From positions 1,024,001 to 1,088,000 of the forward strand of contig OY762463.1 of assembly GCA_963665815.1 (NCBI GenBank): a DNA stretch of 64,000 nucleotides, given 5' to 3'. A program made the position numbers and the translations under genes. The notes beneath the pieces are model-generated. The model was not told the origin of the DNA and did not search any database. It saw only the letters and a list, made by a program, of their open reading frames with translations. Of the stretch, positions 1 to 64,000 are shown in pieces (positions within the stretch are counted from its first letter, which is position 1; every line of letters starts with the position of its first letter). Source of the DNA: Candidatus Cloacimonadales bacterium (lineage in GTDB: Bacteria > Cloacimonadota > Cloacimonadia > Cloacimonadales > JAIOQZ01).

Positions 1-1
1 G

Positions 2-1009
2 AAAATCATAGATGAAGCACGACTATCGGTTGCTGAATGCATAAATGCCGATCCTCCTGAGATAATATTTACCTCAGGAGGAACAGAGTCAAACAACTAT
101 GCATTAAAAGGTTATGTCTATGCAAATCGAGAAAAAGGAAATCATATCATCACCTCACAAACGGAGCATCCGGCAATAATGAATGTGTGCAGGCAATTAG
201 AAACAGAAGGATTCGAGGTTACATATATACCCGTCAACAGAAAAGGCTATGTTTCACTTGAGTCAATCAAGGACACAATTACCAAAAAGACAATACTTAT
301 ATCAATAATGCATGCCAATAATGAAACAGGATCCATTCAACCAATTGAAGAGATTGCAGAAATAGCTTTAAAATACAACATCTGCTTCCATACTGATGCA
401 GCTCAGTCATTGGGTAAAATCCCTGTTGATGTCAGAAAAATGGGAGTTTCCATGCTTTCCATAGCAGGGCATAAAATATACGCACCAAAAGGAATTGGAG
501 CACTTTATGTAAAAAACGGAATTGTTCTGAAAAACCTGTTTAATGGTGCCGGACATGAGAAAGGAAAGCGTCCAGGGACTGAAAACACTATTCATATTGC
601 CGGGTTTGGCAAAGCCTGCGGCATCATATCAAACTGTTTTGAAAAGAATGTTGATCATTATAAGAAACTTAGAGATATGCTTATTGATGAGCTGCAAGAC
701 AAGAATATTGATTTCATTATTAATTCCGATCTGGAAAAATGCCTACCCAACACTGCCAGTATAAGCTTCAAAGATATACAGGCTTCCTCAATTATATCTG
801 CAATGCCTGAGATTTCAGTTTCGGCTGGGTCCGCGTGCCATTCTAAGTCTACTAAGATTTCGTCAGTTCTGAAAGCTATGAAAGTGCCATTTAATCATGC
901 AATGGGGACAATCAGATTCTCAACGGGCTTACTTACAGACGATGACGAAATTTCCTATACTTCAAAAAAACTGTCTGAGATTATTATTTTTTTAAAATCT
1001 CAGCAATAA
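2..1009 (+). CDS. iscS: Cysteine desulfurase (IscS/NifS family), 5' truncated by window edge
   Basis: Frame is open from base 2 (KIIDEARLSVAECINADPPEIIFTSGGTESNN). Motifs HANNETG, HTDAAQ, PLP-lysine GHKIYAPKG and catalytic SAGSACHS. Confidence 0.92.
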   Translation, partial: KIIDEARLSVAECINADPPEIIFTSGGTESNNYALKGYVYANREKGNHIITSQTEHPAIMNVCRQLETEGFEVTYIPVNRKGYVSLESIKDTITKKTILISIMHANNETGSIQPIEEIAEIALKYNICFHTDAAQSLGKIPVDVRKMGVSMLSIAGHKIYAPKGIGALYVKNGIVLKNLFNGAGHEKGKRPGTENTIHIAGFGKACGIISNCFEKNVDHYKKLRDMLIDELQDKNIDFIINSDLEKCLPNTASISFKDIQASSIISAMPEISVSAGSACHSKSTKISSVLKAMKVPFNHAMGTIRFSTGLLTDDDEISYTSKKLSEIIIFLKSQQ

Positions 1010-3914
1010 CTCTACTTAGTTTCTCCTTTTTGTATGGTTTAGTGAGGAATCCATCCACTTTCTGCCTCAACAAGGTATCTGAATCATTCTTTTCAGTATA
1101 GCCTGATGTCAGCAAAACTTTTGCATTTGGATTAATTTTCTTTATTTCCTGAAATACTTCTGCCCCACTCATTTCAGGCATAATCAGATCAAGAATTATC
1201 AGATCAATCTGTGATTTCATAAGCTTATAGATGTTTAATGCCTCAACAGCTGATCCAGAATCAAAAACATCATATCCCAGATCTTCGAGCATCATCCTGA
1301 CGGTTGTTAGAATAACTTCCTCATCATCAATAACAAGAATCCCGCCTTCTCCTATAACAATGCTTTCATCTTCCTCATTAAGATCAACACTTCTTTCTGC
1401 TACAGGCAGATAAATACAGATTTCTGTTCCTTCGTTTAACTCACTGTCTACAGTTATCGCTCCATCATGTTCCTGCACGGTTCCATAAACAGCCGCCAGA
1501 CCAAGTCCGGTTCCTTTATTTTTCTCTTTAGTTGTAAAAAAAGGTTCAAAAATTCTATTTATATTCTTCTCATCAATACCGATACCTGTATCCTTAACGC
1601 ATATTTTCAAGAATTTTCCGGGCACAATCTCAAAAATAGAGTCTTTACAGAATTCCATAGATAAATCTACATTCTCTATAGAAAAAGTAATCAAACCTCC
1701 GTCGGGCATGGCATGACTTGAGTTTATTCCGAGGTTCATGAATACATTCTGCAATTGTGTATAGTCACCATTAACAAAATAACAATCCGCATTCAACTTC
1801 ATAGAAATTCTTGTCTTTTTATCAAGACTTCTGCTCAGTATCATTTTAGTATCATTCAGAACATTTTCAAGGTTAATGACAGTTCTTTCAATAGTACCTT
1901 TTCTACTGAATGCAAGTAACTTAGAAGTCAAATCAGCCGCTCTTTCTGCAGTTTGAGTAATCAGATCAACAAATGTAATCGAATCTGAGTCCTCCTCTTT
2001 GAGCAGTTGATTCAAAACTTGAGCAGAACCAATTATTCCTGTCAGCATATTGTTAAAATCATGTGCAATCCCCCCAGCCAATTGTCCAATTGCGTCCATC
2101 TTGCTACTATGGATCATAGCATCCTGTTCCTCAATCATTTTAGTGATATCGCTGAAAATATAGAGATTTGTATTCTCAGAAAAATCAACACTGCTGTGAT
2201 ATGAAGAAACAACATTGAGTATCTTTTTTTCTCCATTTTCTGCAATAATGTTTAGATTGAATCTTCGAATTTGATCCGTTTTGTTAAAAATTGAATTGAA
2301 AGCAAAAGACGTGTGTTCATTTTCCTGAATAAAATCGAATATAGACCTTTTTACAAGATTTTTATCGGTTTCGAATATGTCCTGCATCATTGGATTTACA
2401 AAACGGAAGATTCCTTTTCTATCAATAAGACAGATTCCTTCCCCAAGATTCTCAACAAGTTTCCTGAATGTCTCTTCACTTTTTATCAAGGCAGTTTCAA
2501 TATTTTTTCTGTCATTAATTTCCTGTTTCAATGATTTTGTAGTCTCATTTAATTTACTTAATATCTTAAGGTTTGATAATCTCTGTTCCTCACTCTTTCT
2601 ATACTGTTTAATCAACTCCAGAGAATTATTTTCAATAACTTTTTCCCTTTCAATGTTTTCAGAAATATCAATCGCAAAGCATAGAATTCCGTTTTTTGAT
2701 TCTGTAGTTGCATTAATTGTCCAATATGTAGTAATACCAATTTTCTGTACAAAACTTACTGTTAGAACAGTATGATCTCCTTGAGAAAGACTAAGCAGTT
2801 TTTCTTTTATTTTTTTAGTCTGTTCAGATTCAAAAATATCTGATACATTTTTACCAAGGAGTTCATCTCTGGAGTATCCTGCCATGTTTTCAGCCGCATC
2901 ATTCAGTTCCAGAAAAATTCCTTTTCTGTCCAGCAGAAACACACCAACCGGGGCATTGTCGAGATAATTCTTATATCGGGATTTGCTTTGAGAAATTTCA
3001 TCAGTTCTCATCAACAATTGCTTTCTTAACCGAACAACCCATATAAGAATTATTGATAGAGCGATTAATGAGATAATTGTAATTACAACAATCATAGTTA
3101 TGTTCAAATTGTAATCTGTTTTTACACCAATATTCACCCATTTGTGATAAATTTTTTTTCGTGTTCTCTGGTCAATTTTCTTAACTGCTTTATTCACTAT
3201 GGAGGAAAGAATAGGATCTTTTGTTGATACTGCTGCCCGTAAAGAATTCAAATATCCACTGTCATCGGCAATTCTTAAATTTGTAATTCCCTGCTGCTCT
3301 ATGATATAACTCGCATACATCTGACTTATAATCACTGCGTCATATATACCTGTTGAAACCCTTCTTAATCCCTCAAGATTTTCATGTACCGGTATCGGGG
3401 AAATTGCAGGATATTTTTCCCTAATAAAATCATTAACAGCACTGTCCTTTACAGTGCATACAATTTTATCTTTCAAGTCTTCCATACTATTTATTTCAGA
3501 CTTGTTTCTGACAACGATTACATATGGTACGTTTATGATATCGCTTGAGAATGAAAGATAATTTGATCTATTTAGAGTGTGAGCAATTCCAACAATAATA
3601 AAATTATTATTATTCTCTGAGTAATCTAACAAATCACCTTTTGTTTTAAAAGATTTTGTTTTGAAATCAATACCTATCAATTCTGCAATAGTATAAGAGT
3701 AATCCGGAAAAATACCAACATACTCATTCATATCATTTTGAAACATATTAGGTGGAGCTCCATCGCTGAAAAGTATGTCAATATTGTTCTGATGCTGATT
3801 AAGCCAGGCTTCCTCAACAGGAGTTAAATCAATTGCATCACTGTTCTTGCATGCAAAAACGTTAATCAAAATAATGATAAGAAATACATATAGAATACAG
3901 CTTCTTATATTCAA
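984..3914 (-). CDS. Hybrid sensor histidine kinase (periplasmic substrate-binding domain, TM, 2 PAS, HisKA, HATPase, REC)
   Basis: GGIAHDFNN H-box, DTGIG, FEPFFTTK, GTGLGL, C-terminal receiver LDLIMP. TTG start with GGAG RBS. Confidence 0.92.
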   Translation of the reverse strand: MNIRSCILYVFLIIILINVFACKNSDAIDLTPVEEAWLNQHQNNIDILFSDGAPPNMFQNDMNEYVGIFPDYSYTIAELIGIDFKTKSFKTKGDLLDYSENNNNFIIVGIAHTLNRSNYLSFSSDIINVPYVIVVRNKSEINSMEDLKDKIVCTVKDSAVNDFIREKYPAISPIPVHENLEGLRRVSTGIYDAVIISQMYASYIIEQQGITNLRIADDSGYLNSLRAAVSTKDPILSSIVNKAVKKIDQRTRKKIYHKWVNIGVKTDYNLNITMIVVITIISLIALSIILIWVVRLRKQLLMRTDEISQSKSRYKNYLDNAPVGVFLLDRKGIFLELNDAAENMAGYSRDELLGKNVSDIFESEQTKKIKEKLLSLSQGDHTVLTVSFVQKIGITTYWTINATTESKNGILCFAIDISENIEREKVIENNSLELIKQYRKSEEQRLSNLKILSKLNETTKSLKQEINDRKNIETALIKSEETFRKLVENLGEGICLIDRKGIFRFVNPMMQDIFETDKNLVKRSIFDFIQENEHTSFAFNSIFNKTDQIRRFNLNIIAENGEKKILNVVSSYHSSVDFSENTNLYIFSDITKMIEEQDAMIHSSKMDAIGQLAGGIAHDFNNMLTGIIGSAQVLNQLLKEEDSDSITFVDLITQTAERAADLTSKLLAFSRKGTIERTVINLENVLNDTKMILSRSLDKKTRISMKLNADCYFVNGDYTQLQNVFMNLGINSSHAMPDGGLITFSIENVDLSMEFCKDSIFEIVPGKFLKICVKDTGIGIDEKNINRIFEPFFTTKEKNKGTGLGLAAVYGTVQEHDGAITVDSELNEGTEICIYLPVAERSVDLNEEDESIVIGEGGILVIDDEEVILTTVRMMLEDLGYDVFDSGSAVEALNIYKLMKSQIDLIILDLIMPEMSGAEVFQEIKKINPNAKVLLTSGYTEKNDSDTLLRQKVDGFLTKPYKKEKLSRVIAEILKK

Positions 3915-4140
3915 ATCAATGTCTCCATAATATGTTTATGTTATACTTCACAGATTAGATTTTTACCCTTTTTAAAATAGTAACATTTATCCAAAAAATG
4001 TCAATAAAGAAAAACCAGAATACTCATAAAAATAAGCTTGAAATACATGAACTGCAAAAGACAATACCTGCTTTGTTTCAGCAGGCATTGTCTTATGAAT
4101 CCTTTTACATCGAAAAAAGGTCTTATTTATATCTTAAGTT

Positions 4141-4974
4141 CTATTTACCTTCAAGAGTTTCCCTGATTACTTTATCTATCTCGGAAATCATTTCTTCAGC
4201 AAAACCAACTTCTTTTTTTACTAATTCACCATTTTTCCCGATTATGTACGTTGCAGGAATACTCTGAATTCTGTACATTGCTGATACTGAAGAGCTGGAT
4301 TTTGAATCAACTAATAGCTGGTAATTTATATCTACTCCCTGAGACTTCATGGATTCCACGAACTTCTTTTGTGTAGCGACATCCTCATTGGAGATACCAA
4401 TTATGGTTAAATCCTTATACTTTTTCTTCAAACTAACAAGAAACGGTATTTCCTTTTTACATGGTGGACACCAGGTTGCCCAGAAATCAAGAACAATCAC
4501 TCCCTTTATATCAGATAGAGTAACAGATTTTCCATCAAGATCTTTTAAAGTAAAATCATATGCTGTTTTGAAGTTGACCTTTCCTGTATCTGATTTTCCG
4601 GTATTTCCCACAAGAAATTTGTGAATGGATTCTTCAGGTAATGCACCGGTAAAAGAATCAACCATATTTCCATTATGGAAAAGAGCAACATAAGGTATTG
4701 ATCTTATATTGAATTTTTTCGCAAGATTTTGATTCTCATCAGTATTGACTTTCACAAACTTTACATGAGGATAATCTTCTGATATTTTATCTAAAACAGG
4801 ACCGAGTCTTTTACAGGGACCACACCATGGAGCCCAGAAATCAACAAGAACATATCCTGAGGAGATCTCAGCAGCAAAACTGTTTTCATTTATAGATTTA
4901 ACATTCCCTGCAAACAGTGACATAATATTAATCACTAACAGAAATAGCATAATCCATTTCATATTTATTTTCAT
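4141..4974 (-). CDS. Exported thioredoxin + TlpA/redoxin two-domain protein
   Basis: Signal peptide, DFWAPWCGPC, then DFTLKDLDG...DFWATWCPPC. Confidence 0.9.
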   Translation of the reverse strand: MKINMKWIMLFLLVINIMSLFAGNVKSINENSFAAEISSGYVLVDFWAPWCGPCKRLGPVLDKISEDYPHVKFVKVNTDENQNLAKKFNIRSIPYVALFHNGNMVDSFTGALPEESIHKFLVGNTGKSDTGKVNFKTAYDFTLKDLDGKSVTLSDIKGVIVLDFWATWCPPCKKEIPFLVSLKKKYKDLTIIGISNEDVATQKKFVESMKSQGVDINYQLLVDSKSSSSVSAMYRIQSIPATYIIGKNGELVKKEVGFAEEMISEIDKVIRETLEGK

Positions 4975-5396
4975 TGTTTCTCTCCGTTAATGTAAATTTC
5001 CGCAGATAATTCGGCAGCTTTAGAAAGCATCGCACTGACCCCACAATATTGAGTTTCGGAGAGATGTACAGCTTTTTGGATCTTATCAAGGCTCAGGTTC
5101 TCACCCTCAAAACGATATTTTACAACAATCTTTGTGTATACTTTCGGATGCTCATCTTTTTGAAATCCTTCAACCTCTACACTAAGTTTGAACTCAGGTA
5201 ATTTCATTTTCTTCAGAATTGATACTACATCCATTCCGGTACAACCACCCAGGGCACTTAAAAGAAGCGGTTTGGGAGTAGGTCCTTTATTCTGTCCACC
5301 ATACTCCGGAATAGAATCTATTGTGAAGTTATAACCTGAAAGCTCAACATTGAAAGACATGCCGTCAAGATGAGTTACAACAGATTTTGTACTCAT
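4971..5396 (-). CDS. OsmC/YhfA family protein
   Basis: GPTPKPLLLSALGGCTGMDV and YCGVS motifs. Confidence 0.9.
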   Translation of the reverse strand: MSTKSVVTHLDGMSFNVELSGYNFTIDSIPEYGGQNKGPTPKPLLLSALGGCTGMDVVSILKKMKLPEFKLSVEVEGFQKDEHPKVYTKIVVKYRFEGENLSLDKIQKAVHLSETQYCGVSAMLSKAAELSAEIYINGEKQ

Positions 5397-5398
5397 AC

Positions 5399-5848
5399 TT
5401 ATTCCTCAGTTTCACTGATAGTTTTCTTGAATGCGTCAATATACATTTCAAGATACTTTATCACGTTATCAGCTTCAGCAGAAGGTAAATGCTGCATGAT
5501 CCTTTCCTGAAGTTCTTCATTTTCAGCCTCAGCACTTTCTGCAACTTCAATACCAAGATCATTAATCTCAGTATACCAGCGTCTTCTGTCAACTGTTGAA
5601 GGATAACGACTAACTAATTCCTTTTTTACAAGATTATCAACAATTCTTGTAATTCGGCTGTGAGAAACATTGAGATGAGAAGAAAGGTCATTCATGCAGA
5701 TAGGTTTAGCACTTTTATATAAATGCTCAAGAAGTCCACACTCCATTCTTCCGATCTTCCTGCAATGTCTAAGCAGAATATCATTCTCATTGAATAAAGC
5801 CTGCAATTTTTTATTAACACTGATCAATTTACTTACTTGGTCCTTCAT
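5399..5848 (-). CDS. MarR family transcriptional regulator
   Basis: wHTH segment SHSRITRIVDNLVKKELVSR and DRR wing motif. Confidence 0.88.
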   Translation of the reverse strand: MKDQVSKLISVNKKLQALFNENDILLRHCRKIGRMECGLLEHLYKSAKPICMNDLSSHLNVSHSRITRIVDNLVKKELVSRYPSTVDRRRWYTEINDLGIEVAESAEAENEELQERIMQHLPSAEADNVIKYLEMYIDAFKKTISETEE

Positions 5849-5850
5849 AT

Positions 5851-6102
5851 CTAACTCCTTTTTATTTTAAGTAATTCACAAATTTTCCCCTCATCATATC
5901 CAACAATAGGATAGTTATTTATCCATACTTGTGGAACGCCCTGTTTACCTGACTTTTTTATCATATCTCTCAAAGCTTTTTCATCCCTTGAGACATCTAC
6001 TTCTCGATATCTTATATCATTTTTACGAAGAAAATTCTTCACTTTCCTGCACCATGAACAGGTTGGTGTTGTAAAAACAATCACCTTATTCTGAGTCTTC
6101 AT
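5851..6102 (-). CDS. Glutaredoxin/NrdH-like redoxin
   Basis: TTPTCSWC, GVPQ, IVGYD. Start moved to ATG at 6102 because GGAG lies just upstream. Confidence 0.88.
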   Translation of the reverse strand: MKTQNKVIVFTTPTCSWCRKVKNFLRKNDIRYREVDVSRDEKALRDMIKKSGKQGVPQVWINNYPIVGYDEGKICELLKIKRS

Positions 6103-6367
6103 TTCTACTCCAGATAATTTTACCATGCAAACTTTACTAAATTATAAAATATATATATTAAAAAAACAAATCTTTTTTTATATGATACTCAAAATATTTA
6201 TTCTGAAATATATGACAACATCAATAAAGCAGTTCATATAAACGTTAATCAATATAACATTTTTTGTTTCTTTTATGCAAGTTTTTTTCATCACAAATTA
6301 TTATCTCAAACAATAATGATACCATCAAAGTTGATAAAGATTAATATTTTACTTCAAATTATCAATA

Positions 6368-6398
6368 AAAAAAAGCCTGTCGAACAATCAACAGGCCT
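6368..6398 (-). terminator. Intrinsic terminator
   Basis: Minus strand GCCTGTTGA-loop-TCGACAGGC followed by a T run, downstream of the 6417 ORF. Confidence 0.7.
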
Positions 6399-6416
6399 AG
6401 AAACTCTTATCTTTAA

Positions 6417-6809
6417 CTAATCTCTATCTCTTTCTATTGCTGTATTTATCAGCTTTTTCAATTCCCGCGTCTCTCTTTGACAATGCTTCACATAATCATT
6501 TTTTGACTCATATTGTCTTGACTTAGCAAAATCATCAAATTCGTAAACTCCAACATTCATTTCAGATCCATCTTTTCTCATTACAATAATCTCTACATTT
6601 AACGTTGTTGCTTCCGGATATTTAACTCCGAGATCGAAAATTTTCTTCAACATGAAAACAGTGATATTCGCAGCACCATTATTCTGTGCAGTATAAATTG
6701 CTTTCAATGAAGATCCGTTATCCTCAACTATTTCAAAATCTCCGAAACCGCTACAACCGGCAATTAAAAGAAAAACCGGAATTATTAACAAAAAAGCAAA
6801 TTTTTTCAT
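6417..6809 (-). CDS. Hypothetical lipoprotein (paralog of 6834..7256)
   Basis: Lipobox LIAGC and GAGGAG RBS. Shares YT.Q.NG and G.YEFDD with its neighbour. Confidence 0.75.
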   Translation of the reverse strand: MKKFAFLLIIPVFLLIAGCSGFGDFEIVEDNGSSLKAIYTAQNNGAANITVFMLKKIFDLGVKYPEATTLNVEIIVMRKDGSEMNVGVYEFDDFAKSRQYESKNDYVKHCQRETRELKKLINTAIERDRD

Positions 6810-6833
6810 AATTTCTCCTCAAATCTATCGTGT

Positions 6834-7256
6834 TTATATTGTTCTTCTTACAAATCTACTTGCAATATCGCGTCTCAACAGAGATCTCCACTTTGAAGGT
6901 TCTTTTGCAAACTCAGTTTTACCTTCAAAAGATCTTACCCAGTCAAGATCATCAAACTCATATTCACCCATTTCAATTACATCACCGTTTTTGGATTCTA
7001 TAAACAGGTTCATTCTAATTGTACTTACATCTGCATACCAGACTGCCTGACTATGAAGTTCCATAAGAATAAAACGGGCAGTTGCTATTTCTCCATTATC
7101 CTGAGTTGTATACTTAAAAGATAAGGTTGAACCATCTGCGCTGATTTCCTTCTTCTCAATCTTTCCATAATAACTGTCACATCCAATAATGAAAGTAAAC
7201 ACAATTACAGTAATACAGAGCAGCCAAAAAGCTCTCTTATTCAATAGAAATGTCAT
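6834..7256 (-). CDS. Hypothetical lipoprotein (paralog of 6417..6809)
   Basis: Lipobox IIGC and GGAGG RBS. Shared motifs with its neighbour. Confidence 0.75.
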   Translation of the reverse strand: MTFLLNKRAFWLLCITVIVFTFIIGCDSYYGKIEKKEISADGSTLSFKYTTQDNGEIATARFILMELHSQAVWYADVSTIRMNLFIESKNGDVIEMGEYEFDDLDWVRSFEGKTEFAKEPSKWRSLLRRDIASRFVRRTI

Positions 7257-7271
7257 TTATCCTCCGAATCA

Positions 7272-9860
7272 CTAATTCTTCAATATTAGTTTCAAATCTT
7301 CAATAATACTCATTTTATATCCATGTGTCTCATATACAAGTTTATTGTCCTTGTTAAAGGTTAATACAAATGGATAAGAATTTAACTCTTCTGATAACTT
7401 TTCGCCATAGAATACTTGAACTCCATCAGGAATTTTCTTATGAATATTATTTTCTGTTCCAGCCTGATAAACAACAAGCTGAATATTCTTGTTCTCAACT
7501 GCATAACCAAGCAGTTGATTCCAGATTCTATCCTGAGGTTCAGATGTCTCTTCAGCAAATCCAACAATTATTTTATTCTTTTTAATATTTCCGTTTTCAG
7601 TCAAGAGTTTTCCGAGCTTATCCTTAATTTTCTGTGCTACAGTTTCATTTTTACGTTCTGGAGCAGGATGTTTAATCTCCGGTATTTTCAAATCTACATG
7701 TATCGTTGCAGAATCGTTGATATCCTCAATACTCTTACAGAAGAAATTGTAATCACCGTTTTTATTTCGGACATAAGATTGCAGCATTATCCTGGATTCG
7801 GGAGTTTTATAGAAGCTGCATTTAACTGTAAGAGAATCCTTTTCCTTTACTTCAAAATAAGTATAGCTATATATACCCTCTTCACTTTGCGACGCCACAA
7901 GGAAATTTTTATACTGATCAGGTTTAATACTTTCACCATCAACACTCATGGTTAAGAAGAAATGTTTGAGAACCCTTGATTTCTGTTCTTCACTGGTTTC
8001 CTTATCTATGGGCACTGGTATAAAATCATTTCCATTATAATACTCAAGAATTCCTTTCCATCTCAAAGGAACTCCGGCAAGAGTTAATGCACTCTCGAGC
8101 AATACAAGTCTGTCGGTTTCACTTATGTACTTATTATTAAGGATATCAAGTGGATTTCTTGTACCTGTAAAGTATGTATATACAACATCCTTATCAAGTT
8201 TTGTGGATTTCATCACCCATTTGGAAAGATTTCCAACAGTTTCATCGATACTATCAGTTATCTTGTCCTCGATCATCGTTTTCAAGTTTTTCTGCCACCC
8301 ATTTTGAGGACTTAATCTTGAAAATACAGGATCAATCACATGGTTAACCCAGATACTGTCGGTATATTCCGATTTGTTTTTATTTATTGAGTAGATATCC
8401 ACAATGTTTCTAATTGATTCGGAATCAGGCAGCTCAATCAAATCTTTCAGATCCCACTTAAGTATAAGGCTATTCAGCACATATGTACCTGTAGAGTTAT
8501 CTTCAGCTTTCAAAGCTTTATATACTTTCAAGTAATCTTCTGTAGCACCATATAACTGATTTGCCTTATCAAGATACTCTCTTCTGTAATCCTTTTCATC
8601 ACTTCCATAATATTTGTCTTTCCCAGGAAGTTCGAAATACTCAAGAAATTCAATATCTTTCATTTGCTTTTGCAGTTTATTTTCCCTTGTAAGAGTAGAA
8701 ATTTTTGCTCGGTATTCATAATCATCAAGAATATCAGCTTCTTTTTCATGATCTTTGACAACATAGTTGAAATAGACATTATATCTCTTTTCAAACTGCT
8801 CATAAGGAGCAATTGTAATTTTAACTTTATCATCTTCTACAGTATCCAGAGTCGCCATACCTATTTTATCATCTTTTACTGCCATAACAAAACAACCTGT
8901 TAAGCCTAAGGTGAGTACAAGTTTTCCGTCCTTATCTGTTTTTTTGCTGAGGAATGGAAACAAACCACCAAATGAAGCTGCATATAAAGTAATTTCAGCA
9001 TTTTTTACAGGTTTTGATTTTTCATCAACTACAGATAATTCTGTTCGAACAACATCTGAATAGTATTTAGTAGTGATCAACTTTGTTACATTGTTTTCCT
9101 GAAGGACAGTATCTGAGTCCTTAAAATTACCGAAAACATTTGAAGTGACCATTGTAGCTCTGCTTGTTGCCTGGGTAAACCAGGTGTCATTCAGTCTGTT
9201 AGCAATTTCCCCAATATATTTCCATCCTGTGGGAGTCCAGACTTCAATCCAGGCATGATTACTGTCAGTAAAGTTCCAGTAAGGAGCTGATGCAGTCCTT
9301 GCCGGAATACCAACACTTCTTGCTGCAGCGATATAAATGATCATTGTTTCTTCACAACGACCTTTACCTCTTCTTATTGTAGTAAGAGGTCCCTGATCTC
9401 TTCCGGAAGTCTGTTGAAACACCATCTGTTCGTTACACCATAAGTTAACCAGAACAATTGCCTCTTCCATAGTTTCAGCATTTTGGACAATTGGATAGAG
9501 CTCGTCATAGAACCTTTTTCTCCAGTTTTCAAGCGGTTCTTGGGACACTCTATGTGGAAGTACAAAATGTTTGAAGAGCTTTTCGCTCATCTGACTTGAG
9601 TACTTGAACTCTCTAGTCCTTATTGCATACTCAATGTTTGTTTTAAGGTATTCAGCAGTCAGTACTCCCAGATCCTGATCCGATGCGTTTTCCAGAATAA
9701 ACTGAGCGTATTCTGCAGTTTTTGGGTCTTCATACTTAGTTAATTGAATCAGCGCTTTAGCATTTTTCCCGGAATATTTCTTAATTCTCTTAACTAAACT
9801 GCCGGCATTCAAGTTAAATGCTAATACAGCAATAAAAAATAAAATGGTTAGTTTTTTCAT
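7272..9860 (-). CDS. Exported transglutaminase-like domain protein
   Basis: Signal peptide, HFVLPHRV..EPLE.WR, GRCEE (Cys), RSVGIPAR, NHAWIEVW (His). Confidence 0.85.
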   Translation of the reverse strand: MKKLTILFFIAVLAFNLNAGSLVKRIKKYSGKNAKALIQLTKYEDPKTAEYAQFILENASDQDLGVLTAEYLKTNIEYAIRTREFKYSSQMSEKLFKHFVLPHRVSQEPLENWRKRFYDELYPIVQNAETMEEAIVLVNLWCNEQMVFQQTSGRDQGPLTTIRRGKGRCEETMIIYIAAARSVGIPARTASAPYWNFTDSNHAWIEVWTPTGWKYIGEIANRLNDTWFTQATSRATMVTSNVFGNFKDSDTVLQENNVTKLITTKYYSDVVRTELSVVDEKSKPVKNAEITLYAASFGGLFPFLSKKTDKDGKLVLTLGLTGCFVMAVKDDKIGMATLDTVEDDKVKITIAPYEQFEKRYNVYFNYVVKDHEKEADILDDYEYRAKISTLTRENKLQKQMKDIEFLEYFELPGKDKYYGSDEKDYRREYLDKANQLYGATEDYLKVYKALKAEDNSTGTYVLNSLILKWDLKDLIELPDSESIRNIVDIYSINKNKSEYTDSIWVNHVIDPVFSRLSPQNGWQKNLKTMIEDKITDSIDETVGNLSKWVMKSTKLDKDVVYTYFTGTRNPLDILNNKYISETDRLVLLESALTLAGVPLRWKGILEYYNGNDFIPVPIDKETSEEQKSRVLKHFFLTMSVDGESIKPDQYKNFLVASQSEEGIYSYTYFEVKEKDSLTVKCSFYKTPESRIMLQSYVRNKNGDYNFFCKSIEDINDSATIHVDLKIPEIKHPAPERKNETVAQKIKDKLGKLLTENGNIKKNKIIVGFAEETSEPQDRIWNQLLGYAVENKNIQLVVYQAGTENNIHKKIPDGVQVFYGEKLSEELNSYPFVLTFNKDNKLVYETHGYKMSIIEDLKLILKN

Positions 9861-9881
9861 TAAATCTCCAGTTATCTATTT

Positions 9882-10037
9882 TTAAATGAGATCTTTGCAT
9901 AATTTGGGGCAGTTGATTCGATTATAGAATTCATCAAATTCTGATTCAAAATGAACTTCTCTGAGAAGCTTTCTTGATGATTTCAAGAATCTCATCGATA
10001 CTTCATCCCAAAGCTGCTTGATTTTACTATTATGCAT
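9882..10037 (-). CDS. Small hypothetical protein, 51 aa (MHNSKIKQLWDEVSMRFLKSSRKLLREVHFESEFDEFYNRINCPKLCKDLI)
   Basis: Below the ORF-track cutoff. GGAGAG RBS just upstream of the ATG. Fills the gap between two co-oriented genes. Confidence 0.55.
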   Translation of the reverse strand: MHNSKIKQLWDEVSMRFLKSSRKLLREVHFESEFDEFYNRINCPKLCKDLI

Positions 10038-10044
10038 AGCTCTC

Positions 10045-11535
10045 CTAATATATAAAACAATAATCTATCAACGCTCTTGTAGAGTCGTAATTAATAAGTG
10101 AATCATCATTGTACTCAAGCGACAGTTTTACCTGATGGTGCCTGTTTGGCCTCCAGGTTAAAACACCTGTAATAGTCTGTTCATCTGATTTTTCACCGTC
10201 AAGCCACCTTGCTTCATCAGACTGACGTGTATTGTAGTTCAATAATGCTGAATTTCCTGTACTTCCTTTTTTTACCATAGAATATGCCATATCAAATTTT
10301 ATTCGCTTGCAGATTCTCAGATTCAGTTCTGTTGTAAAGTCAACAAAGTTTGCTCCATCAGGATGCCCAAGCGATATCTGATCATGAGTAAATTTGTTTT
10401 CCTGAATCTTATGAGTATATAACCATGGTCTGGCAGCAGTATACTCGAATGTTAATTTTGGTTTCATCAAGAATTCTGATTTGAAGGAAACACCTGTCTG
10501 TAAAGCGTATTTATTGCCCCACCAGTCAGATGTCAGTTCAGATTTTCTTAGTTCATCAAAAATAAAACTGCCATAAAATGTCATCCAGTCTTTTGGAATA
10601 TATCTGTAACCTGCAAAGATCAGTATGTTATCTCTGTCTCTGAGGTTGTGTTCAGTAACCCTGTAAAATGTATGAGGAAGAAGATAGCTGAGATCAGCTC
10701 CCCTACCGGAATAAATAACTTCTTCACCTACGTACATCATGAATTTTTCAGAAGGTTTCCAAGATAATTTGTGATAAACAAGGTGTTTATCTTCGTAGTC
10801 TTTCGGGTGATCTCCATCTTCGGAAAGGTATGATCTCGTACTGTCCGGAATCAACATGGCATCTGCAAAATCTATCTCGAAATCCCCCATCTGATAAGTC
10901 CACTTGAAAAATCCGTACTCATTGCAGTCATCATTCAGAATAATACTTCCTGAGATATTATCTCCTATAGATAAAGAAGATCTTCCAAGTTTGAAAGTTC
11001 CAAATTTCGTCTCAGCCTGAATCCAGGCAGTTAAATTATCCGTCTGAATTTTATCCGGACCATCCAGCTTGTAGAATGAATCTAATATTTTTGTAGATTC
11101 CTTAACATACTCAACATCTCTTTTAAAATATCCTGCCCACCAGTTTGCATGAAGCTTAACATTCTCGCTCATCTGAGAATTCAATATAAGCCCTCTGTAT
11201 GTGAAATAGTAATCTGCATCCTTATTATATCCAAAGCTCGCCCCACCCTGAAATTGTAATTGCAGAAAAGACTCATTATTGTTCCAGCTGTATCGCCATA
11301 AAGCACCTTCGTCGGTTCTGATAAAATCACTAAAATTCTTTTTTAAGTTATTAACAGAAGAAAGAGCAAATCCATCAGTTGTTGTGATAATTTCATACTT
11401 ATCAATATAATCTCTATCGGATAAGGTGAATTTATTAATTCTTGAATTGATGGAATTCTCTGCAGTTAAAAAGCTGATAAACATTAAAAGTATAAGTAGA
11501 TACAATGTCTTTGTCATTTTTGGATAATCCTTCAT
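10045..11535 (-). CDS. Outer-membrane beta-barrel protein, capsule-assembly Wzi-like
   Basis: Signal peptide, GEEVIYSGR..DLSYLLP, DRDN, FIFDE, RPWLYTH, SLGHPDGAN and aromatic C-terminus. Confidence 0.65.
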   Translation of the reverse strand: MKDYPKMTKTLYLLILLMFISFLTAENSINSRINKFTLSDRDYIDKYEIITTTDGFALSSVNNLKKNFSDFIRTDEGALWRYSWNNNESFLQLQFQGGASFGYNKDADYYFTYRGLILNSQMSENVKLHANWWAGYFKRDVEYVKESTKILDSFYKLDGPDKIQTDNLTAWIQAETKFGTFKLGRSSLSIGDNISGSIILNDDCNEYGFFKWTYQMGDFEIDFADAMLIPDSTRSYLSEDGDHPKDYEDKHLVYHKLSWKPSEKFMMYVGEEVIYSGRGADLSYLLPHTFYRVTEHNLRDRDNILIFAGYRYIPKDWMTFYGSFIFDELRKSELTSDWWGNKYALQTGVSFKSEFLMKPKLTFEYTAARPWLYTHKIQENKFTHDQISLGHPDGANFVDFTTELNLRICKRIKFDMAYSMVKKGSTGNSALLNYNTRQSDEARWLDGEKSDEQTITGVLTWRPNRHHQVKLSLEYNDDSLINYDSTRALIDYCFIY

Positions 11536-11580
11536 TTAGTATACAGTATGAAAATTATATTACTGTGATTCAGTCTATAA

Positions 11581-12333
11581 TTATTTTTTAAGCGTATTTA
11601 TTGCTTCATGTACTGTTTGTACAGTAAATTTTCTATCTTTCACAAAATCCATTATCTTTATGAAATCATGAATCTGGCAGACATCCGGATAACTCCAGTC
11701 AATGTTTTCGAATACTCTGTGGAAACCGATTATTATCAGGTCTTCCCCACTGTTTACTCCATGGATAATCCTCTGAATCACATCATCTGCCCGGTAATCA
11801 GTCTGATAATAGAAATATCCCAGGTATTCCTGATTCACAGGTACTCTCATACTCAAATCAAGACTTGTCCTGATTATTGAGTAATAATCATTGATTAAAT
11901 CAAAATGCTCAGGAGTAGCATGTCCGGAAGGAAGTGCAAAACTATGCATTACAAAACCCTGTTTCCTGAAAAAGTTGTAATCTTCTTCAATCTGGTACTT
12001 CGCTTCTTCATAGGTGAAATCGGGTAGATTAACATGATCAATCGTATGACCGCCTATTTCCCATCCATCATTATACATTTCGTGAAGCCGATCTATTGTC
12101 ATGTCATTCCCAAGTCCAACAGACCCGGAATTAAGATAAAGTGTCCCCTCAAAATCATAGTCCTTCATGATACGATAAGCATTCTCATATATAGTTTTGT
12201 CTCCGTCATCGAAAGTGAAGACGATTATAGGGTCAGAGTTTCTTACTTCCTGACATCCTGAAAGACAGAAAATCAGGAGTGCTATACTAATCCATCCAGG
12301 AAGACCATGAAACCAGTGTCTGTAAGCCGACAT
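11581..12333 (-). CDS. Polysaccharide deacetylase (NodB-like) lipoprotein
   Basis: FTFDDG, WEIGGHTIDH, FALPSG, IIGFH. Lipobox LSGC. Start position uncertain. Confidence 0.85.
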   Translation of the reverse strand: MSAYRHWFHGLPGWISIALLIFCLSGCQEVRNSDPIIVFTFDDGDKTIYENAYRIMKDYDFEGTLYLNSGSVGLGNDMTIDRLHEMYNDGWEIGGHTIDHVNLPDFTYEEAKYQIEEDYNFFRKQGFVMHSFALPSGHATPEHFDLINDYYSIIRTSLDLSMRVPVNQEYLGYFYYQTDYRADDVIQRIIHGVNSGEDLIIIGFHRVFENIDWSYPDVCQIHDFIKIMDFVKDRKFTVQTVHEAINTLKK

Positions 12334-13405
12334 AATAGGAATCATCTCCGTAATTGCATGAATTGTATGCCCCTTCCAGACCAACAGTCCAGAAATGAGC
12401 AACTTTGTAGTTAAGTATTGTAGAAACATCTCTTTCGATTGAGTAATCAGTTTCATTATATATAAATGTGTTAATTAATTCAAGTTTTTCGAAACTTGAT
12501 TTAGCCTGAGCAGATATCCTGCTTGTATATTTAGAATCATCTTTTTCTTCTCTGAGATAACCACATGATAGTCTGATAAATTTATCAATCCTGTAATTCA
12601 GTTCTGTATAACCGCTTAACATGCTTTTTCTTTTCGTTCTCGTGCCCTTCATCATGTCTTTATAACAAAGATATGTCTTAACATCAGTATTATAGAATGA
12701 TTTCTCAAGTTCAATATCAAACATGTTTGTAGACTGGTTATAATCGTTATCTCTCCCAATATACAAAAAACCTATTTTAAGCAATTCAAGTGGTTTCAAG
12801 GTGGCACCAATAAGTACTCTATTTATTGAATTAGTCCCTCCATATAATGAAGGCAAAAATCCTTTTTCATTTAAATTCTGCAAATGCAAACCATTAAACC
12901 GCATCTGGTCAATCATAGGCTTGTTGTAAAAGCCTGATCGTACTGTTTGATTATCTATCTCAGATTCTTTCCCAACATTCAGGTATGAATAGTTATAAAT
13001 AATATCATAATCCGTATCAAACATTTGTCGACGAATCTCTATTCTATTCAGTTCGACGGCTTCTTCCAAACCTTTCTGATAATTCTTCAGCTCTATATTG
13101 AAATATGTTTTTGATTTGTGATAATATGAGAATCCCGGCATAATATGAAAATCGTCTCTCATTGTCTGCTTTTTCTCTTTTCTTGGACGATAATAATCAA
13201 CACCATATCTTGAACCCGTTTTAAGGTAATATTCATGTGTCATTGTATTCGTACGACGATGTAAAAAATGATGTGAAAAAGCTACTTCTTGGTCCTTCAA
13301 TCTTGACAAAACACTCTCATCCTGTATATAAAAACAGGAAATGGGGGAAAAAATCCCCCATATTATAATAGTAATTAAAATATATTTGAATAATCCGTTT
13401 GGCAT
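12287..13405 (-). CDS. Hypothetical exported protein, probably outer-membrane beta-barrel
   Basis: 372-aa ORF with signal peptide and alternating aromatic beta-strand pattern. Confidence 0.6.
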   Translation of the reverse strand: MPNGLFKYILITIIIWGIFSPISCFYIQDESVLSRLKDQEVAFSHHFLHRRTNTMTHEYYLKTGSRYGVDYYRPRKEKKQTMRDDFHIMPGFSYYHKSKTYFNIELKNYQKGLEEAVELNRIEIRRQMFDTDYDIIYNYSYLNVGKESEIDNQTVRSGFYNKPMIDQMRFNGLHLQNLNEKGFLPSLYGGTNSINRVLIGATLKPLELLKIGFLYIGRDNDYNQSTNMFDIELEKSFYNTDVKTYLCYKDMMKGTRTKRKSMLSGYTELNYRIDKFIRLSCGYLREEKDDSKYTSRISAQAKSSFEKLELINTFIYNETDYSIERDVSTILNYKVAHFWTVGLEGAYNSCNYGDDSYYVGLQTLVSWSSWMD

Positions 13406-13410
13406 TTTTC

Positions 13411-14133
13411 TTAGAATGTTTCTTCTGGATATTTCTTTTCGAGTTTCTTCTTCAGCTTTTTGTATTCTTTATTCTTATCGTTATGCTTAAGAATTCTGAG
13501 ATGAATTTTGCCTTCGGAAACGGAACTTAATTCTTCTTCTGCATCTTCAATATCCTTACCTTTATATGAAAGACCTGTTTTAAAAGTCTCAAGCGCTTCC
13601 TCGTATTTTCCCATCTCATCCTGAACATCAGCAAGCATAATGTATGCATCGTAATGTTCTTTTCTGGTTTCGATTGCTTTTTTCAGAGCAACTTCTGATT
13701 GTTCAAGTTTTCCGCTTTTGAAATAAGCCTCGCCTTTATGTCGCCAAGGGCAGGACCATTTTGGAGAAGCTTCGTTTATCTTGTTATAAACTTCAATACT
13801 TTCATCAAACATATTGAGACTGAGAAGAAGATTAGCATAACCGAACTTTTCTCCGGCATTGAGTGAATCCATATTGGTATCAAAGTAATCAAGCTGCTGA
13901 CCTAATTCGGTAACAAGAACATAAGCAGCCATCAGATGACTTCTGGAATCAAAATTGTTTTTGTCTATTTTGCTATAGAAATGATCCATTGCACTCTTGA
14001 AATTTTCATAGGATTTATCAGCGGAATAAATCTGGAAAGGATCTTTCTGTTTCTGCTGTTCCTGTTTCTCAGCTTCTGCTGAAAGCATCATGAATATCAT
14101 TGTAATACTAAGAAATAAAATAAATTTTTTCAT
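13411..14133 (-). CDS. Exported TPR-repeat protein
   Basis: Signal peptide MKKFILF and TPR patterns (PWRHKGEAYFKSGKLEQSEVALKKAIE; AYIMLADVQDEMGKYEEA). Start reset to 14133 because the longer ORF overlaps the tRNA. Confidence 0.82.
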   Translation of the reverse strand: MKKFILFLSITMIFMMLSAEAEKQEQQKQKDPFQIYSADKSYENFKSAMDHFYSKIDKNNFDSRSHLMAAYVLVTELGQQLDYFDTNMDSLNAGEKFGYANLLLSLNMFDESIEVYNKINEASPKWSCPWRHKGEAYFKSGKLEQSEVALKKAIETRKEHYDAYIMLADVQDEMGKYEEALETFKTGLSYKGKDIEDAEEELSSVSEGKIHLRILKHNDKNKEYKKLKKKLEKKYPEETF

Positions 14134-14207
14134 ATTTTCTACCTTTATCCTCTTTTTGTTAAAAAAACTATAGACAAGTAATTTAGTCAAAATATTTTTG
14201 CAGAGTT

Positions 14208-14284
14208 GCGCCTGTGGCTCAATTGGATAGAGCATCTGACTTCGGATCAGAGGGTTAGGGGTTCGAGTCCTCTCAGGCGCGCCA
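14208..14284 (+). tRNA. tRNA-Arg (anticodon TCG)
   Basis: Cloverleaf: GCGCCTG/CAGGCGC acceptor, GCTC/GAGC D-stem, TCTGA-CTTCGGA-TCAGA anticodon arm, TTCGAGT T-loop, encoded CCA. Confidence 0.97.
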
Positions 14285-14294
14285 TTCTATTGTT

Positions 14295-14582
14295 TTATAT
14301 AATCTTACGACAAACATGCACTTCCGACTTAGCATTTGCCAACTCACCAATTTCAGGAACTAATCTTTTAAAATGTTCAGCATTGAAATGTGCTTCAAGA
14401 TGTTTCTCAGACTCCCATTCCTCTACTACAATAAGAAAATGTTTTTCCTTCATGTTCTGGATAATATCGTACTTAAGGCAGCCTTTTTCTTTTCGTGTTT
14501 CTGCAGCCAGTTCTGCATAAAGTTCTATTGCTTTACCAATATTTTCAGGTTTGATATTTGCTTTGGCAATTACATTTATCAT
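14295..14582 (-). CDS. Antibiotic biosynthesis monooxygenase (ABM)/putative quinol monooxygenase
   Basis: TRKEKGCLKYD, VEEWESEKHLEAHF. GGAGG RBS before MINVIA. Confidence 0.88.
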   Translation of the reverse strand: MINVIAKANIKPENIGKAIELYAELAAETRKEKGCLKYDIIQNMKEKHFLIVVEEWESEKHLEAHFNAEHFKRLVPEIGELANAKSEVHVCRKII

Positions 14583-14731
14583 CAAAACCTCCTTATAAAT
14601 GCAGATTGTCAGTGATTGAATCAGAGTCAATATTTTTATATGGAATATTATTATCTGATATTCAATTCTTGACAGTAATTTTTAATTTACAATATTTATT
14701 TTAGAAAATCAAATCAAAAAAAGAGGTAGAT

Positions 14732-16234
14732 ATGATTAGAAAATACTTACTTATTTTTACTTTACTGGCAATGAGCTTCATGCTGTTTGCTGAAGAAGAA
14801 AAGGAAAACGACAAAAGCTACGGAATGGGACTTGGTGTCGGTTCTGTGATGATCAATGGTAACTCATATACAAGACTTCGTCTTATGCCTGAAATATCTT
14901 TCTGGAAAATAGGAATCGGTCTCGATGCAGATATCCTTATAGATGAAGACGGTAACCTTAGAAAAGAAGACTGGGATGAAGGCGAAGACTGGCTCAACAA
15001 GATATATTACATCAGATATGGTCAACGCGGAGATTCCTTCTACGGAAGATTCGGTGGATTCAAAGATTTTTCAATGGGTAAAGGACTTGTTATGTCCGGT
15101 TACTCCAATATGCTGAGATATCCTGAACATAGACAGCTTGGTCTGCAGCTTGGTGGAAAACTTCCAATTATGAATATTACTATGGAAGGTTTCACCTCCA
15201 ATATTCAGGAAAATGATATCATGGCCGGAAGACTTACAATACAGCCACTCACAAAAATGTCTTTACCAATCCTCAGCAATATCACATTTGGTGGAACATT
15301 TGCTACTGACCAGAATCAACTCAATGGTCTCATTGATACAGATGGAGACGGTTATGCAGATGCTCAGGATTTTAAACCTTTTGATGATTCAGTATGGAAT
15401 GAAATAGATACTCATTATGAAACTGCTCGAAGAGAGTATTTCAGGAATTATAATGTAATTACAACTGAAGACAGTTTAGAGTTTGAAGAATATTTCGCTA
15501 CAGATCCATATTATCAGAGCAGACGAAGTACAAAAATTAGTGAAAAACCTAGGAGAGTTGTTAATGTATTTGGTATTGATTATGACCTGCCAATCATTAA
15601 GGGAGACTTATTCAATCTTTCACATTATGGTGAAGCTGCAATGATTCAGGACCATAATATGGGATTTATCTTTCCTGGTTTCTACTCCAAATTCTTGATT
15701 TTTGATATTAATCTTGAATTCAGAATGTATCAGGATGATTTCGAGCCGGCTTTCTTCGATGAGTTATATGAAGAAAACAGATCTGCTTTTAAAAAAGCTC
15801 CGGACAGTACCCAATATATTGTAGCCAAATCAGATTTGATTAAGTTGAATACAGAATCTAAAGGCTGGTATGGTAAAATCAGGGCTGACCTCTTTAAAAC
15901 TCTTTACTTCACCGTAGATTATGAAGATATGCAAGGAGATGATAATCTGGATAATCAATCTTTCAGCGCAGCATTAGAGCTCCAAAAAACATTTATACCT
16001 AAATTATCTACAGCTAAAATTGAGTACATTCAACGAAATGAAGATCAAGTTCTGAAGGACTTTAAAACACCTAACACATATCTTATCGGAACAATTGCAT
16101 ATAATCTGGCAGACAACGTAAATTACGTTTGGAGATATCAGGAAAGATATATTGATAAGAATGATAATGGTGAAATCAAGGGTAAGGAAGAAACGATAAC
16201 AACAACATCAATGGGTGTAGAAATTAGATTCTAA
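14732..16234 (+). CDS. Hypothetical outer-membrane protein
   Basis: 500 aa, signal peptide, beta-strand pattern, C-terminal GVEIRF, a DTDGDG Ca-binding-like loop. Confidence 0.7.
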   Translation: MIRKYLLIFTLLAMSFMLFAEEEKENDKSYGMGLGVGSVMINGNSYTRLRLMPEISFWKIGIGLDADILIDEDGNLRKEDWDEGEDWLNKIYYIRYGQRGDSFYGRFGGFKDFSMGKGLVMSGYSNMLRYPEHRQLGLQLGGKLPIMNITMEGFTSNIQENDIMAGRLTIQPLTKMSLPILSNITFGGTFATDQNQLNGLIDTDGDGYADAQDFKPFDDSVWNEIDTHYETARREYFRNYNVITTEDSLEFEEYFATDPYYQSRRSTKISEKPRRVVNVFGIDYDLPIIKGDLFNLSHYGEAAMIQDHNMGFIFPGFYSKFLIFDINLEFRMYQDDFEPAFFDELYEENRSAFKKAPDSTQYIVAKSDLIKLNTESKGWYGKIRADLFKTLYFTVDYEDMQGDDNLDNQSFSAALELQKTFIPKLSTAKIEYIQRNEDQVLKDFKTPNTYLIGTIAYNLADNVNYVWRYQERYIDKNDNGEIKGKEETITTTSMGVEIRF

Positions 16235-16258
16235 GCCTGTTTACAGATAAAGTATTTT

Positions 16259-16290
16259 AAGCCTGTAATGATTATTGCAGGCTTTTCTTA
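16259..16290 (+). terminator. Intrinsic terminator
   Basis: AAGCCTGTAAT-GATT-ATTGCAGGCTT followed by T-rich tail. Confidence 0.7.
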
Positions 16291-16461
16291 TTCGTATTAT
16301 GAACGGTTATTGAAATACAGAACATTATGAATATAATTCAACATTAACTGTTATTCAAGCAAATATTTAAAACAAAAAAATAAGTAGATTAACATTTTTT
16401 CCTTGCATTGTCACAACAAAAAAAATTCTTGGACGTAAATCTTAAAAAGAAGCAGGTAATT

Positions 16462-17433
16462 TTGACTAGGTATCTAATTGTATGTATGGTAATTGTGTTT
16501 GTTGCTCTATGCAGTTGTGAGAAAAAGAACGAACATGAAACAGGTGAAATTTGTATTGTAGACTCTCTTGGCTGGCAGGAAAGCTCCGACTATGCATTTA
16601 CAGGTTTATGTTCGATAGAGTCATATAAAGGTGAATTATACATTCTTTCCACTTATATGTCCGAATTCTATGTATATGATCTCAAGACACTCGAGTTTAA
16701 AAGAAAATTTGGTATTAAAGGCAAGGGACCTGGTGAGATTCTTCATGCCTATTATTTTACATTTGACGATGATGGAAATATCGTAGTTGCTGATGAAGAG
16801 AACAACAGAATCTCCTGGTTCTCAAGAGAAGGTAAATTCCTTAAAGAGCTTAAAGCCTCTGCCCCGACAGTAATTCATAATTATGATGGAACTATATACT
16901 ATGCAAATATCTCGACTGATCCGAAGTTTGGAATTTACAAACTCGAAGAAGGTCGTAAAGTCAGGATATTTAATTTAAAGAAACTCGCTGAGAATTATGA
17001 ACTTCCATTGCTGAAAAGAAATATGGATTTCATAGTCAAAGATGGATTTACTTTTGTTTCCTTCCATCACTATCCGGATAAGTTGTTCAAATTCAAAGAC
17101 AATACTCTTGTTACTCTGAAAAACTCATGCAGCTTCACACCTCTTGGTTCATCAGATCTGTATGAAGGTACGGACCTTTTTGCACAAATACAATATAGTA
17201 TCAAAAAACCCGATTCTGGTGAAAAACTGACTTCAGCTCAAGAATGTGCTGAATTGGTTGGAGTTGACGGTAAACTCGTCGAATATGATTATTCTGGAAA
17301 AATACAGTGCGAATATAAGCTACCGGAAAAGATATTCTGTCATATTTATTCATTCAACAGATCAGGCAATACTGTAATTATGCAGGACATGTATTCAGGA
17401 ATTGTATATAAACTCAAACTAAAAAGAACATAA
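16462..17433 (+). CDS. 6-bladed beta-propeller/NHL-repeat lipoprotein
   Basis: Lipobox LCSC, FGIKGKGPGE, IVVADEENNRISWF. TTG start inferred. Confidence 0.75.
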   Translation: MTRYLIVCMVIVFVALCSCEKKNEHETGEICIVDSLGWQESSDYAFTGLCSIESYKGELYILSTYMSEFYVYDLKTLEFKRKFGIKGKGPGEILHAYYFTFDDDGNIVVADEENNRISWFSREGKFLKELKASAPTVIHNYDGTIYYANISTDPKFGIYKLEEGRKVRIFNLKKLAENYELPLLKRNMDFIVKDGFTFVSFHHYPDKLFKFKDNTLVTLKNSCSFTPLGSSDLYEGTDLFAQIQYSIKKPDSGEKLTSAQECAELVGVDGKLVEYDYSGKIQCEYKLPEKIFCHIYSFNRSGNTVIMQDMYSGIVYKLKLKRT

Positions 17434-17500
17434 AAAAAGCTGATGAAAATATCACCAGCCTATATTCTACATTAGAAGTATATAAACAGAAATTCTATAC

Positions 17501-18031
17501 TTAATTCAGATCAAATACGTTATCAAATAATACCCAGCCTCTCTCAGTATGGATCATTGCGTCAAATCTGAAGTGATATTCCTTATCCATTGATTTGAAG
17601 TAAACTCTTGGATTCTCAACGATTCTGAGTTCAATAGGCATCCCTTTGTCTTCAACAAGGTCTTCAATGTCGTATCTGATATATTCTACAGATTTCCAGT
17701 CAATATTGTATTGTTTACCAGCATCTTTCATACTTGTAAATAATTCGGCAACCATCTTTTTCTGTTCTTTTTCTCTTTTCTCAAAATCTTCTTTTGTCGA
17801 CTTCTTTTCTTCTTTTGACAAATCATTATAATCTTTACTGAGTTTATATTGAGAGAAAAAGAAATCAATATCATTTTTATTCATGCAGCAATCTTCGAAT
17901 TTTTCCAAAGAATCATTTTTCAATGCATCAATAATTCCTGACATTAAAGCTGTTTCAGAATTATCCTTTGAACAAGCTGCTGCAATCAGTAAAACAAACA
18001 AAGAAAAGGTAAATATTAAAATCTTTTTCAT
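17501..18031 (-). CDS. Hypothetical lipoprotein
   Basis: GGAGG RBS, MKKILIF and lipobox AAAC. Confidence 0.75.
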   Translation of the reverse strand: MKKILIFTFSLFVLLIAAACSKDNSETALMSGIIDALKNDSLEKFEDCCMNKNDIDFFFSQYKLSKDYNDLSKEEKKSTKEDFEKREKEQKKMVAELFTSMKDAGKQYNIDWKSVEYIRYDIEDLVEDKGMPIELRIVENPRVYFKSMDKEYHFRFDAMIHTERGWVLFDNVFDLN

Positions 18032-18156
18032 AGTTCCTCCAAAGTACATTCAAGGAATTAGCTGTCCAGCGTCAATTTTTTTCTTCATCTCTAATCAAAA
18101 TACATTATGTTATCTGTGTATTTGCTAATGATGAATAGTATTAAGGTTAATCATAT

Positions 18157-18903
18157 ATGAAAGTAATCAGTAGAACCGAAAAGGGATACAAATCCGGAAA
18201 ACACAAGAATGAAGATAGCTTCCTGATTATTAATGGAGCAGGAAAGAACTTGCCTGAGAACCAATCTCTTTTTGTTGTCTGTGACGGTCTTGGAGGAATG
18301 AAAGCGGGAGATATTGCCAGCAAATTATGCTGTGATGAGTTAGGAAAACCTCTTGAACATACTGACAAGTATACTGATAAAACGATCTTAATCAATAAAA
18401 TGCTGGAAAATGCCAATCTCCAAATCTACACCAGACAAGCAGAAAACAAAAATTTGTCAGGAATGGCAACAACAGCAGTTTTATTAATGCTCTGTGAAAA
18501 TATGGCATACATAAATTCTGTCGGAGATAGCAGATTATACTTGTTACGCAATGGAATAATTTCTCAGATAACCGAGGATGAAACTATTGTCTGGGATCTC
18601 TTTAAAAGTGGTAAGATCACAAAGGATCAACTTGTGAATCATCCGCAAAGCCATTTATTGACCAATGCTGTGGGTTCCAGTAAAGATATTTCTCTGAGAC
18701 CTGTTATAACTTTTGCATTTGAATCCGGGGATATATTCCTTCTCTGTAGTGATGGCTTGCATGATCATATCACAGACAAAGTAATAGAAGCAATTCTTAA
18801 TGAAAACGTAACACTTGATGAAATATCTGAAAAACTGATTTCTGCAGCAAGAGAATCAAAATCTGATGATGATATAACGATTGTACTGGTTTCTATTGAC
18901 TGA
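18157..18903 (+). CDS. PP2C-family Ser/Thr protein phosphatase
   Basis: NEDS, VCDGLGG, MATT, VGDSRLY, LLCSDGL, DDITIV. Confidence 0.93.
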   Translation: MKVISRTEKGYKSGKHKNEDSFLIINGAGKNLPENQSLFVVCDGLGGMKAGDIASKLCCDELGKPLEHTDKYTDKTILINKMLENANLQIYTRQAENKNLSGMATTAVLLMLCENMAYINSVGDSRLYLLRNGIISQITEDETIVWDLFKSGKITKDQLVNHPQSHLLTNAVGSSKDISLRPVITFAFESGDIFLLCSDGLHDHITDKVIEAILNENVTLDEISEKLISAARESKSDDDITIVLVSID

Positions 18904-18981
18904 ATGAAAGCTCATCACCAAATTCTTCATCAGTGCAAATATTTATTGACTTAATCTATAATAGTTACTTAATTAACAATT

Positions 18982-21015
18982 ATGATACGAAAATGTGTAA
19001 TCTTTATATTAATGCTCTCGGCTATTGCCATTAGTTTATCTGCACTGGAAATTCTTGACCCGGAAAATCCTGATTTTCTGGTAATTGACAATACAAGATT
19101 CCAGTTAAACCCGGTTATCAAAATTTCCAATTACCCACAGGCTGGTAACTATATACCGCAGCTTGTGTTTAGAAATATATCATCCCGGGCAGACACTACT
19201 TATATCGTTTATGAATATTCAATATGCAGATTAACTCTTAAAATATCAGAGTATCCATTTATTGATAATGCGTACAGTTTTGAATACCACTTATCAGGCA
19301 GGCAGGAACTCAAATTAAAGGATTTATTTATAGAATTTTCTGCAGATAATATTTCTAATACTTTATACGGACCGGAAGCAATCTATTATAATGATTCTTC
19401 CTATAATCTGCCAACAGTTCCGTTCAAAGATAGAATTGTAAAATATGAGATCGGAAATCGACAGCTATACATTACAGGTTCAAAATATCCAGGAACATCC
19501 AATATTGAAGTGATTAAAGATAATAACATTTTCATTTACGACAGTGATTTCCATAAGGCATTCTGGGGAAAGGGAAATGTCTGGCTTGACTGGAAAATAC
19601 TTTCTGAGCAGAGAAGAATCTCAGGTTCATTTATTATCTCTTCCGAAAATCCTGATTATCCGCTGTTCAATTATTTTCCGAAAGGTAAAAAAGCGGCTTT
19701 CACATTATCAAGTGATGCTGATTATGAAACAGTAAATCGTCTGAGAGCAATATTCTTCGGAAGTAATATCACCAGTCATCCTGACTATGGTACAAAAGGT
19801 CTGGTAGCAAACGATCTAAGAGTAACAAATTCGATTTTCGGTTATCACTGGGAAAGAGATGCAGCAGTACATCAGGAGATTATAGCTGCAGGTAACAGAA
19901 TTGCTTATCATACATATTACTCAATGAAAGACGAAAGAATAGACCTGATTAACAATTTACAGAATGAAGTTTCTGATTTAGGCATAAACTACTGGATAGA
20001 CCATAATGCTGGACTAAATCCGGAAGACCTTGCAGCAAATGGAGCGGTGCCGGGAAGTGACAACTATATTCTTGATATCCTGGAGGATGCTTCATTTAAA
20101 TATGCCTGGATTACAGATTCAAAAAATTATAAACGCAATGCTTTCGATGAATATTTTGAGTTACCTCATCATTGTGAAGCAATGACCGGAGACTATGAAT
20201 TATATATTCTGGGGCGTCGTTCCGGTATAAACTGGGAATGGATGTCCGATTCATATCATTTGGGATTTAAACCAAATGTAACAGATTCCACAATAACCGA
20301 TTTGTTAGCCCACAGAGGGCTCATGCATATGTATACTCATTTATGTATGCCTAATACAGGTGGCACTATAGGATTTCTTGATTTTATTGATTCGGATTCA
20401 AGGTACGAAATTAAACCCGATGTTGAAACATGTTTCAGGATGCTGAACTATCATCAGACATTTTCAGGATTATGGGTTGCTCCGGCAGAAGAAATATATG
20501 ACAGAATGTTTATCGTAGACTCACTTAAGATTACCTTTATACGTAATCTTAGTGACAGAACAATATTTGATATTCACAATCCGACTGATCAGCATCTGAC
20601 AAATATGGAAATAAGTTATATGAATAATGACTTTGTTTTAGATCTTCCTCCCGGTTCAACTGAAACTATAATGTTCAGACATCCATTAAATGTTGATTCA
20701 GACGAACAGATTCCTGATGAGAATACTCAGTATGTAGATATTACTGAAGATGAAAACGAAAAACAAGATGGGATACTGGTAACAACACATATCGTAGATA
20801 GTAGTCTAATAATAAAAGTTATGCTTGCCAAAAAAGAGCATTCAACCAATATTAATATATATAACATAAAGGGGCAGAAAGTTCTGTCAAAATTGCTACC
20901 GGCAGGAATTCAAACTCTCAGATTGCCGATCTCAGACCTTTCAACAGGAATGTATCTGGTCAGATGCAAATCCGGTAAGCAGACTAAAATCGTCAAAGCG
21001 TTGATATTAAAATAA
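18982..21015 (+). CDS. Secreted protein with carbohydrate-esterase/deacetylase-like central domain and T9SS-type C-terminal domain
   Basis: Signal peptide, FPKGKKAAFTLSSDAD, IAYHT, WIDH and C-terminal IYNIKGQKV...LSTGMYLVR. Confidence 0.65.
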   Translation: MIRKCVIFILMLSAIAISLSALEILDPENPDFLVIDNTRFQLNPVIKISNYPQAGNYIPQLVFRNISSRADTTYIVYEYSICRLTLKISEYPFIDNAYSFEYHLSGRQELKLKDLFIEFSADNISNTLYGPEAIYYNDSSYNLPTVPFKDRIVKYEIGNRQLYITGSKYPGTSNIEVIKDNNIFIYDSDFHKAFWGKGNVWLDWKILSEQRRISGSFIISSENPDYPLFNYFPKGKKAAFTLSSDADYETVNRLRAIFFGSNITSHPDYGTKGLVANDLRVTNSIFGYHWERDAAVHQEIIAAGNRIAYHTYYSMKDERIDLINNLQNEVSDLGINYWIDHNAGLNPEDLAANGAVPGSDNYILDILEDASFKYAWITDSKNYKRNAFDEYFELPHHCEAMTGDYELYILGRRSGINWEWMSDSYHLGFKPNVTDSTITDLLAHRGLMHMYTHLCMPNTGGTIGFLDFIDSDSRYEIKPDVETCFRMLNYHQTFSGLWVAPAEEIYDRMFIVDSLKITFIRNLSDRTIFDIHNPTDQHLTNMEISYMNNDFVLDLPPGSTETIMFRHPLNVDSDEQIPDENTQYVDITEDENEKQDGILVTTHIVDSSLIIKVMLAKKEHSTNINIYNIKGQKVLSKLLPAGIQTLRLPISDLSTGMYLVRCKSGKQTKIVKALILK

Positions 21016-21110
21016 TTTTCAGATTTTAAATTGTGTAGAAAATTAATTCGTGTTATATTATTTTTGTAAAAATATTAACAATATAGTGAATCTATATTCA
21101 AAGGATTGTA

Positions 21111-24100
21111 ATGAAAACTAGTCTTCAGCTTAAAATAATCGCAATCTTCTTAGTTTCAGCATTTATTGCGATTTTATCAATGAGTTTTTTCTCTCTGAAC
21201 AGTATCAAAAAAATCAGTTCTACAGCAATTAGTTCAATAGACAGTCTTGGTAACAAGAGTCTTGCAACTCTACAGGCTACTGGAAACCAGAACATTAAAC
21301 AGAGTACTCATGCTCTTGATAAAAAGTCTATCGAAACTCAGCAGCTGAGATGTACTGAAATTGCTTATGATGTATCAAGATTCCTTTATGAGAGAGATAA
21401 AGATCTTAAGATACTGGCAATGATGAATCCGGAAGCGAATACTTACCTGAAATTCTACAAGAATTGTAATGGCAAAGTAGTAGAAACAACTCCCGATTAC
21501 GATAAAGCACAGGAAAAAATCCAATGGAACCCAAAAGGCAGAACTAGTATCGATCCAATAAATCAAAAACAATTCACATACTTTGATTCATTACCATTTA
21601 ATACGAAAACAATACCATTATATAAAGAAATTACTTTTTATGATCTCAATGGTAAGGAAAAAATTAAAATAAAGAATGGAAAGATATCATCTGACCTCCG
21701 CAATATAAGCTTGAGACGAAACACTTATTGCAAAGCTGAAATTTACAGAGAACTCCTGGTTGAAGATGTAGAGTTAAACTCAAATCATTACTACGAAATG
21801 GACGATAAAAACATTCAGGGGTTAATTGAAGAACTTGAAATCCCCAGAGACAAAAAATGGATGAAAAAAAGATACTTTTTCAAGCATGACAAGAATGGCA
21901 ATGTTATTGAAAAAACCTATTTTGAGCATTGCAAGTCACTTAAAAAAGGTGAAATCTACGTTTCAAGAGTAATTGGGGAATATATTCCAACACATATTAT
22001 CGGCAATTACACTGAAGAAAATCTTAAGAAACTTGGAAAACCATATAATCCTGAACAAAGTGCGTATGCAGGTAGAGAGAATCCCGCTGGAAAGAAGTTT
22101 CAGGGTATTGTAAGATGGGTAACTCCGGTTTATCAAGGCAATACGAAAATTGGTTACGTTACAATGGCATTAGACCATACACATATCATGGAGTTCACAG
22201 ATCATATTGTACCAACAGATGAAAGATTCACTGAAGTAACTGATCCTGGTTCAGGAAACTATGCTTTCCTGTGGGATGATGCTCACAGATGTATTTCTCA
22301 TGGCAGGGATTATTTCATCATGGGATTTAATTCCAGAACAGGTAGAGAGATACTTCCCTGGAACCCCAAAGACTGGATGAAGCAGATAAAATCAGGTTTT
22401 GTTGGATTAGATGGTAAATACCTGAAAGAAAAAGCCCCTCAATGCGATGGTTGGATTAACTGCACCGAGTACGGAGGATCAGGTTCATTTCTGATATACT
22501 GGAGCGGACTATGGAAGTTCACTGCTGTTGCTTCGGTACCATACACAACCGGACATTACAAAGACTATCCTCGAGGATTCGGATATGTAACATTAGGTGC
22601 TGAAATTGCTGATTTTCACAAAGATATATCAATAATGGAAAATGATCTTAAGACTCAATATGCAGCATTCGAGAATGAAATTCAGCAATCAAACATTGAT
22701 GCGAAAACTCTGTTTAATTCAATTGCAAGCAAAAATATGAATGCATTGATTCTTATTTCATTCCTTATATTTATTGCGATTATTATCATAGGCTATTATA
22801 CATCTAAAAAACTTGTTCAACCTGTTAAAGCTCTCACGGATGCTGCTCAAAAAATATCAAAAGGTAATTTTGAAATTAGTGTTGAAAACAAAAGTACGGA
22901 TGAAATCGGTTTCCTCAGTCAAACCTTTGAAGCTATGGCAAAAGATCTGAAGGACGGTTTTGATAAAATAGAATATCAGAACAACAGACTTGTTGAGCTG
23001 GATAAGCTTAAAGATGACTTTCTGGCAAATACCTCACATGAATTACGTACACCATTAAATGGAATTATTGGAATTGCCGAATCTATGGTTGATCCTTCAA
23101 GAGGCTTTTCCAAGAATGATATAAGCAGAAACCTTATGATGATTGTTTCCAGTGGGAGAAGACTGGCAAGCTTAGTTAATGACATCCTTGATTTTTCCAA
23201 ACTGAAAAAGAAAGATATTACTCTGAGTATTGCTGCTATTGACCTTTATTCTGTAACTGATGTTGTTTTAAAACTTTCTGCTCCGCTTGTTGGTAAGAAA
23301 AAGCTTAAGCTTCTCAATGAAGTCCCCGGAGATATTCCTTTAGTTCAAGCAGATGAAAACAGACTTCAGCAAATTATGCATAACATTATTGGTAATGCAA
23401 TTAAGTTTACGGATGAAGGATATGTTAAAGTAAAAGCTGAGAAGCAAAATAATAAAATTATGGTAGCAATATCAGATACCGGTATTGGTATTCCTGGAGA
23501 AAAACTGGATACTATATTCGAATCATTTGAGCAGGTTGACAGCTCTGTATCAAGAATATACGGAGGTACCGGACTGGGACTGGCTGTATCCAAGCAACTT
23601 ATTGAACTTCATGGTGGAAATATAACAGTTGAATCTGAAATCGACAAGGGATCTGTCTTCTCGTTCACATTGAGGATTTCTGAAGATCAGTCTAAAAAAT
23701 CCGAGATTACTGAAATGAAAGAACAGGATTACGTAAGTATCATAAATCCTGAATTGCTGAGTGAAATTAACGAAATCCAGGACTCTCTTCCGGAAGATGG
23801 TTCTCAATACAATATTCTTGCCGTTGATGATGATCCGATAAACTTACAGGTTCTGGAGAATTTCCTTAATCAGGAAAAATTCAAAGTGATTTGCGTTAAT
23901 AATGGATTTGAAGCTCTTAAAGCAATTGATGAAGGATTCCAGCCTGATCTGATTCTTCTGGATATAATGATGCCTAAAATGTCGGGTTTCCAAGTACTTG
24001 AAAAAATCAGAGATAAATTCCAGCTTCACGAATTACCGGTTGTTCTATTGACAGCCAAAAATCAGGTAAATGATGTTATTCAGGGATTTAATACCGGTAC

Positions 24101-24617
24101 AAATGACTATCTTACAAAGCCAATATCAAGAAACGAATTGCTGGCACGATTAAGAACCCACCTGTCTCTTCTTGAAACCAATAAAAAACTGAAGAAACTT
24201 AACACAGAACTTGAATCAGCAGTCAAGGAACGAACAAATAAGATTCAGACACAGAATGATAAGCTGGAAAATACACTTAATCGACTTAAAGATGCTCAGG
24301 ATGATCTTCTTCAGCTTGAAAGAACCAAAGCAGCACTGGCAATGGCAGTGACAGTCAACCACGAGATAAATCAGCCTCTTATGGTTCTTCAAGGTAATCT
24401 TGAAATGCTTATAATGAAGCTATCTGATGATCTTGAACTGGTGAAATACGGTAAATATGTAGATTCAATTAAAAGATCTATTGAAAAAATAAAATCAATC
24501 TTACATGGATTCAGAAAAGCTGACTATATAGAATTCACTGATTATATTGATGGAACCAACATGGTTCAGATTGAAAAAATACTTGTTCCAGATCCAGATA
24601 ATGAGGATAATGAATAG
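21111..24617 (+). CDS. Hybrid sensor histidine kinase (large periplasmic domain, HAMP, HisKA, HATPase, REC, extra C-terminal H-box helix)
   Basis: FLANTSHELRTPL, NAIKFT, DTGIG, GGTGLGL, receiver LLDIMMP and second motif TVNHEINQPL. Confidence 0.92.
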   Translation: MKTSLQLKIIAIFLVSAFIAILSMSFFSLNSIKKISSTAISSIDSLGNKSLATLQATGNQNIKQSTHALDKKSIETQQLRCTEIAYDVSRFLYERDKDLKILAMMNPEANTYLKFYKNCNGKVVETTPDYDKAQEKIQWNPKGRTSIDPINQKQFTYFDSLPFNTKTIPLYKEITFYDLNGKEKIKIKNGKISSDLRNISLRRNTYCKAEIYRELLVEDVELNSNHYYEMDDKNIQGLIEELEIPRDKKWMKKRYFFKHDKNGNVIEKTYFEHCKSLKKGEIYVSRVIGEYIPTHIIGNYTEENLKKLGKPYNPEQSAYAGRENPAGKKFQGIVRWVTPVYQGNTKIGYVTMALDHTHIMEFTDHIVPTDERFTEVTDPGSGNYAFLWDDAHRCISHGRDYFIMGFNSRTGREILPWNPKDWMKQIKSGFVGLDGKYLKEKAPQCDGWINCTEYGGSGSFLIYWSGLWKFTAVASVPYTTGHYKDYPRGFGYVTLGAEIADFHKDISIMENDLKTQYAAFENEIQQSNIDAKTLFNSIASKNMNALILISFLIFIAIIIIGYYTSKKLVQPVKALTDAAQKISKGNFEISVENKSTDEIGFLSQTFEAMAKDLKDGFDKIEYQNNRLVELDKLKDDFLANTSHELRTPLNGIIGIAESMVDPSRGFSKNDISRNLMMIVSSGRRLASLVNDILDFSKLKKKDITLSIAAIDLYSVTDVVLKLSAPLVGKKKLKLLNEVPGDIPLVQADENRLQQIMHNIIGNAIKFTDEGYVKVKAEKQNNKIMVAISDTGIGIPGEKLDTIFESFEQVDSSVSRIYGGTGLGLAVSKQLIELHGGNITVESEIDKGSVFSFTLRISEDQSKKSEITEMKEQDYVSIINPELLSEINEIQDSLPEDGSQYNILAVDDDPINLQVLENFLNQEKFKVICVNNGFEALKAIDEGFQPDLILLDIMMPKMSGFQVLEKIRDKFQLHELPVVLLTAKNQVNDVIQGFNTGTNDYLTKPISRNELLARLRTHLSLLETNKKLKKLNTELESAVKERTNKIQTQNDKLENTLNRLKDAQDDLLQLERTKAALAMAVTVNHEINQPLMVLQGNLEMLIMKLSDDLELVKYGKYVDSIKRSIEKIKSILHGFRKADYIEFTDYIDGTNMVQIEKILVPDPDNEDNE

Positions 24618-24628
24618 TCATCAGACAT

Positions 24629-24662
24629 AAAAAAACGGCAGTCACATGACTGCCGTTTTCTT
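24629..24662. terminator. Bidirectional intrinsic terminator
   Basis: AAAACGGCAGTC-ACAT-GACTGCCGTTTT between convergent genes. Confidence 0.85.
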
Positions 24663-24680
24663 ATATTTCTAATGTGTTTT

Positions 24681-26090
24681 TTAGTTTACTGTCATGATTG
24701 CTTCAAAACCATAAGGACCTTTCTTAATCCTGTTTACCTTAAGAGGAGCGTTAGATGGTGAAGATATTTTATCAACTCCCGGAAGATTCTTTATATTTAC
24801 ATTGAAACTTTTCATTTTTCCACTGATTGATGATCTTATTCCTTTCGTCAGTCTATCAGGCAGGAACGGAAGAGAAAATCTCTTAATTGAGAACTTTTTA
24901 AGAGTAAGTCCATTCCTTGAAATCTCCCAGTCACAAATCATTTCAAGAGTGAGATCAACATGGTGACCCAGGCATTCTATTCTATTAATAATACCTACTA
25001 CAAGCTGTTTTCCATCTGTTGGCTCAAACTTCATTTTCTTGAAATCAACTTTGAAAAGCCTGTCTATAGTCTTAGCTTTTAATTGATCATAAAGACTTTC
25101 TTCATTAGGAAACCCAATAGTAAAAGTATATTTATTACCAACTTTTTCGAGGGAAATCATATTGTTTGCTAATGTATTAAGTCCACTATTTACTTTACCC
25201 ATAACAAAATTGCCTACTTTTTTAGCAATAACACCTAATTGATCTGTAACCTGCTGAGTCATTTTGTGAACTTCCATTGCTCTCTTTTCAGCCATATCTC
25301 TGGTCGATTTTACTTCATCGCCTGTGGCAATGTATATCATTTCCCATTGCTGAGCTAAAGTATTGTTCTGCTCCCACATTTGAACTGCTGTACCATTAGT
25401 GTTGTTTCCACCTCTTGCATCAATAACAAGGTTGTTCATTTTTGAAACAAATACGAATCTATTCTTACCAACATTCTGTATTCTCCATTGATATGAATTG
25501 GCTTGAGGATCATTGCGATTATTAATATCGTATCCAGAATTAAGTATAATCTGCTGACCATGATCCTGAGCTTGAACCCACATACCAGTTTTACACTGAA
25601 CCCAATAGTATCCAAAATCATCTGGATGCTTTGTTCTTTCATAAACAGATACAAATCTGTAACGTCTGTCAGCAGGAGGATATTCCTGAAATGTTATTCC
25701 CCATAGCATTATAGGCTTATTGGGACCTTCACATTCTTTACCATTTCCTGCAATATCCCAGAAACGACCTATATCATGTTTATCTTTCTTTAATGCCGGG
25801 CGAATTGCCACCCATCTTTCTTCTTCGGGTACAAATGTATCTCCCCAGCAGAGAATATATCTGTCCCAGCCAAGTTTATGTTCTACTTTCTTCTTAACGG
25901 TCTTAGCACCTTTTTCTACTTCCTTTGCCCCTTTATTGGCTACTTTATTAACCTCTTTTGCGCCTTTTTTAACAGTCTTTCCAACTTTTTTCCCAACTTT
26001 TTTCGCTTTCTTACGAATACTATCAAAGGGATCTGCACTTAAGCTGATTGCAACAAATAAGATCAATATCAATGCTAATTTTCTTTTCAT
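24681..26090 (-). CDS. Exported ricin-B (beta-trefoil) lectin domain protein
   Basis: Signal peptide, Lys-rich repeats, LVIDARGG...VQMWEQNNTLAQQW (QxW). Confidence 0.75.
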   Translation of the reverse strand: MKRKLALILILFVAISLSADPFDSIRKKAKKVGKKVGKTVKKGAKEVNKVANKGAKEVEKGAKTVKKKVEHKLGWDRYILCWGDTFVPEEERWVAIRPALKKDKHDIGRFWDIAGNGKECEGPNKPIMLWGITFQEYPPADRRYRFVSVYERTKHPDDFGYYWVQCKTGMWVQAQDHGQQIILNSGYDINNRNDPQANSYQWRIQNVGKNRFVFVSKMNNLVIDARGGNNTNGTAVQMWEQNNTLAQQWEMIYIATGDEVKSTRDMAEKRAMEVHKMTQQVTDQLGVIAKKVGNFVMGKVNSGLNTLANNMISLEKVGNKYTFTIGFPNEESLYDQLKAKTIDRLFKVDFKKMKFEPTDGKQLVVGIINRIECLGHHVDLTLEMICDWEISRNGLTLKKFSIKRFSLPFLPDRLTKGIRSSISGKMKSFNVNIKNLPGVDKISSPSNAPLKVNRIKKGPYGFEAIMTVN

Positions 26091-26203
26091 TTATTTCTTC
26101 CTTAATTTTTTTTACTTCAATTGCAAAGTAATTTCAATAATCTAAAAAACATTTATATTGGTCAACCGAAAATGTATATCAATATTCAAACCAAGTGAGA
26201 ATA

Positions 26204-27412
26204 CTAAAATAGGTTATGTCTCACAAATAAGTTAATTCCACACCCGTTTTTATTTTCTTTCGGAATTGAATAATCTTCAACTCCATCTAACCTTATTTCC
26301 GGGAAAATAACCCTGTTTACAAGGATGTCAGCTCTTAAACCAAAAATCATCCTGTTTTTCTCAACTGAAAAACCAACAGCAAATCCAATATCGTCTATCT
26401 CAATATCATCATCAGAAACCGTTTGCTGTATTCTTGGTTCCCAAAAATCCATTTCAACTGTCCTTTCTGAATTCACAATATGATTTATCTTCAATCCACC
26501 AAACAGAGAAAATTGCTTAACCGGAGAATATACAATGAAAGCCGGTATCTCAAGCAGATTTATCATTGTCTTTTCCTCATAGGAATCATAATCATCAATT
26601 TCTTTTTCATAAGTCTTTACGAGCGGTTTCATTAAAACACCAGTCCTGATTTCGAAATGTTCCTTAATGGGATAATCATATGTTAATCCGGCATACAAAC
26701 CCCTTAAATCTCCAATGCAAAATCCATATTCCAACCTTAAACTTGACTCCTCCATCTCGTCAGCAGGTCTGTAATAAGGCTTTACGCACTTCATAAAATC
26801 AAATGGAAAATCAACTTCTATTGCCAGCAAATCATAGTCAGTATATATAAATCTATCCTGAGTATATAAAGGATTTAAATCATCTTCAGACAATATGTAT
26901 GATTTCCCCCTGAAATAAGAACCGAGACTTAAACCGCTCTTAAAACGAACATTTTGAAAAAAAGAGTAAGAGAACCTGAAAGAAACTCCCAAAGCGTGCT
27001 TTGATTGTTCTACTAAAGGTTCTTTTTCATAATAAGGTCCATCATAATCCCCACCAGGAAGTGAAAATTTACAGTCATATCCTCTTAAACCTTCTTGATT
27101 ACAGTAACGATAGAACACTCCTGTTTCCATCATCACGTCCACACCATACACATCTGATGTATAGAAAATATGAGAGCACTTTACATCAGTAATCTGATAA
27201 TTGTATCTATGATATGCAAATGCTGATTCTGCGTATCTGAATCCATACAACAATCCGGAAAATCTGTTAAGAACTTCTGCTTCACCGTTTACAGGAGTGA
27301 AGAGAGAACCTTCGTATTTCAAACTGAATCTGAACTGCTCTAAATCAATAGCAAATGAAAATACAGGAATAAATAAAAGGACAAAAACGTATGTAAGTAA
27401 AATCTTTCTCAA
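26204..27412 (-). CDS. Outer-membrane beta-barrel protein (porin-family like)
   Basis: TTG start with GGAGAG RBS, signal peptide, NLLEIPAF, C-terminal Phe. Confidence 0.6.
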   Translation of the reverse strand: MRKILLTYVFVLLFIPVFSFAIDLEQFRFSLKYEGSLFTPVNGEAEVLNRFSGLLYGFRYAESAFAYHRYNYQITDVKCSHIFYTSDVYGVDVMMETGVFYRYCNQEGLRGYDCKFSLPGGDYDGPYYEKEPLVEQSKHALGVSFRFSYSFFQNVRFKSGLSLGSYFRGKSYILSEDDLNPLYTQDRFIYTDYDLLAIEVDFPFDFMKCVKPYYRPADEMEESSLRLEYGFCIGDLRGLYAGLTYDYPIKEHFEIRTGVLMKPLVKTYEKEIDDYDSYEEKTMINLLEIPAFIVYSPVKQFSLFGGLKINHIVNSERTVEMDFWEPRIQQTVSDDDIEIDDIGFAVGFSVEKNRMIFGLRADILVNRVIFPEIRLDGVEDYSIPKENKNGCGINLFVRHNLF

Positions 27413-27685
27413 AATCTCTCCTGATGTAATGATAACATAAGATGTTTTGTTACAAATCATTTGTCAAGCAAAGTCTCATATGATTACTAACTCCTGATCA
27501 CATTTCACTTAGTTTCATCACTCATGTAATAGCTCTTCATTTACATAATTGAAAAAATCTTGATTCGGCATAGTTAGTGTACACGTCTTTTAATATCTAA
27601 ACAATTTATTGACTTTCTTGTTGTACATTCTTTTTTATAACTACTACTCATTTTTACACAATTAAATCAAAAAAAGGATAAATCT

Positions 27686-28669
27686 ATGAAAAAATCACGA
27701 AATTGTCATGCAATGGATTACATCCAAATGGATTAATGAACCAATCAAAGTGTTTTACAGACTTGGTATCCCTGATTTTTTAGGCAATACTTCTATGACT
27801 CTAGAGGAATTATCACTGTTGACACAAACGATTCCAGAAAAACTGATCAGACTATTGCGAGTCCTTGAATCAGTAAAAATTGTAAGTGTAACTGATAATG
27901 ATATCAGTCTGACAGAAACAGGTAGTTTGTTTCAAAAAAAACAACTTGGCTGTATTGCCGGTATGATATTTTCAGACTGGCATGATTCTGCCTGATCACG
28001 ATTAGATGACTGTCTTAAGTCAAATGAAAATGGTTTTGAGTTAGCTCACAATTCTGAAGCATTCGACTGGCTTTCTAAGCATCCGGAGTATATGCAACAA
28101 TATAATTCAGCCAATAGGATGAAATCACAAATGATTAGCCATATCTATTGGAGAATTATGACTTCTCAACTACGACATCTATTGTTGATATCGGAGGAGG
28201 AAATGGAGGAATATCAATTACTTTAAAGAATATTTTTCCAGAGCTTGAAGTAGTTCTGACTGATTCCGAAACTGTGATATCACATCTTGCGTCTGATATT
28301 CACTTTCAGGAGTCCTCAATCGTTCTCGAAGCTTGTAATTTCTTTGAATCAGTCCCGTTCATATCCGATAAAGCCCTGTTATCAAACATTCTTCATGACT
28401 GGGATGATGAAAGATGTGCTGAAATTCTTAAGATTCTTAAGGATAACTCTGCTGCATCCAACAAAATCCTGATTATGGAATATCTTGTACCTGAAGATTC
28501 ATCTTTCAATGTGAGTAAATTGCTTGATATTGAGATGATGGTAATGGGAAGCGGTAAAGAAAGAACGCTATCTGAATATGAAAATTTGTTTGCTCAATGT
28601 AAATTTAAAATATCCAACCTGATCAAAACAAAATCTGGATTATCAATCATTGAAATTTCACACAGCTGA
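27686..28669 (+). pseudogene. SAM-dependent O-methyltransferase (Methyltransf_2/COMT-like) pseudogene
   Basis: IVDIGGGNG, NFFE, LSNILHDWDD and GKERT motifs. The RBS-linked ATG at 27686 is out of frame by one A, there is an in-frame TGA at 27993-27995, and a second frameshift near 28145. Confidence 0.8.
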
Positions 28670-28774
28670 CACCATTAAACGTCAACACCTTTTTTAATCA
28701 CACTTCAAACACAATTTTCATGCAATTCATTGATTTTCTTGACTTGAAAATCGACAATCCCAAAATCCATCTAT

Positions 28775-29425
28775 ATGGATAATCAGATATTTCTTTATTA
28801 TTACAGCTTCAAGGATATCGAAGAAGATTTTTCTATCAGCAATAGAAGGCCATTGATTGCATCCTTACAAAAAGAAGCAGAACGCTACCGTTTTATTGCC
28901 GATCGCAACAGATTTATTACCGGTAGACTGCTTATAAGACACGCTTTGAGTCAACATGGATTTGAGGATGTTACATTATCTGACATACTTTACTCTGACT
29001 GTCTTAAACCCAGGTTTGATTTTCCATTTTACTTCAATTTAAGTCACTCCGGTAAATATATCATTCTTGCTGTATCTCTTAACAATGATGTTGGTTGTGA
29101 TATAGAGTTCCATAACCCCAATCTTGACTTCAGCGAGTTTTCTTCATTCTTTACGGATGAAGAACTGAGTTTAATTTCAACCTCTCCCCTACCTGTGAAA
29201 TCCTTTTTTGATTTATGGACAATCAAAGAATCCCTGCTTAAAGCCGACGGTCGAGGAATGCACTTCCCTCCCAAATCAATCAGACTTCAAAATAATTATG
29301 GAATGCTGGACAACGAAAAAATCTACTTCAGAATCACTGAAATTGCTGAGCAATACTCAACATCAATTGCATGCACAGAAAATTTTGATACTATTAAATT
29401 TATAGAAGTAACCAATTTGATTTAG
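28775..29425 (+). CDS. 4'-phosphopantetheinyl transferase (Sfp-type)
   Basis: FNLSHSG, VGCDIE, FFDLWTIKESLLKADGRG. Confidence 0.93.
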   Translation: MDNQIFLYYYSFKDIEEDFSISNRRPLIASLQKEAERYRFIADRNRFITGRLLIRHALSQHGFEDVTLSDILYSDCLKPRFDFPFYFNLSHSGKYIILAVSLNNDVGCDIEFHNPNLDFSEFSSFFTDEELSLISTSPLPVKSFFDLWTIKESLLKADGRGMHFPPKSIRLQNNYGMLDNEKIYFRITEIAEQYSTSIACTENFDTIKFIEVTNLI

Positions 29426-29568
29426 TTCTGATAATTGTCTGATTATCTCCGACAGTGTAATTACACCCGGTAAATTACTTAAAATCAGGCGTTGACAGCA
29501 TGTTCAATCACACACTTCTGGCACAAAAATAAACAATAAAAGCACCAGCATGCTTTACAGGAGATATT

Positions 29569-30417
29569 GTGTTATACTTATTATTAGTGTCCTTTACTTG
29601 GGCTTTTTCTTTCGGTTTAATCAAAGGTATCCTAACCGGTGTTAACCCGATTCTCGTTTCATTCATCAGACTCAGCATTTCTCTGGTGATTTTCATGCCT
29701 TTCCTCAGGATTTCAAAACTAAACTTCAGGCAAATGAAGAGTCTATTCCTCATTGGAGCAGTGCAATTTGGAGTAATGTATGTTTCTTACATATCTGCAT
29801 ACAAGTACTTGCTTGCCTGGCAGATTGCTCTTTTCACGATTTTTACACCGATTTACGTAACAATTATTAACGATTTATATAAAAAGAAATTTTCTATTAT
29901 CCCGCTTTTCGCTGCAATACTATCAATTGTTGGAACGCTGATTATTATGTTTAAAACAGGCGAACCTGGACCATTCCTTAAAGGTTTTACTCTTGTGCAA
30001 ATATCTAATATCAGCTTTGCCTGGGGACAGATTGCTTATAAAAAAATGAATTTTCCTGTAAATTTCAAGCAGGTTAATGCATTTGCCATATCCTATCTTG
30101 GAGCAGTAGTTCTGACAGGTATTTCTGCAGCACTTACAGTTGATTTCTCTGTAGTAGCATTCACTGCAAAACAAGTTTATACATTAATCTATCTCGGTGC
30201 AATAGCTTCTGGAATCTGTTTCTTCCTCTGGAACTATGGAGCAAAGAAAACAAGTGCAGGCTTACTTGCAGTAATGAATAACCTGAAGATACCTTTGGCT
30301 GTAGTCTGCTCACTACTTTTCTGGCATGAACAGGCAAACATTACAAGACTTGCACTTGGCTCTGTTGTCATCGTAGCTGCTATGATGCTGAACAAATTTA
30401 AACGTAAATCACTATAA
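29569..30417 (+). CDS. EamA/DMT family transporter
   Basis: About ten hydrophobic segments, WAFSFGLIK, IASGICFFLWNYG. GTG start with GGAG RBS. Confidence 0.9.
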   Translation: MLYLLLVSFTWAFSFGLIKGILTGVNPILVSFIRLSISLVIFMPFLRISKLNFRQMKSLFLIGAVQFGVMYVSYISAYKYLLAWQIALFTIFTPIYVTIINDLYKKKFSIIPLFAAILSIVGTLIIMFKTGEPGPFLKGFTLVQISNISFAWGQIAYKKMNFPVNFKQVNAFAISYLGAVVLTGISAALTVDFSVVAFTAKQVYTLIYLGAIASGICFFLWNYGAKKTSAGLLAVMNNLKIPLAVVCSLLFWHEQANITRLALGSVVIVAAMMLNKFKRKSL

Positions 30418-30429
30418 TCATTTTGATAT

Positions 30430-30554
30430 AAGACATTAAGAAAGGCTGTCCTGTGGGCAGCCTGTTTCACTCTCACAAAGAACGATCCCCAGACAACTAT
30501 AGCAGCAATTATCAGCAACCCGGTGAACAATTTTCTTGACCATTTTCCACTCAT
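30430..30554 (-). pseudogene. N-terminal fragment of a membrane-anchored protein (T2SS/T4P accessory-like)
   Basis: MSGKWSRKLFTGLLIIAAIVVWGSFFVRVK: basic residues plus one TM, in ATGA overlap with an upstream fragment ending ..HIMTKLSS*. It then runs into antisense of the EamA gene. Confidence 0.4.
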
Positions 30555-30804
30555 GAGCTCAATTTAGTCATAATATGGAGTAAGGAGACAGGATTGTACG
30601 TAGGTAACACAGCTTTAGTTGTCCAGGAAGACCACTACTACCCGTTCGGAATTAGGTTAGTCGGAATGTCCACCGATACCGGGCAGAATAATAAATTCCT
30701 TTACAACAATAAGGAATACGAAAATGAAAATAAGGTACCTCCTATGGTCTTCGAACTGACGTTCTACAGACTTCGGAGTGGAGACTCTCGCCTACGGCTA
30801 CGAG
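30529..30804 (+). repeat. ~276-bp segment duplicated at 33593..33868 (leader, Rhs core start and 75-bp element)
   Basis: Colinear at offset 3064, including TAATATGGAGTAAGGAGACAGGATTGTA and QEDHYYPFG codons. Confidence 0.9.
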
Positions 30805-31523
30805 CTCATTTTTGGAGACTTTCGGGCTATGCCCTGCAAGCTCATTGCTGGATGGCAGTTGATCCAGCTGATGAGTTTTTTAGCCCTGAAGGTGTCTCTT
30901 ATGGTTCTCGGATCGGAATCCTACGAACTTCAGAGACGAGACTCTCGCCTTCGGCTACGAGCTTATATAATGACCCGGTGAACTTCCTTGATCCGGATGG
31001 GGCGGAGCAAACTCCAGCTTACTTAGTTGTAGATATAATGTTGGACTATGTTGAATTAGATGGGAAACTAAGTAACTCAGGCGTAATAGCAAAACTAAAT
31101 GAAGCTGCATCTATTGCAGAGGGTAGATTCAATAGACATAATCCAAATGATTCAGACATACTAAAGGCAAAATATCTGCATGACGGTAAATTTTTAAGAA
31201 GTTGTGCAACAATATCTTCTTCTAACAGTACTATAAAAGGGATAGATACTGGAAAAAAAATAACAGTAGGAGCTGGGGCTCTTGCAGTCGGAGGAGTCGG
31301 TATAAATGCAGCACGAATGGGGGCAAAGCATATGGCACAGCCTTTACTGAATGGTACATATGATCTTATGGCTGGAGGAACTGATGTTCTAAGTTTGGGT
31401 ACAACACTTTTTATAGAAACTCCTCATGTTGACCACAAGGCAATTAAGAAAGATTGGAACTTAAGATATAAATATCAAGATTATGACAGAGGAGATGATG
31501 GATATGATTTTAATGAACTTTGA
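30594..31523 (+). CDS. Orphan Rhs repeat-associated core fragment with C-terminal putative toxin domain; core interrupted by two in-frame inserts
   Basis: VVQEDHYYPFG, NKFLYNNKE, WMAVDP and NDPVNFLDPDG, followed by ~170 aa of unrecognised CT. The YD-repeat body is absent. Confidence 0.8.
   Translation: MYVGNTALVVQEDHYYPFGIRLVGMSTDTGQNNKFLYNNKEYENENKVPPMVFELTFYRLRSGDSRLRLRAHFWRLSGYALQAHCWMAVDPADEFFSPEGVSYGSRIGILRTSETRLSPSATSLYNDPVNFLDPDGAEQTPAYLVVDIMLDYVELDGKLSNSGVIAKLNEAASIAEGRFNRHNPNDSDILKAKYLHDGKFLRSCATISSSNSTIKGIDTGKKITVGAGALAVGGVGINAARMGAKHMAQPLLNGTYDLMAGGTDVLSLGTTLFIETPHVDHKAIKKDWNLRYKYQDYDRGDDGYDFNEL
30732..30806. repeat. 75-bp structured repeat element, copy A
   Basis: Ungapped alignment to copy B (57/75 identical by hand count) and near identity to copy C. 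Confidence 0.85.
30889..30963. repeat. 75-bp structured repeat element, copy B
   Basis: AAGGTGTCTCTTATGGTTCTCGGATCGGAATCCTACGAACTTCAGAGACGAGACTCTCGCCTTCGGCTACGAGCT. Confidence 0.85.
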
Positions 31524-31553
31524 AAGTTCAATAAATAACAAAAGGAAATATCA

Positions 31554-32447
31554 ATGAGGTACTTACTGATTACTATAGTACTTTTTATAGGTACATTTAC
31601 TCTATATAGTGTTGAACTATTATCCGTTGAACAGTTAAATGAATTTGCGGATTCAATTCGTAGTAAGATGGTAGCAAATGATTTTACTGGAATCTGTATG
31701 ATGGAAAAAGGAATGAGAAACTTTATAACAAATACAGATCAATTATATATGAAGTATGAATCCTTTGATGTTCTTGCAAAGTCATTTATCTTGATCAATG
31801 AATATAGTAAAGCTAAACAATGCTATAGCGACATAACAAAAATACTATCAGTCACTCAAAATACAGTTTACTGTAAATATTGGGTAATTGCTAAATTCAA
31901 AACAATAATTGCAAATAAAAAGCTTAGTTTTGAAGAAAAGATGAAGGAATTAGAAAGATTTAGAGTTTCTGATTTTAAGAATCTTAATGTGACATGCTAT
32001 TATGAAGTTTTAAGTTATATGTTAACTGGATCAAAAATACGAAAGCAATATTTTCTTGACTTGTTTAAAGACCGAGTCGTTTCTAATGATATCAAAATCA
32101 ATTTTATGATTTTCTTATCAATAATTGAAATAGATGAAGAAAATAATGATGAATCAATGAAATATTTGAAAAGAGCAGAAAAATTAATACCAACGATTAC
32201 AAATTTCAGGAATATATTAGAAATGCAACTCAATTTGGCAAAAACCTTGTTATATGATAGACAACAGAATATTGCAGAAAGCAACAAGTATTTATCCAAA
32301 GCTATTCAAATTAAATCCTCAATTTCTAACCTAGATAGTATCAATATCTTTAGTTTAATGAAATTTGACAACATGATTCCTTATCCTGATAATGTGATAA
32401 GGCAACTAGAAAGTATTGAGAGGAGGATAAATGAGCAAAAGAATTAA
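31554..32447 (+). CDS. AT-rich exported helical/TPR-like protein, candidate Rhs immunity protein
   Basis: AAGGA RBS, signal peptide, directly after the Rhs CT. Confidence 0.6.
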   Translation: MRYLLITIVLFIGTFTLYSVELLSVEQLNEFADSIRSKMVANDFTGICMMEKGMRNFITNTDQLYMKYESFDVLAKSFILINEYSKAKQCYSDITKILSVTQNTVYCKYWVIAKFKTIIANKKLSFEEKMKELERFRVSDFKNLNVTCYYEVLSYMLTGSKIRKQYFLDLFKDRVVSNDIKINFMIFLSIIEIDEENNDESMKYLKRAEKLIPTITNFRNILEMQLNLAKTLLYDRQQNIAESNKYLSKAIQIKSSISNLDSINIFSLMKFDNMIPYPDNVIRQLESIERRINEQKN

Positions 32448-33381
32448 GATAAATAGTATCCTTCTGTTGGTTTTATTAACATTTTGTTCAAGATTTTTTG
32501 CATTTGAATATGTGAACTATTATCCTTTGAAGCAAAATTTAACACTTGAAGAGAAAGAGGTGGTAGAAAATTTCTCTTTCTTGATGAAAGACATATTGAA
32601 CGACAATTTCGCAATCGCTGGAACAAGCTTATCATTCATTTTCAGTCGTAATCAATTAAAAAATAATCCATTTGTTACAGAAAATCCTAAAGTCATATTA
32701 ATTCAATTCAGGGTAATTTATAACATAAGAATTGGAAATTATGAATTGGCTAAACTCTTATTTGATGAAGTTGAAAAGTCCTTCCAAGAGCCTACTAATG
32801 ATTTATCAAATGAGTTCTTCGAAGAGCTCAAATTGTATAAGTATTCAATTATGGCTAAACTGGAACCAGATAGTTTAGAATATTATGCGCGAAAAATCAT
32901 AGATATTGTTACTCCTAAAGATTTATTCTGCTATACATATCGCTTGAACTGGTTATTTGATAATGGCTATTACAATGATTTACAGAAGATTGTAAAAAAC
33001 TCAAATGATACTTTTGATATAATTAGTAACATAAGGTGTCTTTATGAGCAAAAAAAGTATGATGATATTGAAAATTTATTTATTCAGTTGAGTCGCAGTC
33101 CTCACAAACAAACTCCCGATCTTTTGCTTTATATTAGTTATATTAAATGCCTTATCGCCTTTAATAAGGGAAAAATCGACAAATCGATAAAGCTTTTAAA
33201 GAAGAATCAAAGAATGTTTAATGAGCTTGAAGTTTATATTAAAACTCATAATTTGAGAGAAAGATTTATTGATGAAAGTTTAAGAACACTAGTATTTAAT
33301 TTTGATGGATTGAATTTCACTTTAACAAATGAGCAGATAATGCAACTGTTGACAATCCAAGAAATGAGTAAATTAGATTAA
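32431..33381 (+). CDS. AT-rich exported helical/TPR-like protein, second candidate immunity protein
   Basis: GGAGG RBS, overlaps the previous gene, signal peptide. Confidence 0.6.
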   Translation: MSKRIKINSILLLVLLTFCSRFFAFEYVNYYPLKQNLTLEEKEVVENFSFLMKDILNDNFAIAGTSLSFIFSRNQLKNNPFVTENPKVILIQFRVIYNIRIGNYELAKLLFDEVEKSFQEPTNDLSNEFFEELKLYKYSIMAKLEPDSLEYYARKIIDIVTPKDLFCYTYRLNWLFDNGYYNDLQKIVKNSNDTFDIISNIRCLYEQKKYDDIENLFIQLSRSPHKQTPDLLLYISYIKCLIAFNKGKIDKSIKLLKKNQRMFNELEVYIKTHNLRERFIDESLRTLVFNFDGLNFTLTNEQIMQLLTIQEMSKLD

Positions 33382-33393
33382 CTTTTTTATATT

Positions 33394-33424
33394 GAAAAGC
33401 CAGAACTCGTTTTCTGGCTTTTTC
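33394..33424 (+). terminator. Intrinsic terminator
   Basis: AAAAGCCAGAA-loop-TTCTGGCTTTTT after the cassette. Confidence 0.8.
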
Positions 33425-33476
33425 TGTCTGAACCATGATTCTCTTGATTTATATGATTGAAGGATTGCAAGGATAA

Positions 33477-33513
33477 ACACCTTCGGAATGGTTAAAGACC
33501 TTCCGAATGGTGT
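33477..33513. repeat. REP-like imperfect palindrome
   Basis: ACACC-TTCGGAA-T-GGT-TAAAG-ACC-TTCCGAA-T-GGTGT. Confidence 0.6.
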
Positions 33514-33564
33514 GACAAACTGCTATCTTTTTTTTGAAATCAACTGTGCAGTCCTGTAATACGC

Positions 33565-33589
33565 GTAGAGGCAACCGGACGGTTGACTC
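33565..33589 (+). repeat. GTAG-type REP-like palindrome
   Basis: GTAGAGGCAACCGGACGGTTGACTC: a GTAG tetranucleotide at the foot of a GC-rich hairpin. Confidence 0.55.
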
Positions 33590-33657
33590 AATAATTTTCT
33601 TGACCATTTGCCACTACTGAGCTCAATTTAGCCTTAATATGGAGTAAGGAGACAGGA

Positions 33658-33876
33658 TTGTATCTGGGAAACACAGCTTTAGTAGTACAGGAAGACCATT
33701 ACTATCCATTTGGGCAACGTTTGAATGGGCTTTCCATGGCAAGTGCAAATCCTAATAACTTTCTTTACAATGGGAAGGAATTTGAAGATGAGAATAATGT
33801 ACCTCCTATGGTCTTCGAACTGACGTTCTACAGACTTCGGAGTGGAGACTCTCGCCTGCGGCTACGAGATTATTAG
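33658..33876 (+). pseudogene. Truncated second Rhs core fragment
   Basis: VVQEDHYYPFG..NNFLYNGKEFEDEN, ending at element copy C with no DPDG or CT. Confidence 0.8.
33796..33868. repeat. 75-bp structured repeat element, copy C
   Basis: Near identical to copy A, at the equivalent position in the second Rhs fragment. Confidence 0.85.
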
Positions 33877-34048
33877 TAAAGAAATTATCTTTCACCTGCA
33901 CAATAATAGAATCAGGTTCAATGCTGTAAATAAGCCCAAATTCTGCCTGTTCATCCTGACTTAGCACCATGGATTTACCTTTAAACTCCAGTATCAAGGT
34001 TTTACCTATAACACCGGTTATGTTTATTTCTGGTCGATGGACAATGGG
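33870..34048 (-). pseudogene. C-terminal gene fragment resembling a GspC/PilP-like beta domain
   Basis: Open frame PIVHRPEINITGVIGKTLILEFKGKSMVLSQDEQAEFGLIYSIEPDSIIVQVKDNFF with no start context. Family call is from pattern memory only. Confidence 0.4.
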
Positions 34049-34094
34049 CTATGAGCAAAGTCGTCGCATATACTTTTAACACCATTTGCAAATC

Positions 34095-34791
34095 AAAAAG
34101 GCCCCGAGAATTCCCAGAGCCTGTAAAGTTAGTTGGATGTCAAATGCGACGAAATCCCGACCTATTTGAAAAGGTCCTTCAGCAGTTTTTCTGCTTCTTT
34201 TTCGACTTTCTTGCCAACAAAAGAAAGTCTTTTCCCTTAAATCAAAGTTGTCGCATTATCTATAGTGATGAACATTTCAATAAAAAAAGGCCCCGAGAAT
34301 TCCCAGAGCCTGTAAAGTTAGTTGGATGTCAAATGCGACGAAATCTCGACCTATTTGAAAAGGTCCTTCAGCAGTTTTTCTGCTTCTTTTTCGACTTTCT
34401 TTCCGGCAAAAAGAAAGTCTTTTTACCTTTTTGGGGTAGTTGTCGCATTATCTATAGTGATGAACATTTCAATAAAAAAAGGCCCCGAGAATTCCCAGAG
34501 CCTGTAAAGTTAGTTGGATGTCAAATGCGACGAAATCTCGACCTATTTGAAAAGGTCCTTCAGCAGTTTTTCTGCTTCTTTTTCGACTTTCTTTCCGGCA
34601 AAAAGAAAGTCTTTTTACCTTTTTGGGGTAGTTGTCGCATTATCTATAGTGATGAACATTTCAATAAGAAAAGGCCCCGAGAATTCCCAGAGCCTGTAAA
34701 GTTAGTTGGATGTCAAATGCGACGAAATCTCGACCTATTTGAAAAGGTCTTTCAGCAGTTTCTCTGCTTCTTTTTCGACTTTCTTTCCGGC
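34095..34791. repeat. Tandem direct repeat, ~3.6 copies, periods 189/192/192 bp, each containing the last ~57 nt of the 34735..36603 gene and a terminator
   Basis: GGCCCCGAGAATTCCCAGAGCC recurs at 34100, 34289, 34481 and 34673. Copies differ by a few substitutions and one variable segment. Confidence 0.95.
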
Positions 34792-36603
34792 TTTATCTTT
34801 TTCCTTATCGATTTTGCCTTGAACTTCATTTTGTTTACCTTTGACCTTAGCTAATTGCTTATCGATCTTGCTTTGCATTTTTTTCATTTCAGAATCAAGC
34901 CTTGCTTTCTGTTTGTTTATCTGGTCATCAAGTTGTTTCTTGTACTTGGCAACTTCTTTATCAACCTTCTTACGCAATTCTTGTTTAGCTCGATCTACTT
35001 CTGCACTGAGTGCTTTTTTCATTTCTCTTGCAATCAGATTATCGAGATTACTATTCAAGTCGAATGAGTAATCAGAATCTTTCTGGCTGATTTTTGCATC
35101 AAAAGTAATAACATTTATTGCCTGAGTAATCCTCTTTGCAATTCTCAGGAGATGTTTGTTAAGCTTCTTTGAGTACACATCTGAAAACCTGAGTTTGTCT
35201 CCCTTAAAACCTACACTTGAAACAAAGTCACTGTTAAGAATATCAATCTCTGAGCTGAATGTTGCTTGTCCTGATTCCAGTTTTTCAGGTAACAAGACAA
35301 AATTGGAAAGTTTTGTTCCGTTAAGTGGTATTTCACTAGCAACAATTTTTACGTTCTCGTGGAATTGCTCATTTCTGTGGTCCAGAGTAGCATCTATGCT
35401 TGCTTTGAACAATCCGGCTCTGCTTCCGCTTAATTTTGCAGTAATCGGAGTATTAATTCTGTCCTGATCAGATGAGATATTGAATATCTGTCCTTTAATT
35501 TTGAGCCCGTCACCTGCTTCACCGGAAAGAGTAATTTCTTTCAGCCAGAAGTTTGGTAATTCAGGATATTTTTCTGCTTTGGGTTCTGCTTCTACAGCTT
35601 CAGGTTTATCCTGTTTGATTTCTCTCGACATCTGTATGTATCCTATAGCCATCATTAAACCATCTGAAAGTCTGTCTCCAAACAGCATTTTTGCAATATC
35701 TTCAACATTTGATGAAGGTAGGTTAGCAATATTCAATGCTTTGTTATAATCCGCTTTAACCCACTTAGGAACATCTTTTCTGAGACCATTAAGAAGCTTC
35801 ATATCTTTAGAGAAATTCTTTTTAACCTCTTTAGCTTCTTTAAACAGTTTCTGAGATTTATCATAAGCAAATTTAGCATTATCCAGAGCTTTCAATAACT
35901 CATCAAGCTTCTTCAAATTATTAACATCTATTGCACTGATCTTTTTCTCAATTTCTTTATAATCTTTTTCATAAGTATTGTTTTTGAATTTATCATCCCA
36001 ATATGCGTAACGTTCATCTGCAATTTTCTTAAGTGAATCAATTTTAGCAGGTGTCTGAAGTTCGAGAAGAGCGAATACGGAATCAACATCGATATTTGCC
36101 TTAAGTGAAGCAGGATCAAATACAGGAATCTTATCCTTTTCTTCCATGATCTTTGCTTTGATCTTTTCAGTTACCATTTTAGCTACTTTGCTCTGTCCTT
36201 TTTTCTTCTTTTTAGGATCAGGCTCAATATAACCATCTTCCGCTCTGACAGTATTCATTTTAAAGTTTACTAACTGTACTTTATTCATGACAACTTTCTT
36301 TGCCAGCAGAGGTTTAATCTCCATATTAATTTCTGTTCGACCAAATTCAAACAGGTTTTTCTTTGTATTGTCCTTATCAGTCATCTGGAATCTGTTCCAG
36401 GACAATGTTCCTTCGAATGGTTCAAACTTGAGACTGTCAACATTGAGTTGAGCTCCATAGATTTTGGAACCTTTCCCTTCAATAAAATTTGTAAGTATAT
36501 TATTTCTGAAGTGATAAACTCCAAATAATCCACCTGCAAAAATTATAAGAAATATAAGTAATCCAAGAAAAAACTTACCAAATTTCTTAAAGAATTTCTT
36601 CAT
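34735..36603 (-). CDS. TIGR03545/AsmA-like membrane-anchored protein with coiled-coil C-terminus
   Basis: N-terminal TM, GAQLNVD, KKNLFEF, PNFWLKEI, NSNLDN and a Lys/Glu-rich tail. Confidence 0.7.
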   Translation of the reverse strand: MKKFFKKFGKFFLGLLIFLIIFAGGLFGVYHFRNNILTNFIEGKGSKIYGAQLNVDSLKFEPFEGTLSWNRFQMTDKDNTKKNLFEFGRTEINMEIKPLLAKKVVMNKVQLVNFKMNTVRAEDGYIEPDPKKKKKGQSKVAKMVTEKIKAKIMEEKDKIPVFDPASLKANIDVDSVFALLELQTPAKIDSLKKIADERYAYWDDKFKNNTYEKDYKEIEKKISAIDVNNLKKLDELLKALDNAKFAYDKSQKLFKEAKEVKKNFSKDMKLLNGLRKDVPKWVKADYNKALNIANLPSSNVEDIAKMLFGDRLSDGLMMAIGYIQMSREIKQDKPEAVEAEPKAEKYPELPNFWLKEITLSGEAGDGLKIKGQIFNISSDQDRINTPITAKLSGSRAGLFKASIDATLDHRNEQFHENVKIVASEIPLNGTKLSNFVLLPEKLESGQATFSSEIDILNSDFVSSVGFKGDKLRFSDVYSKKLNKHLLRIAKRITQAINVITFDAKISQKDSDYSFDLNSNLDNLIAREMKKALSAEVDRAKQELRKKVDKEVAKYKKQLDDQINKQKARLDSEMKKMQSKIDKQLAKVKGKQNEVQGKIDKEKDKAGKKVEKEAEKLLKDLFK

Positions 36604-36843
36604 CTGAATATCTCCTAATTATCAATATCTTTAATTAAAGAATTATCTGTGAAGGAAAATTCGAGTCAAGAAAAAAGTCATTCCGCACAATTATGGTACT
36701 AAATAACACTCAGTTACTGAGAGTACAGTTTTCATTACTTACTTCAGGGAGTCTGTTGATTAGAAAAATCTGAACTAAAAACATTGACTGATTGATATTC
36801 AATACTTACAGTTTACCAAGAAGATACTAATTATGGAGGATCT

Positions 36844-37293
36844 ATGCAGATACAACCTTATATGGTCTGGATTATTCTGGGAGTTATTTTCGCTGTACTC
36901 GAATTTATGATACCCGGAATGATAATCATTTTCTTTGGGATTGGTGCTATATTAACCGGAATACTTACGACATTCATGCTGCAGGATAATTATATCGCAC
37001 AAATGATTATTTTTCTGATTCTGTCGATTTTATCCCTTGTTTTACTGAGAAAATACATGAAGAGTGTGCTGGTAGGTGAAACTACAGACAACCATCAGTT
37101 TGCGAATGACAGTATAGGAGAAATTGCACATGTCACTGAAGAAATTAATGCTTCTGAAGGCAAAGGTCATATTAAGTTCAGGGGCTCTCTCTGGAAAGCA
37201 GTTTCAGATGATGTTATTCCTGAAGGAAGTACTGTAAAAATTGTAGAGCAGAATAACATAACTTATAAAGTTAAACTTAACAAGGAGGACTAA
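36844..37293 (+). CDS. NfeD family protein (YbbJ-like)
   Basis: Three TM segments plus OB-fold GHIKFRGSLWKA, upstream of an SPFH gene. Confidence 0.9.
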   Translation: MQIQPYMVWIILGVIFAVLEFMIPGMIIIFFGIGAILTGILTTFMLQDNYIAQMIIFLILSILSLVLLRKYMKSVLVGETTDNHQFANDSIGEIAHVTEEINASEGKGHIKFRGSLWKAVSDDVIPEGSTVKIVEQNNITYKVKLNKED

Positions 37294-38222
37294 TGTTTGA
37301 TGGAATGTTCATGTGGATAATAATTATAATTGTTGTTATTTCCTTATTTCTCAAATATGCCAGAGTTATACCGAATCAATCAGTCTATGTAATTGAAAGA
37401 CTTGGTAAGTACCAGAAAACAATTGGAGCAGGTTTTCATCTGTTATTACCTTTCTTAGATAAAATTGCTTACAAACACACGTTAAAGGAACAGGCTATTG
37501 ACGTACCACCTCAGATTTGTATTACTCAAGATAATATCTCTGTTGAAATTGATGGTGTTCTGTATATGAAAGTTGTTGATGCTGTAAAAGCAAGTTATGG
37601 AATAACAAATTACAGATTTGCCATCATTCAACTTGCTCAGACTATGATGCGTTCCGAAATAGGTAAACTAAGTCTGGACAACACATTTGAATCCAGAGAA
37701 AACATTAATGCTCAGATTGTAACAGCTATTGACGAAGCTTCGGACCCCTGGGGTATCAAAGTAACTCGTTATGAGATTAAAAACATTGATCCACCTGAAT
37801 CAATAAAAGGTGCAATGGAAAAGCAGATGCGTGCTGAACGTGAGAAAAGAGAAAAGATAGCACTTTCCGAAGGTGACAAAATAGCTAAGATTAACCGAGC
37901 TGAAGGTGATAGAGAAGAAGCTATTAAAAAATCTGAAGGTGAAAGAACTAAGCTTGAAAACGAAGCAAAGGGACAGGCTGCTGCAATTCTTGAAGTTGCT
38001 GAAGCAACAGCTCAGGGAATTAAGAAAATTGCTGATGCAATCAATCAGGAAGGTGGACAGGAAGCTGTTAATATGAATATTGCCAAAGACTGGATTAAGG
38101 AATTCGGTAAAATTGCCCACAAAAGCAATACAATGATTGTTCCTACAAACGTTGCCGATCTTGCCAGCGTAACCGGACTTGTTGCCAAGACATTCGATAA
38201 AATGAGAGACAAACCGGAATAG
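37293..38222 (+). CDS. SPFH/band-7 stomatin-like protein (QmcA-like)
   Basis: VIERLGKY, ITQDN, AQTMMRSEIG, WGIKVTRYEIK, MEKQMRAEREKR. Confidence 0.93.
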   Translation: MFDGMFMWIIIIIVVISLFLKYARVIPNQSVYVIERLGKYQKTIGAGFHLLLPFLDKIAYKHTLKEQAIDVPPQICITQDNISVEIDGVLYMKVVDAVKASYGITNYRFAIIQLAQTMMRSEIGKLSLDNTFESRENINAQIVTAIDEASDPWGIKVTRYEIKNIDPPESIKGAMEKQMRAEREKREKIALSEGDKIAKINRAEGDREEAIKKSEGERTKLENEAKGQAAAILEVAEATAQGIKKIADAINQEGGQEAVNMNIAKDWIKEFGKIAHKSNTMIVPTNVADLASVTGLVAKTFDKMRDKPE

Positions 38223-38282
38223 AATACGAAATATTAAGAAACCAGTGCATATTATAATGACATGACGGTATTCTAATTATAC

Positions 38283-38316
38283 AATCAGTACCTTCCGTAA
38301 TCGGAAGGTACTGATT
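38283..38316. terminator. Perfect 15-bp hairpin, bidirectional terminator
   Basis: AATCAGTACCTTCCG-TAAT-CGGAAGGTACTGATT between convergent genes. Confidence 0.8.
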
Positions 38317-38337
38317 TCAAATATTGTTCAATTATGC

Positions 38338-39573
38338 TTATATTATCTTACCAACCATATCAGTGGTGATTCTGTATGTATTTTTATCAGTATCAATCTT
38401 CATGTTCCCATCATCATCAATAATTGTCCGTTGAATTTTTTCTCCTTTGGGAATATATTTTTTCACATCTTTGTGAGTGTTGAATGTTAATCCCTTTGAG
38501 AAACGATTCATTTTGATTTTAACTTCTGATGACTCTTTGTAATTTACAGGTTTAATTTTTGTTGATTTCTTTTTACCCTTTCTGGTAAACTCAAAATTGA
38601 GTTCTTTATCAGATCCCTCAATTATCTTTGTGACATCATAATAATCCTCAATTGATTTGCTGTCGATTTTCACTATTCTATCACCTGTTTTAAGATCTGA
38701 TTCTTCTGCCGGTGTATCATCAATAATTCCCTGAATCTCAACAAAAGTTTCAGGACTATCTTCATTTTTTGCGATACTGACAACTCTGACAGTTGCCCCG
38801 ATATACTTGTCATTAGTAAGAATATTTCCATTATAAAAAGATATAAACTCTCTTTTAAACTCAGAATCAACATTTAGCTCCGGAACAGACACGGAAATAT
38901 TACCTATTTTCATTATCTCATCTTCTGAAGCTCTTGCTCCAAGTTTAAGTCTGATTTTTTTTGTCCCATCCCTGAAAATCTTTAAATCTATTTCATCCCC
39001 TGCTTTAAAGGATTTCAATATTGTCTGAAGTTGATCAAAAGCATATATTTTGTTTCCATCCATTTCAATAATTACATCACCAGTCTTCATACCGGCCTTG
39101 TAGCAAGGACCATCCCTTACAACATCGACCTGCACACCATATGGTACATCAATTCCTATTTTCTTTCTTCGTCTTTCAGAAAGTTTATCGGAATAAATAC
39201 CCATATATGCCGGTGTTGGATTTATATCTTCTCTGGAGCCAAGTTTAACTTTGATATTCTTCTTCTTACCATCTCTTAGAACTGTGAATTTTGATTGATC
39301 TCCGGGTTTTCGGAGTTCAAGCATTGCACGCAACTGAGAAAGCGTATACACTTTTTCTCCATCCATCATTACAATGACATCTTCGGGGAGCATCCCTGCT
39401 TCCTTTGCTTTACCATTTTTCAGTACTCTTTCAATATATACGCCATAATCATTTCTTTTATCCTGAGCAATATCTGACGAAGATGCATCTTTAAGTATTA
39501 CTCCAAGAACAGCTTCAGAAAATACTGAGCAAGTAAAGATCAGCATTATAAGTATAATTAGATTTCTTTTCAT
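38338..39573 (-). CDS. Exported protein with three PDZ domains and no protease domain
   Basis: AVLGV..AKEAGMLPEDVIV, AYMGI..KAGMKTGDVII, YIGA..TPAEESDLKTGDRIV. Confidence 0.85.
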   Translation of the reverse strand: MKRNLIILIMLIFTCSVFSEAVLGVILKDASSSDIAQDKRNDYGVYIERVLKNGKAKEAGMLPEDVIVMMDGEKVYTLSQLRAMLELRKPGDQSKFTVLRDGKKKNIKVKLGSREDINPTPAYMGIYSDKLSERRRKKIGIDVPYGVQVDVVRDGPCYKAGMKTGDVIIEMDGNKIYAFDQLQTILKSFKAGDEIDLKIFRDGTKKIRLKLGARASEDEIMKIGNISVSVPELNVDSEFKREFISFYNGNILTNDKYIGATVRVVSIAKNEDSPETFVEIQGIIDDTPAEESDLKTGDRIVKIDSKSIEDYYDVTKIIEGSDKELNFEFTRKGKKKSTKIKPVNYKESSEVKIKMNRFSKGLTFNTHKDVKKYIPKGEKIQRTIIDDDGNMKIDTDKNTYRITTDMVGKII

Positions 39574-39582
39574 TTTAACTCC

Positions 39583-40026
39583 TTATAAAGATTTGTACAA
39601 ATTCTCTATTTTATTGGGATCCTTTATATATGTTACTGCACCCAATTCTTTGGATACATACTTTTCAACAATGTACTTTGCCGGAATATCTTCTTCTTCT
39701 AACTCATAATATTCGGCTTCAACAACTTTTACAAGTGAATCAGCTTCTTCAATCTGATCACAAAACGAATACTCTTCACGGAATGTGTAATTATGTACTT
39801 TTAAAGCATATTGAGGATTTACAAGAATGACGCTCAGCACTATAAACATGATTGAACACAGTGTATATGCCAACCTCATTCTGTTCTTTGCTCTGACAAA
39901 ATCATTATATTGAGATTTATTGAGATTGTAATGTTTTATCAATCTTCCTCTCAAATCTTCTTCTAAAGTATGATTTTCTATATCAGGAATCTTAGCTTTG
40001 AAGTAACTATTTTCCAAATCTTTCAT
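39583..40026 (-). CDS. Single-TM protein, probable anti-sigma factor
   Basis: One central TM, overlapping the ECF sigma stop. Confidence 0.6.
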   Translation of the reverse strand: MKDLENSYFKAKIPDIENHTLEEDLRGRLIKHYNLNKSQYNDFVRAKNRMRLAYTLCSIMFIVLSVILVNPQYALKVHNYTFREEYSFCDQIEEADSLVKVVEAEYYELEEEDIPAKYIVEKYVSKELGAVTYIKDPNKIENLYKSL

Positions 40027-40561
40027 TATTGACTCCTTTTCTGATTTTCTTCAGTAGTCTATGCATTCTGACCTTGAGAGAATTTTCACTTTTCTTCATT
40101 ACTTCTGCGATCTCAGAGTATGACATTTTTTGGAAAAAGCGTAATCCTATAAGATCTTTGTCTTTAACAGGTAAATTGTTTATAATTGTCTTTATTTCGA
40201 TGTATTCGGGAAATCCGGCATTAACATCGTGATTAGTTTCTTCAATCTCAGTTTCAGTTTTCACAGAATCAGTCAATTTTCTGTGTTTCCCGACTTTTCT
40301 GTAGTACATGTTTATTTCGTTAATCGTTATTCTCATAAGCCATGAGGAGAACCTGCAATTTCTTGAGTCCAGTAACCTGAATGTATTCAATTTGCTCATT
40401 GCTTTAAAGAAGACATCTGAGACTATCTCATTTCTGATTGCCTCATCTGGTACGCGGTGAAATACATAATTGTTTACCATTTTAAAGTACTTCTTATAAA
40501 AGTAATCAAAAGCTGCTATATCCTTCTGTGCATTTAATACATTTTTCCATTCAGGGTCCAT
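40007..40561 (-). CDS. ECF RNA polymerase sigma factor
   Basis: EIVSDVFFKA, FSSWLMRI, MSYSEIAEVM..SLKVRMHR. GGAGG RBS before MDPEW. Confidence 0.92.
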   Translation of the reverse strand: MDPEWKNVLNAQKDIAAFDYFYKKYFKMVNNYVFHRVPDEAIRNEIVSDVFFKAMSKLNTFRLLDSRNCRFSSWLMRITINEINMYYRKVGKHRKLTDSVKTETEIEETNHDVNAGFPEYIEIKTIINNLPVKDKDLIGLRFFQKMSYSEIAEVMKKSENSLKVRMHRLLKKIRKGVNNERFGK

Positions 40562-40735
40562 TGAACCTCCACTTATCACAAACAAAATGCACTATTCATA
40601 GAAAGGTTTCAAGAAAAAATGAATTTTACTACATTTTTTTTTGCTTGTATGAAAAAGACTCTGATACGGATTCAACAGACAGTAACTACCTTAATCCGTA
40701 AAATCCTCCGAAATCAACCCTACACCTTAGATATA

Positions 40736-41182
40736 TCAGTATAATTTGTCTGGCTTGTAGAGTTCTGATTTTGTAAATTGTCTGTCAGGATCAAGAACAT
40801 GTAACCGCATTTTCTCAAACCTGCTGTACTTGACTCCAAGTAGAATGTACTCGTTAATATTATTATAGTGACGACCATTCAAATCACAGGCAAACAAATA
40901 ATGGTGTTCGGGATAATGAGATACTTCATTCCTGAATGCCTGAAATCTTTTAAATACTCCATACAATAATTGGATAGATACACCTGGCTTAATTCCCTCT
41001 TTCAAATATGTTCTGGCGTAATTATTTGTTTCTGCGTTTGATGAATCTGAGTAGTTTGCCAAATTGCTCAAGTCAGCCTTACATTCAATTTCCTCGAAAA
41101 CAGTATTGAACTCAGAAAACTGATCAATTATTGCATCCACATCTTTTAAAAGTGAGTGAATCCTTGATATTGGAGTAATCAT
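40736..41182 (-). CDS. Hypothetical cytoplasmic protein, 148 aa (paralog of 41629..42075)
   Basis: GAGGTG RBS and ungapped similarity to the divergent neighbour. Confidence 0.7.
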   Translation of the reverse strand: MITPISRIHSLLKDVDAIIDQFSEFNTVFEEIECKADLSNLANYSDSSNAETNNYARTYLKEGIKPGVSIQLLYGVFKRFQAFRNEVSHYPEHHYLFACDLNGRHYNNINEYILLGVKYSRFEKMRLHVLDPDRQFTKSELYKPDKLY

Positions 41183-41628
41183 TCCACACCTCTCTTTTTT
41201 ATGACTACTACAATAATAATCAAAAAAAAAGAAATGACAAAATTAAAAATACTATTTTTCAAATTTGCTCAATATTATACATTCATTTTCTTTCCTTTAT
41301 CTTTCCCTGATCATGATTACATTTCCTTCATGATACTCTTTTTTGGAGGTCACTGTCCATACAGAACCTTAATAAACAAGTTCTAATCGAATTTCCTCAT
41401 GTCAAACAATCCCAGTGATTCATATAATATGTAATATTTGCCAATGTAGCTTCAATCTTGCGCTATACTGCAATAATCATCCAGAAATGAACATAATTCA
41501 TCTTAGATTTACATGAAATTCACTGATATTTTTTATTCATCTAATCTACTTAATTTTAATAAATTAAGTCTTTGACAATTTTCAGATGTTTTTTTTCCTG
41601 TCTCCAGAAGCAAAGCAAAGAGGAAAAT

Positions 41629-42075
41629 ATGATAGCACCCATAATACGTGTATCAACATATATACATTTAATCGATAATACATTAGAAAGATTTAATATT
41701 TTTGATAAAAGTATCACTAATTCTCTGGAAATGTACTCAAAAAGTGAAATAGAATTGTTAGGTTGCTCCAGCAATGATATGACAAATCAATTAGCATATA
41801 GATTTCTCAGAAATGGATTTTCAGGTGGAGAATCCATAGAACCTATTATTGGACTTTATTTCAGATTGAATACTATCAGGGAAAAGCTTGAGAAAATATC
41901 TCCAAATCATTTTGTTCTGATGCATGATAAAAAAGGGAAAGCATTTAACAATCCACTGGATTTTCTTTTTTTTGGATTGGAATTCAATGTTAACTCATGC
42001 ATTAACCTCACTCATATATCTCCGGGACCTGTTGACTGCAAAGAAAATGGAAGAGTTACAAAGGGAATGTTTTAG
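41629..42075 (+). CDS. Hypothetical cytoplasmic protein, 148 aa (paralog of 40736..41182)
   Basis: GAGGA RBS before MIAPI and ungapped similarity to the divergent neighbour. Confidence 0.7.
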   Translation: MIAPIIRVSTYIHLIDNTLERFNIFDKSITNSLEMYSKSEIELLGCSSNDMTNQLAYRFLRNGFSGGESIEPIIGLYFRLNTIREKLEKISPNHFVLMHDKKGKAFNNPLDFLFFGLEFNVNSCINLTHISPGPVDCKENGRVTKGMF

Positions 42076-42680
42076 AGATATGTATCTTCTTCTTCCTCTT
42101 CATCATCTTCACCAGTATAGACATCCCATCCAAACATTGTATCTAATTGATAAAGCATTATCTCACTTATAGTAAATGACACTGCACAAAGTAGAACTAC
42201 AACAAAACCAAACTTAAACAATCCTGTAAACTCAATAGCAGACAACTCACTGTCCTGATAGTATTGAATCAAACCAAATACAAGACAATACAAAGCTCCA
42301 TTAACAACTGCAAAAGAAAGATTTCTTATTGTGTTTTGATTGATAAAATCCCATATATACATTATTGTAACAACGAATAAAAGCATATATACAGGATAGG
42401 CGATTATAAAAGCAAATGAATTACCAATCCTCAAATTAAGGAATACAGAAAATAGTGTTGAAAGAACAACAGCAGCAATAAAACCGATAGCACGGCTGAA
42501 ATAAACATAACAAAAAAGGATAAGCCCACAGATAACGGGAAGAATTAGAAACTGCATTCCCGATGAATCATTCAAGTTAAAAACATCTATCTTCATTATC
42601 ATTCCCACAATTGCCGTTATGAACACATTGATCAATGTTATAAGAAATATTGCTGTTATAATAAAAGATGGTTTACGCAT
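42072..42680 (-). CDS. Hypothetical integral membrane protein with acidic tail
   Basis: About six TM segments, AGGAG RBS. Confidence 0.75.
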   Translation of the reverse strand: MRKPSFIITAIFLITLINVFITAIVGMIMKIDVFNLNDSSGMQFLILPVICGLILFCYVYFSRAIGFIAAVVLSTLFSVFLNLRIGNSFAFIIAYPVYMLLFVVTIMYIWDFINQNTIRNLSFAVVNGALYCLVFGLIQYYQDSELSAIEFTGLFKFGFVVVLLCAVSFTISEIMLYQLDTMFGWDVYTGEDDEEEEEDTYL

Positions 42681-42696
42681 TGTGTCTCCTTGTCTC

Positions 42697-44505
42697 CTAA
42701 TTAAAGAAATACCATTTCAGTCTTACAAAAAAGTGAACCGGCATAAGATCAGTTGTATATATTTCTGTTTCATTTGTAATATTCCTGAATTCTCCTGTAG
42801 CACTGAAGTTCTTGGTTATGTCTAATCTTACAAAAGCATTCAAGTAATGAGAATTATATAATTCCGAGTTCTTATAGAATATTGTATTATCATCATATTG
42901 ATATCTTATTCCACCGGTAATTCTATTATTATGTTTAAGTAAATAGCTTAAACTAATTTCGCTGTCTGTATATAATTTTTCAGATTCATACTTGATTCCA
43001 ATGTTCGAGTTCAAGACAAATTGCCTGTATTTCAAGGCTTTCTTCACATCTGCTGACAGGAAAGGTGATTCTACTCTCAGATCAAGTTCATCAGGTGTAC
43101 TTACATATTTCAAAGATAATTCTTCTACAGAATATCCCGCCTTTATTTCTGCTTCTGCACATTGCTTCATCCTGAGTTGAAATCCGTAATTTATCTTATC
43201 GAACTGTAAGTTTTCATATGAAAGTGATAACATGTCCCTTACATCTCTATTAACAAAATCAGTATATACTCCATAGGAGGCGATATCGATATTATCAGCC
43301 ATTACTTCGCCGGAAGCCCATAATGATTTCTCACCAATAACAGCATTACTCTGAGCAGATAATAAATCATTTTTATATGAGTAATCAGCTATTAACCCAG
43401 TGAATTCTCTTGTACTGTTAACAGAAAATTGCCAGAAAGCCTTTAAATTATGATTGCCTGGATTGAATTCCCTGCCAATTGAAAACAAATTATCATAAAC
43501 TTCAGTTGAATCAATCTTATCAGAATATAACTTATAATTGAAATCAATTAAATCAGATCTGTACATTACAGTATACTCATGAGTATAATAACTCTCATTC
43601 TTAACATTTGTAATTGGATTTCTGAGAACTTTTTTCTCAGGAACTTTTTGTCTACTGTTGATATATCTGGTTTCAATTTCACCATATGATAGAGGAGCTT
43701 TTAGCTGTAGATGAATTGATCCGTTAGCTTCATTTATAACCTGAAGTTGATCATCATATAACTCACCATTAAATCCAACATAGTCAAATCGAAGCTGAAT
43801 ATCCTTTCCGAAAATTTTATCCTTACCTACATCCAGTACAATGAAGTCATAATTATAATCGCCGGTTGCCATATAAGCTTTTACCATCATTGGCTCAAGT
43901 TCATAATATCTGCTATTCAGTATCATTGAGTTTTCAGTTTCACTGGTATTGTAAAACCTGTTCATCGTCTGGTAGTAAAGAGGCAATGAGACTTTATCAG
44001 AAACAAATACCATGCCATCTCTTCTTATCAATTTATCAAAATCATGATACCCGTCATAATGAAAACCTTCAGATATATTATACTTCCTGTGAGTATTATC
44101 ATCTATATCCATAACACTGTCGATCAAAGCATAATAATCAATTTTTTCAACTTCTATTATTACAGAATCCTGAATCGACTTCTTCAGAGACTTTTTTAGA
44201 ACATAAACAGCGGCATATGGATTGATTTTACTTTTACCTGCATCCAGTAGAACTTTATTCTTGTATCTGAATATGTATTTTTTAACAATACTTCTCACTG
44301 AAGGATTCAGATAGTGAACAGCAATAGAATCAATATCATAGTTGACAATATAAACATCTGCTTTGACAGTCAATGAATCTCTTACAAGAAGTGAATCCTG
44401 CCCGAATACAGGCACATCATACTTCATGAAGTCACCTTCAGTAACAACTGAAAGCAGTGTACTCACTAACAGGTAAGTAAATAGTAAAATTATTCCACGT
44501 TTCAT
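42697..44505 (-). CDS. Hypothetical outer-membrane beta-barrel protein
   Basis: Signal peptide, FRNITN and C-terminal FFVRLKWYFFN. Confidence 0.65.
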   Translation of the reverse strand: MKRGIILLFTYLLVSTLLSVVTEGDFMKYDVPVFGQDSLLVRDSLTVKADVYIVNYDIDSIAVHYLNPSVRSIVKKYIFRYKNKVLLDAGKSKINPYAAVYVLKKSLKKSIQDSVIIEVEKIDYYALIDSVMDIDDNTHRKYNISEGFHYDGYHDFDKLIRRDGMVFVSDKVSLPLYYQTMNRFYNTSETENSMILNSRYYELEPMMVKAYMATGDYNYDFIVLDVGKDKIFGKDIQLRFDYVGFNGELYDDQLQVINEANGSIHLQLKAPLSYGEIETRYINSRQKVPEKKVLRNPITNVKNESYYTHEYTVMYRSDLIDFNYKLYSDKIDSTEVYDNLFSIGREFNPGNHNLKAFWQFSVNSTREFTGLIADYSYKNDLLSAQSNAVIGEKSLWASGEVMADNIDIASYGVYTDFVNRDVRDMLSLSYENLQFDKINYGFQLRMKQCAEAEIKAGYSVEELSLKYVSTPDELDLRVESPFLSADVKKALKYRQFVLNSNIGIKYESEKLYTDSEISLSYLLKHNNRITGGIRYQYDDNTIFYKNSELYNSHYLNAFVRLDITKNFSATGEFRNITNETEIYTTDLMPVHFFVRLKWYFFN

Positions 44506-45067
44506 ATCATTCCTTATAGATAACTATGTATATCAGCAAAATTAAGCATCTTTATTAAAAAATCTATTCAACTCCTATTTCATCGCAAATTGGAGAATAG
44601 ACAGTTTCAATTATACAAAAGCCTCTTATAATATAGATTGCTACAGGATTAATTTACTGAATAAAATGTCAATAAAGAATAGTTTGTCTCCGATTATATG
44701 AAATAAAACAAAAAAAATATCACTTGCAGATATCGCTTTAAAGTCTTTATGAATTGTATATACAGATGATTTAAAGATACACAACAGAAATCTGCAGAGC
44801 ACTTTCCTGAGCCTTTTTCATTTTTACAGAATTGGCATAGCTTGGCAAAAAATTTGAGTATCATCATACTGTGCAAAAAGTCCTGATTTCATGCTATTTA
44901 AATGCAGAAATCCTTGAATCTCATTATTTTTTAACAATAAATGATATTATAAAAGCAGAAAAAAGGCAAAAAATACCTGCAAAACAAAACAGCACTCCAA
45001 TTGTACGGATTGTAAACCTTGTAAACAACCATGTACAATAGAAGTGCTTAAAAAATTTTAGAAGATA

Positions 45068-45415
45068 TTATTTAAGGATAACTTTAACTTTCACATAAGT
45101 AAAGTTAGTTTTCACAGAAATAAAATAATCTCCAGCCTTTTCTCTTTGACCGTCAAGACCTGTTCCGTCCCATGTAAAAGTATAGGCTCCGGATGCAAGT
45201 TGTCTTTTAGCAAGACTTTTAACAACTACATCATTCTTATCAAGAATAAGAATTTCAGTCTTTGAGTCTTCAGGTATGTTGACAGTAATAGTAGTAGTTT
45301 CCTCAAATGGATCCGGTGTACATGACACTGTCAAATCCGCGATCTCATTCTCAACAGTAGCTACAAGATATACACTTGCCAATATCAGCATAACTAACAC
45401 CAATATCTTTTTCAT
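45068..45415 (-). CDS. Small secreted FlgD-Ig-like domain protein
   Basis: Signal peptide, PDPFEETTTI, FTWDGTGLDG, AGDYF. Confidence 0.8.
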   Translation of the reverse strand: MKKILVLVMLILASVYLVATVENEIADLTVSCTPDPFEETTTITVNIPEDSKTEILILDKNDVVVKSLAKRQLASGAYTFTWDGTGLDGQREKAGDYFISVKTNFTYVKVKVILK

Positions 45416-45444
45416 AATAACTCCTTTATATTACACTTTTTATA

Positions 45445-46371
45445 TTATGCATTTTTTGTTCCAAAATTATCACCAAGACAAATCCCACCAAGAAGAGCAG
45501 CCTTATTTCCAAGCTCTGCTTTCTTAATAACAATTAAATCTCTATGTACTTTATCAATATTTTTTAGAATTACTTCTTTTAATGCCTTGAATGGATATGC
45601 TTCAATATCCAAAACACCTCCACCGACAAGTACTATCTGTGGATTTAAAACTGTAATTCCATTAGCAATAGCAACGCCTAATACCTTTATTGAGTCAGAT
45701 ATTATCATGCGTACTTCTTCATTCATACTAAGATTAGTTAAGACATTATATATTGTCAAGTCATCATTTTCGATTTCTGATATTTTTTTTCTTTTTATCC
45801 TGTTCAATATTCCAGTCACAGAGGAATAAACTTCCGTACATCCTATTTTACCACACTTACATTCCTCCCCATCAAGAACAACTGTGAGGTGACCTATCTC
45901 CATAGACATGTATGTTGATCCATGAAAAATATTTTTACCGGAAACAAATCCGCTACCAATCCCTGTGCCTACTGTAAACCCTAATACGCTTTTCTCAAAA
46001 CCATATAAACTTGCCTCTCCATAAGTCATAAGATTTGCATCATTCTCAAGGAATACAGGAACACCGAATCTTTCCTCAAGAAGTCTCTTAGGATTCACAT
46101 TGAGCAATCCGGGAATATTTGGTGTAAATCCCAATACTTCACCAGTCTCACTGTTTACACATCCGGGAGTTCCCAATGCTATACAGTTCAGCTTGTCCTC
46201 AAGCGAATACTTCTTTATAATTGACTCCACACATGTAATCAACAAATGATTTATACCGTCAGAAGTATGATCAGCGACTGGCATTTTGTCGTCGAAATCA
46301 ATAACTCCATTTGAACCGATACCATACTTTAAAAATGATCCTCCAAGATCCATTGTAATAGTTTTATTCAT
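45445..46371 (-). CDS. ROK family sugar kinase
   Basis: DLGGS, LENDAN, GTGIGSG, EIGH..C.CG..GC.E. Confidence 0.92.
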   Translation of the reverse strand: MNKTITMDLGGSFLKYGIGSNGVIDFDDKMPVADHTSDGINHLLITCVESIIKKYSLEDKLNCIALGTPGCVNSETGEVLGFTPNIPGLLNVNPKRLLEERFGVPVFLENDANLMTYGEASLYGFEKSVLGFTVGTGIGSGFVSGKNIFHGSTYMSMEIGHLTVVLDGEECKCGKIGCTEVYSSVTGILNRIKRKKISEIENDDLTIYNVLTNLSMNEEVRMIISDSIKVLGVAIANGITVLNPQIVLVGGGVLDIEAYPFKALKEVILKNIDKVHRDLIVIKKAELGNKAALLGGICLGDNFGTKNA

Positions 46372-46372
46372 A

Positions 46373-47272
46373 CTAAACTCTTTTTCTCTTTATTATACTT
46401 ATAAGCTTCTCAAAATCAAGACCAAGAACAATTACTACAAAACCTGCAATCTGAAGCAGATGAATATCTTCCTTCAACAAAAAGAATGCCAGAAGTCCGG
46501 CAATCACAGGCTTTATATAAAAAAACATTGCCGCATTTGCTGCGGGAATATGTTTCAATGCATCAAAATACAGAATATATGCAACTCCGGTAACCCCCAC
46601 ACCAAGATATAGTAGAGAAGCTATATTCTCAGTAGTCAATGGAAAAGTAAGATCAATATGCAAGAAAGCTGCTACAGCAAACAATACAATTGAACCAATG
46701 AAAAAGGAAATACTGATGAAAAAGTATTTACTGTAATTTCTCACTATTCTGGCAGAAATTGATGTATACAGTCCAAACGTCACAGCCGATGCAATCCCAA
46801 AAATTGCTCCGAGAAGCATATTTTCCGATCCTTTCAGAGAATTTATATCCGCCAACAGAATCAAAACTATTCCTGCGAGCCCCAGCAGCAAACCTGTCAA
46901 TCTAACCATGGAGAGCTTTTCTTTCAGAATAAACTGAGAAAATATTCCTACAAATACGGGATTAGCACTGACAAGCAATGCTGCCATTACAGCTTTCCCA
47001 AAATGAATAGACAACTGAAGAAAAAACATAGCTATAGATACATTGAGTATTCCCGGAAAACCTATATACAAAAAGTCTCTGAATTTCAACTTCTTATCCA
47101 TTTTTCGGTACTCAATGATTGCCAGTGGAAGGATAACTAATCCTCCAATCAGAAACCTGAATGCAGTAATCGCCAGAGGATGCACTGAATACCTCAGGGA
47201 TTTTCCGACATACTCTATCGTTGAAAACAGACATATTGTCAGAAAACAAAATATATAACTTCTTTTAATCAA
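46373..47272 (-). CDS. EamA/DMT family transporter
   Basis: About ten TM segments, AFRFLIGG, LYLGVGVTGVAYILY. Confidence 0.9.
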   Translation of the reverse strand: MIKRSYIFCFLTICLFSTIEYVGKSLRYSVHPLAITAFRFLIGGLVILPLAIIEYRKMDKKLKFRDFLYIGFPGILNVSIAMFFLQLSIHFGKAVMAALLVSANPVFVGIFSQFILKEKLSMVRLTGLLLGLAGIVLILLADINSLKGSENMLLGAIFGIASAVTFGLYTSISARIVRNYSKYFFISISFFIGSIVLFAVAAFLHIDLTFPLTTENIASLLYLGVGVTGVAYILYFDALKHIPAANAAMFFYIKPVIAGLLAFFLLKEDIHLLQIAGFVVIVLGLDFEKLISIIKRKRV

Positions 47273-47450
47273 ACTATCTCCATATTTTTAATACAATTAT
47301 TATCCAGTTTCTTCTGACATAGACAAATGAGTCAAGAGTAATGATGAAAATATACTGCATTCATAAAGCATTAATATAATATTTCCTTTACATCTGAGTG
47401 CAGCTCAATATATTTTTCACATAATACAATCCCATAACTTAGGAGAAAAA

Positions 47451-47921
47451 ATGGAAAATGCATACAAAGTAGAAGTATTTGATTATAAGCAAACTCAATT
47501 TCTTGGAATAAAAGAAGTAGTTAAATTTGATAAGCTTCCTGAATTTTTTGAGAGAAATTATGCAAAATTGATGACTCACTTGAAGCAGAACGAAATAGAA
47601 TGCATTGGAATTCCTGCTGCCATATACTATGGTTGGAACATGGAAAACAATGAAACAACTGTAGCAGCCGCACTACCAGTCGATAAACCCATTTCCGTAG
47701 ATGAAGTAATGGTAATAGACATGCCTGCCCGTAAAGCATATATGACTGACTATTTCGGACCATACGACAAAATGATGCCTGCCTATACAGCACTCATGAG
47801 TAAAATGGAGAAGGATCAAGCTGAAATGGATTTCCCCTGTCTGGAGCTTTACATGAATGATCCTGCTGTAATAAAGGATCCTTCAAAGTGGCACACAAGA
47901 ATAATTGTGTTTTACAAATAG
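47451..47921 (+). CDS. GyrI-like small-molecule-binding domain protein
   Basis: GIPAAIYY, YFGPYD, ELYMNDP..PSKWHTRI. Confidence 0.88.
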   Translation: MENAYKVEVFDYKQTQFLGIKEVVKFDKLPEFFERNYAKLMTHLKQNEIECIGIPAAIYYGWNMENNETTVAAALPVDKPISVDEVMVIDMPARKAYMTDYFGPYDKMMPAYTALMSKMEKDQAEMDFPCLELYMNDPAVIKDPSKWHTRIIVFYK

Positions 47922-47954
47922 CGAGCCTTGCATATCAGCAGAATCTAGTATCTC

Positions 47955-48110
47955 TGGTATAATGATGAAAGTACTGTAGGTGAGTTTAAAAACACACCTG
48001 ATAGAACAGTCCCGACTTGATTAAAAGTAATGATGAGATTTTATTTCAAAAAATTACTGAGGGATGCATATTTTGTGTCAGAATTTGATGAAATCTGATA
48101 CCAAGTCAAC
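47955..48110 (+). ncRNA. Candidate structured RNA (unassigned)
   Basis: Extended -10 TGGTATAAT followed by several nested stems in an ORF-free region. Strand uncertain. Confidence 0.3.
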
Positions 48111-48226
48111 TAACCTCAATCATGCAGGAATCTCAAATAATTTGTAGATTTTGAATAAAAACATTGACAGATATTCAATAGTTTACCAGATTAGAGATGT
48201 ACTTCAAAGGAAATATCTTCTCGAAT

Positions 48227-48260
48227 GCGCAAGTCCAAAGTGGCTTGCGTTTTCTTTTAT
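48227..48260 (+). terminator. Intrinsic terminator closing a candidate ~60-nt sRNA
   Basis: GCGCAAG-T-CCA-AAG-TGG-CTTGCGT followed by TTTCTTTT. Confidence 0.6.
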
Positions 48261-48618
48261 AAGGTTAATTATATCAATTTTACATATTGCATTATGTTGG
48301 CAGAACTAATTTTTACTGCATTCAATTGCCACCAGGTTTTCGATTGTAGAGAGAAACAGAACGAAAACAAGTCTTGAAATGCTGATTATAAATCTTACAT
48401 CCTTGATTATATGTGGTTTATTATCGCTAAAGGCTGGAATAATCTAATGTAACTCTTTTTGTCAAAACTAATTAGGTTCTCCTTCAGACCCAGTTATTTG
48501 AACGCACCCCGTGTTTCTATTTTCAGGTGTATAATATTTATTATCATATCAAGACACTATAACTATTAAAAAAGCAGACTACCAAAAGACAGTCTGCTCT
48601 AAAAAGATTCTATAAATA

Positions 48619-49239
48619 CTAATATATAAACTTAACTGGGATTTCTTCGTCATTGGCTTTTCTGGATTTTGTAACTGCAGGCTTACCTACAGCGACCATA
48701 GCTGCCACAAAATATTCACTACCAGCTTCACCAAGTAGTTCAGCAATCCTTTGAGATGCTATTACCGGACCAGACAACCAACATGCTCCAAGATTCATGT
48801 CCTGAGCACCAAGAAGAATATTCTGCACACATGCACCAAGACTCTGGATTTCCGGATGATATCTTAGCTTCAGAATGTCCTCTTTGTGTTCATTGGAAAG
48901 TACTTTATCAATTGGTGTATCATAATCTTTTGACAAAACAATTATCAGAGCAGGGGCATCCTTAAAGAATGTTGAATGCCACCTGATTCTATCTTTCAAC
49001 ACATTGCCTGATTCATCACTATCCTCAAATAGCTTTTCCAGGTCTTCTAAAACAATGCCTGCCATTTTCTGCAGTACATCCCTGTTCTTCACAACCAGGA
49101 ATTTCCACGGTTTACTATTGTTAGCACTCGGGGCCATATTACCCAACCCGATTAGCTCACTAAATATTTTATCATCAATATCTCTGTTTTTAAATTTTCT
49201 GCAACTGTAACGCTGTTCAATGGCTTCTCTGAGTTCCAT
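48619..49239 (-). CDS. Nitroreductase family protein
   Basis: RYSCRKF, APSANNSKPWKF, QNILLGA..LGACW. Confidence 0.92.
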   Translation of the reverse strand: MELREAIEQRYSCRKFKNRDIDDKIFSELIGLGNMAPSANNSKPWKFLVVKNRDVLQKMAGIVLEDLEKLFEDSDESGNVLKDRIRWHSTFFKDAPALIIVLSKDYDTPIDKVLSNEHKEDILKLRYHPEIQSLGACVQNILLGAQDMNLGACWLSGPVIASQRIAELLGEAGSEYFVAAMVAVGKPAVTKSRKANDEEIPVKFIY

Positions 49240-49428
49240 TTTTCCTCCGATTCATTTTTGTATTTAATACAATAATAATATCATTGCATTTTGAAGCAAA
49301 TTAATTATATTTTATTTTAAAATGAACTATAAAAGAAAGATTTGATAAGATTGTGATAACAATTGATAAGAAATTTCTTGACTGACAGTACATGAATAAC
49401 ATAATGAGAGACAATGATGGGAGGTACT

Positions 49429-52110
49429 ATGAGAAGATATTTATCTTTTCTTGTGGTATCAATATTTCTGTTTGTTTATAGTATGCTGACTGCTAATCCT
49501 GTATCTTTAAAGAAAGCGGAAAATACAGCAGCTAACTTCTTGAAATTCAAGAAAATTGATGCCTCAATAATGAAAAACGAAGTAATCGTAAATAAGGCGG
49601 AAAAGATTGCTTACGTTTTCCATACAGATCCTGAAGGATTTGTAATTGTATCAGCTGATGATCAGCTGACACCAATTTATGCTTTTTCTACCAACAGCAC
49701 ATTTTCACAATCAAACGACAATGCTATGCATTTTATTAACACCGACCTTACAGAAAGACTCAGAGTAAAAGAATTTTTCTCAGAAGAACTTAAAGAAAAG
49801 AACGCTGAAGACTGGAATAATCTGAATGAGCAGGTTCCACACTTAGACATCCCACAAGGCTGGAGTGTTTACCCACCTGAAGGACTGACCAGTACAGACG
49901 GATGGATTACATCCAGATGGGGACAGGGAGATCCATTAAACATGTATTGCCCTATAGATCCAGGATCAGGAAACAGATCTGTAGTCGGATGTGTTGCGAC
50001 ATCTTTTGCACAGCTTGTGAATTATCACAAATACTTTGTACTACCTAACTTTACTTCTTCGGACAATTATGTTTCACAATATACAAATCCGGCAATTGAT
50101 ATTGACAATGATGCACAAACCTATGATTTCCCTACATTCAGCCAATTGAATCAGCTTCTTGTGCCTATCCAGAATGCATATCTGACTCACTCAACACCGG
50201 ATACCGATGATAAAGCTGCCCTTAATGCCGCTTGTGGATTTCTGGTTGAAATGAGTTATTCAGAAGCCGGTTCAGGATCAAATACACATCAAATAGCTGA
50301 TGCGATAGTCAACAGACTGGGATATACTTCTGCATCAACTATGTCTACATGGCATACAGACCATGATGTTTTCTATGCCAATCTGATTAATGATATGCAG
50401 AATGCCCGTCCCGGTGTTTTGTCAATATTCAAATCTGTTGGGTATGATGGACATGCAATCAATGTTGACGGTTATAGAAGCGACCTTGATCATTATCACC
50501 TGAATTTTGGCTGGAATGGAAATTCTGATGGTTGGTATTCATTACCTGCCGGAATGCCGGAAAACTATGACAATGTCAGCAGTGCTGTATATAATGTTGA
50601 AGGTGGAGACCTTCCAATGTATCTTTCAGGAAGCGTTTCCGTACCTGAAGGCAGTCCTCGATATGTTGACCTGACTTTCGCCGGTCCTACAGTATTCGAT
50701 ATCACGATTGATAACGAGCAAGGAGATTTCCAACTTTACAATATCCCACCCGGAAACTATACAATTATCGGTACAAAAAGTAATCCTGACGGTTTTACAT
50801 ATACCGGAACTGTGTACATCAATGAAAACACTTCAACAATAGATATTCAGATGAGTTACAGTGGAATAATAAGAGGTAGTTTTTCAGGTCCTGCCGATAA
50901 TGCAGAAAAGATTATTGAAATTTTCGAAAACGATGAACTGATAAAAAGTGCTTATTCAAATTCTGACAGCTTTGAAATGTATGCCCCCCTTCCGGGTAAC
51001 TACACAATAAAAGCCAGATCCGGACGTAATTACTTCTATGAATCAGAACTGACTATTGTATCCGGAGAACAGGTTCAAAACCTGACTTTGGAACACAATC
51101 CCGGTAATATCAGTATAGGAAATCACTCTCGACCATCTTCTGGTTTATTTCAGGAAATAGCACTTGAAAGAATGAATTTTGCAGTTAAAGTTGAAAATGA
51201 ACTGCTGAGTGATAATGTGGATAATTATCTGATAGGAATTCGATTCAGAACACCTTTTGCCAGTGGTCAGGGAGAATTAAAACCTGCTATATGGAAAGGT
51301 TCTTCACTTGTATCTCAGACCGTATTGGAAAACTACAACAGTGATGAATGGGTAGAAGTTTATTTCGACAGTTTTGTTAAGATTGACACGGAAAATGACT
51401 TTTACTTTGGATATACTGTCGATGCTCCTGAAGGATTTAAAAAAGCATGGTTAGACTCCGGTTCTCATAGTAATGGTTTTTATCTTTCAAATCTATCTGC
51501 AAACTGGAATGAATACAACATGGAGAACAATCCGCATCTATGCATGCAGGGCTTAGTCAGTACAGCCAGTTATGGCACAATAACAGGGCATATCACAAAT
51601 AATATGTCATCTGAGCAAACCCCTATTGTGATCAAAGCCGGTAACAACTACCACTACGCTATGACAAACAGTGATTTCAGTATGGATGCCAATGATGGGT
51701 ATCTTGATATTTTTGCTTTTAATTCAATGTATATCTCTACTGAACAACAAATACTAGTTGAAAACGCTACTACAACGAATCCTGTAAACATTGTTCTGCA
51801 AGTGTCCGGCTCCGAAGAAGATGTTCAAAGAGCTAATCCTCTTACAGCATCTAATACTCCAAACCCTTTCAACCCTGAAACAATAATAAACTTCAGTCTT
51901 CCTGAAAAGGGCAATATTGAAGTTGCCGTTTATAATGTTAAAGGTCAAAAAATTGCAACTCTTGCTAATGAACACTACAATGCCGGGGAACACAACTTGA
52001 CATGGCATGGAAAGGACAGTACCGGAAAGGCTGTTGGAAGCGGGATATATTTCTATCGTATTCAAACAGCGAAAGATGCTTTCATCGGAAAAATGGTACT
52101 CATAAAATAA
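49429..52110 (+). CDS. Secreted C10 (streptopain-like) cysteine peptidase with propeptide and FlgD/T9SS-like C-terminal domain
   Basis: GFVIVSADD propeptide, WGQG.P.N, VGCVAT (Cys), GHAINVDGY (His), HLNFGW and C-terminal NPFNPET...SGIYFYRI. Confidence 0.92.
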   Translation: MRRYLSFLVVSIFLFVYSMLTANPVSLKKAENTAANFLKFKKIDASIMKNEVIVNKAEKIAYVFHTDPEGFVIVSADDQLTPIYAFSTNSTFSQSNDNAMHFINTDLTERLRVKEFFSEELKEKNAEDWNNLNEQVPHLDIPQGWSVYPPEGLTSTDGWITSRWGQGDPLNMYCPIDPGSGNRSVVGCVATSFAQLVNYHKYFVLPNFTSSDNYVSQYTNPAIDIDNDAQTYDFPTFSQLNQLLVPIQNAYLTHSTPDTDDKAALNAACGFLVEMSYSEAGSGSNTHQIADAIVNRLGYTSASTMSTWHTDHDVFYANLINDMQNARPGVLSIFKSVGYDGHAINVDGYRSDLDHYHLNFGWNGNSDGWYSLPAGMPENYDNVSSAVYNVEGGDLPMYLSGSVSVPEGSPRYVDLTFAGPTVFDITIDNEQGDFQLYNIPPGNYTIIGTKSNPDGFTYTGTVYINENTSTIDIQMSYSGIIRGSFSGPADNAEKIIEIFENDELIKSAYSNSDSFEMYAPLPGNYTIKARSGRNYFYESELTIVSGEQVQNLTLEHNPGNISIGNHSRPSSGLFQEIALERMNFAVKVENELLSDNVDNYLIGIRFRTPFASGQGELKPAIWKGSSLVSQTVLENYNSDEWVEVYFDSFVKIDTENDFYFGYTVDAPEGFKKAWLDSGSHSNGFYLSNLSANWNEYNMENNPHLCMQGLVSTASYGTITGHITNNMSSEQTPIVIKAGNNYHYAMTNSDFSMDANDGYLDIFAFNSMYISTEQQILVENATTTNPVNIVLQVSGSEEDVQRANPLTASNTPNPFNPETIINFSLPEKGNIEVAVYNVKGQKIATLANEHYNAGEHNLTWHGKDSTGKAVGSGIYFYRIQTAKDAFIGKMVLIK

Positions 52111-52126
52111 TGAAACCGGAGATTGT

Positions 52127-52573
52127 ATGAATCTGAAATCTATAACTATTTTTACTGCTCTGATTTTGCTTGCACAATTCGCAATTGCAATATCATTCAG
52201 TGAATTCAGAGATTTGTCTGCGAAAGTAGTGACTCCTGATTTCAGAATAGATGCAAAGCAAAGTGTTGAAACTTCAGATTCTTTTAGAATTGTATACCAA
52301 TCAGCACTTGATCCTATGATTTCAGTAACAATCTCATTTTATCCTGATAAAAGCACTTTCAGGGAAGAAGATCTTATTGCCAACTCTCAGAAATTCAAAT
52401 GGAATAACATGAATTGCCTGTATTCTAATGAACCTGAAGTTATGTCATGCCTGTCAATTAAGCTTAGTGACAGCAGAGGTCTTATCTGTTACAAGATAAC
52501 AGATTTCCAAGGCTCAATGACTAAAGATGATCTTATTCATGGAATTGAAGCTATGGACTTCACAAAGTTCTAA
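52127..52573 (+). CDS. Hypothetical exported protein
   Basis: GGAG RBS, signal peptide, followed by a terminator. Confidence 0.65.
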   Translation: MNLKSITIFTALILLAQFAIAISFSEFRDLSAKVVTPDFRIDAKQSVETSDSFRIVYQSALDPMISVTISFYPDKSTFREEDLIANSQKFKWNNMNCLYSNEPEVMSCLSIKLSDSRGLICYKITDFQGSMTKDDLIHGIEAMDFTKF

Positions 52574-52599
52574 TTAACAACAAATAATATTAAACATAC

Positions 52600-52624
52600 A
52601 AGGTCGGGTTTTCCGACCTTTTTC
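52600..52624 (+). terminator. Intrinsic terminator
   Basis: AAGGTCGG-loop-CCGACCTT followed by TTT. Confidence 0.75.
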
Positions 52625-52780
52625 TATTCATTATAAGCATTGTATAAAAACCAGAATTAAGATGCATTGTATTGTTTTTTTTAAGGTTTAAATCCGATAA
52701 ATTCTAAAATTGGATCACTTAATCCAATTATGCGAAATACTCTAATTTTTGCAGGATAGATTAAAAAAAACAAAAACAAA

Positions 52781-52803
52781 TTGACATTATTAGATAAGTC
52801 TAA
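52781..52803 (+). promoter_or_regulatory. -35 TTGACA followed by DtxR/MntR-type palindrome TTAGATAAGTCTAA
   Basis: TTAG-N6-CTAA at 52790..52803 in the promoter spacer of the DtxR-family gene. Confidence 0.7.
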
Positions 52804-52838
52804 CTTTTTAGAATCAAATTAACTCAAAGGAGTATAGG

Positions 52839-53576
52839 ATGGATGTTGTATTATCCAGCAGTCTTGAAGATTATCTCGAAAAGATCTGGCAAATCCTCAC
52901 ACAAAAAGGTGTAGTTCATGCAATTGATATTGCTGAATCTTTAAAAGTAAAAAAACCATCCGTTACTTCTGCTTTGAGAAAACTCTCTTCAAAGGGCTTA
53001 ATAAACTATCAGCCTTATAAACCTGTAACATTAACCGAATCAGGGGAAAAAGCTGCAAGAAGAATCCTTGAGAAACATATAGCTATTAAGAATTTCTTTC
53101 TTAATGTCCTTGATATAAAGACAGATGTAGCAGATGAACTCGCCTGCTCCATGGAACACCTTGTAACAGATCGAATTATTTCAAAGATGATCGCTTTTGA
53201 AAAGTTTGTACATCGTTGCCCGAATTTTGATTATTCTTGGATTGATGGTGAAGGTTTCTTCTGTAATACACGAGAAGATAAATGTAAGAATTGTGATACT
53301 TATTGTAAGAATAACTATATAAATATAAAATCGGAGGAAAAGAAAATGAGTAAAACACTCAGTGAAATGAAACCTGGAGAAAACGGTGTTGTCAACTGTA
53401 TATCCAATTCAAGTCCTAATAGAAAGAAACTGACAGAAATGGGAATAATCAAAGGCAGACCTGTTGAAATAGTAAAAATAGCCCCACTTGGAGATCCAAT
53501 TGAAATCGATATTAAAGGTTATAAATTGTCATTACGTAAAGAGGAAGCCAATAACATACTTGTAACAATTGGTTAA
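52839..53576 (+). CDS. DtxR/MntR-family metal-dependent repressor fused to FeoA
   Basis: SLEDYLEKI, KPSVTSALRKL, ACSMEH, and C-terminal FeoA (KLTEMGI..G..V..APLGDPIEI..LSLRKEEA). Confidence 0.92.
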   Translation: MDVVLSSSLEDYLEKIWQILTQKGVVHAIDIAESLKVKKPSVTSALRKLSSKGLINYQPYKPVTLTESGEKAARRILEKHIAIKNFFLNVLDIKTDVADELACSMEHLVTDRIISKMIAFEKFVHRCPNFDYSWIDGEGFFCNTREDKCKNCDTYCKNNYINIKSEEKKMSKTLSEMKPGENGVVNCISNSSPNRKKLTEMGIIKGRPVEIVKIAPLGDPIEIDIKGYKLSLRKEEANNILVTIG

Positions 53577-53592
53577 ATTTTTTTGAACTTTA

Positions 53593-53645
53593 AGTTAGTT
53601 TTATCTAACTATTTTTTATCTTATAAAAGTTAGTTAAAACTAATT
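53593..53645 (+). promoter_or_regulatory. Two tandem DtxR/MntR-type operators upstream of feoB
   Basis: TTAGTTTTATCTAA (53595..53608) and TTAGTTAAAACTAA (53630..53643). Confidence 0.7.
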
Positions 53646-53658
53646 ATTGAGAGGAATA

Positions 53659-55779
53659 ATGAGTACATACAAAATTGCATTAGCAGGAAATCCCAATTGT
53701 GGGAAAACTACAATATTTAATTCGCTAACCGGTGCTAATCAAAAAACCGGCAATTACCCCGGAGTGACCGTAGAAAAGAAAGAGGGCTCCTATAATTTCA
53801 AACAAAGTAAGTATCAAGTCATTGATTTGCCGGGAATTTACAGCTTTTCAACAAACTCACCTGAAGAAGTTATTGCACGCGATGTAATATTAGAAGAAAA
53901 ACCGGATCTTGTCGTTAACATTATAGATACATCCAATCTCGAAAGAAATCTATACCTCACTGTCCAGTTAATGGAAATGGAAATCCCTTACCTGCTGGTA
54001 TTCAACATGTGGGATGAAGTTCAGAAAAGAGGTTGCAATATCGATCTAAAAAAAATATCTGAAGCTTTTGGGGCTGAAATTATCAGTTTCGTTGGACATA
54101 AAGGTATTGGAGTAGATCAACTTAAAGAAAAGATTTTTACAAATATGGGATTTAAAAGACGCAACCTTCTGCATTACTCTCACGAAACAGAATCTTTAAT
54201 TGCAGAAATAGAAAATGTTATCAAAGCTTCAACAAAAGCCTATGAAAATATCCCAGATAAATGGTTTGCAGTGAAACTTATAGAAAAAGATTCCAGAATA
54301 ACTACAATGATTAACAACTACGGCAATATTAAAGAAGAAGTAGATTTACGAATTGAACATTTCGAGAAGAAAACAGATGAAGGAAGCGACATATACATTG
54401 CAGAACAGAGATATGGTTTTATATCCGGAGTCTGTCAGAAGTATGTCAGGAACAATGTTGAATTACGCCACTCCGTATCAGACAAAATTGATGCTGTTCT
54501 AACAAACAAAGTCCTGGGACTCCCAATATTTATAGCCTTGATGTATCTTGTTTTCAAGCTGACATTTGTTGTCGGAGACCCGTTAATGGGCTGGATAGAA
54601 AGTAGCTTTGAGCTTCTGTCGGGATTTATTGAAGGGTTCTGGGCTGAAGGAAGTGAAAGTCTCTTAAAGTCGCTCATTCTGGATGGAGTTATCGGTGGAG
54701 TTGGAGGAGTAGTAGTCTTTCTGCCTAATATTATTCTATTGTTTCTGGCAATCGCAATACTTGAAGGTACGGGATATATGTCCAGGGCTGCATTTATTAT
54801 GGATAGAATAATGAAATCAATAGGTCTGCATGGAAACAGCTTTATCCCTATGCTAATTGGTTTTGGCTGTACTGTTCCGGCAATCATGGCTACAAGAACA
54901 CTCGAAAATAGAAAAGACAGATTTACAACATTACTTGTTGCTCCTCTGATGAGTTGTGGTGCCCGGCTCCCCATCTACGCCTTAATTATACCGGCATTCT
55001 TCCCTTCCGTTATGCAGGCAAAAGTTCTTGCAATTATCTATTTCAGTGGGATTGCTCTCGCAATATTGCTGGCGAAACTGCTGAGATCAACAATATTCAA
55101 AGGGGAAACCGAAACATTCATTATGGAGCTCCCCCCCTATCGAATCCCAACTCTCAGGTCCATTCTAATGCAAATGTGGAGCAGAGCTATGATATACCTC
55201 AAAAAAGCAGGTACTATCATTCTTGCAATATCAATTGTTATGTGGGTACTGGTTACATTCCCCAGAACAGATAAGTTTGCTGAATATTATGCAGAACAGG
55301 AAACACTCCTGAGAAAACAGAATCTTACCGAAAAAGTACTGAATGAAAAGTTAGAAGAACTTCAAATGAAACAGCAGTCAGATGAGCTTGCATATTCAAT
55401 TACCGGAAGAATAGGAAAAGCACTTGAACCTGCGCTGAAACCCCTTGGTTTTGACTGGAAAATTGGTGCTGCCATGATAGGTGCATTTGCCGCTAAGGAA
55501 GTCTTTGTCGCTCAACTGGGAATAGTTTACTCTGTCGGTGAAGCTGACGAAGAATCTCAAACATTACGTGATAAACTTAAAGAGAACTACACACCATTGA
55601 TTGCTCTTTCCATTATGTTGTTTGCATTGATTAGTGCGCCATGCATGGCTACAATAGCAGTGACAAAAAGAGAAACAAACTCGTGGGGCTGGGCTCTAGG
55701 TCAACTTGCCGGATTAACGCTGACTGCATATATTGTATCATTGCTTGTCTATCAAATTGGAAAACTGATGGGATTCTGA
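53659..55779 (+). CDS. feoB: Ferrous iron transporter FeoB
   Basis: G1 GNPNCGKT, NYPGVTVE, DLPG, NMWD and gate motifs GFGCTVPA, MSCGARLP, PCMAT. Confidence 0.97.
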   Translation: MSTYKIALAGNPNCGKTTIFNSLTGANQKTGNYPGVTVEKKEGSYNFKQSKYQVIDLPGIYSFSTNSPEEVIARDVILEEKPDLVVNIIDTSNLERNLYLTVQLMEMEIPYLLVFNMWDEVQKRGCNIDLKKISEAFGAEIISFVGHKGIGVDQLKEKIFTNMGFKRRNLLHYSHETESLIAEIENVIKASTKAYENIPDKWFAVKLIEKDSRITTMINNYGNIKEEVDLRIEHFEKKTDEGSDIYIAEQRYGFISGVCQKYVRNNVELRHSVSDKIDAVLTNKVLGLPIFIALMYLVFKLTFVVGDPLMGWIESSFELLSGFIEGFWAEGSESLLKSLILDGVIGGVGGVVVFLPNIILLFLAIAILEGTGYMSRAAFIMDRIMKSIGLHGNSFIPMLIGFGCTVPAIMATRTLENRKDRFTTLLVAPLMSCGARLPIYALIIPAFFPSVMQAKVLAIIYFSGIALAILLAKLLRSTIFKGETETFIMELPPYRIPTLRSILMQMWSRAMIYLKKAGTIILAISIVMWVLVTFPRTDKFAEYYAEQETLLRKQNLTEKVLNEKLEELQMKQQSDELAYSITGRIGKALEPALKPLGFDWKIGAAMIGAFAAKEVFVAQLGIVYSVGEADEESQTLRDKLKENYTPLIALSIMLFALISAPCMATIAVTKRETNSWGWALGQLAGLTLTAYIVSLLVYQIGKLMGF

Positions 55780-55791
55780 TAAGGAGATCTT

Positions 55792-55998
55792 ATGTTAGAA
55801 GGAATAATCATATTTTTAATTGTTATCGCTGCAGTATTCTTCCTTGCAAAAAGCATTAAAAAATCCAGGCGGGATGAATTCAAATGTTCATCATGTGTAA
55901 CCTCAAAAACGTGTTCTCATGAGAATTGCAGTTACTGTCCGAGTGCCAAAAAAAATTTATCATTAAAGTTAGATGAGACTAATTATAAGGAGATATAA
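55792..55998 (+). CDS. FeoB-associated Cys-rich membrane protein
   Basis: N-terminal TM then CSSC..C..CSYC. AAGGAG RBS. Confidence 0.8.
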   Translation: MLEGIIIFLIVIAAVFFLAKSIKKSRRDEFKCSSCVTSKTCSHENCSYCPSAKKNLSLKLDETNYKEI

Positions 55999-57008
55999 TG
56001 AAAAAGACATTACTAATTATTTTACTTGTACAGGCTATGTTTCTTACGGCAATTGAGAAACCCAAAATGCACTCAAGTATCATGCTTGATGCAAAATTCT
56101 ATTCCGGTTCTGATTCCAATTCAGGTCTATACGATACAACTAATCGTTACCAGATAAGGAAAGCAGCTCTGGAATTTGAAGGCAAAATCACCGAGTTCAT
56201 TGAGTATGGAGTAGAATTTGGTGTTTCAACATGTTCAGGAGGAGGAATAGACCTGAAACTAATGGAAGCTGCTCTCGATTATGATCTGAGTAATGGGCTG
56301 ACAATCGGACTGCGTCAAGGGCATGTTTTGCGGGGATTCGCCGGAGCAACTGAATGCAGCGATCGTCTTACCCTTGAAAAACCACAATTCTTTAAAACAT
56401 TTGCAACTTGTCATCCGACCGGTGTAGTTTTAGGGTACGACAGAGAGCTACCAATAGATTCAGCAATTGAGCTTGAAGCAGGTTTAATGAATGGACCTAA
56501 CGGAACTCTTGATGGAGAGCATGATTTTAACTTTGGCACAATTATAACCTCTCCTGTAGAAGGTTTGTCACTTTCCCTGAACTACAATCACACAGCTAAT
56601 AATTACTACAGAAATGATGGAAGTCAATTCAGTGATGACGGTTATAGAGCAATTGCAGGACTTGAATATGACTGTTATAATATTCAAGCTACTGGAGAAT
56701 ACTACTTTGGCAAAGGTTTTACATTCAATAACCAGGAAATGAAAGCTGCCTATTTACAGACAGGCTATTCATTTAAAACAGGAATGAAAAGACTTGGTTC
56801 TATCACTCCTTACATTCAGTATGAGTATTGGGACAAAGATTCTGACTCTGAAGAAAATAGTGAATACAGTTATTTAAGCGGTGGTCTTCTATTTTCCCTG
56901 GATTCTTACACAAAACTACGATTCGACTATTTTGCTGAAACCGATAAGCCTTCATCTGCCATTGAAACACCTGATTCATTCAATGTCAGATTACAATTGG
57001 TATTTTAG
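55998..57008 (+). CDS. Outer-membrane porin (OprO/OprP-like)
   Basis: YQIRKAALEFEG, LMEAALDY, C-terminal RLQLVF. Confidence 0.7.
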   Translation: MKKTLLIILLVQAMFLTAIEKPKMHSSIMLDAKFYSGSDSNSGLYDTTNRYQIRKAALEFEGKITEFIEYGVEFGVSTCSGGGIDLKLMEAALDYDLSNGLTIGLRQGHVLRGFAGATECSDRLTLEKPQFFKTFATCHPTGVVLGYDRELPIDSAIELEAGLMNGPNGTLDGEHDFNFGTIITSPVEGLSLSLNYNHTANNYYRNDGSQFSDDGYRAIAGLEYDCYNIQATGEYYFGKGFTFNNQEMKAAYLQTGYSFKTGMKRLGSITPYIQYEYWDKDSDSEENSEYSYLSGGLLFSLDSYTKLRFDYFAETDKPSSAIETPDSFNVRLQLVF

Positions 57009-57016
57009 GAGGAATA

Positions 57017-57889
57017 ATGAAATATATACTTGCTATAATTTTAATCAGTTCTTTTCTTTATGCTGAGACTCTTATACTATCCCCTACAGATGACATGTAT
57101 ACAGATGCTGACCATCCTGGGACACAGCCTGATTTAGCTCAGCTCTGGACTGCTGACTTCCAGGCGAGTGGGCACTTTGAAAGAATCATGATGAAGTTTG
57201 ACTTATCCCAGTTAACCGGATTAGACATCACATCAGCTACTCTTCACCTTACACGTTTGTACAGTTGTCCAAGCGGTGGTACTACTGCATCCAAATTCTA
57301 CCCGATTACAGAAAGCTGGAATGAAGCGACCTGGGATCATACACAACACATTCAATATGATGCACAAGCAGCCATGAATTACGTTTTCACAGGTCCGGGT
57401 GGAAATGTAAACCATAACTTTGAAGTAGATGTTCTGCAACTGGTAACGCTCTGGCAAACCTGTATGTTTGCAAATCATGGATTTGTAATTCAGGCTAACA
57501 GTAATCAAAAATTCAGTAAGTTCTATTCTAAGGATCATTCTAATGCCTCTTACAGACCTTCCCTTGAAATTGAATATACTGTAACAGAAAACGGTGAACA
57601 ATGCAACGATTATGCAGTTGCTGAACTTTCAAACTACCCAAATCCATTTAACCCTGAAACAAATATTTCTTTCAGTCTTCCCCGGAACTCAAATGTTGAA
57701 CTTGAAGTTTACAACATTATAGGCAAAAAAGTGAAGACTCTTGCATCAGAACATATGACGCAGGGGGAGCACATCATAAAGTGGAATGGAAAAGACAGTA
57801 ATGGTAATCCGGTCAGCAGCGGCATATACTTATGTAGACTTAAAGCATCCGGTATGGAAAAAGTACACAGGATCATTTTACTGAAATAG
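57017..57889 (+). CDS. Secreted DNRLRE-like domain protein with FlgD/T9SS-like C-terminal domain
   Basis: PTDDMY, MKFDLS..ITSATLHL, WNEATW, NHGFVI, RPSLEIEY, then NYPNPFNPET. Confidence 0.8.
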   Translation: MKYILAIILISSFLYAETLILSPTDDMYTDADHPGTQPDLAQLWTADFQASGHFERIMMKFDLSQLTGLDITSATLHLTRLYSCPSGGTTASKFYPITESWNEATWDHTQHIQYDAQAAMNYVFTGPGGNVNHNFEVDVLQLVTLWQTCMFANHGFVIQANSNQKFSKFYSKDHSNASYRPSLEIEYTVTENGEQCNDYAVAELSNYPNPFNPETNISFSLPRNSNVELEVYNIIGKKVKTLASEHMTQGEHIIKWNGKDSNGNPVSSGIYLCRLKASGMEKVHRIILLK

Positions 57890-57890
57890 G

Positions 57891-58376
57891 ATGTTTATGA
57901 AAAACACATTTACAATTGTCATTCTGCTGTTTCTATCAACTGGGTTGTTAAGTCTTTCTCCACAGGAAAAATATATTGAGCAACTGAAAAATTATAAGGA
58001 GTTAACATTTGTGAATGAAAAGGAAAATATCATTATACTGAGAAATACAGAGAAAGAAACATTTTTTTTGATATTCACTGCTGATTTTCACAAGGAAGCA
58101 GGATATAATGGTATCACTAATACAGCCTTGTTATTGAATGAAAGGTTAGAAATTATAGAAATGGAAATTGTGTCGAGTGATGACACGCCATCCTATATAA
58201 GGAAGTTGAGACGAAACAGATTCCTGAAGCAGTTTATGGGAAATCCTGATTTCAATTATATTGAAGCTGTTACAGGTGCAACTATCTCCAGTAAAGCAGT
58301 GATAAACAGTATCAGGATTTCCTTAATTAAAGTCGAAGACAAACTACAGGAATTTAGTGTAGACACAAACCCATAG
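57891..58376 (+). CDS. Exported FMN-binding domain protein
   Basis: GYNG, DTPSY, FLKQF, EAVTGATISSKAV flavinylation-type motif. Confidence 0.85.
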   Translation: MFMKNTFTIVILLFLSTGLLSLSPQEKYIEQLKNYKELTFVNEKENIIILRNTEKETFFLIFTADFHKEAGYNGITNTALLLNERLEIIEMEIVSSDDTPSYIRKLRRNRFLKQFMGNPDFNYIEAVTGATISSKAVINSIRISLIKVEDKLQEFSVDTNP

Positions 58377-58398
58377 AAATCCGTCCATCCAATGTAAG

Positions 58399-58426
58399 CA
58401 CCCGTAGGATGCTACGGGTGTTTTTT
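58399..58426 (+). terminator. Intrinsic terminator ending the feo operon
   Basis: CACCCGTAG-GATG-CTACGGGTG followed by TTTTTT. Confidence 0.85.
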
Positions 58427-58525
58427 GTGGAACTGCAGCACTGCTCTTATCCAGAATATTACTTTACAAAATGACTTTCATAAAATCTTATGATCTTAAA
58501 TTAATCTGGGAGTTAATATATTGCC

Positions 58526-59248
58526 ATGAAAACTTGTACAGGGATCAAACAGTTTACGAGCTTGAAGAAAATACTTATTCTTACACTATTCATTATAACC
58601 GGTTTATGCAGCCTGAACAGCTATAATTTTTCGGACAAACTTTCTTTTTATGCAGAGTTTGATTTTGCTGAGAAAACAAGGTTTGATGAGGTTAAAAACA
58701 AACTTGATGGTCAATCAGAAGCGATTGATGAAGAGATGAAAAATGATTCTCCTCAAATTGCGTATGGCATGAACATTGTTTTGAATAATAAATACAATGC
58801 TGATGTCAGTTATCTACAATCAAACATGACCTATAAATACAAAAGTGGCAGATATGTAGATGAATACAAACTTGAAAACAGCATAATTCATCCAGTACTG
58901 TATCATGCGATTAAGAAAAACAGCACATATTCGTTCAATATTGGAATTGGTTTACTATGCAATAACACCAGACTTATAATTGAAAGCAAAAGAGATGCTG
59001 TAATATTGAGTAAGGAAAAAAGCAAAAGAGAAAGAATATATACCCCAACACTTAATGCTAAAATGCAGAAAATGCTGCCAAATAATTTCCTGAACATAAA
59101 TTTCTTTTTTGGAGCTTCCTGTTCAATCCTGCTTAATACTGAACAGATTCTGAATTTCTCTGATGAAAATCCCCAGACATACGATTATGACTTTAAATTC
59201 AAGAATCCTTTTATTTCTGCAGGTCTTAATCTGGGCTTTTACTTATAG
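58526..59248 (+). CDS. Hypothetical outer-membrane beta-barrel protein
   Basis: Hydrophobic N-terminus and C-terminal AGLNLGFYL. Start uncertain. Confidence 0.6.
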   Translation: MKTCTGIKQFTSLKKILILTLFIITGLCSLNSYNFSDKLSFYAEFDFAEKTRFDEVKNKLDGQSEAIDEEMKNDSPQIAYGMNIVLNNKYNADVSYLQSNMTYKYKSGRYVDEYKLENSIIHPVLYHAIKKNSTYSFNIGIGLLCNNTRLIIESKRDAVILSKEKSKRERIYTPTLNAKMQKMLPNNFLNINFFFGASCSILLNTEQILNFSDENPQTYDYDFKFKNPFISAGLNLGFYL

Positions 59249-59255
59249 AAAAATC

Positions 59256-59927
59256 CTACTCCCCATACTGAATATCTATAGTCATACTTTCAGTACTGGT
59301 GTAATTAACTTCTTCTGATATTACTTGGCCATGGAGTTCGGAAAAGGCATAAATATTGAATTTTCCAGTTAAATCACCATGCTCCATATCACTTCTCATT
59401 GGATTGTTCAGCATAATCTGAGAATCAGAGATTGAGAACTTCCCGTTTTCATCAGTTTTGTCATAGTATGTGAATTGAGTGAAGTTGTCAAAACCAACGG
59501 TACAATATATAGCAGGCACTGCAATTGTTAATGTATCACTACTTTCAACAGATCTCATGTTAACCTTATAGAAATCTGTCTTTACATACTTATCGCTTTC
59601 ATTGGTTCCATCCCAGCTCACAGCGTGATACCCGGCCTCCTGATTTTCGCTTAAAAGCACCTTAACAGTATCAGAAATATTCTCTGTTGATATCCAGATT
59701 TTCGTATATCCAGCATCATGGAGGGAATAGTGGATGCTTGTAGTTGGTCTCTCTGGGGCATCAGTATTTTCATAAACGTAATCTATCCCGACATATGCAT
59801 TTGTAACAGGTTGTCCGTCTGCATCAGTAATCTGACCTTTAACGTATTTAGTATCACTGCTTGTTGAATTGCAACTGCAAAGCAATAAAGAACAAAGTAT
59901 AATCAATATCATCTGTGAGTATCTCAT
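59256..59927 (-). CDS. Lipoprotein with FlgD-Ig-like domain, tandem copy C
   Basis: Lipobox LCSC, VKGQITDADGQPV, AGYHAVSWDGTNE, KTDENGKFSI. Confidence 0.85.
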   Translation of the reverse strand: MRYSQMILIILCSLLLCSCNSTSSDTKYVKGQITDADGQPVTNAYVGIDYVYENTDAPERPTTSIHYSLHDAGYTKIWISTENISDTVKVLLSENQEAGYHAVSWDGTNESDKYVKTDFYKVNMRSVESSDTLTIAVPAIYCTVGFDNFTQFTYYDKTDENGKFSISDSQIMLNNPMRSDMEHGDLTGKFNIYAFSELHGQVISEEVNYTSTESMTIDIQYGE

Positions 59928-59951
59928 TTATTCCCCTTAAAGTATAATCTT

Positions 59952-60629
59952 TTAATCCTCTTCCCCATACTGAATATCTATAGTCATACTTTCAGTACTG
60001 GTGTAATTAACTTCTTCTGATATTACTTGGCCATGGAGTTCGGAAAAGGCATAAATATTGAATTTTCCAGTTAAATTACCATGCTCCATATCATCTCGCA
60101 TTGAACTGTTCAGCATAATCTGAGAGTCAGGGATTGAGAACTTCCCGTTTTCATCAGTTTTGTCATAATATGTAAATTGAGTAAAATTTTCATTGTTTAC
60201 ATTGCAGTATATGGCTGGTACGGCAATAATAAGTGTATCACTTGTTTCATCTGATCTCATATTAAACTTATAGAATCCTGTTTTAACATAGTACCCGTCA
60301 TCATTAGTTGCATCCCATGTTACATAATGATAACCGACATCCATGTTTTCATTAAGAAGCACTTTTACAGTATCAGAAATATTTTCTTTTGATATCCAGA
60401 TCAGTGTTTGTCCTGCTTCCTTTATAGAGAAAGATATATTTGTTGTGGGTCTTCCCAAGTCGTAATCAGTTTCATATCTATAGTCTATTCCCACATAAGC
60501 ATTAGCAACAGGCTGTCCGTTTGCATCAGTAATCTGACCTTTAACGTATTTAGTATCACTGCTTGTTGAATTGCAACTGCAAAGCAATAAAGAACAAAGT
60601 ATAATCAATATCATCTGTGAGTATCTCAT
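59952..60629 (-). CDS. Lipoprotein with FlgD-Ig-like domain, tandem copy B
   Basis: Same architecture; start lies 702 bp from both neighbours. Confidence 0.85.
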   Translation of the reverse strand: MRYSQMILIILCSLLLCSCNSTSSDTKYVKGQITDANGQPVANAYVGIDYRYETDYDLGRPTTNISFSIKEAGQTLIWISKENISDTVKVLLNENMDVGYHYVTWDATNDDGYYVKTGFYKFNMRSDETSDTLIIAVPAIYCNVNNENFTQFTYYDKTDENGKFSIPDSQIMLNSSMRDDMEHGNLTGKFNIYAFSELHGQVISEEVNYTSTESMTIDIQYGEED

Positions 60630-60653
60630 TTATTCCCCTTAAAGTATAATCTT

Positions 60654-61331
60654 TTAATCCTCTTCCCCATACTGAATATCTATAGTCATACTTTCAGTAC
60701 TGGTGTAATTAACTTCTTCTGATATTACTTGGCCATGGAGTTCGGAAAAGGCATAAATATTGAATTTTCCAGTTAAATTACCATGCTCCATATCATCTCG
60801 CATTGAACTGTTCAGCATAATCTGAGAGTCAGGGATTGAGAACTTCCCGTTTTCATCAGTTTTGTCATAATATGTAAATTGAGTAAAATTTTCATTGTTT
60901 ACATTGCAGTATATGGCTGGTACGGCAATAACAAGTGTATCACTTGATTCATCTGATCTCATATTAAACTTATAGAATCCTGTTTTAACATAGTACCCGT
61001 CATCATTAGTTGCATCCCATGTTACATAATGATAACCGACATCCATGTTTTCATTAAGAAGCACCTTAACAGTATCAGAAATATTCTCTGTTGATATCCA
61101 GATTTTTGTATATCCAGCATCATGGAGGGAATAGTGGATGCTTGTAGTTGGTCTCTCTTGGGCATCAGTATTTTCATAAACGTAATCTATCCCGACATAT
61201 GCATTTGTAACAGGTTGTCCGTCTGCATCAGTAATCTGACCTTTAACGTATTTAGTATCACTTTGAGTAAGAAAGCAGCTGCAGAGAGTGAAACATGCTA
61301 ATATTGATAATAGTAAAAGCGAAAATCTCAT
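60654..61331 (-). CDS. Lipoprotein with FlgD-Ig-like domain, tandem copy A
   Basis: Same architecture with its own signal peptide and GGAGG RBS. Confidence 0.85.
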   Translation of the reverse strand: MRFSLLLLSILACFTLCSCFLTQSDTKYVKGQITDADGQPVTNAYVGIDYVYENTDAQERPTTSIHYSLHDAGYTKIWISTENISDTVKVLLNENMDVGYHYVTWDATNDDGYYVKTGFYKFNMRSDESSDTLVIAVPAIYCNVNNENFTQFTYYDKTDENGKFSIPDSQIMLNSSMRDDMEHGNLTGKFNIYAFSELHGQVISEEVNYTSTESMTIDIQYGEED

Positions 61332-61390
61332 TTTTCCTCCGAGTAATAATATAGAATCGAATCTGTTGTATTTTGCAAATGTGTGTCAAT

Positions 61391-61420
61391 AAAAAAAAGG
61401 CTGATGAAAATTCATCAGCC
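61391..61420 (-). terminator. Intrinsic terminator after tRNA
   Basis: GGCTGATGAA/TTCATCAGCC stem followed by a T run on the minus strand. Confidence 0.8.
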
Positions 61421-61428
61421 ATTTATAA

Positions 61429-61504
61429 TGGTGGGCCCAAGAGGAGTCGAACCTCTGACCGTCCGGTTATGAGCCGGAAGCTCTACCAACTGAGCTATAG
61501 GCCC
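61429..61504 (-). tRNA. tRNA with CAT anticodon, probably tRNA-Ile2 (lysidine)
   Basis: GGGCCTA/TGGGCCC acceptor, TCCGG-CTCATAA-CCGGA arm, TTCGACT T-loop, CCA. G1-C72 is paired (not initiator) and the position downstream of rpoD matches ileX. Confidence 0.9.
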
Positions 61505-61582
61505 TGTTATGATTAACAGTAACGGATGTTATAAACTGAAAATCAGACTTTCTTGTCAAGCCGAAATTTCCAATTTTAACAA

Positions 61583-63331
61583 TTATTTAACATTGAAGTT
61601 TTCGTATAACTCCATCAGTTTAGTACTACGGGTTGGATGTCGAAGTTTTTTCAATGCTTTATCTTCTATCTGTCTGATTCTCTCACGAGTCACATTAAAG
61701 ATGTTTCCAACTTCCTCAAGAGTTCTGTGATAACCATCATCAATACCAAATCTTAGACGAATAACACGTTCCTCCCTTACAGTAAGTGAATTCAGAACAT
61801 CATTAACCTGTTTCTTCAGCAGAGTACGTTCTGCCATTCTCTCTGGTGAAATTGTACTTTTATCTTCAATGAAATCCCCAAGTAAACTGTCTTCACTGTC
61901 ATTACCAATAGGTTTATCAAGTGAAACAGGTTCTTTAGATATAGATAGAATACTTTTGATCTTTTCAACTGGCAGATCAAGTGCATCTGCGAGTTCTTCA
62001 GGATAAGGGTCTCTTCCCAGTTTCTGAGTAAGCCGTCTGCTCATCCTGTTAACTTTATTAATAGATTCTATCATGTGAACAGGAACACGAATTGTACGTG
62101 CCTGATCAGCAATAGCTCTTGTAATAGCCTGACGAATCCACCAGGTTGCATAAGTACTGAATTTGTATCCTTTTTTGTAATCGTATTTATCAACAGCTTT
62201 CATCAAACCGGTATTCCCTTCCTGAATAAGATCAAGAAAATCCAGTCCCCTGTTGTTGTAACGTTTAGCAATACTGATTACAAGTCGTACGTTTGCTTCG
62301 ATCATTTCGTTCTTGGCAGTTTCTTTCATTTTTTCGCCGCGTTCGATTTCCTTCATCAGGAAAATCATTTCTTCTCCGGTCATACGGGTCTCAATTTCAA
62401 CTCGACGAATTTTTCTGCGTGCATTTTTAATTTTTCTGAGAGTTTCAACAAAAATTGTAGGATCCATTCCTGTTTCTTTTTCAACTTCAGCAAAATCTTC
62501 TTCTGATTTCTTTGCTTTCCTGCCAAGAGAACAGATTTCTTCCAGATTAAACTTCTTTATTCTGGACAATCCGCTAATTGTTTTATTACTTTCTTTGATA
62601 CGATCAACAAGACTTTTTATTCTATATACAAGTCTCTTTATGAACTTATCATGAAAAGGAACATCTGAGAAAATTTCAATAAGCTTCTTTCTCTTTTCCT
62701 CGATAACCTCCATAATATTCTGATCAATGAAATTACCATAATCATCATATTCGGAATTATCTATAATATCTCCTACTTCATCATAAATCGGCTCAGATAG
62801 TTTAATTGCAATCTGAAACTTCTCAATCAATTTTGAATCTTGTGATTTGTCGATGTAACTGCCAAATTCGATCCTGAATAGTTGATCCAGCCGGATTCTT
62901 TTTTCCTTGAACCTGTGAAGAAAATTGTGCATTTCCCGAAGCGAACTACCAGACATAAACACATAACGGTTTATCCATTTCTGTCCGGACTCAATCTTCT
63001 TGGCAATCCTGATTTCTCCATCCCTGTCAAGCAGTGGGACACGTCCCATTTCCTTGAGATACATACGTACGGGATCATCGTAATAACGTCTGTTTTTGAA
63101 TTTCTTAGCCTGAGGATTTTTCTTGACAGAAACTGATTTCTTCGTGACTTTTTTTTGTGTTTCATCAATGATTTCAATACCGGTTTCGGTTAGGTCAGAT
63201 ATCAGATCATCAATTTTGTCCAGAAATAGTGGGCTATTCGGAAGAATCTCGTTTATCTGCTTGAATGTCAGATATTCATTCTTCTTCCCTAATTCGATTA
63301 AGTTTTCCAAGCATTCTTTGTAACTTAACAT
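61583..63331 (-). CDS. rpoD: RNA polymerase primary sigma factor RpoD
   Basis: [56 protein letters not shown]. Confidence 0.98.
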
Positions 63332-63373
63332 TAACTCTCCTCAGAGTATACTTTACCTAAATTTATAACCTTT

Positions 63374-64000
63374 TTAATTAGAACGAATAGTAATCGTTTT
63401 CATTACACTTTTCGAGCTAATCAACCTTAATAAAGCCTGTATCTCCTTCTTGGCTTTAATAAGTTCCTGAAATTTATCTTCACTTTTGCAATTAGATATC
63501 TCTTTGTTGAGCAGTTGTAGATCCCTGCGGTGCTTACGTACAGTCATCTGCTGCAGTAAATCTTCAATAGAATCGTTTCTTGGTTCCTCAAGAATTATTT
63601 TTCCAACCATGTTTCTCGTGTTCTCATTCTCAATAACGCTCAACAGCATGGAAGAATCATCAATTATGTCTTCATGCTCAATTAATATTCCGTAAATCTC
63701 TCTGCTGACTTCACTCATAAAATAACTTTCATCAATCTCAGAACAAATAAAATTGAGACTTTTTGGATTATAAGCTATAAATCTCAAAATATCCATTTCG
63801 ACATTATCTCTGTCAACATAAGAATTATTTTTTTTTACTTTTGCCCTTCTGTTCAATTTAGAAAGAAGTCCTGTCTCTGATACTCCAAAAACTTCTCCAA
63901 CTTCATGAACAATTTTCTTTATGTATAATTCTTTCTCTGTCTGATCATGAATCCCCTGTATTACTTCCATAATGTATTTAACTTTATCACTTTCTGTATA
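63374..64000 (-). CDS. dnaG: DNA primase C-terminal part, 5' truncated by window edge
   Basis: Frame is open to the window end, helical primase-C-like sequence, directly upstream of rpoD (conserved dnaG-rpoD order). Catalytic motifs are not in the window. Confidence 0.7.
   Translation of the reverse strand, partial: YTESDKVKYIMEVIQGIHDQTEKELYIKKIVHEVGEVFGVSETGLLSKLNRRAKVKKNNSYVDRDNVEMDILRFIAYNPKSLNFICSEIDESYFMSEVSREIYGILIEHEDIIDDSSMLLSVIENENTRNMVGKIILEEPRNDSIEDLLQQMTVRKHRRDLQLLNKEISNCKSEDKFQELIKAKKEIQALLRLISSKSVMKTITIRSN

Follow-up and report, generated by a model that had tools for sequence, protein, structure and literature searches.

Organization of the locus

The window, a 64,000-nucleotide stretch of contig OY762463.1 from a Candidatus Cloacimonadales bacterium (genome G000; G001 is the sister genome, from another species of the same genus), carries two orphan Rhs-core fragments within a species-specific island. 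Three copies (A, B, and C) of a short hairpin element were found in these fragments at the places named by an earlier, sequence-only reading of this DNA. The features are as follows.

30466-34054, no strand: species-specific island enclosing all the features below
30526-30593, plus strand: conserved cassette leader, AAGGAG followed by the TTG start of MYVGNTALVVQEDHYYPFG
30594-31523, plus strand: orphan Rhs C-terminal cassette ORF, 309 aa, with A, M3, and B within one open frame
30732-30809, plus strand: copy A, 78-nt element, site S1
30737-30780, plus strand: H1 part of copy A, three stems with TAT/TC and TC/TAC internal loops between them and a 4-nt loop
30781-30807, plus strand: H2 part of copy A
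30810-30848 (core 30815-30843), plus strand: M3 module, a solitary H2-type hairpin unit
30889-30966, plus strand: copy B, site S2, 76% identity to A
31554-33381, plus strand: two overlapping ORFs, 297 and 316 aa, between the orphan fragments
33658-33876, plus strand: second orphan Rhs-core fragment, 72-aa frame, ending abruptly at copy C
33796-33873, plus strand: copy C, 95% identity to A
33874-34036, minus strand: fragment of a small conserved gene

The leader is common to the second fragment (33590-33657) and to other family-1 orphans. Copies A and B share one 309-aa ORF, but the element is translated in different phases; a DPDG motif follows copy B and leads into a C-terminal domain without an assigned family. 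Judging from their position, the overlapping ORFs at 31554-33381 are probably immunity genes, and the first of them (297 aa) gave weak TPR matches. An ORF of the small-gene fragment (33806-33997, minus strand) extends into copy C, and the same segment also lies 3' of the element at G000 2712, 5025, 3963437, and 3358350, and in G001. Between the flanks of the island, the sister genome has instead an unrelated 2.2-kb segment with a 442-aa ORF. A pattern for the second hairpin gave three matches versus 0 expected. Promoter-like sites in 30300-34200 were rarer than in shuffles, and a terminator scan of the same interval found no terminator-like site at any copy.

Structure and covariation of the element

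Copies A and B aligned without gaps, as had been reported, with the count of differences corrected from 18/75 to 19/78 nt. Five pairs had changed on both sides and were still paired, in agreement with the earlier reading; in a simulation, at least five such pairs arose in 5 of 200,000 random placements of 19 substitutions (p = 2.5e-5). Two further positions were paired in B only. Likewise, the second hairpin of A, B, and C varied solely at its middle loop base (A, T, and G, respectively, on the plus strand). The minus-strand C-GNA-G triloop that had been proposed is present in all three window copies, but it is not a family trait: loops elsewhere in the family are TCA, TTA, TAA, AAA, or four bases long.

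The basic unit is a hairpin of ~30 nt, built of an outer stem, a conserved TC / T(A/G)C internal loop, an inner stem, and a free loop. A full element (78-81 nt) comprises one unit inside an extra stem (H1) and then a second unit (H2), and units occur nested (H1), singly (H2-only, M3), or as tandem runs. The same architecture and TC/TAC loop are common to H2, M3, and inner H1; compensatory changes separate the M3 module at 30810-30848 from H2 and are also present in copies of the 2712 type. In 20 distinct G000 copies taken together, pairing was present in 91.8% of cells and 13 of 22 pairs were double-changed, the two inner helices of H1 being 100% and 98.8% paired with zero one-sided changes, versus 23-52% pairing in slid-partner controls; the depth of this covariation is limited because the element is carried by two genomes only. 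Single-sequence folding energy was unremarkable (z +0.08 to -1.5 as DNA and -0.55 to -2.4 as RNA), and it is covariation, not stability, that constitutes the evidence for structure. Wobble counts gave no signal of a preferred folding strand, the strand-specific wobbles being balanced (7 on the plus versus 8 on the minus strand) with one invariant G.T aside. A purely structural search for the 30-nt unit returned 151 matches, mostly AT-rich noise; the genuine ones were those with a GAGACT/AAGAYT signature, all of them within known loci.

Family size and range

An nhmmer search found 24 full copies in this genome, and the one further species in the genus has 9-10. At E<=0.001, the covariance-model scan that had been suggested returned 24 matches in G000 and 9 in G001, with carriers amounting to 2 of 41 relatives. 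In a sample of the phylum, the element was present in 2/151 Cloacimonadota genomes and 1/53 genera, the other 149 genomes being without it, and a pattern scan of species genomes had G001 as its sole match. Viral contigs, plasmids, and phages contained no match to the element. The H1 pattern had 0 matches in metagenomes, while a loose H2 pattern had at least 119 chance matches there; the 80 loci that were modelled all scored <30 bits and were GC-rich unrelated DNA. A search of sequencing runs gave three matches, all of them contigs of one sample from one study and none listed as RNA. Since the joints and depth peaks on these contigs stem from short repeat contigs of paralogous cassettes, they carry no information on excision or expression. 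The sequence-only reading had recognized no named family, and the element indeed has no Rfam match: scanning 28000-36000 with the Rfam 15 covariance models produced two weak unrelated matches, elsewhere in the stretch. Our literature search found no account of hairpin repeats inside Rhs cores, nor of repeats in Cloacimonadota.

Residence in Rhs cassettes

The suggested bias toward Rhs cores was borne out: 23 of the 24 full copies in this genome reside in arrays of Rhs/polymorphic-toxin cassettes, at nine loci that make up an estimated ~2.5% of the genome, and all 23 are sense to the toxin ORF; because many copies share descent, these cassette and orientation counts, like the open-frame counts below, represent perhaps 6-10 independent events. 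The cassette copies sit in toxin-cassette ORFs, leaders, or tails. The exception is one copy with a tandem run in ordinary intergenic DNA, antisense to both neighbours; at this orthologous intergenic locus the run has 5 copies of the unit in G000 and 2 in G001. The two genomes together have four full-length Rhs genes, all of them without the element; most orphans carry it, with seven orphans free of it. Among 31 ORFs of five arrays, Pfam matches were to helicase, UPF0047, LRR, DUF6443/RHS, and T9SS-tail families, and to no nuclease or recombinase.

Uninterrupted paralogues match the Rhs C-terminal core model TIGR03696 at model positions 1-75 and interrupted ones only from position 29-38 on, indicating that the element splits the core. 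Copies of the S2, S3, and leader types lie 12-40 nt ahead of the core/toxin boundary (DPDG or LDGA). The claim that the reading frame is kept through the insert stood for Rhs family 1, in which 8 of 10 S1 copies (within frames of 218-352 aa) and the S2 copy are open, but failed for the second (LDGA) family, in which none of the six core-embedded copies is: every one of these full copies, with S3 and S4 flanks, hits a stop or shifts the frame, and LDGA-family copies put a stop immediately ahead of the toxin frame. Over 31 copies, the sense frames were free of stops in 24, 12, and 19 cases and the antisense frames in 3, 2, and 7. The encoded peptide varies with hairpin type and phase.

Insertion sites and rearrangements

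The 5' end (AAKGTR) and the 3' end (GAGCTYWT) of the element are constant in six or more flank types (S1, S2, S3, S4, leader, and 2712-type) and in one intergenic copy. Entry into the conserved core segment of polymorphic-toxin (Rhs) cassettes has taken place at several distinct points. Neither terminal inverted repeats nor a target duplication was seen at six or more sites examined; 3-16 host bases are replaced, not duplicated, at every site. Replacement instead of addition of sequence, as had been supposed, did not survive comparison with uninterrupted paralogues, relative to which the element adds a net +69 nt (A) and +66 nt (B). Copy B is the filled counterpart of a near-identical empty paralogue, g2108155; site S2 is occupied once across G000 and G001, by copy B alone, and its inner hairpin is that of copy g2082302, which occupies another site.

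As anticipated, several deletion and chimera junctions coincide with copies. Paralogue g2012499 has two M3 copies, and the M3 of the window combines the left flank of the first with the right flank of the second; WYHYGVRYYDPQLGR, absent from the window ORF, was therefore lost in a separate deletion between two M3 copies. Copy C does end the second Rhs fragment, as described; it is in addition a chimera joined inside H2, with an S1-type left flank (Rhs core) and a 2712-type right flank. Three copies mix the left flank of one site with the right flank of another, and the sister genome has the intact two-copy form behind such mixed-flank copies. One pair of adjacent orphans is free of differences for at least 170 nt upstream and at least 115 nt downstream, yet its inner hairpins differ at 13 of 27 nt. 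Every combination of inner-hairpin type, H2 type, and site is represented.

Search for a mobilizing enzyme

The proposed link to HUH enzymes and single-stranded DNA found no backing in gene neighbourhoods, as no Y1 gene of either genome has the element nearby. This genome encodes two Y1 (RAYT-like) genes, both flanked by their own, different REP hairpins, and no further IS200-type TnpA; the loci of the four Y1 genes of the sister genome contain no element (best 11.5 bits, E 0.18), and its IS200 copies bear other hairpins. TnpB, IS110-family enzymes, serine recombinases, and reverse transcriptase were not found in G000, and the best match to an integron integrase was TIGR02249 at 76 bits versus a cut-off of 265 bits. 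Two of the four tyrosine recombinases in G000 are Xer-like; of the other two, one lies 1.5 kb from a copy and resembles an island integrase accompanied by an excisionase, and one lies 12 kb from the intergenic copy. None of the four is specifically linked to the element. The copies show no bias of replication orientation (12 leading, 10 lagging), and their left flanks have no clear common target tetranucleotide. On the minus strand, the bulge of each unit reads G(T/C)AG, inside the hairpin and not 5' of it. Neither a mobilizing enzyme nor a clean insertion footprint was found, and true transposition is at most a candidate mode of entry.

Discussion

Palindromic repeats of small size are as a rule found between genes, in association with a RAYT or an IS. 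The explanation that we prefer, with slightly better than even confidence, is that the element represents a new, genus-restricted family of small non-autonomous palindromic repeats, of the REP/BIME/RPE kind, that colonizes toxin cassettes. After entry, its carriage would have depended mainly on duplication of cassettes and on gene conversion over short tracts between copies, and as a dispersed direct repeat it would give rise to core deletions and chimeras. Where the spare cassettes of an Rhs family have their own ribosome-binding site and start codon, only ORF-compatible, sense copies may survive; in the silent second (LDGA) family copies break the frame. Pairing could be maintained by selection on propagation or recognition of the element, or by hairpin-templated repair, and the inserting enzyme is probably not encoded in this genome.

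Like REP/BIME sequences, the element is built of short, imperfect hairpins whose flanks are conserved and whose stems covary, forms mosaics and tandem runs, lacks terminal inverted repeats and target duplication, and shows deletions between copies. A tetranucleotide on one strand is GTAG-like but lies in a bulge inside the hairpin. Unlike them, it is not extragenic (23/24 in toxin-cassette ORFs, leaders, or tails), numbers tens of copies rather than hundreds, flanks no RAYT (the two RAYT-like genes have other REPs), and has much shorter stems interrupted by two conserved internal loops. Rickettsia palindromic elements (RPEs), according to a review, are palindromic repeats that lie in frame in protein-coding genes and are tolerated as an extra peptide (PMC10969869). 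The present element resembles them in having frames open on one side and a length that is a multiple of three, but is unrelated in sequence and smaller (78 versus ~150 bp). Moreover, RPEs occupy many unrelated genes with a conserved peptide, whereas this element encodes a changing peptide, resides almost only in spare toxin cassettes, and disrupts rather than extends its second host family (LDGA). MITEs such as the Correia repeat-enclosed elements of Neisseria can interrupt or flank genes related to secretion systems or toxins (PMC10210955). Our element is similarly small and non-autonomous, but its ends are not inverted repeats, there is no target-site duplication, and no related IS was seen. 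IS200/IS605-derived PATE have a matching TnpA (often also TnpB), a conserved left-end target oligonucleotide, and a lagging-strand bias, unlike the situation in G000, where TnpB and further TnpA are missing, left flanks vary, and both replication orientations are represented.

Other explanations have to be weighed against these data. An HUH (Y1/RAYT or IS200-like) transposase acting in trans on a REP-type element folded as single-stranded DNA would account for the defined ends, the absence of inverted repeats and target duplication, and hairpins with conserved irregularities, which are hallmarks of Y1-HUH substrates. REPs are imperfect palindromes with a conserved GTAG-type tag, which the minus-strand G(T/C)AG resembles, and two Y1 proteins are encoded in the genome. 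Nevertheless, we consider this origin unlikely, given that both Y1 genes have unrelated REPs, that the four Y1 genes of the sister genome are without the element, that TnpB, strand bias, and a clear target tetranucleotide are all lacking, and that ~24 copies lie within ORFs instead of hundreds between genes. Recombination sites of an integron-type cassette array are most improbable. Conserved structure with variable sequence, asymmetric unpaired bases, and a free terminal loop are the general design of attC, and these traits and the same-orientation cassette arrays are shared here, but the genome has no integron integrase, the outer stem lacks the conserved attC core motif (compared by eye), and most copies lie inside ORFs near the 5' end of the cassette, not 3' of it. 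By eye, a tRNA-like structure, group II intron domain V, and a ribozyme were dropped for want of defining motifs and Rfam matches, and a type III toxin-antitoxin repeat array was dropped for the tandem run at 3456 kb as no ORF follows the run.

We regard as improbable a cis-acting RNA element, which might block 3' exonucleases and so stabilize upstream immunity mRNA, or slow the translation of orphan toxins. In its favour, every one of the 23 cassette copies lies sense to the ORFs, the RNA minimum-energy fold is the covarying structure, one G.U pair is invariant in 20/20 distinct copies (G-C in two others), and 2712-type copies lie directly 3' of immunity genes, just as REP-like stabilizers lie just 3' of genes. 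Against this, there is no Rfam match, the inner helices vary by Watson-Crick double changes alone with no G.U intermediates, the minus strand folds equally well or better (z -2.1 and -2.3 for A and B, versus -0.55 and -0.79), the intergenic copy is antisense to both neighbours, and distances from starts and stops vary widely. A functional signal, in which the structured DNA is a 'handle' or 'lock' that marks cassette boundaries and guides or gates toxin-module exchange, is in our judgement quite unlikely; for example, loss of the element could be required before a spare cassette can recombine into the main rhs or be expressed there. Its near-exclusive cassette home, the copies 12-40 nt before the core/toxin boundary, its absence from full-length genes and presence in most orphans, the coincidence of rearranged-cassette junctions with copies, the LDGA-family stop directly ahead of the toxin frame, and the conserved unpaired loop bases are all consistent with such a role. 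However, there is no dedicated recombinase (neither integron integrase nor serine recombinase), the sole nearby tyrosine recombinase resembles an island integrase with excisionase, seven orphans are without the element, one copy and a tandem run lie in ordinary intergenic DNA, and ordinary homologous recombination at any dispersed direct repeat gives the same deletions. A specific form, in which the hairpin unit signals the 5' boundary of silent toxin cassettes and gates exchange via a host factor that recognizes TC/TAC, is to be given similarly little credence.

Two observations bear on our preferred reading of a selfish repeat. The near-exclusive cassette niche and the absence from all four full-length genes also fit a cassette function. 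Conserved unpaired bases (TAT, TC, and TAC) point to specific recognition by some factor and count against a purely decaying selfish repeat, which need not keep them.

This covarying hairpin family, from a candidate phylum that has received little study, is confined almost wholly to a shared toxin-cassette core; it keeps an open frame in one toxin family, is disruptive in another, and lies at breakpoints of cassette rearrangement. As selfish DNA, it would be a clear-cut new example of repeats that shelter in silent gene cassettes and reshape Rhs loci. As a functional element, it would be without known precedent as a structured DNA signal governing the exchange of toxin modules. Were it a boundary signal, the toxin that a cell can deploy would depend on whether the element is gained, lost, or recombined, much as repeats bound the cassettes of antigenic variation, of which this would be the bacterial equivalent. 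Annotators should note that the odd inserts of 22-27 residues in these Rhs C-terminal proteins represent translation of the repeat and not a protein motif.

Copies in the window and range of the family

The genome under study (G000) is a single contig of 3.96 Mb with 36% G+C, the window being positions 1,024,001-1,088,000. The sequence-only reading had named three copies of a hairpin element in the window, and all three were found, each a two-hairpin DNA repeat (H1, then H2; 78-81 nt across the family):

30732-30809, copy A
30889-30966, copy B, 76% identical to A
33796-33873, copy C, 95% identical to A

The pattern given for the second hairpin had 3 matches in the window vs. 0 expected. Copies A and B aligned without gaps and differed at 19 of 78 positions; as had been claimed, five pairs were changed on both sides with pairing kept, a number reached in only 5 of 200,000 trials that placed 19 substitutions at random. 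The proposed C-GNA-G triloop fits the three window copies, but other members of the family do not all have it.

A search of the genome with nhmmer gave 33 matches, 24 of them full copies. A covariance model made from 21 copies matched 24 times in G000 and nine times in the sister genome, the one other species of the genus (G001), at E<=0.001, many of these copies sharing descent, and had zero matches in the other 39 relatives. Within the genomes scanned, the family was recovered from these two alone. It was present in 2 of 151 genomes and 1 of 53 genera sampled from the phylum (absent from the other 149 genomes), and when 185,579 species genomes were scanned for the exact pattern, only G001 matched. 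A metagenome scan with the H1 pattern gave zero matches, and searches of viral contigs, plasmids, and phages gave none; metagenome matches to a loose H2 pattern were attributed to chance, the 80 loci scored with the model all giving <30 bits. Rfam holds no family matching the element, in keeping with the earlier failure to recognise a named one, and a literature search found no description of such repeats inside Rhs cores. When the host ORF was searched against proteins, 14 matched: the two genomes account for 11, an ENA contig supplied one relative that is uninterrupted, and the last two matches were weak and distant (E 8e-5 and 5e-4).

Sites and orientation

Nine toxin-cassette loci, spanning about 100 kb as estimated from coordinates (~2.5% of the genome), carry 23 of the 24 G000 copies, which bears out the suspected bias to Rhs cores. 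The hosts belong to two Rhs-type families, one ending ...DPDG (family 1) and the other ...LDGA.

Sites of the element, named by their flanks
S1: family 1, between ...YNGKEFEDEN and WYHYG; ten copies in G000, two in G001
S2: between FFSP and YNDP; copy B only
S3: LDGA family, 12 nt before LDGA
S4: LDGA family, after RFL
Leader type: decayed leader, element, then LDGA
2712-type: downstream of immunity genes, sharing sequence with the 3' end of a small gene that is convergent
Intergenic: one copy, outside cassettes

All 23 cassette copies in G000 lie in the sense orientation of the toxin ORF. Relative to replication (direction from cumulative skew, which is lowest near 2.70 Mb and highest near 0.52 Mb), 12 were leading and 10 lagging, two terminus copies being left out. 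Full-length Rhs genes had uninterrupted cores in 4 of 4 cases (G000, 1354 and 3337 aa; G001, 1298 and 2951 aa), and seven orphans (C-terminal toxin cassettes that are not part of a full-length rhs gene) are also uninterrupted in G000. The intergenic copy (G000:C1:3456030-3456201; L011:3009-3202, - strand) consists of H1 and, after it, a tandem run of five 30-nt H2 units; the surrounding 900-nt spacer contains other hairpin repeats as well. The orthologous locus, G001:C13:269581-269700, has two tandem units, so that unit number differs between the two species.

Covariation of the hairpins

H1 reads CTCC, TAT, GGTCT, TC, GAAC, a 4-nt loop, GTTC, TAC, AGACT, TC, GGAG, its outer stem reaching 6-7 bp in some copies, and H2 reads GAG, A, CTC, TC, GCC, a 3-nt loop, GGC, TAC, GAG, CTC. 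Among 20 distinct copies, 91.8% of cells were paired and both-sided changes occurred in 13 of 22 pairs, while a control with slid partners gave 23-52% of cells paired. The two inner helices of H1 were 100% and 98.8% paired, with zero one-sided changes. Inner hairpins fall into discrete types (GGTCT-GAAC, GGTTC-GGAT, GGTTC-GGAC, GATTC-GGAT, GATTC-GGGT, and GGTCC-GGAT), H2 carries GCC/GGC or GGAC/GTCC, and more compensatory changes occur in 2712-type copies (AAG, A, TTC ... GAA, CTT) and in M3, a solitary H2-type module between A and B in the window ORF 30594..31523 (+). In the alignment of copies the unpaired TAT, TC, and TAC are nearly invariant and the terminal loops free. Single-sequence fold energies were ordinary (z +0.08 to -1.5 as DNA, -0.55 to -2.4 as RNA). 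Hairpin-templated correction during replication is a known mutational mechanism, and the strict Watson-Crick double changes could reflect either this or selection on the hairpin.

Since H2 follows one ~30-nt design with the inner two-thirds of H1, including a common TC / T(A/G)C internal loop, the element amounts to two units, with an additional stem enclosing the first; in one composite copy a single outer stem surrounds two inner units. The + strand has one invariant G.T pair, which becomes G-C in two divergent copies, and the remaining wobbles are even (7 on the + strand, 8 on the - strand), a balance that favours neither strand as the one that folds. In A and B, the minus strand folds slightly better.

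Insertion and reading frame

The inserts had been thought to replace host sequence. Comparison with uninterrupted paralogues instead showed a net gain at each site (S1 and S4, +69 nt; S2, +66; S3, +77; an H2-only copy, +34; M3, +36), with 3-16 host bases replaced and no duplication at every compared site. Copy B is a filled site whose flanks are about 95% identical to an empty paralogue.

Preservation of the frame held for one family only. Frames of 218-352 aa hold eight of the ten S1 copies, the other two being the chimeric copy C and a frame-shifting copy of 77 nt, but all six full copies in LDGA-family cores lie in short frames; the S4 copy start reads TAA TGA, and S3 puts TAG right before the toxin frame. 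The phase in which the element is read differs between A and B, and across 31 copies the stop-free frames numbered 24, 12, and 19 in sense and 3, 2, and 7 in antisense. Family-1 orphans have a common leader with AAGGAG and then a TTG start (MYVGNTALVVQEDHYYPFG...), at which an NCBI database protein of G001 begins. Open frames and leader start together fit selection for open frames in family 1 only. The leader lies at window 30526-30600 and 33590-33660 and also in loci L004, L001, and L043. These orphans are intact ORFs of ~200-350 aa, several in arrays without a nearby full-length rhs gene, and may be translated alone as mini-Rhs toxins instead of being silent spares.

Recombination between copies and nature of the element

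In a neighbouring orphan pair, at least 170 nt upstream and at least 115 nt downstream are identical while 13 of 27 inner-hairpin positions differ, and the alternative inner hairpin recurs without any difference in a third copy. All combinations of inner-hairpin types, H2 types, and sites were seen. Copy C joins an S1 left flank, inside H2, to a 2712-type right flank, and three G000 copies have an S4 left flank with an S3 right flank where G001 keeps both elements, 153 nt apart. The paralogue g2012499 has two M3 copies, and the single M3 of the window ORF is flanked on its left as the first of these is and on its right as the second is; the ORF thus lost WYHYGVRYYDPQLGR when direct repeats recombined to delete what lay between them.

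The element is a discrete unit whose defined ends recur at several unrelated flanks. Its stems covary, its loop bases are conserved, it is built of modules and tandem units, its host range is narrow, and it codes for nothing; these traits place it with REP/BIME-type and RPE-type repeats. It conforms to none of the named families, however: unlike REP/RAYT systems it has no RAYT link and is not extragenic, and it lacks the TIR and TSD of MITEs, the conserved peptide of RPEs, and the IntI of integron attC sites. RPEs are carried in frame inside genes (PMC10969869), and Correia elements occur at Neisseria T6SS loci (PMC10210955). On balance, we lean toward a hairpin repeat that is selfish, or at any rate non-autonomous, and that has the core shared by toxin cassettes as its niche; it would spread mainly via cassette duplication and short-tract conversion between copies, and would remodel Rhs loci through deletions and chimeras at copies.

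Mobilisation by a HUH transposase, as the sequence-only reading had proposed, appears unlikely: both Y1 genes of G000 have REPs of another kind on their flanks, and the element is absent near all four Y1 genes of G001. The G000 genes are RAYT-like (G000:C1:2133690-2134177 and 3509380-3509924); a separate REP hairpin family, unrelated to the element, brackets each of them, and one motif occurs 11-20 times in the genome. That the hairpins act as a functional boundary or lock signal of cassettes is also rather improbable, and we consider a role as an RNA cis-element quite doubtful. Sites resembling integron attC are scarcely credible, since no IntI was found in G000. Searches of this genome also gave no IS110, serine recombinase, reverse transcriptase, or TnpB, and 31 ORFs from five arrays had no Pfam match to a nuclease or recombinase. 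A 362-aa tyrosine integrase that looks like an island integrase, together with an excisionase-like ORF (L005:1417-2841, G000:C1:2057416-2058840), is 1.5 kb away from one copy, at one end of the 2059-2085-kb LDGA-type Rhs cluster, which may be on an integrative island.

The window island

The island at 30466-34054 is missing at the orthologous G001 locus, and no repeat or recombinase marks its borders. Its G001 counterpart (L042, G001:C8:512400-515400) has an unrelated 2.2-kb segment with a 442-aa ORF between an EamA transporter gene and a DUF748 gene. Adjoining the island on the right is a 192-bp tandem repeat (34095-34791; 3.6 copies, 96% matches). A small conserved gene of about 75-84 aa, with no match in Pfam, was found at window 33806-33997 (-), L001:2736-2990 (-), and L046:4101-4328 (-); its native context is after an unclassified 468-aa ORF (L046:4392-5798). 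The small gene extends into the element at its 3' end, and pieces of the gene have been duplicated along with toxin cassettes, including at the right border of the window island.
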